Below, piece after piece: positions 1 through 64,000 of a stretch of DNA of 64,000 bases; positions within the stretch are counted from its first letter, which is position 1, and every line of letters starts with the position of its first letter. The notes under the pieces are model-generated. The model made no database searches. It was given only the letters and a program-made list of their open reading frames with translations, and had not been told where the DNA came from. Position numbers and translations under genes: made by a program. The stretch spans positions 26,846,001 through 26,910,000 of the forward strand of contig CM119379.1 in the NCBI GenBank assembly GCA_051294905.1, in the 5' to 3' direction. The stretch is from Botryllus schlosseri. Lineage: Eukaryota.

Positions 1-318
1 CAACCTGCATTTCGCTTGTGTCGTAGATTTTGCGCTCTCGGCGAACTTATCATTTGACATTTTACAGCTTGTAGCCTACTCTATAGGCCTAACGTTGTAG
101 ACGGCCCATTGTCTGCTCATTGCGAATCAGAAACATTCAAATGAAACAAATAGGTTGACAATGTGTTGTATCCAACGTACCGCGATATCCCAACTGAATC
201 AAGACTGCGTGGGCATTGCATGGTTCTTATATCAAGAAGCGCATGATGAAAAACTGTGATGTAGACACCATTGCCAGAATGAAGCAACACGGCTTGTCAC
301 GAGCAGATGTGCGCACAA

Positions 319-655
319 CTTCAGTGTTGTCAGCCAACAACTGCTGCTGTTGAACGTTCTTTCTCCATTATTGGCAAGCTACTCAGTAAGGACAGACACT
401 TTCTACCGAGAATGTAGGAAAGTATCTTTCGTTGTGCTACAAAATTTTTCAACTATTTCTACCATAATGTGTAATGTAACTACTGGAATTCTTCATAGGG
501 TCAGATTTCGTTGAGATAAAAATTTCCATGTAAAATTTTATCAGTTTTTGAGGCAAAAAAGTTTTTTTTTTCTGGCAAAACTACTTCGTAAGGACAAACA
601 GTTCCAACCAGAAATGAAGATAAGTAGTACAATTCTAACATTATGTGGGAAAACA
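319..655 (+). pseudogene. Two degraded fragments of a hAT transposase C-terminal dimerisation region, inside a transglutaminase intron
   Basis: 319-408 reads LQCCQPTTAAVERSFSIIGKLLSKDRHFLP, then a frameshift into ENVGKYLSLCY. 572-616 reads LAKLLRKDKQFQPE. The xERSFS motif is the hAT dimerisation-domain signature. Confidence 0.6.
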
Positions 656-813
656 CCTAATTTGCATACGTTAGGTCAAATTTGGACAAAATTAAGATTT
701 TTAAGGTAAAAAATGTCAAAATATTGATATTTTAGGTAAAAAAAAATCGCCCTACTGATAGGTGATGGTGGTAAAAATGATGACTATAAATCCGAGCTCA
801 CGCGATTTTACAG

Positions 814-3000
814 GCGTCACGAAAGAGGTTCCAGTGTCTTTTGCTAGCTACAACGGAAAGCTGGTCGATCACAACGCCATGCGATTCCTGGCCGTGGCTT
901 CCGTGAAGGAAACCAAGAAAATGTTCTCGGAAGACTTGGAATTCAGGCTGGAGAACAAAGACTGCGTAGATATAGAGGTGCGACTACATTTGCAACTCGT
1001 GAATTACCGATTATGTGTAGCTTTTGGCACAGTGATTCGAGTACTCTTTATCAGAATCGAGTCTTACTTCTCACATGGCCATGGCCATGCTTCCAATGAT
1101 TCGAATCGAATAGTGAGAGATGTGTTTTGGGGATACTGATATTATTCGCGCCTTGCCGCTAAGGGTTAATTTATATACTAAAATGATAGTTTTAATAATA
1201 TATTCCACTAAAGAAAACTTGAAACATCGAATGGTCTTATCGCAGCATTCGAAACATGTAGTACAAAGCTGCGCATGCGCATGTTAGCGGATATGACATA
1301 TCTGAGACGTCGTGATCAACCCACGGCATTGTCACAAATTGCAATGAAATAGGCATGGTCGCGTGTAAGGTCCTTGTCACGGTGGATATTATTTTCTTGA
1401 TGGCTCACTCGCCACTTGGACTGCTTTGGAGCGCACGTGCACTCATTTCGTGAGCGACGCGGTGAAAGTAGCCAGCTTTGTTTTGTTGTTGTTGGTCTGT
1501 TCATTTATTGTTTATTTACCGGAGTATTTGGTCTTACCAGGATATTACCAGCAATTTTTCAACGGTATTTTAATAGGATATTCATCCATTTGGAGTTCTT
1601 GTTTCGTACCAGTTGAGAGAGGAGATCCAGAGCCAGCCTACTCCAATCACATTCTTCATAAGTCTCTACTTGGAGACGACAGTCCTATTTGAACTTCCCA
1701 CGTTTTCCATACCGTCCTGTCATTATGATAAGTGATACTCGACTGGACCCGAAAGCGATTCGATTCAGAATCGAATCACCGAGGTGCTCAATTTTGCCAA
1801 ACCCTAATTGTATCACTCGCAGTCCGTTGAATAATCTCGACTGTCTTCAGGTGCAAGGAGATGAAGCCCTTCAAGTCGGCAAGAAATCGAACGTTGTCGT
1901 CAAATTCACGAACCCGCTCCCGATCAAACTCACTCACGTGACCATCACGCTAGAGGGCGCCGGGCTTACTAACCCAGTCACTCATAAGATGTAAGTTTTG
2001 GGTTAGTCGATGACTAGTAAATTGTATAGGCCCGCTTGAATAGCGATAACGAAGTAGGCTACCTCAGCTCAAACGGGACTCGCCTAGACTTACTCAAATT
2101 GTTATGATTTTAGACATCTTCCACGAAGATACTCCTTGCAATTCATAACACCCACCACCGATGAACTGTTGAAAGTACGCAACCTCATGCCGGAATATAC
2201 TTTCTGAAACCACTACCGTCGTTATTTTTTCGGCAAAACTAGGCCTAGATGTTTTTTCACTTGCAAATCGCTATTTCTACTTGTACTAGAGTAGAAATTT
2301 ACGACGTTACACTACTTCTACTTGGGCACCAACGATGGCTACTTTGACGCTGTAATCTATTTTCTGGTTCTACGGGAAATGCTACAGGGTAACTGTATAG
2401 TGCGAAACGTGTCTAGTTTGACGTAGAGGCATATTCATACTCACGCATTTGAAAATGAACTCTGATTTGTTATGAAGTGAACATGATTTTTGTTGTTTTC
2501 TTTCTAGTTCTGAATTGAAATGAATTTTCAAGTTTTTTGAAATTCCAACTAAAAAATGTGTATCTATCAATCTCATTCTAATCAAATTAGGAAAAACTGA
2601 ACATTTTCTCGTCGTCCGACTTTGACGGGTTTTGCGTTGGTCTGCGACCCGTTAATTGTAGGCCTTGACTGAGTATATATATTTTTCCAGGGGCGTGGTA
2701 CTGCCCAACGCCAAGGCTGAGTCGATTTTCTCCCTTACTCCAAAGAGGGCTGGACAGTACCGATTGCTGATCGCTGACGTGGACTCTCGGCAAGTCCAGG
2801 ACTTGAAGCAGAGCCAATACATCCAAGTGGATTATGCGCCTGAGCCTGCGCCGGAGTCGACTCCGGAACTGGCAAAAGAAAGCGACACTCCGGCTGAAGA
2901 GGCGAAGGAGGAAGAGAAACCGGCAGAAGACAAAGCAGACCAAAATGAATCCGAAGCGACAGAATCCAAACCGCAAGATAGTTCTACACCAACGCCGTAG
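814..3000 (+). CDS. Transglutaminase (protein-glutamine gamma-glutamyltransferase family), 3' end only; exons 814-977, 1851-1990, 2691-3000; 5' exons lie upstream of the window
   Basis: Spliced product: ...VTKEVPVSFASYNGKLVDHNAMRFLAVASVKETKKMFSEDLEFRLENKDCVDIE|VQGDEALQVGKKSNVVVKFTNPLPIKLTHVTITLEGAGLTNPVTHK|MGVVLPNAKAESIFSLTPKRAGQYRLLIADVDSRQVQDLK.... This matches the two C-terminal Ig-like beta-barrels of transglutaminases (FTNPL..LEGAGL). All junctions are GT-AG with compatible phases (0 and 2). AATAAA at about 3169. The acceptor at 813/814 is my preferred choice; 761/762 is an alternative. Confidence 0.9.
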
Positions 3001-4582
3001 AAGCTATATCAGAATGGACACTTGGTTTAGATGTAAGCACTACACGGTGACGTCATGAGAGGATACGCATACTATATTGAACTCTGCCGCCGTTCTTAGT
3101 CTAGCAATGTAACTTTCTCTCGAGTATATTATGATGATGTGACATCCCTTCCGCCTTGTTGAGCTGGCAATAAAACCTGAGTGACCGGTAGTATATTTTT
3201 CAATCGCATTAAATCTGTATCAATATCGGACTCGCCTTGTGGTGTTCTATCGTGTGAGTAGACAGGTTTACCATCGGTACAGGAGTTGAAAGTATCAGGC
3301 GAACGCGTATAAGCCAGTTCCACTCGATGAATTGATATCCTGCAGCCTACCACAAAACTTTGAGGTGGTGCTCGTTGTGTGAGTTGACAGGCTTATGCTA
3401 CTAATGGCAGAGGAGTTAGAAGTATCAGATTAAAGCGTATAAGGATAAGTCATTACATTTTGAAGTAATATTTGACTTTATTCCATTCACAACTCCAGCA
3501 AACTAAAGATCGCTATCCATCGAGGATTTCTGGAGTTTGTTCCACATTTCATCATCAATATAATATCAGCGACTCAAACTCTCTTCGATTCGAAATTTTT
3601 CCTCCTCCTCCGATAAAGTAGAAAGCTGTGAATCCAACCACCATCCCACCCCGCCCTTTGTCTCACCAAAAGCTGATGAATTCCCCTTGGAATGATCTCA
3701 GTTGCCACTGTAAAATACCTCACTATGTAGTTGATGATCCTCGACACAACAATGACTACAGAGAGCCACGGCGGCTACCGTAGTTACCCGGGAACCGCGA
3801 ACAGTGCCACAGAACAGCTCGGATATATACGATTCATAAAATTCACCCCCATAAAAATACGCTGGTCCGGGGCCCCATAGGTTATTCACCCAAATCTCTG
3901 GGGATTTGCCATCGTAGACCACCCTGCCTTCTACGTATCATTTCATCGATACCTCTGTACATAGCATTCGCAATATCCGTGGCATATAGGCCACACACAC
4001 ACAAACAAACAAATTTTATTTTACGTTAGCCCCCTTTAATTGGGGGGGGGGGAGGGTGCGCCTGTTACGGTGATGGGTAAAGGTGTTGCAGCAGAACAGC
4101 CATCATTTCTAAAAATTCGGCCAAATCATGGTGCGGATCATCGCGCACTGGTTCGTTGTGACACGCACGGCAAAAGCCGAATGATCCTAAGTAGACAAAA
4201 GACGCTAGATAGTTAGCAGACAAAACATCAACTGCACATTATCCGAAAAGACGTTATCGCAGCTGATGACGTCACGTCTATGTGAACTAAAAGATATGAT
4301 GCGTGATTAGATGAATCTCTTCCGAGATAATCTAGGGGGAAGTCAGCAAAACATCTACCTATATCCGACGAAACGCCAGAAATCGTGTTTCTTTTGATAA
4401 TCTCACTATTCCGCACCACAAGAATCGTAAATATTTCTGGTGATGACGTCAGATGCCCGATCACGATCTTAAGTATGAAGGATGAACGTGAACTTATACT
4501 TTATAAGAAAACAGTTTCTTACAACTGCGCTCTTGTCGGTGCGAGTTTCATGTCCAGTCCATCCTCAAGATTACCGGACCAC

Positions 4583-4833
4583 GACTGACCTATCGATCTC
4601 GCTTCCCATGACATGCTGCCCTATTTCTTGTCGCTTTCTTTTTCTATACTATCTTCTTTACTTTCATTCAGTGTGCAGTGCATGCCGCCTCTTTACATCG
4701 CCTAGGCCAAGGTGAGTGTCTGATTCCATAGACAACTCCTAGTCGCTTCGACATCTTCCTTTCTCTTCATTGTATCGCATTTTTTGTGGCGTATTGAACT
4801 GATAAAATTGCTAATAAACCAATGATGATGATG
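4583..4833 (+). mobile_element. ~250-bp retroposon-like repeat ending AATAAACCA(ATG)n, copy 1
   Basis: Highly similar by eye (about 90%) to 12029-12277, with the same 5' start and a polyA signal plus (ATG)n tail. Confidence 0.7.
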
Positions 4834-4898
4834 TCTTGTCATGGGGCAATTTTTCATCAACAGCCTTCATCAATCATCCACTATAGCTGCGTTGCAGC

Positions 4899-5329
4899 CA
4901 GACTTGGGCAAAATTTAACTCGCGAAATGCCGGTGAACTACTTCTAATTTAATTTGTGAAATATTTCTATGCTCACATTTCAACTAATCGAATTTCTGGT
5001 TTTTCTGAAAATGCTACCATCAGGAGAACTGCTTAGTGCGAAGCTTTGTACAGAAGCAGTGTACACTGTACGGTGTACATTGTACAAACATAGCAATTTA
5101 CAACGTAGCTACGTTGTAAATTGCTATGGTACAACTGTACGTACACGTACGTACAGTACATAGGCTACACTTGCAATTCTCATGCCTCTGATTTGATATG
5201 AACTGAACTGAACTTTTTTATTTCTTCCTATTTCTGAATTTGATTTGATTTCAAAGACGTTGCGAATACAGTAGATTTAATTCTAATCCAAGTTGAAAAA
5301 ACTGAACATTTTCTAGTTTTCCAACTCTG
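4899..5329 (-). mobile_element. hAT-like MITE of the 'AATTAGA' family, full-length copy
   Basis: Ends CAGACTTGGGCAA and CTAGTTTTCCAACTCTG form imperfect TIRs (consensus CAGASTTGGACAACTAGAWAATT). The body aligns with about 10 other copies in the window. Confidence 0.65.
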
Positions 5330-5728
5330 GGTACGGTTTAACCTTTGAAAGTTTAAAAGTTGTTTTATATGTCTTAGGTGCAGTCAATATTACAGTGAGT
5401 GCATTGCTAGGGTGAAGGAGATAGGACATCATTGGCCGTTTTTGAGCCTTCGAACTTAGTTCAACCTAATGGAACTAATTCCGTTTGGTCTTGAAGGTGA
5501 CACTCATATACTATATACAATCTCTCAGATGAAGACCGGCATTGAAGTAGTCACTGAGCTAGACTGTACCTGTACATCTCGCATATTACTAAATCGTCAA
5601 ACCGTAGTAAATCATGTAGACAGTAATACCTGATCACAGAACATCTGATATCAAACTCGGTTTTCGATAAAGGTTAATCGACGTGAGAGTTTTGGTATAA
5701 TATTCGAAAAGACTGCATCACTACCGTA

Positions 5729-5817
5729 CCTTCGATAGCTCAGTTGGTAGAGCGGTGGACTGTAGTGCTCACGGTGCGGTAATCCATAGGTCGCTGGTTC
5801 GAATCCGGCTCGAAGGA
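5729..5817 (+). tRNA. trnY-GTA: tRNA-Tyr (GTA) with a 16-nt intron at 5766-5781
   Basis: CCTTCGATAGCTCAGTTGGTAGAGCGGTGGACTGTAG [TGCTCACGGTGCGGTA] ATCCATAGGTCGCTGGTTCGAATCCGGCTCGAAGGA. 37+36 = 73-nt mature tRNA, canonical intron after position 37, intact A and B boxes, and T-runs immediately downstream (Pol III terminator). Confidence 0.97.
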
Positions 5818-6457
5818 CATTTTATTTTTTGTTTCTAAATTTTCGTGGTTTTCAGTTCAATTGTGTACGTTGTAATACAACTTTACGCATCAAAATATTT
5901 GCACTAGTATGCGGTTTGGCATACCATTACTTGCATTTTTTATAAATTCATTAGCAATGCTGATCTATTATTTCGACGCTCATTAAGACTGCATAGTGAA
6001 GGTTCTAAATATAGTCTTACTTATCCCAATAGTGTCACAGTTTTCAGTACCTACCATCGCCGTCAGCGATATCGCATTAAAAACCTCAATTATAATCGTA
6101 ACCTTTAGCTCTCATTGAAATCGCCTGAACGACCATTAAAAAGAACATAATCTCTGACGTCTGACTCGATTGGACTTGTTCTGGAATATTCTGTAAAAAC
6201 ATAAGCCTACTTATGACCAGCAGAGACGGAAAATTCTCTCGGTGAAGGTACATCAGTAATAACTCCCAAATTGATGAGACGAAAATGTATAAATGTCAGC
6301 TATTTGCTGTTACTGAGCAGAGAAATTGTAACTACTGTACAACCCGTCCGATATCGGATTTTTGAGCCAATACCGATGATACCGATACCTATAGCCCCCT
6401 TCACCAATAATCTCGATATATTTAACCGACATTAAAAAGACATATCTAGTTCAGAGA

Positions 6458-7118
6458 CAGCCAACCCGTGGCCCGCGAGAAGATTTTAGGTGACTCGCGA
6501 GATAATTCGCGAAATTAGTTATAATATCAAATAATAAATTACTCAGGTAATTTACTGTGAACTTCAAAGACCAACCAAAAATTTGATTAGCCTGATCGCG
6601 AAATTTGGGATGTTTATGACCCAAATACCAGTTCCGACGCGTTGGCTTGGCCAGCAACATTTTTCGTGGATGATCTATATGACCGTAAAGTAGAATATCT
6701 CGTGGTAGATTTATTCGACTTGATATTTTTCTTTGCACTTCGCATGATTTATTATCACTCATTTTCTTGCTTTTAGTACTCCATCCTGAATATACAAATA
6801 CACCAAACTTAATCCACTATTTTGGCAATATGAGAGAACGTGTCGTATTACATCCGACTTCGCGTCTGCACTCGCAGAAAGATGGTCGGCAATGAAACCT
6901 TGGCACAAAATGACAGACGCTCCTTCACCGAAATTGTCTATATTAATATCTTCGAATAATCCTGTGATTGATAAATGAGCCCAGTTGTATACAGAGGCGA
7001 CCCGCAATATATTCAAGTGACATTAGTATTGAGAGAACTCATTCATAAACTTTAGAAAAAACTTCAGACAGTTTATTTGAACAGCTTTGCAGTCATTGTG
7101 CTGCTTGGAAAAGGTTGC
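6458..7118 (+). mobile_element. Old copy of the hAT (Charlie-like) non-autonomous element seen at 37090-37799, in the opposite orientation
   Basis: 6458 CAGAGACAGCCAACCCGTGGCCCGCGAGAAG matches the reverse complement of 37765-37799. Internal 6770-7010 aligns with the reverse complement of 37215-37450. The far end is degraded. Confidence 0.6.
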
Positions 7119-8938
7119 ATCTAAACATCTGCCTACTTCTACTCATCAGAGTACTCGAGTAGTTTTTACCTACTTGAACTAGTTACTCAGGTCTAATTAT
7201 GATTTTGGACCACTTCTACTTCTAGTAAACAGTTTTCAGTCTTCCAGGCTAAACTACGGCTGTTATACTTACTCACTTACCTACTCGGAAATAGCTACTT
7301 CTACTTGTACATTACTTGAGTAGAAATTTACAACGCTACTTTTACATCTACCCAAGTACTAAGTATACTACTAAGACCACATCCTCCTGTAGGCAATAAG
7401 AATTGTATCTATATTCCCAGTCTAGCAAATTATAGGTCCGCGACTCCATACTACAATGTTGTGACGCCATGAAAATGGCCGATACCGATATTTCTTTCAA
7501 CGTGTGATATCGACTCGATATTATCGGCGAACGCACAATCGACCGGGCACTTACTGTAACCGCTAATCATTCAATAATATCATAATTGGTTGCGACTGAT
7601 AGTGTCAGAAAATCTTCCCGTTCCATAATCAGCCTGGAGTCAATGAGATGTAATAGTATTCCTGTTTCTTCTTACCAAGATGACCGCGCGAAATATAGTG
7701 ATCTCGGGCTTTGGTGTTGGCGAATAGTGCGTGTTCTTCGCAACATCGCAGACGACCAGACTACGCATGATTGTAGCTCTGCAGAAATTATTGATAATTG
7801 TATAATTGGAACGTTGCAAAACAAGCTCAGATCGCGTGATTTGATCACATGCCCGACGCGTGGTTACCGCAATTAAAAGCGATGCAATTGCTCGGAAAAT
7901 ATGTTTTGTTTCAAATGAGAGTTCCATTCTGAGCGACTATACATTTTCCATAACCAGAGGTGTTCGGTTTGGAAGTATTTCCACACTTTTTCGGAGCATA
8001 CACAAGTAAGTTTTCCCTATACTTGCACTATATACACATAAGACATAACTCTTTCAAGTTATGTTGATTGACTACTTCCACTTGTACACTTTTAAGGCAA
8101 AGACTGCTTACTTCCTAAAATATAGATTTGCGATATGTTGCCATCATTGTTATAAAGACTGAGTGAAATATATCCAGTAATGCGGTAACTGAATACATTT
8201 TCCAAAAGTGCACCCATTTGTAGTGTCAATATAGTCCTTTTGCGTTTGTTGTGAACACGTATCTTGCAATTTTGAAAGTCACCTTCGATTAGCTGATAAA
8301 AGTGCGTGAATGAACCCGAAACCAAATTCACTTTTTGAAACTTTCTGACTTGAATACTGTTCAAATCTTCGTTTTCTACTTTCAAGTCGCTTTGACATGT
8401 TGTGGAAATCATTGGATCTTCTTCTAATCGAGTACGTAGGGCGTTACTACTTCTTTTACTTGAGTAGCAACGATGACCGAAATATACTCAACAAACTCTC
8501 ATTACGTAAAAGTAGATTTTTCTTTTCCTGAGAAAATCTGTACGATACGCCACACCACATATTATACGATACACCACGCGATTGACGAGTAAATGTGCCG
8601 TGACATTGGTTCAACATTGGTTTTTGAAGAGTCTGTTATTATGTCGAGAGTTTTTGGGACTTTGCGGCCGGCTACTTGACTGCAATCCCATAGTTAGCCG
8701 GCTGTTATCCTTTATTAAGAATTCGATTGGTCTGATAATGCCATTCGGCGGTTTGCATTAAGCAATTTTGTCAAATGTCGCACGAAACGCACAGACCTGC
8801 GCACCTTCCGATGGATTATATTTTGAGCCTGTATCGGAAATGATGTTGCTATTAATTACGGGTTCCTGACTTACATTGTTTCTAAACATGTCCGGAAAAT
8901 GCAATTCCAGAATCAAATTACTTGCAAACGCTCTAAAG

Positions 8939-9289
8939 CGGTGGTTCTCAACCTTTACTATCCTGGTGAATCATTACGCTAGTCTGCAAGTCTTCAGAGA
9001 GCCCCAAATTTTCGAATAAGACAAAAGGTTACGGCGTTACACATCTAACACACTATGGAATGAAGGTGCACAAAAGGAGTAGGCTACATCAACAACAGTG
9101 TTACAAAAACAAAACCAGCCGAACAGGGTTCTCACACCAAACAAAAAGATGATAATGAAAATTGACTGCAAATTATCAGGGTGATATCTGCTGCTGCTCA
9201 TGTCGGGTGTGTGTATTGACCTCCAGCAAACGTTGAGAATAGCTCAGCGAATCACCGAGGTTCATGTGAACCCCCCTTAAGAACCACAG
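8939..9289 (+). mobile_element. hAT/Charlie-type MITE
   Basis: TIRs CGGTGGTTCTCAA / TTAAGAACCACAG. Flanking 8-mers CTCTAAAG and TTCTAGAG (6/8, Charlie-type TCTAGA target). Confidence 0.7.
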
Positions 9290-11317
9290 TTCTAGAGTAC
9301 TCGTGATTTTGAACAAACGGATACGCGCATTTTATTAAAAGCACTTGCAATGGAAGCCGATGGCGGCTCATTTGAGAAATCGTAATTCGTAATGAGCGCA
9401 TTTAAACGATCAAATGTGTTATTTTCAAACGTTCATTTTTCAGCTGTTGATGGCGTCGTCGCTCCGAAATTAAATAATTACGCAGCAAAATATTTCACTC
9501 ATCGGGATTGAAAGAGGGCTCACGGTTTGTTTACGAAGAACGACAGCGATTTTAAAATGATTTATATAGTGGAAAATCCCTGGCGAGATAAAACATTGGA
9601 AATGGAGGAATGAAACCTGGCCGATATTCTTTATTATGATTCCTGATCTGTGAACTTTTAGCACGACCAATTATGTCGTGATAGGCTTTTAGCGAAAAGT
9701 ATGTTTAATTGTGTATTCACATCCAAAGGGCAGAAAAGAGTGGTACACGAAAACAGAACCTAACTCAGAATATATATAGCCGTCATAAATCCTACATGCC
9801 TACGTGCATACCTTCCCACGTTCAAACGTGCGTGCATAATTTGGGTTAAAATGTTATACCCTATTTATACCGCGGTTTAAGTCTGAGGTAGGTTGTGGTT
9901 TTGTGAGCCATGGGTGTATTGTATATTCACACCCGTACAACGGGGGTGGTGCACTAGTGGAAATACACTCTTGTCGCTAAGAATATAGGCTTTCATAAGA
10001 CACCGCTCACGCAAATCCTATAGCGAGGCAGAGCCGATATAAACCTCTAGCTCTAGCACTTAGGAAATGTTTCATGAGTTGGAATGGAACACATTGGTGC
10101 TTCAACGGTACGTTATCTCGCCACCGCAGAAACTCGTGAGAAGTAATAATTCGCCGTGAACGGTAACGACTGTTTGATAGATTTGCAAACGTGACAATAG
10201 CAACGTATCGATTACAAATGAATTTCTGCTTATTCGAGGGTGTGAGCGAATAGCCGTACGCCTACCACAGTGGTTCATAAACCTTCACTAGCGTGGCGAA
10301 CGCGAACTGTTACGCTAATCCGCAGGCCTTCAGAGAAATCCAAATTTCGCCAAGTCACAAAACAAAGATCTACGACATTACACATCTAATACTTTGCTAC
10401 AAAATACTGTTGCACCAAATGAACTGGGCAGTGCATCAACAACAGCGTTATAGCAAAGTGTCCTATACGGCGCGGACACAGCCAACGGCTCACTGCATTT
10501 GGGTTACGTCATACTTTCCATTTGACCAAAGGCACCTATACGGCCATTTTTGACAGGCTTGCCGAGCGCTAAATTCAATAAAGCGGGTTTCAATTGAAAG
10601 CTGCTGCTGTTGATTACGAAAATATAAATTTGGTTCTGTTCATGGTCCTGGATCCCTCCAATATCAGCCTAGACATTTGCATTGTGATCGAGTTTTGGCA
10701 TTGTGACGCAAATAGGGTTGCATCTTGGGTGCATGACTGTATGTGTCTTGGCCTCCAGCTGTTCCCGGAGTTCGTGTGAACCCTGGTAAAGAACCACTGG
10801 AGTTATGTCATGATGTGTCCGTGTCTCTAGCACGCTCTTATCATCGGTGTATCCAGCAAGTAACGAATTGATCCGTTTGTTTCTGACAAGCCACAATTTT
10901 CGCAGATACCGTTTTCGTGACAGCCCGTTCGATCTAAATGATAATTCAATCTCAATGACCCATTTGTAGGCTCTTACAGTCAGCTGTTTCGGAGTAAACC
11001 ATATGTGTTTGATGCCAACGATCGGATGCTGTCGGATCTAGTCGTATCGTTATCAATCACACGACAACACCGGAGCAGATTACCTGATATCACAGGAATT
11101 ATTTACTGAGTGTCAGATATCCCGTAAACAGCTACTTCGCATCTTGATACGGGCTACCGAGATATCGTTATCGCAAACGCGATAAGGAATACTTAATTCC
11201 CAATGACATGTTTGACTACTCATCATCCGACAGGTTATTGAGAATCGAGGTTCGGTTCGATGTATCGCAAATTGACGCATAACAAGCTTTCATCTTTCTC
11301 ACGCGAACATACACAGG

Positions 11318-11674
11318 CAGAGTTTGACAACGAGAAAATCTTCCGCTTTTCTAAATTTGATTAGAATTGGGATGACTGAAGTCACAAAAACTTGGAAATA
11401 GAATTAAATTACAAATTAGACATAAATAAAAGAGAAATCAAATTCACTTCATATCAAATCAGATTACTTTCTCGTAAGAATGATAATAGAAAATCACTGT
11501 TCACTAAGATCGGTTCGTTTCGCACTATATACAGTTCACCTGTAGCATTTTCAGGATGGCCAGAAATTAGATTAGAAATAAAATGAGAGCACAAGAAACA
11601 TTACACAAATTAGATTAGAATTAGATTACCGACATTTCGCTCCAATTAGTCAAGTAGTATAGTTGCCTAGTCTG
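11318..11674 (+). mobile_element. 'AATTAGA' family hAT-like MITE, full-length copy
   Basis: Left end CAGAGTTTGACAACGAGAAAAT, right end GTATAGTTGCCTAGTCTG, with internal ATTAGA/AATTAGA repeats. Confidence 0.65.
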
Positions 11675-12028
11675 CTAACAGACAGTGCAGCTTAGAATTG
11701 CGTATTCTTCCATCACGCAGTGACCCGATCACGTCACCGAGCTAGCGGGATGATTTTGCGTTTTCCTGGTGCCGCCAACTTTATGAGTTGTGGTTAAATC
11801 TAGGTAATCACGAGTTGTAATATCATGTTGTGTCGTAGGACTGAGCCCTTACGCTAAAAAACGTGCAAAGCGAAGTGAGCTATTCTCAACAGAAATATTT
11901 CGTGGGATTTAACAGCTCGCGGCGATTGTAAGTGATACAACGCCTTCTCAACATTGTCTATGTGTCAAATCATTTCGTGATAGGCGCTAGATGTCGCGAG
12001 AGAGTCTTTAGAGCACGAATCAACGTAT

Positions 12029-12277
12029 GACTGACCTATAGATCTCGCTTCCCATGACATGCCGCCCTATTTCTTGTCGCATTCTTTTTCTATACTATCT
12101 TCTTTACTTTCATTTAGTGTGCATGCCTCCTCTTTACATCGCCTAGGCCAAGGTGGGTGTCAGATTCCATAGACTACTCCTTGTCGCTTCGACATCTTCC
12201 TGTCTTTTCATTGTATCGCATTTTTTGTGGTGTATTGAACTGATAAAATTGCTAATAAACCAATGATGATGATGATG
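12029..12277 (+). mobile_element. ~250-bp (ATG)n-tailed retroposon-like repeat, copy 2
   Basis: Direct repeat of 4583-4833. Confidence 0.7.
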
Positions 12278-13574
12278 TTGCGTCTAGTCGAATCTTTTAC
12301 AAGTCTACGTCTTTTATACAAAGTTACAAATGTGGTTGTGCCTCTGCGTGCGTACCCATTGCCCATTCCCACTCTATAACAAGAACCCCAAACACACACC
12401 CCTTCTATTTATCAGGAATTAAAATATGTAGAAGTCAACTCACGCGATAATACAATAATGACAGCCTTCTGGCTCGTGAGAAGAATTCTCTTCGCGAAGA
12501 CCAACAGTCGCGTGCATTGACTTGCTCGCTACCTCGCACGCGTCGCTTGCTTGAGGGTTTCATTTCAGCCGGTCGCATTATTCTCATAAAAACAATTCTC
12601 GGAAAGTAGCGCAATGTGTGAATTTTAACGTGCCTCACGCTAATCTCACTAAGAAAGCCACTGAAAACGAAGGTTATTTCTAGTAAATCGAACTTTACGA
12701 GGGTGACACTACAAAGCCAAGGTTTACACTAAGAATAAACGACATAAGTTAGTCAATGCAGATGTAAATACTCGTGTACAAGTGCGAATGCTGAATCGCC
12801 GGATAGCTGCTGCAAATCACGTTCTAAATATAGCAGAGCGAAGCTTTGTAACGCGAGTAACTGAAGACTGTTGCACAATGCACATTCACAATGCGCGATT
12901 GTGATATAACAATGTTCCGATTTGGAGATGCCTTTGCCTTTGTCTGAGGCAACGCGCGAAACCTGTGAACTTCGCAATCACGCCGATTCAGTTGCATCGT
13001 ACAATTCGTAGATATCTTGCCCATGAAATATATAATTTGCTTGTTTATGGTCCACAGTTGTCTGCAGTTGTAAATGAGAGCTTCCGAATCACCGCGATAT
13101 GCGTGACAAGCCCGAGTTACTTGTTTCGAGCAGTCGTGAAGCAATCTCCGTGATAAGAAAGTGGAGATATCACGCAACGTTGTCACGGTCGTGTGCGCGA
13201 TCAAAATAACAAGGCAGTCGAGTCTGATGGCAATCACTTGCGGCAATGTGCAATGAATCTTCACAAAAGTCGAAGCAAAGCTGCAATCCTACCCTAAGAA
13301 ACAGCAGGCGTTCTGTAGTCCAGCTATCTTCATTTACACTAGCATTAACCAAACAATACCATAGCATACAGTTCCTAGCACGAAAAATGAATCAGGGATT
13401 AATTACATTGCAAAGAACACTTTTAACGGTAAATAGCAAAATAGCTACAAGGTTTGGGTTGAGTATTTACGCGTCTCGGCAGATGTCGCAATGAGTTCAA
13501 CGAATCCGTTTCCAAACGAGAGAATGAACGCAGATTACTTAACGAGTGAGAGGAGAGAGTTTAAACTCAGCGCT

Positions 13575-13612
13575 TATAAAAGCTCCTGCTCCGCGTTTGG
13601 CTTCATATCACT
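13575..13612 (+). promoter_or_regulatory. Putative TATA + Inr core promoter of the + strand RASL11-like gene
   Basis: TATAAAAG at 13575-13582 and TTCATAT with its A at 13605, exactly 30 nt downstream. The ATG at 13692 is in a strong Kozak context (GAAATGG). Confidence 0.55.
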
Positions 13613-13691
13613 CATGCGCACGTATAACTAGAGTACCAGCTTTCAACGAAGTTTCATTGAAACCGATTTAGCGAGCAATCCAAATGAAGAA

Positions 13692-16600
13692 ATGGTTTTG
13701 AACTGCAGTCAAGAGCCGGTGTGGACAGGTAAAGCAAGATACGTAACGCCAGAAACTCTATCAGAATACGCCCTTAATACGTCTAAACCGAGAAAAGTCG
13801 AAATGGCAGCGTCAAGCATCTACGGAACGTTGCCCCGAGCACCAAAATATCACCGACGGCAAATGAGCGAAGCGGCCATCCCCGTGAAATATCTGACAGA
13901 CCCGGGCAAGCCGAGCGCCACCAAAGAACGAAAGAAGTCTTTCTTGGTCGGACTTAAAAAGAAAATCAGATACGCAGTCGACGGAAAACCAAAGTTGAAT
14001 GGGTCAAGAAGCGATGACATGTGTGGAAGTACGGGGAGTTTATATCACGAAAAAACGCCAATCTCAACTCACAGTGGTCGCAGTAAAGACGATGTCTTCC
14101 GCGCGTACCCTGAAAGCTCATCGCCAAACTCTTCGGCCCCTTCGAGCCCCGAAAGCCGGAGGTCCAGTTTTTCGAGCAAACGCGCGAGAAGGAGCAAAGC
14201 TCGGAGTCACAACACAAACAGAGACAGTTTTGGGAGTATAAGTCCAGAGGAAACTGCAAAGAAATCGAGTGGCACCAACGTGCTCATCGTCGGGGGAGAA
14301 GGTGTCGGAAAATCAGGTTTGTACATTTTATTGCTTTTGGTTTACGAGAATACAGAGACAGGTCGTAAATAATATAATGCCTCTTTATGGGGGTAGTGAA
14401 TATTTTGATGACCTCTTTAGAAATATGCCCCGGAAATGGTGTAGATTCGAAAATTTGATATTCGATCGCTTTCGGGATTATGTCTGCTTTAAATTTGAGA
14501 ATTTGAAAGCATTATAGTTTCCTGTATGAAGAATCATATTCGCGCAAAATTAGCTTAGCGTGAGAGAGAATTTTTCCGAAGAGTCCAATTGTTGATGGCG
14601 AGAAATTTGCGAAATGCGAAATTCTCTGAATCGCCAGAGTTTCTCCCGTTACGGAGATCTAGTTTTGCACACAAACAATTCGACGGCTCATCCGCGACTG
14701 TATAAATCGGATTATTGTGCGTGAAAAGCAAGAGTATTTTTGTCAACAATGTGAAAAGCTGACGAGGTTTTAAATGTCGTGAAAAAAACTCAAATTTTCA
14801 AAACGTGATCTATTCAAAAGATATTAGTTTTGCGGCTTCGACATCTTATTTTAAAATTAGCGTCGTGTCTCAGATTTATATTGCTAAACTGCCACGATGG
14901 AGTTTTTAATCTCCTTGTGTACTTTGTACTATATAGTGCTGAATGCTAACGAATAGCGCAGTAAATAGAATTCTTATTCTATGATTCTCACACCTTTAGA
15001 AGTCGATGCTTATCGCGATAGTGACGTTGTTGGGAACAATTTCGTGCCGCCTCGACATTTCTAGCGGCTGATAAAATCATAGAGGCGTATCATTAGAATC
15101 GGGCCAACATTTATTTGTCTAAGAGTCCCCAAATTCTGGTAAGCCGTCTAAAATCCAACTACGTAAAGCATCTCACGATACGTTGCGTGCGAAAGGTCGA
15201 GAACGCTCTCTATAGTCTGCGAATTAAATATAGAACTCTCGATTGTGGCGAGAGGGTTAATATCGACTAGTAGTCTATCGCGGAACATGATTCGAAGCGA
15301 AACGATGAATCTGGTGATGGCACGGAAGGTAGCTAGCAAAGAAGATTTAAATTCTATTCTAGACTTTGCATCACTGTGTGTTACAAAAACAAGAAATACA
15401 TTGTGTACGAAAAGCTAATCCAGATTTTTTCCTTTGCAGCACTCACAGTGAGATTCCTAACGAAACGATACATCGGCGAATACGCTCCTGAAATCGGTGA
15501 GTTATATTTCACAGATTCATTGCTACTCTAATTACATCTCTCGTCACCAAATTCCCGAAATACCTACGAGTTACTGCTGCCTGATAAGAAACAGTTGGGA
15601 ATTCCGAATGTCAACATTTCGTTTATTGAATAAATGATTCATCGAACCAGCCGCTTATTAAGCGCCCGCATAACTTTGAGACCACGGGATTGTTTGCTCA
15701 CGCATATTTTAAGGATTTCTTCACTGAAATTATGGGATAAAATATACAGTTCTAAACCGTGACTTTTTATGTTACAGAATCGGTTTACGACCAGACGATA
15801 AATCTCGAAGGAAAAGATGTCAACGTTAACATCTGGGACTCCGCGATACCTGAAATTCATCAGGTAAATTGGATTTTATTTGAAAAGAATTCCGACAGTC
15901 TAATATTGGTACATATAAAATGGATATATTATTCAATTGTATACTGAGGTTCTGTACTTCCAAGAGTCTTTATATATAAATAAAAATCGGGATGATTGCC
16001 AAATATAAACCTGTAATTCTAGTGGTGCTGGGCTGATACTCCAATACATTACATGATTACATTATTGAAAGCAACTTCTCACTTTCGACGCGGTTTCGGT
16101 ACGAGTAGACAACTTTGACACTTTCGGTATTTCGAGATGTTTTGTCCGTAAAGGCTGTTATTTGCGCGAATCACGATCGGTTTTTATCAGATGGCTGCTG
16201 TACAACTGCGAATCTCAACGCAAATAAGAACAGCTTCAAGGCGATAGACAAAGACCTTAAAAATACCCGCCGCGCTCGATGACTAACACGCGCGGAATGC
16301 GATACCAACTCTCTCTTGAAGGGTATGCGACTAGCACGCATCGCAACGAGGGTTAAAACCATACAAGAGATTATCTGTGTAACGTAAACTAGTCCCCTCT
16401 GACAAGCGCTGAAAGTTCGCGTGCAAAGTATAGAGATTCGCGAAAGCGATAAAGATTCCTTAGAACAGTCCGGACTGTGAAAAATTTGAAACGTGACTGA
16501 TAAAAGGGACTGTTGTAGGTTCACGGAACTTCCGTATGCAATTGAATACTATTCATTTTGATAGATATATATTGAAATAAACCCGAATATTTTCGGTTGA

Positions 16601-17314
16601 CACTCGTCAGCAACTAGTAGAGAATTGAAAAGAACATTGTATATTAACAATTCTTTCTAATTCTCTTTTCTAATAAAGATAGATGAAAAACAAGCAGTCA
16701 AACTTATCCATTCATCTCTTTTCCAGACTTCAGTCGAACACGAAGAATCCACGAACCTCACCCACTCTCCATCACTGCATTCCGTGACTTCATCTTCTGA
16801 TTCTTGTCATGTGAACAACCGATATTCGAGCGGCAGTTTCGAAGACGAATCCGCTCACGGTCTGTCGAGGAAAAACCGGCTCCGAAAAACCATCAACAAA
16901 ACTATCCGGAGGTTTAGATCCGGAGAAGGGAGCGATACAGACGACGACTCACATCCGCTCACCGAAGCAGAACGCAGACTGAGATGGGCTGATGGATTGG
17001 TTGTAGTTTACAGCATCTGTGATCCAAACTCTTATAAAGCAGCGTGTGATGTCATACGTTACGTCAGAGACACTGAATTCGCAGAGCTCAACCACATTCC
17101 AATCTTATTGCTTGGCAACAAAGCGGACTTACATCACAGGCGATTAGTCGACACTAATGAAGCGAGGGTCGCGGCTTTACAATCTCGTTGCGCTTTTACG
17201 GAGATATCAGTATCGGAAGGATACGAGCCTGTCTCGAACGCCATGAAAGATCATATCAAGACGATACGGAATGCTGCAAAATCGCGATCGAAATCGCGAA
17301 AAATCAGATCATGA
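13692..17314 (+). CDS. RASL11-like: RASL11/RASL12/RERG-family atypical Ras-like GTPase, paralog A, 451 aa; exons 13692-14316, 15440-15496, 15778-15863, 16727-17314
   Basis: G1 VLIVGGEGVGKS|A, then ALTVRFLTKRYIGEYAPEI|E, ESVYDQTINLEGKDVNVNIWDSAIPEIHQ, RWADGLVVVYSI, G4 GNKAD, G5 region EISVSEGY (human RASL11B has EVSVSENY, from memory). Introns are GT-AG with phases 1,1,0. Exon total is 1356 nt = 452 codons including the stop. No CAAX box. Confidence 0.92.
16540..16680 (+). mobile_element. Partial long-palindrome MITE in intron 3 of paralog A
   Basis: CAATTGAATAT...GAAATAAACCCGAATATTTTCGGTTGACACTCGTCAGCAACTAGTAGAGAATTG matches the family at 34875-35225. Confidence 0.75.
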
Positions 17315-20300
17315 ACCGCGATCGATACTACGTGACAATACTGTGAATTTTTGGTTAAAAACCTCTCGTTTTCAAGCGTTCGCTTTTTGAACACTTGCAA
17401 AGTTCCTAGTTCCTAGTAGTGTGCTGTAATTTATGACGACAGTATCGTGAGATCAAGTTTAGAAATTAGTTCTCCGTAGTCAACCTTTTGCGACACGAAT
17501 TCCAATTCGGAATGCTTGCGACTCGACTTCGATTTGTTGTCGGATAATAACCCGGGTGCATTTTGCTTTATTGCTCGACAAACGGACGGTCATCTTGCCT
17601 GAGTTGCTTTTTAACTGCTTTACTTCATTTTCTTGTTCTTTCACTTCGTTTTTTCTTCTTCTCGCGACCCGAATTTTCTATTGTGAAATAATAAAGCGTG
17701 TGGGTCGAAGATCCACTGTTCGATGATAATTTCGAATGTTTGGATGGCTGGATGATAGAGGAATGACAGTTGACGGTTAGACTATAGAGACTGTAGTCTA
17801 CAGTCCTACAGTCTCTATAGTTAGACGATATGAAAGGCTGATTTTGTTCAAAATTTAGTCTCAAGGCGGGCTTCAAGGCTTCAAATAGAGCTTCACATTC
17901 TTGTGACGAGACCGCTACCACGAAGGTTGTCGGTTAACAAAAGTCATCAGGCTCCGGTTGTTTTAGACAACTGTAGCAGCCACGCATTGTCTGCACGAGA
18001 GGATTCGCCTCGTGCCTACTCATAGTCAGCAATTAACAGCAACGTAGTAGTGTTTTGAACTACGAGATTGTTCACAGACCAGGTGTAGAAAACGGAGCAC
18101 ATTATGAAGGCTAACTGCGTTGTCAACTGATTTACGCGGGCTTCACGATCCCATCCATTAGTGTTGTTATCCTTATTTCGTGGGATATTGTAGGTCATGA
18201 GGGTCGGTATGGGTTAGAAAACCATAGCGTCCCCGATTTGTCTGTAGTCTGTACGAATGGATTCCTGTTATGCAATATACTCCTATAGCCACTTATGCTA
18301 CATTGAGGCACCTTTTAAAAGCGAAAGTGGGCCTGTTTGTAGTTAGGCTTGAAGCGAAGCCCTCGTTATAGCTGTCGCTATGGAAACATTCGATAGGAAT
18401 ACAATAGATTGTTGTTGAATTCAAACCTATTTATTAAGGACATTATAGAAAAAGATGAACTTCTCCGTGCACACCTTACCAACTGCCAGATAGTTATTTG
18501 CCAGATGCTCCCACGAGCCCATTGACTTAGCACTAGGCAGCTTTGCGACACCCATCACACCTCCTCTACGCCTGTGGCCTGAGTGCCTGGAATAATATTT
18601 GCTTTCATACGCGTCAATGTCAGGACATTTTATGATTGCTGTGTTGATCGGATGAATCTTCGTAACACCTGCGCTTGTGTTGTGCAGGAATATCAACATC
18701 AGCAGTGATAGGCTTACTTTCAAGACTAGGCTACGGAGGCCGTCTGTTGGATATTGCACGGAAAATTGTGCGGGAATGTGCGCAGAATTCACTCAGTAAT
18801 TTTGTGTTCGGACATTATGGGCTTCTCTAGTTGGCCTAAATGGGGCTGTATATGCCATTGTCTTGACCTCACATAGACTTATCTTAGCTAGCTACCACAA
18901 GAATATTGATTCTGACGGTTATGAACATTTGAAAACAAGTTAATAAATAAGTTAGGAATTAAGTTCAAAAATTCAGAATTAATCTGGAAGCCACATCATA
19001 TCATCAAAAGAGCCGTATATGACTCGCAAGCCTTAGGTTTCAGACTCCTGGTATAGAGTGTGGGCCATACCAGAAAAATCCGCCAGACAGCAAACACCGC
19101 GTTGACCAGCATGGCATTCAAAACAAGACATTTGAAGGCGAAATAATACGACAGTGTCCCCGTTGTCGGTTCACAGGCGAGACATCACATCCGGCGATGG
19201 ACGAGACCATGAAACGGACACGCCTTCTATTGCAAACAATCGCGACGCGCGCTATCGAATGTAAATTGACTTCATCAGCATGACAATTTAGCCACACCGG
19301 CCGAGAGTCGGTGGTCAACAATAGAAAGAGATATATCTCAGCGGATCGCCCGACATTTGAGCATGCGACACAATGAAAAATGACATTTGAGCATGCGGCG
19401 CAACGAAAAACGACGAATGAACAGAAGGCGCACTAATTCAACATGTGTCACTTCAGCCTGTGACATTATAACCCACAACTAACTCAAACAGCAACCCTTC
19501 CCCAAAAATTGAGGCTTACATGAACCCTAGCACTAATCTAGCTCTAATCTCAACAGTAACCAGGCCTAACTTTAACACGCGTTCTCAAGTGTCTCTTGCT
19601 ATTATGTCTCATGCGCATAAGGTCATGGACCGTCTCAGTTAATGTACAACACGAAGTTACTATTTCATGACTTGTTCGGAATTAGTTCGGGAATAGTTCG
19701 CGACTAGTTCGGGACCAGTTCAGTTGTGCAATGCCAGGTATTGCTGATAGCAGACGGGAAAACATATATGACTGAGTGGTTTAATTCCGGAACAAGACGC
19801 CTGTCATATGTGTAGTATAGTGCAGTGCATTGCCCAGTGCCCCCTGACAACTAAATGTCATCAAATGAGACGATCGACTTCTAACTATCTTCTAACACCA
19901 ACATAATCGCATAGTTCTAGCGTCATAGCAGGTATATTCTATAGTTAAATAGTGAGTTTGAATTACCGAAAATGCATAAAACGAGAGACACAGTCTGTGT
20001 AACGTATTTGTTAGAGAGAGAGCGGGACGCAATACCAAGAATCGAAAGGCCGAATGCTTTTCACGGGCATTCGTTGGTATTTTGTTTGTTTACGTGCCAT
20101 TTACGTCACTCGACGGGTCTACCACACTCATTCACAGCCGTTACTGAAGACAAATCCTATTATGATTTAATAATAACCCCAGACGCAAAACAATACCGCT
20201 GCAGCAACTCCAAATTCTTGAGATGTAACCCGATCAAGTCATCTAGGATGTATGCGTGTGATTCGTCATTTGATACCCTTCCCCGACTAACCCAAAACTA

Positions 20301-21489
20301 CCCGCCCTTTCCGGTGCAACTTCTAGTGCCAGTCGCTATGATAGCAACACAACAACTTCGAAGAAACACAATATCAAGTTGCATATTCTCCGGCACCTTT
20401 TGACCTAACTTCCGAGACAATACAGGCCTTATGAAATAGGTTTATAACAACAAAACATTTCCGAGTTAAAACAATGGCGAAAAATGCTGAACATCTGTTC
20501 AAAAAGATACTTTTTCGTGTGTTCGTGCACAATCGGGACCAGCATATAGATGATAAACATGGTTTGCTGGTTGGTTATCATTGTGGCGTGAATGAACACC
20601 ATCAGGAATTGTACACAGATATATCATGGGTTAATGAATATATCTCTACCATTTCAATGCACGCTGGTAAATAGTAAGTTTCTCATGTTGTTGTTGCCGC
20701 TGCTGAAATGATGTTGTCGATGGTCTGGTATAGAATAGAATAGAATTTGCATTTGGAAATGGCATGTTGAAAAAAACATTCTCAGCTGTACGCACCAGTT
20801 CCAATTATACATGACATCTGGTCCAAAGACGAATTGTAGGACTGTTCGTGACAAAACCGTACATGGAAAGCGTTTTTTCACGGGGTAAATATCATAGTAA
20901 GTTATGCATATATAGTTTATGAAGTATTTCGTAAACGCATATACGAATTTCTTCTGAAATGTCACGTCGAATTAGACGCGACGCGAGAAATATATCATGT
21001 ACGTCGCGACGGCCCAAGCCCTTCGCAAATAACTGTCCCATATTGATGATCTTCTCGGAGGTACAGAACTTCAATATACAATGGAATAATATATTGTCTC
21101 ATATTCTAACAGAATCACCTCACCACCATAATATCTGGTCATAATTGGGGCTCACACAAACGGAGTCAAAGTACAAAATCGTACGCATCTGAATTGAAGA
21201 TTGGTGACTATAGCCGATGTTCGTTTGTTGATCTACGCGCCTTTACATTCGGTAAATATGACTGTATATATATTCATGACCCACATTTAAAATTTCGTCT
21301 CAATTCCTAATGATACACAGCGACGATATTAAATCGTGTCGCATTTTAGAACATAGCGGCACCCATGTCCCTGCCGATGGAAACGTAAATGCATTTCTGC
21401 AATCCTATTGCGGGAATGACAGGAAGTCTTCGATGTTGCTATGCTGGTTAGTCTTACAACTTTCTATTTGGTGATACGATCGTTGGCAT

Positions 21490-21873
21490 TAGGGTTGCAT
21501 TTAAAACAAATAGTTGTTTAAAACAACCACAACAAATGGTGTTTTAAACAAAGCACTTTAAAAAAATGTGTTCTTTGTAAGTTTTATAAATATGCCATAA
21601 TTGTGTAAAACTTTCCAAAAACATGTTGTATGTATGTACGGACGATTATTACCCGATATAGCCGACTTATACAATATGGGATGGTTGGAACCCTCAAAAT
21701 AGTGGGTTCAACTGCCATAGAACGTAGATATTTCGTCAATGGAGCTTCTTAACCCTATATTTTCAATTGCCAATCTCAATCCACTATGACGTCACAACTG
21801 AATATGCGTGACGTCATGGCTTCAAAAAAATAGTATACTTGTTTTAAACATGTTTGTTTTAAATGCAACCCTA
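21490..21873. mobile_element. hAT-type MITE (TAGGG ends)
   Basis: Perfect 20-bp TIR TAGGGTTGCATTTAAAACAA. TSD GTTGGCAT / GTTGGTAT (7/8). Confidence 0.85.
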
Positions 21874-22827
21874 GTTGGTATGAAAGGTTCCTTTCAATAC
21901 TCTATTACTTGATGACGATTACCCCTGAGGAGTGTCAGCCGAAAATATTTCGGGTTTATTGCATTATCAATATATTTTTCATTGTAAACGTTCTATTAGC
22001 CGAAATCTAGATACTATCATTGTCAAACCTTGACAGTTGAATCAAGATATTGCAACAAATCTGCAAGACGGACAAAAGCCTCGTGTTTAGTGACTCTCCG
22101 GCTGGCACTTGGGATGCGGTTTTTTCCTCTTTGAGATATCATCGCTCTTTGTGCTGTTCTGCATTTCGTGGATCATCAGAATTGAAGTTGCGGAGTTACG
22201 TAATACAAAAATCCCGTCTGCGACTGCTCGTGGAGATATTTCACACGATATGCGATTCGATGCGGCCCTCGAGTATGACAAAGGTGTGACCACGACGACA
22301 GGCGTGTGGCCGATACCGTTGTCGGGTCTCGCAGACATGAAAACGTTGCAGACATATTTTCATATATCATGAAGTACTACGATGCGTGGAGCTGGAGACG
22401 CATGCCTATGTGTAAAACTCGTCCGTAATCAGAATTGGACAACTAAAAGTTGCAAAAGTTGCACTAAAAGACCACATTTTGCTCGGTTGACTAAAAAAAA
22501 TGTCAATTTACCCGCTCAGCTCGCGAAATACCCGTACTTCGGTGCTGATTTACGGTGTTTCTGTCGAATTTGGCCGTGTATTTCACCAAAACCGAAAATA
22601 CTTTCATGAAAAATCGAAAAAGTCGCAAAATGTTGCAAAGAATTGCATGAAAAAAAAATGGACAAAAGTTACAAAAATTTGCACTATAAGATTGCTTCAA
22701 ACAGCTTGAAACAGCATTCTACATATCTTACGACTATTTAGGAAGCTGCCGGAAGCTGTAAAAAAAGTTGCAAAAACTTGCCCAACAAATTACATTAGAA
22801 TTGTAGGTACACAGGTCTTCTCCTAGT

Positions 22828-23083
22828 GGCGAGATAGCGTAGTGGTATAATCCACAGCTGCAACACCAATGGGTTGTGGGTTCGAGTTCGACTCCAGAAT
22901 TACTACCTAATTGGTGAAGTTGTTTCTAGGCTCATCCGCGTAAGCTGTGTCTTCCAAAAAGCCTAGAAGCGGGCCGTGCCACAAGTCGGCAGATACAGAA
23001 TCAAAAATAAGGAATATCGGCCTGGTGTAAATGACCATAGTAGTCGACAAACACCATGAATACCACAAACAGCAACAACAACA
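22828..23083 (+). mobile_element. tRNA-derived SINE with a (CAA)n tail, degenerate
   Basis: A box TAGCGTAGTGG, B box GGTTCGAG followed by a duplicated GTTCGA, no closed cloverleaf, and a CAGCAACAACAACA tail. Confidence 0.55.
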
Positions 23084-26000
23084 GGTTCTTCTGAACTACA
23101 GATAAGTATTACAATTACTGAATTCTAACAACTTGGAAATTGAATGAAATTCCGAATTAGAAGGTAATACAATAACAATCAAGTTCAATTCATATCATAT
23201 CAGAATTAATTCTCATAAGCACGAGAACGGCAAATGTCTGTACATGGAGCTTGGCTCGTTTCGCACTATACAGTTCGTCTGTAGCACTTTCGGGAAAACC
23301 AAAAATTAGATTAGTATGAAAATGTGAGCAATAAGCATAGAAACAATTCGCAAATAAGATTAGAATTAGATTACTCATTAGAAAAGTAGAATTATCTAGT
23401 TGTCCCAGTCTGTCCGCTGTACCATACATTATGAACTATAGCAGTTGGCGCACGGTGATAACTAATAGCAACGAGGCATTTGTCAACCGATCCTTATCGA
23501 TAAGTTTGTTTTTAGTCCCTTTCCGTCTCCTGACCAACCATTCCCACTTAGATTCAACAAGCACAGGGATAAAGCGCACAATACACGCACCGGGGAGAAA
23601 TATCCTGATTACAATCTTTCTGTGTGAAGAGCAATGATATAACGTCCGCAATGTCATAATGATTTATCCCGAAACGTTACGCGGACTCGAATCTCACGGT
23701 GCCGTAAATGACAGACTATTCGTGATGACTGTTTTGGTGACGTTGTGATGTTCTAACAGCGCACAAAGCCTGGGCTTAGTTGATTCCTTTTGTCAGCGAG
23801 GGTGAATTATCTCGCGTGCTCAAGTGGCTTGAACGGCTATTCTTAAGAAAGCGAGCGATGAGTGACTGATAGCTCTTTTTAAGAGATGATGACTGACACC
23901 AACACCTCATCTTGATAATATTCCTCAAGTACCGGCTACGTAAACACAAACGGTGTTGAGTTTATGTTTGACAGGGCTGGAAAATTATTCACGCTTGTGC
24001 GTGCCGTATATATCAGAGCACACATCTTGTGTGTGCGACGCGGATATCTTCCAACTTATGCCGGTGCTTTCCGAGGACAAAATCCACTAGAAACTTCGTA
24101 AGTCTTGCTGTGTGTGCAACGCTTTTGAACTCCGTAATTAAGAATGTACTTGGAGATTCCAAAACGTATTTCAACGTCTGCAGAATATGCTGGATTACAG
24201 GTGCTTTCCAAGGGCGCGGAATACACTAGAACGGAGGTTCCCAGGCTTTTTTTTACACCGGCACCCTTTCAAATTTTTGAAAAATCAATACTCCCTAATT
24301 TTTTCAACCCGTTATCTTCACTCAAAACTGGTTTATACAGTGATCGTTAATAATAATGATGAAGTTACATGTATAAAACGCACGATAAACATGATATACG
24401 TCAATAACATTGTTACATATTCAGTTAATCTGATGAGCTTGTTTGTGGTCTGACAGTGTCTTAATAGCAGGTTTGGTGTGGATATTGAATATCCAAAACA
24501 CTGCCCTGCTTTGTCTTCAGAAGTAACACTGTTGAAAATCCACACTCACAGCGATATGTTGACGGGAATATCAGCGGCAATGGCACGGCAATTTTCTGTA
24601 CTATTTCTGTACTAGTAGTCTTATCCAATTTATTTCTTTTGTCACAATGGAGCATGTGATGAATTTTCTCAAATTCTTTCATGAAAACCAAACGCCAAAT
24701 GCTCATGGCGGCCGGATTGGTAACCCCGGCACTCGAAATTGTACAAATTTTTCTGTGTGTGCATTTCTTTACCCGCCGACAATTGCAACATACTTCGGAG
24801 ATTCCAAAACCTCCGATAGTTGAATTGCTTTACATGAAGTACTTTCAACAGAGGTTATCTGCAATGCAGGAAACAATGGTAGCGTGTAACAAGGCGCCAA
24901 CGACCACTAAAGATATGCCCAGAACAAGGAAACATACCGAAGGTAATTTACACAAAAAGGCGGTCGCGTAAAACACGTCCATGTCTCGTAAACAACTTGC
25001 CGTAGAGACATTGGCCTGTAATGTAGCATGAGTATTGCTGTCAATGAATTGATCGACAGTGATCTGATCCGGTCACCAGACAGCCATTTGAGTTCTGGAC
25101 GCGTATTGGCGTAACCTTACGACGCTATGTGACGTCATAGTGAGGGTGCACAGCGACGACAGTCGCGTCTCTATTGATGAGTTCTGTGGTGAAGAAACAC
25201 CGATTCGCGGAACACCGATTCTTGAAGTTCGTAAGCCAGACTTGGCAAAATTGAGTACCTAACTGCATGATTCGATTATGAATCAAGTATTAGGCTTTGA
25301 GTCGAATAGTGTATTCAAGTATCACTGCTTATGATGTCATAACTGTATGAGAGACGTGGGAAGTTCAAATATGTACCTATTCTGCTATACCACAAAGAAA
25401 ACAATACCAGTTACTTTTGTATTTGTGCTACCTATTTCATTGCACTTTGTGACAATCCTGTGGGTTGATCACGACTTCAAAGACATGTCATTTCCAGTTG
25501 TGTGCGTAGCTTTGGACTACATGTTTCGTATGCTACGATACGACCAATGGAGGATTCTATAGGCTCCAGAGTGGAAAATAGTATCCAAACTTTATCGCTG
25601 ATAAATTTAATTCTCAAGGAGCCTATCATTTCAGTACTCATTATAGCATTAATACTCCATTCAGATTCGATTATTCGAATCACCGTGCCTAGCCTTACTC
25701 ATCAGTCACAGCGCAGAATATTGCTTCTCAAGTGTGATTGCCTCTCCTGTTAGCCCGAAAAGGTGTTTGGTTTCGGATTATCTGCCTTGCAGAGTTCTCG
25801 GGTAACCGCTGTTCGCACGAACGCTAATGACTGTGTGGGAATTTGCACAAAACCCTGTCTTTTACATAATTGATCTCGGGCGATCCGAGGGCTAAAACCT
25901 TTTCACAGTATTCAATCAGCTGTATACGTACACAACTCTTTAAAGGAGCAAGACACCCGAATAGAGATATTTCTGCTAAAAAGTTCCAATTCGAGCACGA

Positions 26001-26185
26001 AGCTCGAAGCTGATCCCGACTTATTTGTATGCAAACAACGCCGCAGGCTTCTCGATTCTTTTTTAATCATCGTACCATTATTACACAATAATTAAACCGG
26101 CTTCGGTGTTTCGATTGAGAGACAATTCCTGGTTTCGAATGTAATGTCGCATGGTTTTGCGAGTGGAAATGGAATTGGTTTCGAG

Positions 26186-26536
26186 CAGAGTTGGAGCTTT
26201 TACAAATTAGATTACAATTAGGATGATAGTTATACATTTTTTTCAAATTAGAATTAGAAAAGCCGAAGTCGCAGATTGAAGTAAATTCCGAATTTGAAAG
26301 AGATAGAACACATATCAATTTCATTCATATCAAATCAATGTTCCTTCTCATTAGCACGAGAATGAAAAATGTCTGTACACCAAGCCTGGCTTATTTCGTA
26401 ATATACAGTTCCTCGGAATCATTTTCAGGACAACCAGAAATTTGATTAGAATTATAATGAGAGCATAGAAACGTTTCACAAATTAGATTATAATTACACC
26501 ACCGTCATTTCGCTCTAATAAGATTGTCCAAGTCTA
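26186..26536 (+). mobile_element. 'AATTAGA' family hAT-like MITE
   Basis: Ends CAGAGTTGG and TTGTCCAAGTCTA. Flanks GTTTCGAG / ATTTCGAA (6/8, transitions only), consistent with a decayed 8-bp TSD. Confidence 0.7.
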
Positions 26537-26954
26537 ATTTCGAAGGAGCTCATGAGAGGAGTTGTGCCTACATTTAACCCACGCTTTGCACTCCTAGGTC
26601 TTAACTTTAGCTTCTACTTTTCCAGTCGTTTAGCGAGAAAATCTCTAGTTTAGTAAATATCAAACAAAGAAGATCAGCGAGGAATGGCATCGTTATTTTG
26701 GCGAGAGGTTCAAGGTCAACGCCACGTCGTCTCGATCGCAAATGTTCTCTTCGACAAACTTGAAGTAACACGATGGAAGGTTTCGCGGAATCCTGATCAG
26801 CCTCTTGCGTAACTGCAGATAGATTAAGTTGGCTTTTAGCGAAGGTAATATCATTCCGAGGCTTTCTGCAAAGCCTAGAGTCGAAAATGACGACATTTTG
26901 TGGACTTAATTCGATCTTGTCGCTTGGTGGAAAAAGCGTTTGCACGCTAGGTTC

Positions 26955-27535
26955 AAGTTCGACAACCAGAAAATTTTCAGGTTTACAAATTTGATTGTAA
27001 TTAGAATTATAGTTACATTGCTTTTTATAAATAACGTTTGAATTAGAATTACTGAATTCGCAAAGGCTTGAAAATTGACTTCAATTCCGAAATTGAAAGT
27101 AATACAGCACAAATCAAGTTTAGTTCATATCAAGTGAAAGTTCCTTGTCAGATCAAATACCTGATTACTAAACACTGGTGTCCATGACTTCCCCGCTTGG
27201 CGCTCATGCATTATTGGGCTAGCATAGAGGGGATGGAGCAAGACGTAGAAAGCCGTGCAAGGCTACATCTGCGCCTTCCTTGTCCAGCGGCATATGCACA
27301 GATCTTGTGTATATGTATGTCATGAGTCGGCGTATAAGCCGCAATAAACATTAGGGACAAAAAATAAAATACGGGCTTTCCTTCCTTTCATAAGCATGGC
27401 AACTGTCTGTATACCGATCTTGGCTCGTTTTGCTCTATAGAGTTCGCCCGTGCCATTTCAGGAAAACGAGGCATTTCACAAATTAGATCAGAATTATATT
27501 ACCGGCATTTCGCTCCAATTAGCATTTCGCATTCG
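26955..27535 (+). mobile_element. 'AATTAGA' MITE interrupted by a 5'-truncated tRNA-SINE (27172-27390)
   Basis: MITE sequence stops near 27150 and resumes near 27390. The insert aligns with the SINE at 51167-51517. Confidence 0.7.
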
Positions 27536-29282
27536 CTCCGAGTCTAGATTACATATTTACCGAATCTTTAAATATTCCTCCCCAAGACCAAAATCGAACA
27601 CGAAACTACACGAACTAGACGAAAGCGAAACAGAATTTCGTTGACAGTGGTGGAAATGTCAACGCAAAATGTTATAGCTTACCCGATTTCTACTGTATAC
27701 CTAATTATTTTCAATAAATGCCGCAAGTGTCACAATTCCATGCGATCATTTGCTTTCAGAGAATGCAACTTAATTGATGAATATCAGACTCACCTTATAT
27801 GACCATAATGTCAGCATAATAGCATAGTACTTACTACTACTGATACGAATGACGTGTCTGATTATACAATCAATCAAAGAAATGGAGAGATCTTTGCACT
27901 TCATGTTTCCAGAGTAATAATCATCGATCATTTTAGTGGCAATCCTTGTTTGGAAATTGTTTGAATTCGTGACATTCCTCGCTACCCACTGTGTCTGGTA
28001 CCGCAACTTACCGCGCCGAATTACTGGCCGGTCGCTGCGTATTAATGGGATGATTACCAATTCCATTTTGTACACCGTAATTACCACATAAGCTTTGCAT
28101 ACTTGACTGTGCAAGTTAAAAGCTATTTGTGCGTTACAGCTTTGCAATCTGTAAGTTGGCAGCAGATAACAATGAAAACTGCCCAAATCGGGAAACAACA
28201 AGATCTGTTACGGAAAACTATACATAACTATGACAAGTCGTGAATTACGTATCAATTGGGAGAGTGCATGAAGAGTAGGAATGCACAGAGTATAGAATGA
28301 CAAGTCATCCAAGAACCTGACAAAATCCAAGAATATGAACATTCCAATATCGATTGTCGTGATTCACAAAGCCTGGGATAGGCACGCACTGTTACATTGT
28401 GGATATTAATAGTATTATGGATAAAATCTGAAATATCTGAACACAAGCTTCTATTTTATGATAGAGTGACGGTCGACGAAATTGAGATTATATATATACA
28501 ACAAAAATATACGTACAAAAATGCCTGTCTCAATTATTAATTTGAACGCACCTATACACGCGTCAGAAGCATTAATTAGATTTGATAATCTGATCACCGA
28601 ATAACCGAATTTGTCACAATTATAGGAATGAAAGATTGTTCGACTCATGCTTGAGGTTGAATGGAGATTTGAATCTGTGAGTGCTAAGCAGCGAGGATTT
28701 GCTTATTCTACTCACAATTTACCTTCACAACAAGGACGCTTGCAGCATCGACCATGTAATTTATTCATTTCTACTTCCACAAATGACTCGCTATGTTTTG
28801 ACATTCTACTGGCTGATGTAAAATGTGTCTTTTCCTTGTCAGTTCAAGGAGCGAACTTTTTGGTAGTAATCCTGATTGTCTGGAACATTTTTTGCAATTC
28901 AGTTGCTTTATTAAGCAGCTCATCGGTTCACAATTGTGACTTGATATGCGTGGTGTCAAAGTGGCGTTTCTAAATTTAGTCTTTAAAATTCTGGAAAGCA
29001 TTCTGTCAATTTCTCATTGAATGCAAATCGTTCCCATAAAAACTTTTCGCTTTTGAGACAGTGCTTTGAATATTATACATTACGTATGAGTTTTACACGT
29101 TACACATCAAATCAATACGGCACACGATCATATCTTATTTTTCACGTACATCATTGACACTAACTTTACTGTGACTTGCTAAACCGCTACCACAAGTTGC
29201 CAATCTAGAATGTCACTTATGATGTGAAGCCGACAAATTCCGTTTTGACGTATTGGAATGTTTAGCAACGGAATTATGTTAC

Positions 29283-29380
29283 TACGTGGGGTTGTCGTGG
29301 TCCGGAAATTGTAATCGAGAAATCAAAAACAATGCCAGATAAGATTATACTTCATCTTCCAGAAGATGAAATGCATTAAG
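29283..29380 (+). pseudogene. Possible RTE-clade LINE reverse-transcriptase relic
   Basis: YVGLSWSGNCNREIK, then a frameshift into FQKMKCI. This resembles the post-RT YLGS...G.C..EI.RRI...A...F.KM segment of RTE LINEs. Short and degraded. Confidence 0.35.
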
Positions 29381-30346
29381 GAAGCGCGGTTAGATAACAT
29401 GTCGTGGTAGTTATAGTTTTCACGCAATTTCGTTTCTTGAGGCTTTCGCGGGACGGACTGCGCCCGCCTTTGTTTTACATTATCGATGTTGATACGACAT
29501 CACCAATAGTATAGCAATCGCAATTAATCTTGGATGTCTCAAGCAATCATCAAATAATTTCCATATGTATCAGAGTTCATTTCTAGTTTCAGTTCTTATC
29601 ATTCATTGCGATATCAAGAGACGCAAACCAGTAGAATGCCCTCCTCCCCCAATCTGTTGGCTGTGAATCAGGGTGATTGAAGTCAGCTGTTCTAATTCTC
29701 ATCCCCTGTCGCTATCGAAATTCAATATTGACCAAACTCACATCACAAAATTTTCCGCCAAGCTTCAAACAAAGCTGCGTTCGGGACAAGAGGTGAGGAA
29801 GTCATACTTCTAAGTGTTGCGTAACGAATGCAAATATGCATAGTTCTACTTATCGAGGTGCTGTTCGAGGAGTCAGTAAGCTACCGGGTGACGTGGATTC
29901 GGAGAAAATCGTCCTGATCCAAAAAGTTAGGACGAATTGCAAACGATGCAGCAATATATCTGTTTGTATTGTAAGCTTAGGCCTGAGATAGTAACGACAA
30001 ACTTATTATTGTTTGACATCATTTTCTTTGTCTGCTATAAGCTATGAGTCGTAAGCGGTGATTCTACTGATTTCTCTCGTATAGCAACTCATAGCTGTCT
30101 CAACATCGTTGTTGTGGTGAATCCAAAAACCACTTTAACTCGCCAACAGTAGGCAAACATTAGTATTTCAGCATCAAAAATCTGCTAAACTCGACGTAGT
30201 GCAAAAACGACACTACTTGAGTGAGTGAAACAAGTAGATGAACCTACATGAGTAAGTGAAGCTCACGATCTTTATCGTTTAAGGATAGGGGTGGCGATAA
30301 AGATAAGTCGACGAGTGAAAAAAATCTGGGAATCAATAGCCTAGAG

Positions 30347-30790
30347 CAGTGGTTCTCAACCTTTTTAGCTTCGCGGACCCCTTTTGACCGTCACGGAACC
30401 TCGCGGACCCCCTCAAGTTTTATTTCAATTTTAGCTCTATTATGGTGCAACCTTCATCTGTCTTGTGCAAATATGAGCTGTAGGCTTGTGATATACAGCA
30501 AAATCACGATTTTTCTGGAAAATAACGTCATACTATTTACGTAGAAATTGGTAGACTTTTATTATTTCAAAGGTAATTTTGCTGCTGTATTTCTTGAGTT
30601 ACGTGGTCGTGTCTTGAAAATCCGCGTCTTCGTTTTGATATGAAGTGCCGAAAACCATTTCCGCAAAGATAGATGGAGGCTAATGTAATATTAACGCATA
30701 ACGCTTCCGACGATACTTTTGGTGTGATCGCAGCATTTATGGCACCAAAATGAAAAAAACATATATTTTATGAACATATCACGTTCAGCA
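30347..30790 (-). mobile_element. Charlie-type hAT fragment: one TIR plus a transposase C-terminal relic
   Basis: TIR CAGTGGTTCTCAACC at 30347, preceded by GCCTAGAG. The minus strand at about 30575-30690 reads LASIYLCGNGF(S)ALHIKTKTR... with frameshifts, like the Charlie/ZBED5 STYLCExGFS..IKTKxRNRL motif. Confidence 0.65.
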
Positions 30791-30827
30791 TCTAGTGCAG
30801 GGACGGGCAACATATGGACCGCGGGCC

Positions 30828-31727
30828 GACTTGAGTCAACTTTTTCGTATGACTTGACTTGACTCGAGTCACTTCGGAAAATTGACTTGACTTGACTTGA
30901 CTCGGAGGTTCAAAAATGTGCATTGACTCGAGACTCGGAGCAAAATTTACGAGTCAATTTCAAGTCATCGAGTAAATGGTGTCGAATAAATCACTGTATC
31001 TTGTGTATGTTCGAATTGTTCGAGATACGCCGGTGTTGTTTGTGAAAGCAACCAGTTATTCACTGATTATACGTTACACTATCCTCTATTGTTATATCAC
31101 AAATAAATGACCGCAAACTAATTGATCACAGCTTACCTTGTCGAAGTGGTAGTAGAAGATTAATCTAAATAGCAATGTGTCTCTGTTTCTTAGACGGCTC
31201 AATGCTTACGTTGCGCAGTGCTCACATTTACCAAGCCTCGTGTATGATTAAAATCGAACAAATATAGGTTGCGCGTTTATATTCTTACGGTTGTGTAGGC
31301 TATTGTACCATATCAATTTGTTTCAACTTCTCGAAGCTTCGTATTAGGTCCTCTATTTAGGCAGATAATAACAGACTGTAGCATGTAGCTGTACAGTTAC
31401 TCACGTATTTTATTAGCGGTTCTACGTGTGCGCCAGGGATACAACGTCTTTTTGCATGTATATTTAACTTGATATTCGTTATTTGATACAAGATAAATGA
31501 CCAATTAATCTGTCTTTCTCACAGCTAGCAAAATTCAATGACTTTGAATCATATCTCATACTTCGAAAATTCAATTTGACTTGAATTGTGACTTGACTCG
31601 TGACTTGACTTGACTTGACTCGACTTGACTCGAGTCACCTCCAAAAAACGAGTGACTTGACTTGACTTGAGTCACCTTTGAAAATCGACTGACTTGACTT
31701 GACTCGTGACTACGTGACAAAGGCCTA
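30828..31727. mobile_element. ~900-bp element with (GACTT)n/GACTCGAGTC arrays at both ends
   Basis: Arrays at 30828-30970 and 31575-31712, right end GTGACAAAGGCCTA. The left end abuts a 30-bp Charlie-like terminus at 30798. Confidence 0.55.
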
Positions 31728-31863
31728 CGACGCTTGCATTTTATCAAACCAAGTTCGCAGTACTATCACAATTCGTCTCAATTGCAATCCATCATGATCA
31801 GGGAAACACCGCGCATGCGATGCAGTCAGACTGTCATATCCATCATTCAGTTTTGTTTACAGC

Positions 31864-31959
31864 CTTCGACGATATCCAGAAAATGCATTCCAAGGTAATG
31901 AGCATTATGAACTTCGACGATATCCAGAAAATGCATTCCAAGGTAATGAGCATTATGAA
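31864..31959 (+). repeat. Perfect 48-bp tandem duplication
   Basis: CTTCGACGATATCCAGAAAATGCATTCCAAGGTAATGAGCATTATGAA, twice. Confidence 0.95.
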
Positions 31960-34299
31960 CAAGGTAAGAACGCATCCTATCATCGCGCCAGTATATGAGT
32001 CGCCAAGACCGATGGGACAGAGACGTGAAGTTCAACGTAACGTCAGCGAGACAACCACTCTTACCAGTGAAGGAATTTCAATTGTCAAAGCCTACGCTGC
32101 ATCAGCCTACGCTAAACGTTAGGCACAGACGCATTAGCAATGGAATGCCTATTGCCTACGCTAGCATTTAACTTTGGATGGAGAAGAGGCTTTGCAAGTG
32201 TGCAGTGTGCATCCACTGATTGCTCATTTTGACGTCAGAAAGCACTCTGTCGGACTAGCACTAGACAGTCCGTCTCACTGGCAAAGGAGCCAGAATAGAT
32301 CAGCCTTCACTGTGAGGCTTCAAGTCGCGACGCGAACACGGAATCGAGAAAGACGCTTATCTGGAATAGTTTACATCGTAGACAGCAATCTTAGGATATC
32401 TGCAAATGGCCCATCTCCATGTATGGAGCCTTCAATCATTACCAGTGCTGCAGACAGAAATAAGCAGCTTTGCGTCGAAAGATATGGAAATAAGGAACAG
32501 CTCAAGAAAAAATGTAAGTCGCATATTTATCCTCAATCCGCGGAAAACGCGTCCCTATGCGATAACGTGCTGACAGACTAACGTAACAATGCCGGCATTG
32601 ACTCGAGAACGCATACCTTTCCACGTAATCCATGTAAGGCCTGCGCGGAGCTAGACCGGTCGATTTTTCTCTGAATTGAGAAAGGATCGATGTCACATCA
32701 GATAAACAAATCTTCCCTTTCTCATTTTGTCATCAACAGTGGAGGTCACCACGTTTGCCACGATATTTATTGTCACTCTTGTCTTCGGATTGATATGGAT
32801 CAAGGACGCGGCGAACGGAACCTTTCGTCAAGCAATCGCACCTTCCTTGAGACCATGCAACGTATCTTCTAGGCGCAATAACGTGTTGAAAGCGTTCCGT
32901 TCCGCTGCGATCACACTTCACAACAAACACGCGACGTTATTCACGTTACGTCTCGCTAATTATGCAATCAAGGCGGGCACAATGATTCGAGTAATCGAAT
33001 CTGAATTGGGTATTAATTCTAATGATTCGAGTCGAGCAATGAGACACGATTTTTTCGATTACTGGAATTAACGCACCTTTTCACTATAGGTTTATTTATC
33101 AACGAGAATCGTAGTTTAGATTCTATATTCCCAACTTGGAAGCCTTGAAACCTCAATTGGTCGTATCACAACATCCTCAACACGTAGTACAAAGCTAGGT
33201 ACATGAGCAGAAAAGACATCTCTGTGAATTCGTGATCAACCCACAACATTGTTAGTTGTTACACATTGCATTTAAATAAGCATGGTCAAAATAATACGCA
33301 ATTATTTTTTTGTGAATTATTATTTCCTCGGTGGTCGCATGAAAGGGGCATACATTTGAACTTTATATGTCAGCCATACTCTTATGATGTTAAGCGTTGA
33401 CGGAAGACGAGCTTCATTCAAATCTCGATTAAATCGCAAGTGATGCTTTTTGTAGTTTTTGCAATGAATTAATAAAGTTACAGGGCTTCCGAATGCATTG
33501 CATTTCCAACTTTTCCTATAGTAGATATAAGAAATGCCGATTCACATGTTCAATTCAATGATCGCCCAAGACCATAAATTTCAGGTGGCATACTCGGCAG
33601 GTAGAGTCAATATTTTCACGATGCCCATAACGATTGTTATTTTAAGGAGAAAGGCGTCTCGTCAAACAGTGCCCATATTCGCTGTCATTGTGACGTTGAC
33701 AATGTCTATCTCGGAAGCGTTTGCTTTGTGTGACTGGTGGGCGTGTTGATACCGCTTGTCCTCGAAGACCACTCGTCTCGGCACGGAAGAATCAACAGCT
33801 TTCTGATTTTCAATCGCAGTTGGCACTTCAATCATGTCAGAGATTGTATTTCACCAGCTGGGCTCTATATTTTACACCGAAATGCTTTATTTTCGAAGAT
33901 CGCTCCTGATTCATGTTGTAGCGATGCGAATAAACATATTTTGTCTCGCTACAGCGAAATAGTTCTTCAGTGTTTCTGTGCTGATCACCTTATACTTACG
34001 TCTCTATGACGTTGACTTTGACGTGTTTGATACATAATCAATCGTTTTGACTTGTTCTTGAAGGAAGATTACAAAATTGACATGAGTGTTTCGATGCTTG
34101 ATCAGCGTGTGAGACGTTTTTCAAAGGCGCGACATGGAAAATGAATTAATGCTCGCGTGGGATACGTTTTGATAATCACGTATTTCGTGGCAGTTGGACC
34201 GTAGGTCTAATTGGGTCCGTCGAGGTTGGTATGAATCATGAATGTTCATTTGAAGAAGTATTCAACTAGGAAGGTTAAATTTACTTGCAATCTCGACGC

Positions 34300-34673
34300 T
34301 AGGATTGCCATATTTTGAAATCCGAAAAAGAAGACACTTATTACAAATCACAAAAGATGAAGTAGCATTCATTAATACGGGCAACGTGGAAATTTTACTG
34401 CTACTATTGATGTGCTGACTAAATAAAGATCGTTTTCCGATTCTACTCCCGAATGACCCCACGCCCCCGCGTATTATGGGTTAGTGTTTACCTTTTTTAG
34501 TGAGCTTTGCCGTCCTAAACCATTATGCCACTTTTAGTTGTCTCTGTACGATCGCATGGTTCTCAAAGCTACAAAGGCAAATTGCAAAAAAGAGGACATT
34601 TGGGCGTCCTCGGAGGATATTTTAGATTTCTTGGAAAAAGGAGGACAAATCCGCCTAGAGGTGGACAACCCTA
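34300..34673 (-). mobile_element. hAT-Blackjack-like MITE, older copy
   Basis: Ends TAGGATTGCCATA and GGACAACCCTA, internal AAAAGAGGACA repeats, reverse copy of 38880-39235. Confidence 0.65.
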
Positions 34674-34874
34674 CATAACGCCAACTAGCAAACAAACACA
34701 TGATAACAAAGTATACATTTTATGGGTTTTAAATAAAAGCGCAAGTCATGCCCTAAATTTTTGTTGAAGTGATGGTTATCTATATACTATAAACGTCTAA
34801 TGCCCGGGCAGAGATTCGTGACATATTTCAACACGTATGTATTTGAATTATCCATTTGGGGTACAGAATTTCAC

Positions 34875-35238
34875 AAGAGCTTCTTGGAGGCACAGAACAT
34901 CAATATACAATTGAATAGTATATTCATATTGAAATGGACCCGAATATTTTCGGCTGACACTCGTCAGGGGTAATCGTCAGCAACTAGTAGAGAATTGGAA
35001 AGAATTGTTGATATACAATGTATTTTCCAATTCTCTACTAGTTGCTGACGAGTGTCAGCCTAAAATATATTCGGGTTCATTTCAATATGAATATACTATT
35101 CAATTAGAATTTCACAATGATATACAATGTTCTTTCCAATTCTCTACTAGTTGCTGATGATTACCCCTGACGAGTGTCAGCCAAAAATATTCGGGTTCAT
35201 TTCAATACGAATATACTATCCGATTAAAATTTCACAAT
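34875..35238. mobile_element. Long-palindrome (foldback-like) MITE with a tandemly duplicated right arm
   Basis: 34908-35105 is a near-perfect inverted repeat with ~95-bp arms. 35119-35238 repeats the right arm. Confidence 0.85.
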
Positions 35239-37089
35239 TACACGAAGCAATAACTCGGTTTATTTATTGACAATAAATTATCACAAAAAGCTTTTCAACT
35301 GACTCTCATCAGAAGCAACGTCAGTATCTTACCACACTATCTTTTAGTTGTTTGTTTTCGTTATTAATACGTCACGGTGACAAAATATTTCAAGCATTTC
35401 GAATTTGATTCACCGCATTACTGACGTTCGCTACTGACAAGATTCGGTCGAAAAGCTTTTAGCGTGTAAATTAACAATATGAAGTTATTGTTTCGTGTAA
35501 TATATGTATTTGCAATATTGCGTTTAAGAATGTTCGCGATGATGTAGACAGCTGCTATATGAGAAAAACGTTACAACGCCAATATAGCATGGTCCCGGAA
35601 TATGGATTTATATTAAAAACATTCTTCAAATAAGTCTGGGTTCCACGAACATAAATAGCTCGACGACTTGACATTATTAAGTATATTTCAACAATAAAGC
35701 AAACTCACGAGATGCTCTTCATAAATCCCAACAGTTCGTATTGTTCTATACCAGTGTTTGTTGTCCTTTTTTTAGTCTTGGCCCACTCTAACTGGTGAAG
35801 AACCACTCCTCTATACATAGCCTTATCGCTCTATCCTATTCCTGTATCGCTTGCACAGCTGAGAATTTCCAAAGCCATTTTATTCTGGCAAAGAATCCCA
35901 GAACAAGTGTACGAGGTCGGATTAAATAAAGCTGTTGAAATGCTATACGACTTTCAAAACGAAATGTGTCGCGTCACTTCGTAGTCACCCTTAAAAAAAC
36001 GCTTTATTTTCGACTTCCGTATGCAACTGTCTTTCACGGGAAAACAATATTGATTTGGAGATGAAAGTGTTCGTTGATTTAAATAATATTAGCGGGTGAC
36101 GTGTCAACTAATTTGAAATCCGGAACAGTGTCACACGACGCATTAATCCGTGGACTAATGAGCATGTGCGATAATAGCGTACGATACTTGGTCATGTGGG
36201 TTAGGGTTAGGTCAAGGTTGGGGTTAGGATATATATATATAGAGAGGGGTTAATTTCAAGGTTAGGGTTAATTATGGGGTAATATCATAAAGTCATATGC
36301 TCAAGTGTCGTTTATCAATGTGCTGCAGGCTCAAATGTGTGGCAACCACGATTAGGACTGGGCAAACTCGAGTACCCGGTTGATTCGATTACTAGTCGGG
36401 TATCCCCTATTATGAAAAATTTGGTACAAAAAACTCTCTTGTGTCCGAAAAGAAAATAATGACAGTCATATGTCATCAAAAATAGTTTCGTGGGACTATG
36501 ACTATATTTCATAGCGCTATTCGATGATGCTAAACGGCTTGATCATTACTCAACAGAAATGTGCTTTGCGTGAATAAACGTAGTCTTGTGCAAAATGTTT
36601 TGGTTACCGAGTTATGACAAACTGATATTTTGAGGTTCCCACGGCGAGAAGAAAGTGTCTAAACTTCATTCCTCGTTGTGTATAATTCTTAGTCGCAACA
36701 CCTGCATTATTTCGTTACCCGAATACATCGATTCTGACTACTCCAATCGCTGTTCCCACCCCTATACACACGATGCGCTGGTGATGTATCATAGTTAGCA
36801 GAGGAAACATCTTTGGAATGTCGAGTATGGTGGATGGACAGACTCAAGTTTAACGACAATGGCACCAGACTTTTCGAAAATACTCTTCATGATTGAAAAT
36901 ATTCGTCACCAAGTGTCGCCTTACATTTTCAAGACCAAATTATTTGGGGGGGGGGGGTATGTTTGTGACGAATCAGTCGCTAATTCCTACAAACCTCGAC
37001 TAAGGGAAGTGTTCACTGTTACCGGTTCATGAAACCGAACGATGGATAATAATCTGTTGGTTTCGATGAGTCGCGTTGACTCCGTATTG

Positions 37090-37799
37090 CAGGGCTGGCC
37101 AACCTTTTCAGCCAACGGGCCACATTCGATTGACGAATTATTGCGAGGGCCACTAGCCGCGCGAAGCGCGAAATTTTTTTGAAGTTCATAGGTCAATAAT
37201 ACTGTCATTTGACTAGATTGCGGGCCTGTTGTATATCGCTGGGCTAATTTTGCGAGGACTGGGTTATTCGGCGCTTGGACATATCGATATCGAAAGATGC
37301 GACCAACATGCGTCAATCATTTCGTGCCTAGGTTTCATATTCGACGGTCTTACTGCGAGCGCAAACGCAATGTCGCATATGTTGAACGACACTTTGTCTC
37401 GTAATCGCGAATATAGTTAGACTCAATCTGCGATACATTATAGGTGTTCTTCCATTTTCACAAAAGGGCAACAATATTAAAAACAAGAAATCGAGTGACA
37501 ACATGTTGCGCCAAGCTTGTAGAAAATTTTTACCTTTGATAAATCTACCGCAAATTATTCTGCTTTATTGTAGTGTACGAAGATATACCAATATGTGAAT
37601 GGCTGATGGATCTGTCAATGCGTCGGAACTGATATTTTAGTCATCACATCTCAAGTGTTGCGGCTATACTAATCAAATTTTTGGTTGGCCTTGCAAGTTC
37701 ACAATCTGTGCAATCTATTTTTGATGATATTAGAAATTTCGGAAATGACCACGCGGGCCACTCAAAACCTTCTCGCGGGCCACGGGTTGGCCGGCCCTG
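37090..37799 (+). mobile_element. hAT (Charlie-like) non-autonomous element, 710 bp
   Basis: TIR CAGGGCTGGCCAACC vs CAGGGCCGGCCAACC (14/15). Perfect 8-bp TSD CCGTATTG at 37082-37089 and 37800-37807. Confidence 0.92.
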
Positions 37800-38879
37800 C
37801 CGTATTGAAATCTGTTTGGAATAAGGGGATCGTCTTCTTACGGTCTGCTGCTGGGGTCTGTCGCTTTAAATAAGTATAATTTTCGTCCTTGGATGCATTC
37901 TCGAAGGAAACTTTAGGAAACCAAGCCTCCGAATCTTGATATGGTTTGATCGGATAACGGACTTCATTCCGCAGTCTGATTTTGAAGAATTAAAAAATGC
38001 CGAGACTTTGGCAAAGTATGTTAGAATTCGAGTCGAGTATGCGAGGGTCACCAACAATCACGTATAGCAGGAACGAAATGCTAAGTTCAAAATGTACCTT
38101 TCGTGCGATCGCAAAGCAAAGAATATAAGTTACACGTATCAAACTAGCTATATTTATATTGTTAACCACAGCCATGGCATTGCGCTCCATGATAATAATG
38201 CGAGTGCATCTCTGCACAAAATAACGTATCTGCGAAGATACATAGCACCTTGCTGTTTAGACGCTGTTTGATCAAGTCAATTGAAGTTTTGTGGATTAAA
38301 TGGTAGGAAAAGAAGTTTCGAAACAACAATTAACGCCGATAAAATCCTTCTTTCGCTTCTCGAAGACATTGATATAGTCGAATCGCTGTGCCCATTCCCC
38401 TAGTTAGAACACAGCACGATTATTCACGAAGGCGAACGAGACCTCGCTGTTAAAAATATCTTTGTTCTGATTTGAAGAGCTGTGCTTGTTTTTCTTTGAG
38501 TTTTCGAAATGATTTATTGGAGCTGGCGATTGCACTTCCAGCTCTTCACGATGGCCGTAGGAGTGGACTTCGACGTCATAAGTAGTCGGTTTGAAGCACC
38601 CTCAGAGTCGTCGCTTGGTTGTCGCGGTTTCATCCTGTGTCATGGATTGGTCGCTTCGCGATCATTCGTTCCTTTATGAAGGGGGCGTTTTATGAAGGAA
38701 TTTGTCGCTGCAGATGTTGATGCATATCAAGTTTACTGGGATGTAGATGGAAAATGGCTGTGTACATTGGACCCGACCCAGAGGTTGATATTTCAGCCCG
38801 TTTTGAACCCGAAAGCGGGTACAAATATGATTGATTGATGGAATGGTCCTTTGCGTCGAAATATTTTCTCAAGTTATGC

Positions 38880-39235
38880 TAGGGTTACCATACATCCTCT
38901 TTAAGAGGATTTGTCCTTTTTTTTTGACTTTTTTGAAAGTGTCCTCGGAGGACGCCCTTTTGTCCTCTTTTTTGAGATTTTGTTCTCTTTTTTGAAAATT
39001 TAGGTCAGATTTAGAGCAAATTGCGAGTGATATCAGCACAGAAGTCACGCTCCGGTGGGTATTTCGGGGTGAAAAACGGTGAAATTAGCTCTGGGCGGAA
39101 ACATGATTTTTTTTTTGTCAACCGATCACAAAGTGGGAAAAATTCACCGGTTTGGAGAATTCTTCTCCGGTTTTGCAAGTCTCAAATTTCTGAAAAAGTG
39201 TCCTCTTTTTAGATTTCCAAAATATGGTAAGCCTA
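38880..39235 (+). mobile_element. hAT-Blackjack-like MITE, 356 bp
   Basis: TIR TAGGGTTACCATA vs TAGGCTTACCATA. Perfect 8-bp TSD AGTTATGC at 38872-38879 and 39236-39243. Confidence 0.92.
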
Positions 39236-42029
39236 AGTTATGCAAGCCAATCCCAAACCTTTACACCAAAGTGTAAAGATTAGCCAAAAACTGTTAAGTA
39301 GAAGTACTCCGAAAATACAACCATTTAAGTAGTAGAGTACTTGGGCACTGCGATGGAGTAGAAGTACTCCGTCACTGACTACATCAAATCAACACTCACA
39401 GGAATGCTCAGAGCAGCGTTGTGTTCCAGTTTTCTAGCGGCAAGATACGTCTTTCATATCATAGCGCAAGGTGCTCTTGGAAATGAAGTCTACCGCGTGA
39501 GTCCGAAACGAACTGACAATTTCGGACGATTGAATGAAATGTCTGTATATCGATGCCTCGCGGAAAATGTTCACAGAATTTTTTCGGAAAACGCTGCTAT
39601 TTCAATCAAAATGTTGAAGCAAATTAATCTGAAACGATAGACGTAAATCGGATTTCGTAAATTCCACGTCTTGCACGACACTCGTGAGATGACGTACTCC
39701 AGTTTCAGATCAGAGAGGCTTATAGTTGATTTAAAGGCGAGCGTAGCCTGACACGACTGTCAGCACCTCGCCTGCACTTTTTCGTAGTCTAATACCTTGT
39801 AATGCACGACTTTATAAACAAAAAAATACAGATCCCCATTCTCGCATGAAGTAGCATGTGTTACCGTGAAAGTAAAAACGCCTTTTCATTGTGAAGTTCA
39901 GTTTTATTTATATTCATATAATTTCAAAGCACCAAAAGATGGCAATAAAATGAACAGATAGGAAAGAGTCGAACCTAATTGGAGTATATCCTCTCATGCA
40001 GCAGAAATCCACCTTGGCTTAGAGCAGGGGGCTATGAAGAAAATTGAGAAAAATTCAATGTAACTAAAAGAAAGATCTTGATCTTGAGTATCATTTCTTT
40101 GTTGTGCTTTTACATACGGGCCGACGAGTAAGAAATATTGGAATAAGAGGGATACACACTCAATGTAAAATAACAGAGATAATATCAAGTACAAACGATG
40201 AAAATATATTGGTATGCCTCGGTATGTCAGATCGCTGTCCGGAAATCTCGAACGCTGACTATATATAGCAATACTATTGATCACGTAGCTTTGCAAAGTA
40301 GAATATCTGTTGTCCTGAAAATTGACTAGAATCAACTGAAACCGGGAGTTCTTATTCGATCTCTCGAAGTTAAAAAATCCGATATTTGGAAAGCAGCTCT
40401 TCAAGTATGATAGTTTCGCCTTTGATATACTCATAAAATCATGTGTTACGAAACGACACGATGATCGGTCCGCTCGTGATGTCTCTGCTAAATATAGAGA
40501 GACCTTCCCCGAAGCTCGCCTGTCCGGAAAAGTCGTTTTCGGGATTGCGCAACATTGGAGCAGATAGCTCCACAAAACATTTACAAAAACACCATACGTT
40601 GAAGCTGTATAGCTGCGAATTATTTGCCACGCCCGCATAGAGGTCTGGCGTTATTCGTTTATCTATAACGAGGTATTGTGGATACAAAGCCGTAGCCGCG
40701 CGATTGCAAAATACTTTTAAATATCCATGAAAGACAGATTGTTCAGCGCGGGCGTCTGCTATTTTTCATCAAGATCCAGTCGGTCTATGTTTATATCGCG
40801 AACAGTCAAGAATGGAAGGCTCGCGCGCCCAGGTATTAAAGGCGCAGTGGATTGTGAAATCACGATGTTCGTGGAAACAGTGCGCTGGCCCGTTCAGGAT
40901 ACAGAGGTGAACTTGAACGTCGTTACACATGGTTTGTGATTGCATTAAACCTGGACAACTTAATAACTCATATTGAAATAAATCTCAATATTTTCAGCTG
41001 ACAGTCGTCAGGGGTAGCCTATAATCGTCAGCAACTAGTAGAAAATTGAAAAAATACACAAAATATTCGGGTTCATTTCAATATGAATATATTATTCAAT
41101 TGTATATTGGAGTTTTGTACAACTAAGAAGCTCTTCAACTGGATAATTCTAGACTAATTACACTCGATTTTTGTTGTACTAATTTCCAAATCGGAATTTT
41201 ATTCAATTTACAAGTTTTTGCGAATTCAATAATTCTAATTATGATCTAATTTGGAAAATCTGAAAATCTTCCATAGTTGTACAACTCTGAATTATATCGA
41301 TGTAATGAATATTGAATGTTATGCTTGCCAATGGACTAGCATGCGCTCATTGCAGCAGCATTTTTCTCTCTCGCTCTATAGTTGTTGTAACAGTTAGTTA
41401 CAACACGTTTGGCCGCATGATAATCCCAGAGCGCTGTTGGTGATAAAATAGCAGCAGTGCGGTAAGAGCTTGGCAGACTGTGTTAAGTATCTGTTGCTGC
41501 CGTTTCGACAGCATGTGTGCTTGAATCGATTAATCGGGTCCTGAAAAGATCATTCTAGCAAAACTCCAAACCCGAACATATAGAAAAATACACATCAAGT
41601 TGTGGAACCCACTTGGTATACTTATCCCGTTTCTAGATTTTACAAAGCTAACTAAACCACATTGACATCAGGATAAGCTGTTTTGAATGAGAAAATTAAC
41701 CGCCAAGCATGCATATTTTATGACCACTTCGGGTTCGTTCAAGTCTATCTATCGCGCGTACAACCAAATCCGGCGAATGAGCGTCACTATTGAGTGGTTT
41801 GTTTTCGAGCACTTCAGTTGATATCGCATGCTGCTAAACTGCATCTCTACAGTTTGACATTCAGTCGCAATCGAATCCTTTACACGTGGAGAGGCTAGAT
41901 CGAGAATATGCGACACATTCTTATCCAACTACGACCACCAATATTAATTGTTTATCTCTGTACGAATAACGCCATTATAGGAACAGGAAGTTATCTATTT
42001 TAACACCGACTCATGATATACGTATATAC

Positions 42030-42170
42030 ACGATCTGTGCATTGCATATGCATACCATGAGTAGCCTACATGATGTGCATACTGCATATGGTGCTGGGCA
42101 AGGAAGGTGAAGACATAGCCTAGTAAGGCTTTCTAAGTCTTGCACTACCCATCCGTGATATCCCGAAAAT
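42030..42170 (-). mobile_element. Internal fragment of the tRNA-SINE family
   Basis: Its reverse complement aligns with 51300-51430 (CTTAGAAAGCC...CACCTTCCTTG...CATATGCA). Confidence 0.7.
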
Positions 42171-44454
42171 GCTGAACGCCAAGCGGGAAAGCCACGGAGA
42201 CCAGTTTTACTGATCAGGTCTATGGTCTGACCCGGCCGTTAATAGATCTGACTTGCCGGATACCGTGCGATGTAACTTATAGCCTGCTCCCAATCAGATC
42301 ATCATGTATCAGTTATGCATTGCTTTCCAAATCATAAATTTCCGATTCCTCTTTTTATTTTAAATGCTACTGTCATTACCTAGAACGTCTGCTGAGATTT
42401 CAGTTAGTAAATGCCTATGAAGCTTCAGTGTTGTGTATAGGGTACGAGACATCGTAGTTGTCGAGATTTCCGAGTTATTAGAAACTATTGGCTCGGATAA
42501 GCTGTCTCGTCGACTCGATTGCGAAACATTGATAAACGCACCGTATGCATTATGAAACAATGATGACATTATCCTAAGTGCCTCTCAGAAAACTCTATTG
42601 CCGATGTTGCTGTAACCTTCCGGTTCGTGGTAGAGTGGAGTGCTGAGGAAGTGGTCTGTTTGCATTGCTTCAATATTGCTTCAACTGATTTCTACGTTTT
42701 GCAATTTCCAAAGTGAGAAGTGTTTTGACCAAGAATCACGTCAAGAAAATTGAATGACAAACAAAGAAATTTTAGGCCCACGCAAAGGTTATCGTCGTAA
42801 AATTTCTGAATTCAGCGATTAGCTCTTTCTTCCATTCTGTAGACAGACATGTTTATGACGAAAAAAAGAACGATTTCTAATGGAAATGTCCGTTTCGCGC
42901 CTGCGAAACAAAAATGGGATACTTTAAGACTTTCTTTCAATTGCATCTCGTCTGCAAACTTATCTACATTCCCACTACGCGTTTCAATGCGAAAGAGTCA
43001 ATGACTTTAATATCCAAAGAGATAATATATTCATATTGAAATGAACACGAATATTTTTGGCTGACACTCGTCAGGGCTAATCGTCAGCATAGTAGAGAAT
43101 TCAAAAGAACTTTCTTGCTGAGGATTACCCCTGACCAGAATTGGCCGGAGAAGATTCGTGTTTATTTCAATATGAATATATTATTCAATTGTATACTGAC
43201 GTTTTCTTCCTCTAAGGGTCTGTTCAAAGACTTTATGACAACTTTTACAATGTTATCGCTTACTTCTTAACAATGACAGTGGCAATCTATACAAATACCC
43301 TGCAGGGTCAGAATGACGTTTGATGACGAGCTTGTAATAGCGGTCATGGTGAGAGTAACTTTAAAACAAAGCATGTCACAACAAAGAGTGCGATGACGGG
43401 CTGCTTTTAAGAACCAGGAGAAGCACCGTTGCAGATTGAAAGTGAAATGGAGCGAAGGAGCAGATATATCGGGTTCCTCGCGCCCTGGACTATATGGTTT
43501 TGGGTCACATTGATAAATTATAATATGTGACTTCCTCAGAACATCATCATGTTGGTTGATGAGGATGAGGAACTTCAGCTTTCTTTCACTCCGAGTATCT
43601 CGGGAGCGAATGAAGGATCGCAAGCTCTTATCATGATGGAAGCCAAGAGATTCCCGAGTCCATCCAAACTTGAACAACTATAGATCGTCTATTTAGACAT
43701 CCACAACTATCTAGTTGTTCCAGCTGTTCTAATTAGTGCGACATACCGGTGTTTTGATCCTAATCTAATTTGTGAAATATTTCTATGCTTTCATTTCAAT
43801 AGTAATCTTATTTCTTCTTTTCTTGAAAACTGTATAATGCGAAACGAGCGAAGCTTGTTGTACAGGCATTTGCCATTGTCATACGTATACGATAATGAAC
43901 TCTGATTTGATGTTAAGTGAACTTGATTTTTGTTGTATTTCTTTTTAACAAGGATTTAAATTCAAGTTCCGCGTTTTTGCGAATTCATTCTAAATATAAT
44001 TTGATTTGTAAAAGCTGAAAAATTTCCAGTATTCCAACTCTGTTCCAACTGTTCAACTCTTTTTATATTGTAGAAAGGGATGAATGTTCGTCGAAGTGCA
44101 GATATAATATATATCAAATCCTCAAATATAGTGCATGAACATGTCTATCAATCTTGACGTGCAGTCCGTTGTATACGTATTCAGTAACCTTACGTCTCAA
44201 CGCAATTCCTCACAAGTTTCAACAGAGAACTTTCCATGCGCCTTATATATAGAATTTCTATTTATGAAATCAAATTTTAAGGCACACGGAATAGTATTCG
44301 TCGACAAAAATTCTGACATATATTGCTACAATTGAACTTCACCTTAAAACACAAATAAAAATCACTGATTTAAAGTGCAAGATAGTGAAAACGAACCACC
44401 ATTGACGGTAAGAAAGTGCTCGGATAAAAATAGACGGCAGTATATAACATAACA

Positions 44455-44832
44455 CAGATGTGGTCAAAATTGTCAGTATTGCTAGTCAAGTAGAAGTAGG
44501 GGTAACGCTGTAAATTCCTACTCAATTACAAGTAGAAGAAGCCATTTCAAAGACATGTCAAACTACTTCAAGTAGAAGTAGAAAATGAAGATCTGAAAAG
44601 CTTTGACGTGTTTATTTTCAATGATCTGTTACCCATAGTTTTCATGACAATTCCACTTATAACAGATATGCAAGCATATCCCAAGACTACTTTTACTTAC
44701 TACATTGCAATCCAGAGTGTAAAAAGTGAGTAGTTTTGCCTGCAAACTGTTAAAGTAGCGATGGAAGTAGTCAAAATACATAAGCACTTGAGTACTTGGA
44801 AAGAAGTAGTACATCGTTACTGATCATCTTTG
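44455..44832. mobile_element. hAT-like MITE with AGTAGAAGTA subterminal repeats, starting 33 nt after the paralog B stop codon
   Basis: Ends CAGATGTGGTCA and TGATCATCTTTG, flanks ACATAACA / GTATAACG. Related fragments at about 2270-2350, 7130-7360, 7950-8130, 8440-8520, 39290-39385, 45770-45855, 49300-49478 and 60976-61210. Confidence 0.65.
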
Positions 44833-44864
44833 GTATAACGCATAGACACAGACACCGATACGTA

Positions 44865-47800
44865 TCACAATGAAAGGTTTCGTTTATGCGTAAATCCCCC
44901 TGAGACTGTGCGAACGATAGCTTTGATCTTGGCGGGTTTTGAAGGAGTCTTTGATCTATATATGTCCCTTATCACGTCATTAAAGACTTCGGATATTCTT
45001 TCAAAGTCTCGCGACACCGATAGCTCCACGCAGGCCTTGCATCCATTCTCGATCGCGAAAGAAACGGGTGAGTTCCTCTCGACCCTTCTCCTGTGACTTA
45101 AGTCTGATTTGTTGCCGATCAAGAAAACTGGCAAGAAGGAATCGCTGTCGCGCGTAGCGTGGCCTCGCACCGTCTGTCCGGTCGTGTATCTTACGATGTC
45201 GCGCGCGCAATCGTAAGATTCTGTATCGCAGATGCTGTAAACCACGATCACTGCATCCGCCCAAGCTAGCCTCATATCCATCTCGTTCCCGGCTTTTCTG
45301 TTGTTGTTCAGCTCCCTCGCGTTTCCTTTTTTCTTTACTGGCTTTCTCTCGCATACGGGCGATGAAGTCATGGAAGAATCCTCTTCGAAGCTGCTGTAGG
45401 AAGTTCGGTTGTCGTAGGCTGACGACGTGGAAGAGGTGGATGTTCGGCTCGAAGAGTTCGCGAATGAGAGGAATTCGGAGATGTCGAATTTATCGAGGTC
45501 CTTCTCCGGCTGCTTCTGAAAAGAATTTAGATCGTTAAAGCAGAAGCAAAAAAAAGCCTCATCCGCAGATGTCTGTAAATTTGTTGCAAGATGTCTTCTC
45601 GAAGCTATACATACTTGATTTCATTGCAAGGTTGATACAGGGGTTATTTCGCACAGGTTTGATGACAATTTCACTGAGAAAATGGTCTCAACATATCTCA
45701 AAACTAACTCTACTTCACGAAATCCAAAGTTAAAATGCAAATAGTGACTAAAAACCTAAGCTCATTGGAAGTAGTATAAAAAAACATGAATACTTGAGTA
45801 AGTATTGCAAGTAGGCAACATCAAAGTACATGTACTCCGTTACTGACCACCTTTGGGTAATTGTGTTGTAGGTCTCAAAACAAATTAGTATTTTCCCACT
45901 GTAAATGGAGTTAAAGGCTCCATCAATGCTAGGTCATTGTTCTTGCTTCGCCCAACCCCGTAAATAGAAACCTCATCGCGAAGTGACAAGCAAATCAGCA
46001 GATGAGATGCCTCATAAAACAAGAGGAGTTTCATTTGCCAACTGCGGACATCGAAACTATAACGAATTGAACACTTCTACCACTTGTCGTTATGTTGCCA
46101 CCAGCAAAACCTTACTGCCTAAAAAATGAAGTTTTTCAGCTTTTTTAATCAGTGCAGGAACGAGTTGGATCCGACACTGACGCACCACTATAATTACTAT
46201 GGTTTCGCAGCAGCAGCGATCGTTCAGTACTCATATATAACTTGGGGATATATTTAGAAATAGTGCGAAATAGACTTAAGTTTATTTGGGAAAGTTGATC
46301 GCAAATAACCGAGTTTCGCACTCGCAGTCTCATACAGATACCGAAAGTTTCGCCACTATCCAACGCTATTTATATTTTGGATAGATTGATTTTTTTGAAG
46401 CTTAGAAGTGAATGAATTTTTCGCGCGAGCATGGAATACAATGAGTCATATTCACACAGTAATGTAGAGATATCAATCATTGCGTATGATGCTACGATAA
46501 CGAATGGAATCGGACACATTACATCGCTTGACTGATTGACAAGAGGTTGGAAAACCCCAATTTAGCCCACCTTTCTACTCCGTACTGACTATTTTGTAAT
46601 AATGCCTTTGAGATATTTTACGTTGCGCGTTTCATTCCGTTGATTTTGCTTATTCTGCTTCGATGCAATTTCGTATCTAGTCATTCTTGGTGTCAAATTT
46701 AATTTATCGTGCCGAGCCATCTTCACGTCATAAGATACATCGATAAAAAAAACTTATCGCAAATTTCGGAGGATTGAAGAGAGATTTTCATGATGCGACA
46801 TCAAAACCAGAATTTGCGGTCAAGAATGAGGACCGAGATAACACTTGTGATTGACAGACCGATAATACGGAGATAGATTTCATGGGATTCTGAGATCCTT
46901 TGCTTAGTGATGACATTAATGCGTTGCTATGCAGGGTTTCCCAACATGGGGGCCTTTTTCAGGGGCATGAAAATATTTATCATCTCCAAGTCTTATCCAC
47001 TATAAGAAAATTACTATATTAAAATTGAAAAAAACATACGATATAGTACAACAATAAGCCACTTCTTCATTTGAGTTTACTTTCTTTGTTTTACTTTTAG
47101 ATTTATTAATATTAATATTTACACAATGTCTACCCTACCTGCTAAAGAAAGAAGTGAAAGTTATATTAAGCTTGGCTTCGCATATCTACATGACAAATGA
47201 TGTACTATCATGATTATTATGTTGTATTTATATCATTCACTCATTATAACTATAGCGGTTACCGTATAAACCCCTTTTTTAATAGAATAACGTTTCTAAT
47301 TTTTTTCAAAAGGTTATGAAAATAGGAGGCCAGAGAAAGCACTTTCACCGATTGCTACTAATAAAATGTTACTTTGAAATATGCTTAGAATAAAAATGTC
47401 ATCTCACTGAGGGGAAAGAGACATTCGATACCTAATTGTGGTATTCGGATATCCAGCGTATCATTGCGATAAGATTTCGTAACATCGCGGGATAGATTGC
47501 TGTCGCATACGCGCGTCATCCATGTAGGGGCGACATGTTATGAGTTTCGGTTTCCAATCGCCGATGAAACGCGTTTGTAGTGGATAATCGTTTTTTTTCT
47601 TCAAGTCACATTGACAGGGGTTCTCAAACAGTATCAGTTCATTAATATTTTCATCAATTCAAAACACCACAAACCCGCGATAAAATGAAAAGATAGGAAG
47701 GTGTCGAAACGACTTGAAATAGTCTTTGAAATCAGACACCCTCATTTTAAAACCGCAACCCTTTCGATTTATCTGCATGAATGGCGTTACCCTTGATGTA

Positions 47801-50800
47801 ACATAAAGTGTACGCAATTGAAAATGCAAACCCAATATAGGCCTACTATATGTATTTACACTTTCAAACATCATTTCACACATTTAATGTGATGAGCTTG
47901 ACCCTTCTAGAGTAAATAAAATATATCCATCGGTGGACTTGTTTTGGAAAGGTGCGCGTGTAAATTGTGTGCAATCGAATGCTTGTCACGAAAATTTTTA
48001 AGCCTTAAACGCTGCATTGAAAGCTTCGATTTCTTTCTCGCTTGACCCATAAACTTTCCAATCGCTGTTCCAGAAAATTGTCACAGTGCCAGAAAAACGA
48101 AGTTGCTAGCTTAACTGGAGCATTATACTGCGACTTGGTGCGTCATACAAACTACTACCGTAAGCTCCTATATAGTATATCGTTTTCTGACAGAAGCAAG
48201 TGTTATGTCATCAAAGCATGCTCTTATACCTGAGTTATTCGTTGCAAAAAGTACAAAGTCACAAGTATAAGATCTAATGTGTTGTCATATACACATGACA
48301 ACTTTCGTTGCCTTGATCCCCCGCGTCAGTGCACGTTAGGTAACGGGGGAGGTCTAATGAAGTTTCCAAAAATACCCAAACCATCAGAACCAACACATTA
48401 CGTGTTTCGCAAACGCTGGAAATGTATTCCAAAGATGTTCATTATTTGCGAGCTCTCTTGTTTTTGTACAAACTATGAGATTGATTCTGTGGGGCTTTGA
48501 TGTGGCCACTCTGAACATTGAGACGATGCAACACGTCGAAATGTCCTCCCAAGAGAAAGAAAGGTGTTTTCGTGAAATTGTGCGGTGGCGTATAAAATAT
48601 ATCAAGTACGGTAATTGCCAAAGTGCGCTACATGTGTTGTGAAAATACGTGCACCAAAAAGTTTCCAGGAATAGGTTCCGAGTTGCGGACAATTTCAGTT
48701 GTTCACAAGGAGTCGCAAATCAAAGAGCGGTTATTTTGTGACGTGTCATTGCGAGAAGGATGTTTCGGAATATCATATTTCAAAGATTCTCCTAAAAATT
48801 CAGTTCCATTTTACTTACGGTTACCATATTTTGAGATCCGGGAAAGAGGACACTTTTTATAAATCGCAAAATTTATAAAATCGCACGAGAATCTGGGTAA
48901 TTTTCCAAATCGACTTCCGCAAGACCCGCTCTATAAGGTCATTTCTAGTCATCCTTGCTGTCACTGACGTCGAAATCCAGATTCCGCGTCATTTATGGCA
49001 AATATCAGTACAATCGCCTGGCTGTAAAAGCTATAAAGGAGAACGAATTGCCAAAATAGGATATCTGGGCTTCCTCGGAGGACAATTTCTATTTCTTGAA
49101 AAAAGAGGACATATCCTCCTAAAGGAGGACGTAAGGTAGGCTAACCCTTATTTAACTGGACAAATATATTTTCGAAAATTGCACCTATTTGTAGTGACAT
49201 TGTTACCATACAGTGTTAGTCACGAAGATACATATAACAATTTAGGAAGAATTCACCTTTGATTAACTGCTAAAACTATTCACCCTTCGACCAAATCTAC
49301 TTTTTGAAACTGTGCTTACTTGATTTATTTTCACGCGTTCATTTTCTAATTCCACTTGGAGTAGTTTTGAAATGGCTTAGAAATCGCTACTTCTATACTT
49401 GGGTTCGAGTATAGTAATTCACGGAATTACTTTTACGTTTTCTTGAGTACCAACGCTGACTACTTTGACCACCCCTGATTAAACGTCACATTTCACAGGA
49501 GCAAGTCTGACGGAATAGTAAAATATCGATGAACTAGACTGCGATCATTTACGTGACTATTGGGGTTTTCCAAAATCTCTGGAGCATAGCCGATTAGCCA
49601 ATCAAGAGTCGCGGTATCGTGATTACTCGTCTTTTCGCCATTCCATATGGTCGCACGCCCACTCTTCGGCAGCCTCTTTCAGACGTTTTGCCAGAAAACT
49701 TAACGACTTTCCTGTGAGCGTCTTGCTGGTTCATTGTTTTTATCAATAATCTATAGAATGAGACATTACAACGGAGAATTTGTAAGATTTTCCTAATTTT
49801 GAACAATGCTAGTGACTATATATATATATGAAACATTGGAGGTAGCATGTTTTCGACAGCAAGACTAATATTAGGGATAGCATGGAGGGGTGGTACAAGA
49901 CTTTAGAAAGGCTTACAAGGCTATTTCTGCACCTTCCTTGTCCATCAGCATATGCACAGCATGCACCGATGGTATGCATATGCACTTATGCAGTATGCAC
50001 CGACTATGTGTTTGTGTATGTATATTATGCTTCGGTGTCCTTCAAAAACATCAATGACAAAAATATACAATGTCCTATTCCTAATTTACGGAAAGTCGAA
50101 AAAGTTAGACTCTTCCCAATTTTGTATAGCGTCTAAGATCGCAGACTGGGTGCTTGCTGTAACTTACGCAACCGACATTAATGCGAGCACTCAAGGTATA
50201 GAAGCTGCTCGAAGTGCATTTATTTCTATTAAGCAACTCAATTCTGCTATATTTCTTCATCTTATGACAGCGACGCGCTATACTTAGAAATGTCAAACGC
50301 AATAATCTAAATCGCATAATTATTTGCACAGCACCCAGAATATATGCCATCAATCTTCCGTTCTTATATAACAAGAAATTTTACAACGTATACCACGGGG
50401 CTATAGCAATTTCAAATCGGCGTGAACTGAGATTTAAGTTGTCGAAGGTGAAATTTGGGATCGTAAAACCTTTCAACATAATGACTCGATGACAATTAGC
50501 ATTTTTCTAGTTTTGAAAACAATTAGTCACCAGCAAGGGTATGGATTGTCAGATTCGTCATGATTCGTCAAATTTTATTTCTGCGTAATCCAATTTACGA
50601 AATTTAAGAGCCGTTTAGGACGAAATCTGTATTATAAAAACGTTGCCGTAATTTTGATTTATCTGCCAGTCGATGTCAAAACTATGCAATTACGGGGGTT
50701 TTACGGGATCGGTGGCTGTGTAGTTGGGGTTGGGTCAGAATTAATGGCAAGGAAACTAGTCAGCATGCACGCATGTTTTGAAGCGAAAATCAAATCGCGC

Positions 50801-53800
50801 GTGTAAAAAGAAATTCAATTGAATATAGTATATTGATATTGAAATAAGCCCGAATATTTTCGGCAGGGGTAATCGTTAGCAACTAGTAGAGAATTGGAAA
50901 GAACGCTGTATATCAACAATTGCATGCAATGTTATGATATGCATTACACGATATTCTTTCCAATTCTATTCTATGGTTGCTGACGATTACCCCTGACGAG
51001 TGTCAGCCGAAAATATTCGGTTTATTTCGATAAAGAAAACATTATTCCATTGTATATTGAAGTTCTGTAACTCCAAAAGTCTCAAACTATATTCGACTCG
51101 ATTTCAAACTATTTTCTGCTGCAATATAAAGATACGAATTGAGAGGACGTCATACACCGGTAGTTTACCGACTCGATAGCGTAATGGTGAAGCGTCCGAC
51201 TTTTTGATCGGTAGGTCGTGGGTTCGATCCCCGGCCGGGTCAGACCAAAGACTTGATATGGTATCCAAGACTTCCCTGCTTGGCGCTCATGCATTACTGC
51301 TGGGATAGCATGGAGGAGTGGTGCATGACTTAGAAAGCCTTCACAGGCTATATCTGCACCTTCCTTGTCCCGCGGCATATGCACATTGCACAATTGAACA
51401 TCATGTACTCATAGTATGCATATGCACAGATCGTGTGTATGTATATTTTATATCATTAGTCGGTGTATACGCCGCAAAAACATCAAGGACAAAAATGAAA
51501 TATGTCCTTTCCTTTCCATATAGGCTGGAAATTTCCCATATATCGTGGATGATATTTAGTGCTTCTCACATATAGATGGAAATCTTCGCACGGATAGGTC
51601 AAGTGGGAATAGAACTTAAAACAACATGCGGATTAATTGGTTCCATTTCTGCTCGTAGTATTGACGCACGCACACGAATTTTTTCGCGAATGGACTGAAT
51701 CTGGATTGATGTTGCACTAACGATCTACTTATCCTGATATGACGTCACTGATTCGATTTTGAATATGTAGTGTGCAGGTGACCACTATGAGCGAAAATTT
51801 TCAGCTCTTCTATATTACATTAGAATTAGAATTACTGGATTCACAAAAACTTCGAAATTGAATTAAGTTCCAGATTAGAGAGAAACAAAACAAAAATAAA
51901 GTCCAGTTCATGTCAAATCAGAGTTCATCCTGATAAGCACGATAATGGCAAATGTCCGCACACCAAGATTCTCTCGTTTGAAACGATACAGTCATCCTGT
52001 AACATTTACAGCAATACCATCAATTAGATTAGAATTAAAATGAACGCACAGAAACATTTCACAGATTAGCATTAAATTACCGGCATGTCGATCCAATTAA
52101 TCATTTAGACAATTGGAATTATCTAGTTGTCCAAGTCTGGCTCATTGTCACATAATTCGTAGTCCAGGCGATCGCGATCATGTCGCGTATAGAACACAAT
52201 TGATCGGGCAATGCATTGTTTGTAGGAATTCGTATCGGCAATCAAATTACTCTCGCGTTTGACCCGTAATTTGAGGCCAACAGACAATGCCAACTACACT
52301 CACACACTATTTAAAAATCTGCCTCAATCGCGCAACACAATTCAACACAATAGAATACATTTGATAGATAGCAACCCGCAAACGCGATATATTGTTTGTA
52401 GGAATTTATGTCCAAGCAAATTACTCCCGCGTTTGACCCGTAAATCGAGGCCACCAGATTATTTAAAAATCTGCACCAATTGCAAAGCGCGTTTACGTGA
52501 TTACTACGGGTAACAATAAAGTGACCTCGGCGGTGACAGTCGGGTCACAATCATTACACCATCACGCGAGCGTTTGAATTACATCAACGTTTCTGTCGAC
52601 GAATGATTTGTGGTGGGCAATCTATTTTGACAGCGGCCATAATTTGAGCGCACAAGGTCAGACCAGAAATGGCACTACACGATAAACAATCTCCGCTTCA
52701 AAGTGAGAAGAGGGCAAAGGTGAGCAAAGCTGATTTAAATCATCGACTTTGTTTGCGTGCGCTACAAACATTTTCACCAATAAAATGTAACAGTTGTAAT
52801 CGTCGCCTGCAGTCGCGATTAACAGCAAGTTCGGCATGATGAGGTAACCGTAAACGATGACGCAATTCGTACAGCAAAAAAACGCTGACTAGGACTTTAC
52901 ATTAGTTTGTCTGATCAAAAAAAAACCTGTTGGTTCAGCGAAGCGATCAAATGTACATTACTTGTATTATTGAAAAGTTTCTTAGAGGTACAGAACTTAT
53001 ATAACTGAATATTCATATTGAAATAAGCCCGAATATTTTTGGCTGCCACCCGACATGGATTATTGTTGGTAACTACCAGAGAATTGGAAAGAACATTGCA
53101 TATCAACAATTGTATTATTGAATAATTCATATTATTATTTCAATTGAAATAAACCCGAATATTTACGGTTGACACTCGTCAGGGGTAAACGTCAGCGACA
53201 TTTCAAGAGAATCTTCAAACACATCTTGTACTCTGGAAAGTCATTGCCTAACGGTAGCAACGCTAATTTTGCGGCAATGAAGCAATGAAAACTCTCTCGT
53301 TGTCTTGTCAATTGAGCAACCACACACTTGTCACTCACAGCATTGCTGAATGGCCAGTCAAAACGTCGGGAAAAGTTGATTTCAGCTAAAATTACCTCCT
53401 AAATATGCAGAAGAAATGCGAAAGTGTCTTGGATTGCTGTCATAAGAGCTTAGAATTTGCCTTCACGTTTCCTGAGGTCAGTAAAAAGTTAATTCGCAAT
53501 TACCGCGGTAAAGAACAAATGCCGCATCTGCTATTCTCGCGCGCCGTAATAAGCTGACCTGAATGACACAATCATATATGCGCCAGCGCCCGGCAAGTCT
53601 TTCAAAGCGATTACCCATCGCGTTGGATATAATCATTCTTGCCGTAGAAAATAACCGGCGTAATCCAATTACGGTAGCTTTTTGAGAACGCAAAGTTACG
53701 GGTGTAAGGAATTGTTTGTTTTATTTAGTGCTGTTCACGAACACTCTTTTCTGTGAAGGCATATTCGATCTTTTACCCATGTCATTCCGGTTGCGTTATC

Positions 53801-56800
53801 GTATACTTCATGTTGCTTTTGAAGCAGACCATCTGGAATCAGTAGATTTGGGAAGCACTTCGACATCGTATACTTGAAACTCAGTTCACCTACGGAAACT
53901 GCGCTGAAATTCCACTGTGTCGGTCATGGTAACATCAACGATACCCTTTATATATAGTTTAGGGCAGTGGTTATTATTCTTTACTAATCTAGCGGACCGT
54001 TACGTCACAAAATATCTACTGCATTAAGCATCTAATACATTACTATACAATTCTGACGCACGAAATTAACTGTGCAATGTGCATTAGCGACAGTGTTAGA
54101 AGTGCAAAACTATTGTAACATGACTTTTAAACAAAACAAAAATATCATCATGGATATTTGATGCGAATCATTGTGTCTTCTACTGTATGAGTCCGGTGTT
54201 TGTCTTCACCTCCAAACCCCTGAGTCTGCTGGCTCAGCGAATACTTGGGGTCCGTGTGTGTGTGTGTGTGTGTCTGTGTGTGTCCGGTTTAGAACCATTG
54301 GGTTAGCGAGTGATTGTATGGGAAATAATTTTATCGACACCGATAAAAGTGACATCCTATTTCATTTCAGTTTACTGCTTGCTCATATCCTTAAATTAAG
54401 AGACTCTAGTGCGTTATTGATACCGGAGTTGTGCTACGCTGCAAAAGGTCGCCAATCAGGTATCCAAAGAAAGGAAGTATTAAATTCTACTAGGAAACGG
54501 ATGCGATCTGCGCTAATTTGAAATGTAATCGACCCGAAACACCTCGATTGATTTATTCTTCAATGCTTGAGATCCAGAGAAACCTTCGTATAAAACGAAT
54601 GTTCTCGATGACGGAGGAAATGATCGTTAAAGCAACGGTGAAGTTGTAATCCGACACGCTGGTAATGAACCGACGCGTTCTGTTGGTGTTGAGCTCGATG
54701 ATAATCCTCGTCTTTACATAAACTAAGTCATGAGAGAAAAAGCGTAACGCAATGGCACAACACCGGGCTATTTTGTCTGTCCGGGCACTCAGCAGCTAAG
54801 CAAATTGTAATGTTTACGAAAGGACGTCGCACTCAGCCCGGCGCAGATGACCCACGATGAACGCAACACTTACGCTTGCGCTCAAGCTCATAATCTTCAT
54901 TTGGAAGTCATCGCAGCCGTAATCATGTGTTAGAAACTTATCATACCTATGTAAACCATCCATTCTTAGTTGACACGGGCGTCATATCCATTTTCATCCT
55001 CATCGTTGAAGAGGGCGCGAAGCGCCTGAGATGTTTAAATTAACGGATCATGGAGTATTTGGTTGTATTGAGTGGGTAAGCATAGACATATTCAATATAT
55101 TAGTTATGAATATATTAATTAGAGAGTTCTGTAGTAAAATGCCTATGGCCTGGCAGACTCGGTTTCGATGATTCTGTTATATCGAGTCTCCCGTCTATAC
55201 CTTACTTATCTGTATATCGCATTGCACCAAATTTGCTTTTTTATTGATTTACGCGGATGACAAATAAAGATTCTCTCTCTTTGGTTTCAACAAAACCTCA
55301 GCTGATCGGGGTCTCGGCAACCTAAAAAGATTATTGACGTCATATTGTTAGGAAGTAGTTGTCATAGAACATCGTAAAGTACCTATTTGGGTCTCGGCAA
55401 CCCAGACATGCGCACAGCACCAGAAAGACTTTTGGTGTCATAATGCGAAGTAAGAGTTGTCAGGCAACATCACGTGCAATGCGTTTCGCATTTCATCAAA
55501 GGAAAGCGCTCGGTTTCTTGACCGAACTCAAGATGGAATATTATGGGCACATACAAATTAAGTCCAAGTCCACGCAACAGTCATGTCGTCAATCACGTAG
55601 AAACGTTTCGTTTTGCTATAGTCAGATGTCAGGTCACAGAAAACACGACTTTCCGAGAAAGGCGTCGAATGCAATATTTTCTCTGAGAGTGAGACGAATT
55701 TGGTTTTGATCATATTTTGTCGCTTCGTAGAAAATGCGAGCACTCAGCAAGCTGGCGTGAAGCGGGCGCAACATCAAATACATTCTCGATCAATCCTGAG
55801 ATAGAATTATCTGTTTCTGTCTGGGATCTTTTTATGGGCATCTGCAATGGTGCGTGGATGTCGGACATTTGAAATCAGTTTGAGGCATCGACAACGAGCC
55901 CCCCATTTGGTGATTATTTGGGCCGTGGATCATCGTTTTCGATATTTTACATTAACATCGTATGTGCCCAACGTGCCAAATTAAGTGAATATTTGCATTG
56001 CCAATTTGCTCAATAACTCACACATAACTACCTACGTTGTTGAGATTGTTGTGTAACATTGTTGTAATTCATGTCAAAGCCATTTGTAACTTGGGCGTTT
56101 ATATTTTATTCTGATATTTGATAATTATATAGGTTGATACGCTGTTGAATGTCTGTAACTGTGTAACCGCCATTTTCGACCTGGGCTCAATTCTGATATT
56201 TTGTTTGACGTTGTTTCATACGACCACCTTTTGTGGTAAACACTGTGTATTTGGTGGACCGTGATGCAAAAGACCTTCCGGCGATAAGCCACAAAACCAT
56301 ACTAACATTAAAATCGATCTCATAAGTCTGAGAGAATGTTGTCAACATTTTATCCAAGAGGCATAATTCTCCACATATATATGGCCTTCTATTTTTGAAT
56401 GCCATCAATCTAAGGTGTAGCAATTAGATTATCAAGCGTAATAGGCAAGCAGATTGCAAACTATATCGGGTTACATGCAAGGAGAGAAAACGCATCAAAA
56501 CCTGTGTCGTATCTTGACGCAGTCCGAATACGTCATCACATTGTTGCTAGACTCATATGGCGCCCAAAGTCAAGAGCGGCCGACTGTAGTCTGGGGTGAA
56601 ATTACGCGACTCTACGTATGCTGCAGTAGGAGTTTTTCAAATTAGGAGCATCTTATACATGCGTACGATCGAAACGCTATTAACAGCCCAGAATGTCAAG
56701 GCGTAATAGACGCTGCACCACGAAACCCCGATGCATACAATTGATACATACACTGTTCAGTGTTCATACCTTGATACTACCCTGTATGTACAACTGACGC

Positions 56801-59800
56801 AAATGATAATAGGTAACTGTCTTCCAGCAATTGACTTAGATCAGCGCCTCTTGACCTTTCCTACGAACTTGGCGAACCCTTACACTAATCTACAAGCCTT
56901 CGGCTAAACCCGAATTTTCGACCTTCACAAAACAAAAATCCCCCACAGTACACATATAATACATTAGGCTACTGTGCAAGACCGGCGAACAAAATGAACT
57001 GTGCATCAACGACAGTGTTAAGAGAACAAGACAAGTAAAACCATGACTTACACGCGAAAAATGAAGATTATAATAAATATTTACTGCTAATTAGTGTGAC
57101 CTGTGCTGTATATGAGTATGGTTTGTAACTTGAACCCCCGAGACTGACTCCGCGAACCCCTGGGTTTCACGTGAACCCCAGTGAAGAGCAATCGACTCAG
57201 ATGGTTCAGATTCCATGGTCAAACGCGAATGTTGAGTCATCATTAATAACGGCCGGTTGTCGCATTTTCGGCGCGAATAATAGAACTAGTCGAAAAATAA
57301 CGGATTATCACGAAACAAGCACATACTTGAGTTGACGATCATCTAACTTTTGGTTTTTTGAGTGGTTCTAGTTCTAGTTGGGAGTTTTGAAAAGTGAGTA
57401 GTCCTAGCTCTAGACGAGAAATTTGAGAATCCAGTACTGTACAAGTCTGCCTACCTGAAGGATGTGAGGGATTCCAGAGTCCCAAATATGCAACGTAACT
57501 TCTTTGCCGTCGATCGAGATCACGTGGTCGTAGATAGACTCTGCAAAAAACTTGCAAATCTATTTTTCTGATTACGACTAGACGCAACGTAAGAAAGAGA
57601 AAGGCTAAGCCGGTGCAGTGTTTACAAATAGTCTGCGCATCGTCTATGTGGGAAAACATATAAAGCTGGAACCTTCTAATACGAGACGGTTTTAATACAG
57701 TTTTGTGCTAGGATAAGTACGGAGGTGTTTATTGCAAAACAATAATCTCGCTGTTACATCAACAATGATAAAATGAATTATTGCGAATGAGTCACAGATT
57801 ACAATTGGCGATACGTGAGTCAACCGCCCCGTTCGCTGTTTAGATGTTATCTCGCGTTTCTCAAATATACGCTGATTATGGATTTAACACCGCTAGCGTT
57901 AAAATAGCGTCGAATCACAACTGTGAGCAATATTTTGGGTATAGAGATGCTTTTCTAAATCGTTAGGCGTACAACCGAAGGTTTGCCTCTTGAAATAATC
58001 ATAAATTTGGAACCACGAATACGAATCACGAAATACTAGTCAGTGCTCGAGATTAGGTGACCACGATCTGACATATCGACCTCGCCTTCCGTTACATGCA
58101 ACATCATTTTCATCGCTTGTTCTTTTTATGGTATCTTCCACGACTTCTCATTCAGTATGTAATGTGCAATGTGCATGCCTCTTCGTTATATGCTCTAGGC
58201 CGGGGTTCGCCGGAGGTCAAGACACACTGGTTTGCAGTAAATATCCAATTATCAACTATCATCTTTTAGTTTTGTGTCAAATTCGTGTTTAATGGTTTTG
58301 TCCTTTTACGGGTGTTTTTAATATACAATTCATTTTGCACGCAAATCCTCGACAGTACTGCATTATAGATGCGTATACTGTGGTAGGTTTTCATTTTTGT
58401 GACTTGACGAAAAATTTGGGTTCGCCGAAGTCTTGTGCAGATTAGCGCAAGGGTTCGTCGCGTTAATGAAGATTTAAAAAAAAACACTGCTTTAAGCCAA
58501 AGTGGGTGTCTGATTTTAAATGCTACTCCAAATCATTTCAAGTACTATCTTTTCATTGCATCGAAATCTTGTAGTGTTTTGAATCGATAGGGTTTGGGTG
58601 CGGGTTTAGGATATGATTAGGGTTAGGGTTAATTCGTGACTGAATGTGCCACTGAGTGGAGCTCTTCCAATTTTGCGTGACAAGCAAGGAATTGACAAAA
58701 TCCAGATTACGAAAGCTTATGGGGGGTGACGTAAACAGCGCGACGTGTAGAATTTAAAGCCAGAATTCCAAAGCCTGTTGCCGAAAAATGGCGAAGTAAA
58801 AATCAACAGCGATTTACCACCAGTCGATCGTGCCGGTTTATAGACATAAGTTCCCGTAATTGAGCAAGTTGTCGCGAACTGTGGAATGTTGTCGCGTAAT
58901 ACAATTCTGTTGTTAAAACTACATCGTTACATCGTCCTTTGCCAAATTGATTTCCATTTGAATCTTTGTTGATATGCTTATTATTGTGCAGTTAAGTATG
59001 GATAAGGGGCACGCGGAAAGTTTACGCGTTACATAAATTATACTGCACACAAAGATTGTAGTCTTGAGAGCAAATTCAAGTTATCTATTCAAATTCTTGT
59101 TTTGGTAATGGAATGAACGACTTGATTGCGATATTTGTTTTGATATCATTGCTAATGACGCGATTCTCTGTCAGGCATGCGAAGGCGCGGAGACGCGTCG
59201 CGCTAAAGTAGCTCGACACGCCGGTAACAAGCGCCTCCTCGCCGCAAGTATGAGGCGTGTGCAATGGAGATAGGCCAACACATTTCTCAATCTTACCTTC
59301 CAGCGCAAGTTTGTTTATCAATGTAATAAGGTCAACTTAAAGTGGCGCTAAGGACAACACGAGAAGCTATATATCAAATCGCTAAAACTCTGATCAAATC
59401 ACAAACACTGCATTCTTTGAAAATCGGGTTTGAGAAGGTTCAAGCTTGGATACTATACTCACTGACACCAAGACATTGGATAATGTAGTGTAATTTGCAA
59501 TATCGTCGGGATGATTTCTATATAGTTTTCATCGTATACGTTTATGTACCATGTAGGCTTAATTCAGTATATTTAAAACAGTAGTATTTTAGCATAGTAT
59601 AGTATAGTACAGGGGTCTCAAACTCAAATTTGCTTCCTAGTTTTTGATGACGTCGCTGGCCGCAGCATCAATAATAGGGGTAGGCCTATTCGCGGTCTTT
59701 CCAAGTAGGCAAGTAGGCCTTATTTAACGGGACCTTGCAGAATGACATTCCACACCCAACGTGAAAATGTGATTAACTACGTACAAATTCACGCCTGGCA

Positions 59801-62800
59801 CGAAAAAGTCACACTTTGAAATATTTGAATTAAATTGTTGTTGTACTTGCTTTTGACGCGGGTCGCGCAAAATGTTGTCGCGAGTCGCGTGTTTGGGGAC
59901 AGTTGTAGAGTACTAGTATAATGACTTAGTATATTAAATATACGTAATTAGCCTACATGACGCATAAACGCATACGATACAAACTATACTATAGTCCATG
60001 TTACTAAGACCAAACGATGTATATATAATGTATATTGATTTGATTCGAATTTCTTATAATAATTTACACAAACATGGCGCACAAAACCTGTGGCGTGCTA
60101 AGCGCAGCTATCATGATTTTACTACCACTAATGATCATAATAAATATACTTTGAGTGGAACAGAGACATAATCTAAGCTTAGAAGAATCGCAGCTGAAAA
60201 AAACATCGATTCTGTTTAGCTGGAGAGTTACAAGTTAATGCGAACGCGGGAGTTATCCGCGCGAAGTCGATGTTTACAGAATCCACCGAGCAGTTGGTCT
60301 TAGTCTTGTTTGTTCACATGTTGTAATCATTCGGCTACAGAAATAAACCGCTCTTTCAAGAAGTGGCGCGGATCACGGCGCGCGGTGGGAGGTTGCGATG
60401 CGGATAAAATTAGATTACAGACTCCTGCCTGGAATGTTCAGAATTGGAACCCGCGATGATCCAGACCAGGATTCCATTTGTAAGCATACGGCGGTTTTGG
60501 ACATTGCAAAAGCAATGAATTCTGTCGAATTTATGCGAATATCTGCAGCGCTCTTACGGATTCTCGGCCGGTTGACCGATATTTGAGCCAGAGTTGGTCA
60601 ACTTTAGACAATTTTCAGCTTTTACAAATTTGATTAAAATTAGAATTACTGAATTCTCAGAAAACTTGAATTAAAATAAACCCGAATAGTTTCGACTGAC
60701 TCACGTCAAGATTAATCATCAGCACCTATAGTAGAGAATTGGCAAGAACATTGTATATCAACTATAGTATCACAAAATATGACGTCATCGGCATGAAATG
60801 GCGAATAATCGGGGCGAATGAGTGTCAGCCGAAAATATTTAGGTTCATTTCAATATGAATATTTATTCCAATAGCATATTGAAGATCTGTACCTACAATA
60901 ATTTTTCAAACTGGGTTATATTCCGAATTAGAATAAAATAAAACAAAAATCGAGTTTGAGTTGTTAACGATTACCCAGAGGTGGCCGACGATAATCACCG
61001 TTTGTACTCAAGTAGATGTCGATATCGCGATTTAAAAGTAAGTACTTTGAAAAGTGGTACTTCATTGCCGACTACCTCCACGATTACCCCCGCCCATGGT
61101 CATCCGAGCATATTCGAGTATATTTAAGTTCAAGCACCAGTAGATATAGCGATCTAAAAGTAAGTATTTTGAAAAGTAGCCTAAGTACTTAATTGCCGAC
61201 CACCTCCACGATTACGCCGGACACGTGTCAGCCAAGCATATTCGGGTACATTTCAATATGAATATATTATTCAAATGTACAAGTACACTGAAGTTTTGTA
61301 CCTCCAAGAGGCTGGTATATATAGCATCCTGATCCACGGACCTTCGCGGCGAATAAATTCTACAATGCGGGGGTTCAACCACCAGCGCGAGATTTCTACT
61401 GAGCAATGCTGAATGCTGGAATGATTTGATATCGAACATCCAGAAATCCCCGACAAAATCTCGCAAGGAGCGTATGAATGCACCTACATTTCGTCACTGA
61501 ATAGATGCCAAGTCCAAACAAAGATTCGTAGCCGGTTTGAATGCCTAAGTTATCCGATAATTCTCTGAGTCATTGTTGCGCCACGTGAGATTGCCAACCG
61601 TGAACATTATTGTTCTATAATACTAATCCTACCCGCTCTCAGTTGGTCTGTGATAGAATAGCGGCCTTCGAAAATCCTGACCTGCATCGACCCGGGGGGT
61701 GGGTGGGAGTAGCACCAGACAACTCCTACGTCATATGCGATAAGATAACAAAGCTAATTCGGTCAAATATACTTAAAGGCGTTTACTGAGTCACAGATAT
61801 GAAACGCATAAAACACGGAATACAAATTTGCTCTTAACTTGGACGTACGTTTGATAAAGCAATGTTTCTTAACCGGGGTTCGCTGAAGGTCAATGCCCAC
61901 ACCCGTACACCAGCACACCCATACAGTAGAAGGCACATGTCTTTACATTGTATCGCAGTCTTGTGGTGTATGATGAATGATGAAATCATTGAGAAAACTG
62001 ATAAATTGTTGTTGGCAATGCACAGTTCATTTTGCGTATCAGTGCTCTATAGTAATGTTTGAGAGCCACTGCGATAAAGTGTGCGCTCTGACTATATTCG
62101 ACTTGATGCAAGGTTCGTATTCGTATGCTTTCTTGCCGAACGGATTGAAGCAGCGCTATTGCGGGATGCATCAACACCGCCATCTTCCGAATGAAAACAA
62201 TTGGAACTGTGACACAACACGAGATGAGTTAGCGCCAACTGGCTGATGCAAAAGAGCGAACGAATCACATTCAATGAATAGTATATTCAATTTTTCATAT
62301 TGAAATAAACTCGTCGAAATCCACTAATAGAGAATTTGGAAAAAATATTTTATATCAACAATCGTATCACCGAATTGCATTCAGCATGTGTAGCAGCTGT
62401 CTCAGCAGGGTGCCAATATTCTTCCACCAAGTAGCCTATACCAACCCAACCTCAATTCCAATGACCTTAATCTTGATGACAAAGTATTCTGCGAAGCACA
62501 TGCTTTGAGATATTGGCAAGTGTAGCTGGCGTGCTCGCGCTTCAGTCGCATAGACGTATATGGACAATTAGATTCATTTCACTTTGTTCTTTGATATTTG
62601 TCAGTATATTGCAGTATGATTTGATCCTGGTAAATCTACAAGTTTCTGACCACTATACTTACTACTATCTGGCTGTTCTGTGTTATTGAAGAATGCTCCT
62701 TGGACCGGCGTGTGTGATCAGGAATGCAAAAGAACTAGAGCTGTTATTTGCCAGTCGGCTAGTGCGGACAACAGAAGCATCGACTCCAATCGAGCACTAA

Positions 62801-62958
62801 ACCAGCGTGTCTTGCAACACGTCGTTAGTCGTTACAACGACCACTACAGCATGTATACTGCAACCCTTCACGTCTTTGCCAAGAAAATAAATCGGACTTA
62901 CCCGAGTTTGAGGCATATTCGCCGATGAATCTCTTCGTGAGATATCTGACGATCAACG
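44865..62958 (-). CDS. RASL11-like: RASL11/RASL12/RERG-family atypical Ras-like GTPase, paralog B, 5'-partial; exons 62902-62958, 57455-57540, 44865-45515; exon 1 with G1 not found in the window
   Basis: Exon 2 ALIVRYLTKRFIGEYASNS|E (57 nt). Exon 3 ESIYDHVISIDGKEVTLHIWDSGIPHILQ (86 nt). Exon 4 KQPEKDLDK...RLAWADAVIVVYSI...GNKSD...ELSVSRD...RNLSL*. Exon 2 and 3 lengths and all intron phases are identical to paralog A, and all boundaries are GT-AG. Confidence 0.9.
46932..47345 (+). mobile_element. Charlie-type hAT fragment with a transposase N-terminal relic
   Basis: Left end CAGGGTTTCCCAAC. 47126-47200 reads MSTLPAKERSESYIKLGFAYLHDK*, like the KRKYxESYLxFGF start of Charlie/ZBED5 transposases. 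The right boundary is uncertain. Confidence 0.55.
48816..49150 (-). mobile_element. hAT-Blackjack-like MITE, third copy
   Basis: TACGGTTACCATATTTTGAGATCCGGGAAAGAGGACAC start and AAAAGAGGACA repeats. Aligns with 34300-34673. Confidence 0.6.
49865..50085 (+). mobile_element. 5'-truncated tRNA-SINE family copy
   Basis: Aligns with 51300-51517, including the 3' end ACAAAAAT...ATGTCCTATTCC. Confidence 0.75.
50815..51085. mobile_element. Long-palindrome MITE, near full-length
   Basis: Both arms are present around a short central loop. Same family as 34875-35238. Confidence 0.8.
51167..51517 (+). mobile_element. Full-length tRNA-derived SINE with a (TTTCC)n tail; core resembles the MetaSINE-type central domain
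   Basis: A box TAGCGTAATGG, B box GGTTCGATCC, then GGTCAGACCAAAGACTTG...ACTTCCCTGCTTGGCGCTCATGCATT, and a CCTTTCCTTTCC tail. Three further partial copies occur in the window. The Meta-domain match is from memory. Confidence 0.8.
51800..52140 (+). mobile_element. 'AATTAGA' family MITE
   Basis: Right TIR GAATTATCTAGTTGTCCAAGTCTG is intact and the body aligns with 11318-11674. Confidence 0.7.
53965..54300. mobile_element. Charlie-type MITE containing a (GT)n microsatellite
   Basis: Ends CAGTGGTT and AGAACCATTG, flanks GTTTAGGG / GGTTAGCG (6/8). Confidence 0.55.
57455..57540 (-). CDS. RASL11-like: Paralog B exon 3 (G3-containing, 86 nt), missed by the ORF track
   Basis: Acceptor TTTTTTGCAG, (E)SIYDHVISIDGKEVTLHIWDSGIPHILQ, donor GTAGGC. 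Aligns without gaps to paralog A exon 3. Confidence 0.92.
59610..59905. mobile_element. Charlie-type MITE, degraded
   Basis: Left end CAGGGGTCTCAAACTC, right end GTTTGGGGACAGTTG, flanks resembling GTA(T/G)AGTA. Confidence 0.5.
60588..60960 (+). mobile_element. 'AATTAGA' MITE interrupted by a long-palindrome MITE (about 60670-60895)
   Basis: CAGAGTTGGTCAAC left end, then palindrome-family sequence, then the MITE body resumes at TTCCGAATTAGAA. Confidence 0.65.
62902..62958 (-). CDS. RASL11-like: Paralog B exon 2 (57-nt exon, switch I), missed by the ORF track
   Basis: Acceptor CTTGCTTTTCAG, (A)LIVRYLTKRFIGEYASNS, donor GTAAGT. Same length and phase as paralog A exon 2. Confidence 0.93.
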
Positions 62959-64000
62959 CTGAAAAGCAAGAAAATGGAAGCAGTCAGAAAATATCATGTC
63001 GTGAAATCACCATTGCATTGTGGTGATTGACGAACGCTCTATTAAAGTAAAAGTATCTAATGTGGCTTTAAAGAAGATGACACACTACCGACAGCAGAAG
63101 ATAAGAGAATGACACGGTAACGTTGAACTGTGAACTGTGCAACTGCTAACGAAATGAAAGATCTCCGCATATCAGTTCCGATTTACACCTCTTGTTGATA
63201 AACCTACCAGGTAGCTAAAAAGTTCAGCACAACTGCTCTAGAGCGACGATAAAATTTCCAGGACACAAAAAAATGAAACAGAGCACGAGAATCTCTAGCA
63301 TCCCTAAATGTAAGTCTAATAAAGTGTAACTTTGAAGTCAAACTCCAAAGTTCAACAAATACCCGTGATGTACAATGTCAACATTTCAGATTGTTGGCTT
63401 TAGTGCTGTATCGTGAATGACGCTCGACTATACAAAAATAACCAATTATAATCACAAAGCGTGACGTATTAGTGACGTAATTGCTGCAAAACGTTCCACA
63501 GACAACATTAGTCCAATATCAGTGACATTCTGATTTCGTGTTACGTAACACAACACCGATACACATTTTCATAATACATTCATTGCGTAATTATATTAAC
63601 ACTCTGAATATATTATTTTCGAATCCCCAAAAGTATCTTCAAACAACGACAGAAGAGAACAACACGGCGGGAAGATACTCCCGCACTTTATCCGCCGCAT
63701 ATGGTCGAATAATTCTGGTCTAATACAGGGGTGCCCAACCGGCCAAAGGCCGCCGAACAGCCGTTTTTCATTGAGTTACAAAACCTCGATGCATGCAAGG
63801 ACCTGAACAACTAAATATGTCTAGTTGTCTAATTAGACCGAAATATCTTAATTTAATTCGTGAAATGTTTCTATGCTCTTATTTTAATTGTAATCCTATT
63901 TATGTTTGTCATGAAAATGCCGCAAGAGAACTGTATCGCAAAAAACAATCCAAGCTCGTTGTACAGACATTTGCCATTATCTTGCTTATGAGCACGAATT

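Follow-up and report, generated by a model that had tools for sequence, protein, structure and literature searches.

Two Ras-like genes, here called A and B, lie tail to tail within the window, by which we mean the whole 64 000-nucleotide stretch of the Botryllus schlosseri genome that was analysed (contig CM119379.1, positions 26,846,001 to 26,910,000). The positions of their exons and of the elements discussed below are collected in Table 1. The last exons of both genes match the Pfam Ras profile PF00071 (A, 49.6 bits; B, 39.0 bits; cut-off, 21.6 bits), which the full-length orthologs also carry. In both paralogs, and likewise in the orthologs, the last exon opens at its acceptor with an insert, as a preliminary description of this DNA had claimed for the two paralogs. 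The region between the two GTPase genes contains a 214-aa open reading frame (39994-40638, minus strand) that has no Pfam match.

Table 1. Positions of genes A and B and of their elements in the window
Feature	Position	Strand	Remarks
Gene A, Ras-like, four coding exons	13692-17314	+	Start codon probable
Gene A, coding exon 1	13692-14316	+	Long Ser-rich N-terminal extension and P-loop
Gene A, P-loop GGEGVGKS	14292-14315	+	Within exon 1
Gene A, exon 2	15440-15496	+	Helix α1 and switch I region ALTVRFLTKRYIGEYAPEI, Thr35 replaced by Glu; RNA and translation
Gene A, exon 3	15778-15863	+	β2-β3 and degenerate G3 IWDSAIPEIHQ; phase-0 end
Gene A, last exon	16727-17314	+	Insert, α2, G4 NKAD, G5 SVS, basic tail, stop
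Gene A, insert proper (exon residues 1-76)	16727-16954	+	Predicted disordered; no counterpart in RERG
Gene A, Ser/Thr tract of insert, SPSLHSVTSSSDS	16766-16804	+	Alignment A1
Gene A, core motif R-x-S-x-S-S-Φ-[DE]3 (RYSSGSFEDE in A)	16820-16849	+	Inside the 13-mer 16814-16852
Gene A, basic block of insert, SRKNRLRKTINKTIRRFRS	16865-16921	+	Alignment A1, ortholog model
Gene A, acidic patch SDTDDD	16931-16948	+	3' of the basic block
Gene A, retained helix α2 PLTEAERRLRW	16955-16987	+	Ends at Trp of RWAD
Gene B, last exon	44864-45515	-	Insert (45515-45264), C-terminal GTPase half (NKSD, SVS), stop
Gene B, insert motif DNRTSYSSFEEDS	45375-45413	-
Gene B, exon 3, ESIYDHVISIDGKEVTLHIWDSGIPHILQ	57455-57540	-	86 nt; phase-0 end
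Gene B, exon 2, ALIVRYLTKRFIGEYASNS	62902-62958	-	57 nt

Three RNA runs (X1, X3 and X24) were informative for gene A; a further run, X21, contributed no reads. In X1, a spliced contig of 1768 nt (record 1) covers 13700-14313, 15437-15495, 15777-15860 and 16724-17500, and an 847-nt contig from X3 (record 9), which belongs to a separate study, contains the last two junctions in identical form. Furthermore, 21 raw reads of X24, a run that is on record as RNA-Seq, span the joint 15863|16727 from 16 start positions. This joint and the GT..AG borders of all three introns were read after the reported cut offsets had been applied; the donor of exon 1 (14316|14317) is supported by RNA joints, and the two introns that flank exon 2 are both GT..AG in the contigs of X1 and X3 and in the raw reads of X24. 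No joint within the last exon was reported from the contigs of X1 and X3 or from the reads of X24, and the depth of X24 over the insert (~47-49) equals that over exon 1 (~40-50). Because the RNA joins 15863 to 16727 and gives no sign of an acceptor further downstream, the mature mRNA of gene A includes the insert, and the earlier claim that no internal acceptor skips it holds for this gene.

Translation of gene A probably begins at the ATG at 13692 rather than at that at 13803, giving a protein of 451 aa. The upstream ATG is in frame, 37 codons 5' of the other, and the N-terminus that it would add (MVLNCSQEPVWT...) matches the N-termini of the Styela protein P0001 and of P0151. At 16923 the RNA runs have a G/C polymorphism that changes exon residue Gly66 to Ala, the residue found there in Styela clava; a T/C polymorphism at 16936 is synonymous. 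Intron 3 contains a pair of 30-nt inverted arms (15926-15955 and 16523-16552) that are 567 nt apart. A piece of ~100 bp in the same intron (16550-16651) is very abundant in the genome, with >2800 first-look candidates and 59 scored matches. The intron 3 element reaches enormous depth in the RNA runs and looks like a MITE or another family of non-autonomous transposons; a second copy is present in the window at about 34926-35207.

The last three exons of gene B are inside the window, and its P-loop exon (GADGVGKS) and N-terminal exon are located ~5 and ~7 kb past the window end (G000:C9, ~26914738-26917398). The gene spans >26 kb, with introns of ~12, 5.4 and 5.8 kb. The assignment of the joint 57455|45515 rests on canonical splice sites, the reading frame, equal exon sizes, homology and the RefSeq model of Styela clava. 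Exons 2 and 3 measure 57 and 86 nt in both genes, and both third exons end in phase 0; the acceptor ttcttttcag stands directly 5' of the last exon of gene B, and the B-type RefSeq model of Styela clava reads ...IPAMLQ|KSSEKPE..., in agreement with the predicted junction. The gene B protein, as well as the basic tail encoded by the last exon of gene A, is without a CAAX box.

From the end of the G3 exon to the Trp of the (R/A)WAD motif there are 86 codons in gene A (16727-16984) and 84 in gene B (45515-45264); translations of 16727-17314 (plus strand) and 45515-44864 (minus strand) agree with the lengths given in the preliminary description. Counted instead from the Ala of D-S-A up to the Trp, the interval in gene A is 92. 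The corresponding interval between G3 and Trp is 11-21 residues in RERG, RERGL-like, RASL11 and RASL12 proteins and 105-112 residues in Styela-type proteins, as counted by regular expression. Among 183 collected relatives, all but one of those outside the ascidian set have 11-21 residues. The exception (P0007), with 65 residues, is a fish contig with a retained intron. When RERG (PDB 2ATV) is aligned with the Styela A ortholog, two blocks result, and 93 residues of the query are left unmatched just after D-[TS]-A; the Pfam Ras profile begins at exon residue 84 in A (profile position 68) and at residue 81 in B, that is, at profile position 67-68.

The inserts of A and B both contain 20% Ser. 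In each of them, as the preliminary description had noted, a Ser/Thr run comes before a 13-mer, and basic residues cluster after it (RKNRLRK in A and RKPVKKK in B). Downstream of the insert, helix α2 is retained, with E80, R84 and W87 invariant in alignment A1. Used alone as a protein query against its own genome, the insert matches itself only. Having no other genomic copy, it is neither a portable module nor a repeat.

Judged by their sequences, genes A and B are RERGL-type atypical Ras-like GTPases that form a tail-to-tail tandem of ascidian-specific paralogs. Their nearest named relatives are the 'ras-related and estrogen-regulated growth inhibitor-like protein' of amphioxus, sharks, teleosts and birds. 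A profile search returned the RERGL name across animals for proteins of 199-271 aa among the best 120 of 868 hits, and no tunicate name occurs among these best 120. In the IQ-TREE phylogeny, the deep nodes of which have only moderate support (85-93), the ascidian clade groups with the vertebrate RERGL-like sequences (93/90), and amphioxus and protostome RERGL-like sequences join them in a wider group (85/90), whereas RASL11 (RASL11A/B, 100/100), RASL12 and RERG are found on the other side of the tree. The position of A and B is thus inside the RERGL-like group, and not with RASL11B, which served as comparator in the preliminary description. The positions of the introns are also shared with this group: in L010, a fish RERGL-like contig, a GT donor in phase 0 follows DSP after three codons and corresponds, at nearly the same place, to intron 3 of gene A; a second intron, behind EYGDI(G), corresponds to intron 2. 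The RERGL-type proteins of amphioxus, fish, sharks, birds, molluscs and arthropods have in common with A and B the sequence VRFLTKRFIGEY, the WADG..VYSICD motif, degenerate G2 and G3 (WDSP and DPCS types) and the absence of a CAAX box. However, they are compact, with ~200-270 aa and 11-21 residues between G3 and Trp. The compact form was not found in the ascidian proteins, which have 451-559 aa (A, 451 aa; Styela, 523-559 aa), 84-112 residues between G3 and Trp, a loop of 70-95 aa and an N-terminal extension of ~200-250 aa. To our knowledge, RERGL-type proteins are almost unstudied. One survey of Ras effectors excludes them for their sequence deviations (PMC8163975).

The G1, G4 and G5 motifs are intact in both proteins (GGEGVGKS, NKAD and SVS in A; GADGVGKS, which is encoded outside the window, NKSD and SVS in B). 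The canonical switch residues are absent: Thr35 is replaced by Glu in A and Asn in B, Gly60 by Ile and Gln61 by Pro. Gly12 is likewise replaced, by Glu in A and Asp in B. Aligned against RERG, the G2 and G3 sequences are YAPEIES and WDSAIP in A, and YASNSES and WDSGIP in B. In the loaded-spring mechanism of Ras-like GTPases, Thr35 and Gly60 sense the γ-phosphate. Because Thr35, Gly60 and Gln61 are replaced, the "switch II" of A and B is unlikely to be a canonical switch, and a canonical GTP/GDP switch with GAP-assisted hydrolysis seems unlikely in these proteins. The placement of the loop in an effector/GAP-binding switch, as originally proposed, is doubtful for the same reason, Thr35, Gly60, Gln61 and Gly12 having already been replaced. 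Non-ascidian RERGL-like sequences share the switch degeneracy, so that the degeneracy predates the loop.

In an exhaustive HMMER search with the last exon of gene A as query, no more than five proteins aligned across the insert. In Styela clava, LOC120333761 (523 aa) is of the A type and LOC120333760 (559 aa) is of the B type, both being annotated as 'uncharacterized protein'; the two genes bear consecutive numbers and are adjacent on the same 18.7-Mb contig. In another species, a transcript-like contig of 1961 nt (L006) contains a full-length open reading frame of 528 aa that includes the insert (P0151), and a further insert-bearing relative (P0002) comes from a marine-biofilm metagenome. Additional A- or B-type copies are P0003, P0004, P0184, P0023, P0008/L011 and L012, and the orthologs of gene B are P0005, P0004, L011 and L012. 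The reading frame of the insert is open and conserved in at least six A-type and at least five B-type sequences, and in four genomic contigs a polypyrimidine-AG acceptor stands directly 5' of this frame. Both types occur together in Styela clava, in SRR25569784 and in the SRR10746996/7 pair, which was taken as one species. The A clade (100/99), the B clade (99/94) and the two clades together (100/98) are supported in the IQ-TREE analysis. Styela clava and two other assemblies have both types, and the divergence of A from B preceded that of the species. These relatives mark the organism of the window as an ascidian related to Styela. These sequences support the earlier proposal that the insert predates the A/B duplication.

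The long N-terminal extension is common to A and B and conserved, with the motif (K/R)xLSF(L/I)xGLxxK(I/V)K.A in A (13803-14290) and RPLSFIANFASKVKNAFE in the upstream exon of B (L009, window-equivalent about 71222-71398); it also predates the duplication, and the RERGL-like proteins of other animals (199-271 aa) lack it. Between α3 and β5, a second extra loop, shorter than the insert, is found in other A-type orthologs (EICRQGSNLDLAASR) and in B types (QTVRGHA...); gene A of the window lacks ~15 residues of this loop (17045-17110; A1 columns about 160-195).

The preliminary description had also claimed a conserved motif inside the insert. The 13-mers NNRYSSGSFEDES of A (16814-16852) and DNRTSYSSFEEDS of B (45413-45375) are identical at seven of 13 positions without gaps, and seven or more identities were reached in 5.8% of 2000 composition-preserving shuffles. 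With p about 0.06, this match was rejected as evidence standing alone and is convincing only together with the orthologs. When all GTPase sequence was removed and the A-type and B-type insert profiles were compared by hhalign, the match (P = 4e-5) fell precisely on the shared motif. The motif R-x-S-x-S-S-[FLI]-[DE]3 is present in ten of the 11 A- and B-type sequences, a set that includes P0184, L011 and L012 in addition to alignment A1, and the eleventh reads RFSYSSGTEEE. The motif claim is therefore confirmed, by the orthologs and by the profile match.

In alignment A1, exon residues S22, S23, S26, R32, S34 and S37 (A numbering) are invariant across both types. The A-type sequences have the conserved blocks S[LM]MSVTSSG, SNRFSxSS[LF]E[DE][DE], SRKN[KR]LRxTINKTIRR[FW]RSxEGS, the acidic patch and TEAERRLRW, and the B-type sequences have FDISExLSMTS, YDNRxSxSSF[ED][ED], a Lys-rich stretch, (E)[LV]NNN and NEMxxR[LV]xW. 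The basic block of A hardly varies in four of the other five A-type sequences; P0003 has diverged further. The identity at aligned insert positions in eight ortholog pairs is 59, 54, 73, 44, 72, 70, 47 and 51%, compared with 65, 59, 66, 54, 70, 60, 56 and 56% in the GTPase core of the same pairs, in the same order; the insert has more indels than the core. Such conservation is the pattern expected when purifying selection acts on motifs embedded in a disordered region, and does not resemble neutral low-complexity drift.

As a sequence pattern, the S-S-Φ-[DE]3 part of the motif resembles CK2-type sites: in ten of the 11 sequences, both serines have Glu or Asp at +3. Consensus-level matches to nuclear localization signals (NLS) are a conserved RK-x11-RRFR in the A type and Lys runs, variable in sequence, in the B type. 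Loose patterns of the CK2 and NLS kind frequently arise by chance in sequences rich in Ser/Asp/Glu or in Lys/Arg. The sequence of the basic block differs between A and B, and the two loops may thus not work alike. None of several other patterns (14-3-3 mode 1, βTrCP DSGxxS, FFAT, LIR, B56 LxxIxE and pLxIS) fits the invariant positions of the motif.

AlphaFold models were made of the A and B orthologs of Styela, and the structural statements made here refer to these models. In the A model the core has pLDDT >90 and residues 65-160 have values of 45-55; a low-confidence, amphipathic helix covers the basic block (pLDDT about 48), and α2 is kept (pLDDT >90). In the B model the core again has pLDDT >90, residues ~75-145 have values of 38-56, and a long helix (residues 146-176, pLDDT 59-70) extends from the Lys-rich part into α2. 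The top Foldseek matches of the ortholog models are RASL12 (3C5C, TM 0.92) and RERG (2ATV). The insert is thus predicted to be an intrinsically disordered loop between G3/β3 and the retained helix α2.

The explanation that we favour, and consider reasonably probable, is that a disordered loop predating the A/B duplication has been kept by selection and now works as a docking or regulatory module that carries short linear motifs. Its structural and evolutionary part, which concerns the loop of a non-canonical GTPase, can be stated with high confidence. Each protein consists of a long disordered N-terminal extension, a predicted nucleotide-binding core and a disordered loop of 70-95 residues. 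The last exon begins with the codons of this loop, which in gene A are a constitutive part of the mRNA. The Ser/Thr tract, the R-x-S-x-S-S-Φ-[DE]3 motif and a basic segment are contained in the loop, plus the acidic patch in A, and the basic segment is predicted to form an amphipathic helix in A and a Lys-rich helix continuing into α2 in B. With the canonical Thr35/Gly60 spring unusable, the switch II region may have been free to accept such a loop.

How the loop would act can be outlined with less assurance. The acidic end of the motif may create CK2-type sites, in which Ser has Glu or Asp at +3; phosphorylated serines of the motif could then create further sites for acidophilic kinases (CK2/CK1 type) upstream in the tract, giving hierarchical phosphorylation, which we see as the likeliest mechanism. 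The negative charge beside the basic helix might gate its engagement with a partner, a membrane, importin or the G domain itself. We regard phospho-gating specifically as a tentative proposal, somewhat more apt to be wrong than right. Bolder still, and decidedly improbable in our judgement, is the idea that a nucleotide-driven switch has been replaced in situ by a phosphorylation-driven one, in a pseudo-GTPase whose phospho-loop would toggle exposure of the basic helix and thereby localization or partner binding.

Against a docking or regulatory module stands the possibility that the loop is a neutral, functionless low-complexity expansion, tolerated since the switch II of the RERGL type was already non-functional. 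The simple composition of the inserts, rich in Ser in both genes, the numerous indels among the inserts of orthologs, the predicted disorder and the degenerate switch residues are all as expected for such an expansion. However, in ortholog pairs the aligned positions of the insert show about the same conservation as the GTPase core, blocks such as RKN[KR]LRxTINKTIRR[FW]RS hardly vary in five of the six A-type sequences, and the motif has survived in both paralogs since an old duplication; we hold neutral expansion to be unlikely. That the insert is an artefact of annotation or reading, such as a retained intron or an acceptor truly placed further downstream, was worth considering, the first reading having been made without RNA data and the insert beginning precisely at an intron boundary. 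The acceptor at 16727 is nevertheless the one used in spliced contigs of two studies and in raw RNA-seq reads, which refutes the artefact for gene A, and an independent transcript contig of another species includes the insert, the frame of which is open and conserved in both types as described above. We therefore give an artefact hardly any credence.

A further alternative is that the loop serves mainly for localization, its basic segment being an NLS or an amphipathic helix that binds membranes or calmodulin, with the Ser/acidic part secondary. Since A and B have no CAAX box, they need another means of targeting, for which the basic segment is a candidate; the RK-x11-RRFR pattern of A resembles a bipartite NLS, B has its Lys runs, and the ortholog models predict a helix at the basic segment. 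On the other hand, conservation between A and B is highest in the Ser/acidic motif and not in the basic block, and the helix of A has low confidence. A mainly localizing loop is, in our estimate, a rather unlikely competitor of the docking or regulatory module.

With respect to the origin of the insert, the extra sequence is bounded on one side by the conserved phase-0 intron and on the other by the point where α2 began ancestrally. It is consequently compatible with the shift of the acceptor proposed in the preliminary description and with growth of the exon at its 5' end alike. Both fit equally well, and we put the chances of the two as roughly even.

The closest solved structures by sequence are those of RERG (2ATV, E = 1e-23) and RASL12 (3C5C, E = 2e-21), with fold TM values of 0.84-0.92. 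RERG keeps the canonical DTAGQE and Thr35, whereas the ascidian proteins do not, and both RERG and RASL12 fall outside the tree group formed by the ascidian and RERGL-like sequences. RASL11B resembles A and B in belonging to the same broad RERG/RASL subgroup, in its RWAD motif and in a somewhat lengthened switch II (~20 residues), but RASL11 keeps a DTPG G3 and forms a separate clade. A KRAS with a tandem duplication in switch II (PDB 6PQ3, structural match rank 26) has extra residues in the same structural element; that case, however, is a ten-residue duplication in a canonical switch, while A and B have an evolutionarily fixed loop of 70-95 residues in a non-canonical GTPase. The RGK GTPases (Rad/Gem/Rem) are atypical Ras-like proteins with non-canonical G2 and G3 and with disordered extensions that carry phospho-dependent and calmodulin-binding motifs. 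They offer an analogy only: their regulatory segments are N- and C-terminal and not within switch II, and no close relationship of RGK GTPases to A and B appeared in our searches. In the literature on switch II or insertions in RASL11 and RERGL, and on RERG in ascidians, we found no description of the loop.

To call the insert the best candidate for a new system in the window, as was done initially, is too strong, for it is a lineage-specific disordered insert in a known family, and one already contained, though without remark, in the RefSeq models of Styela clava. The loop of A and B does not reveal a new kind of system, but is an unusual, lineage-specific elaboration of a known family, and a clean case of an exon boundary that has gained coding sequence. 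It indicates that the switch II position becomes structurally permissive once the Thr35/Gly60 spring has been lost, and that evolution can load linear motifs there. The short conserved motif and the basic helix would provide a mutable handle on what non-switching Ras-like proteins do.
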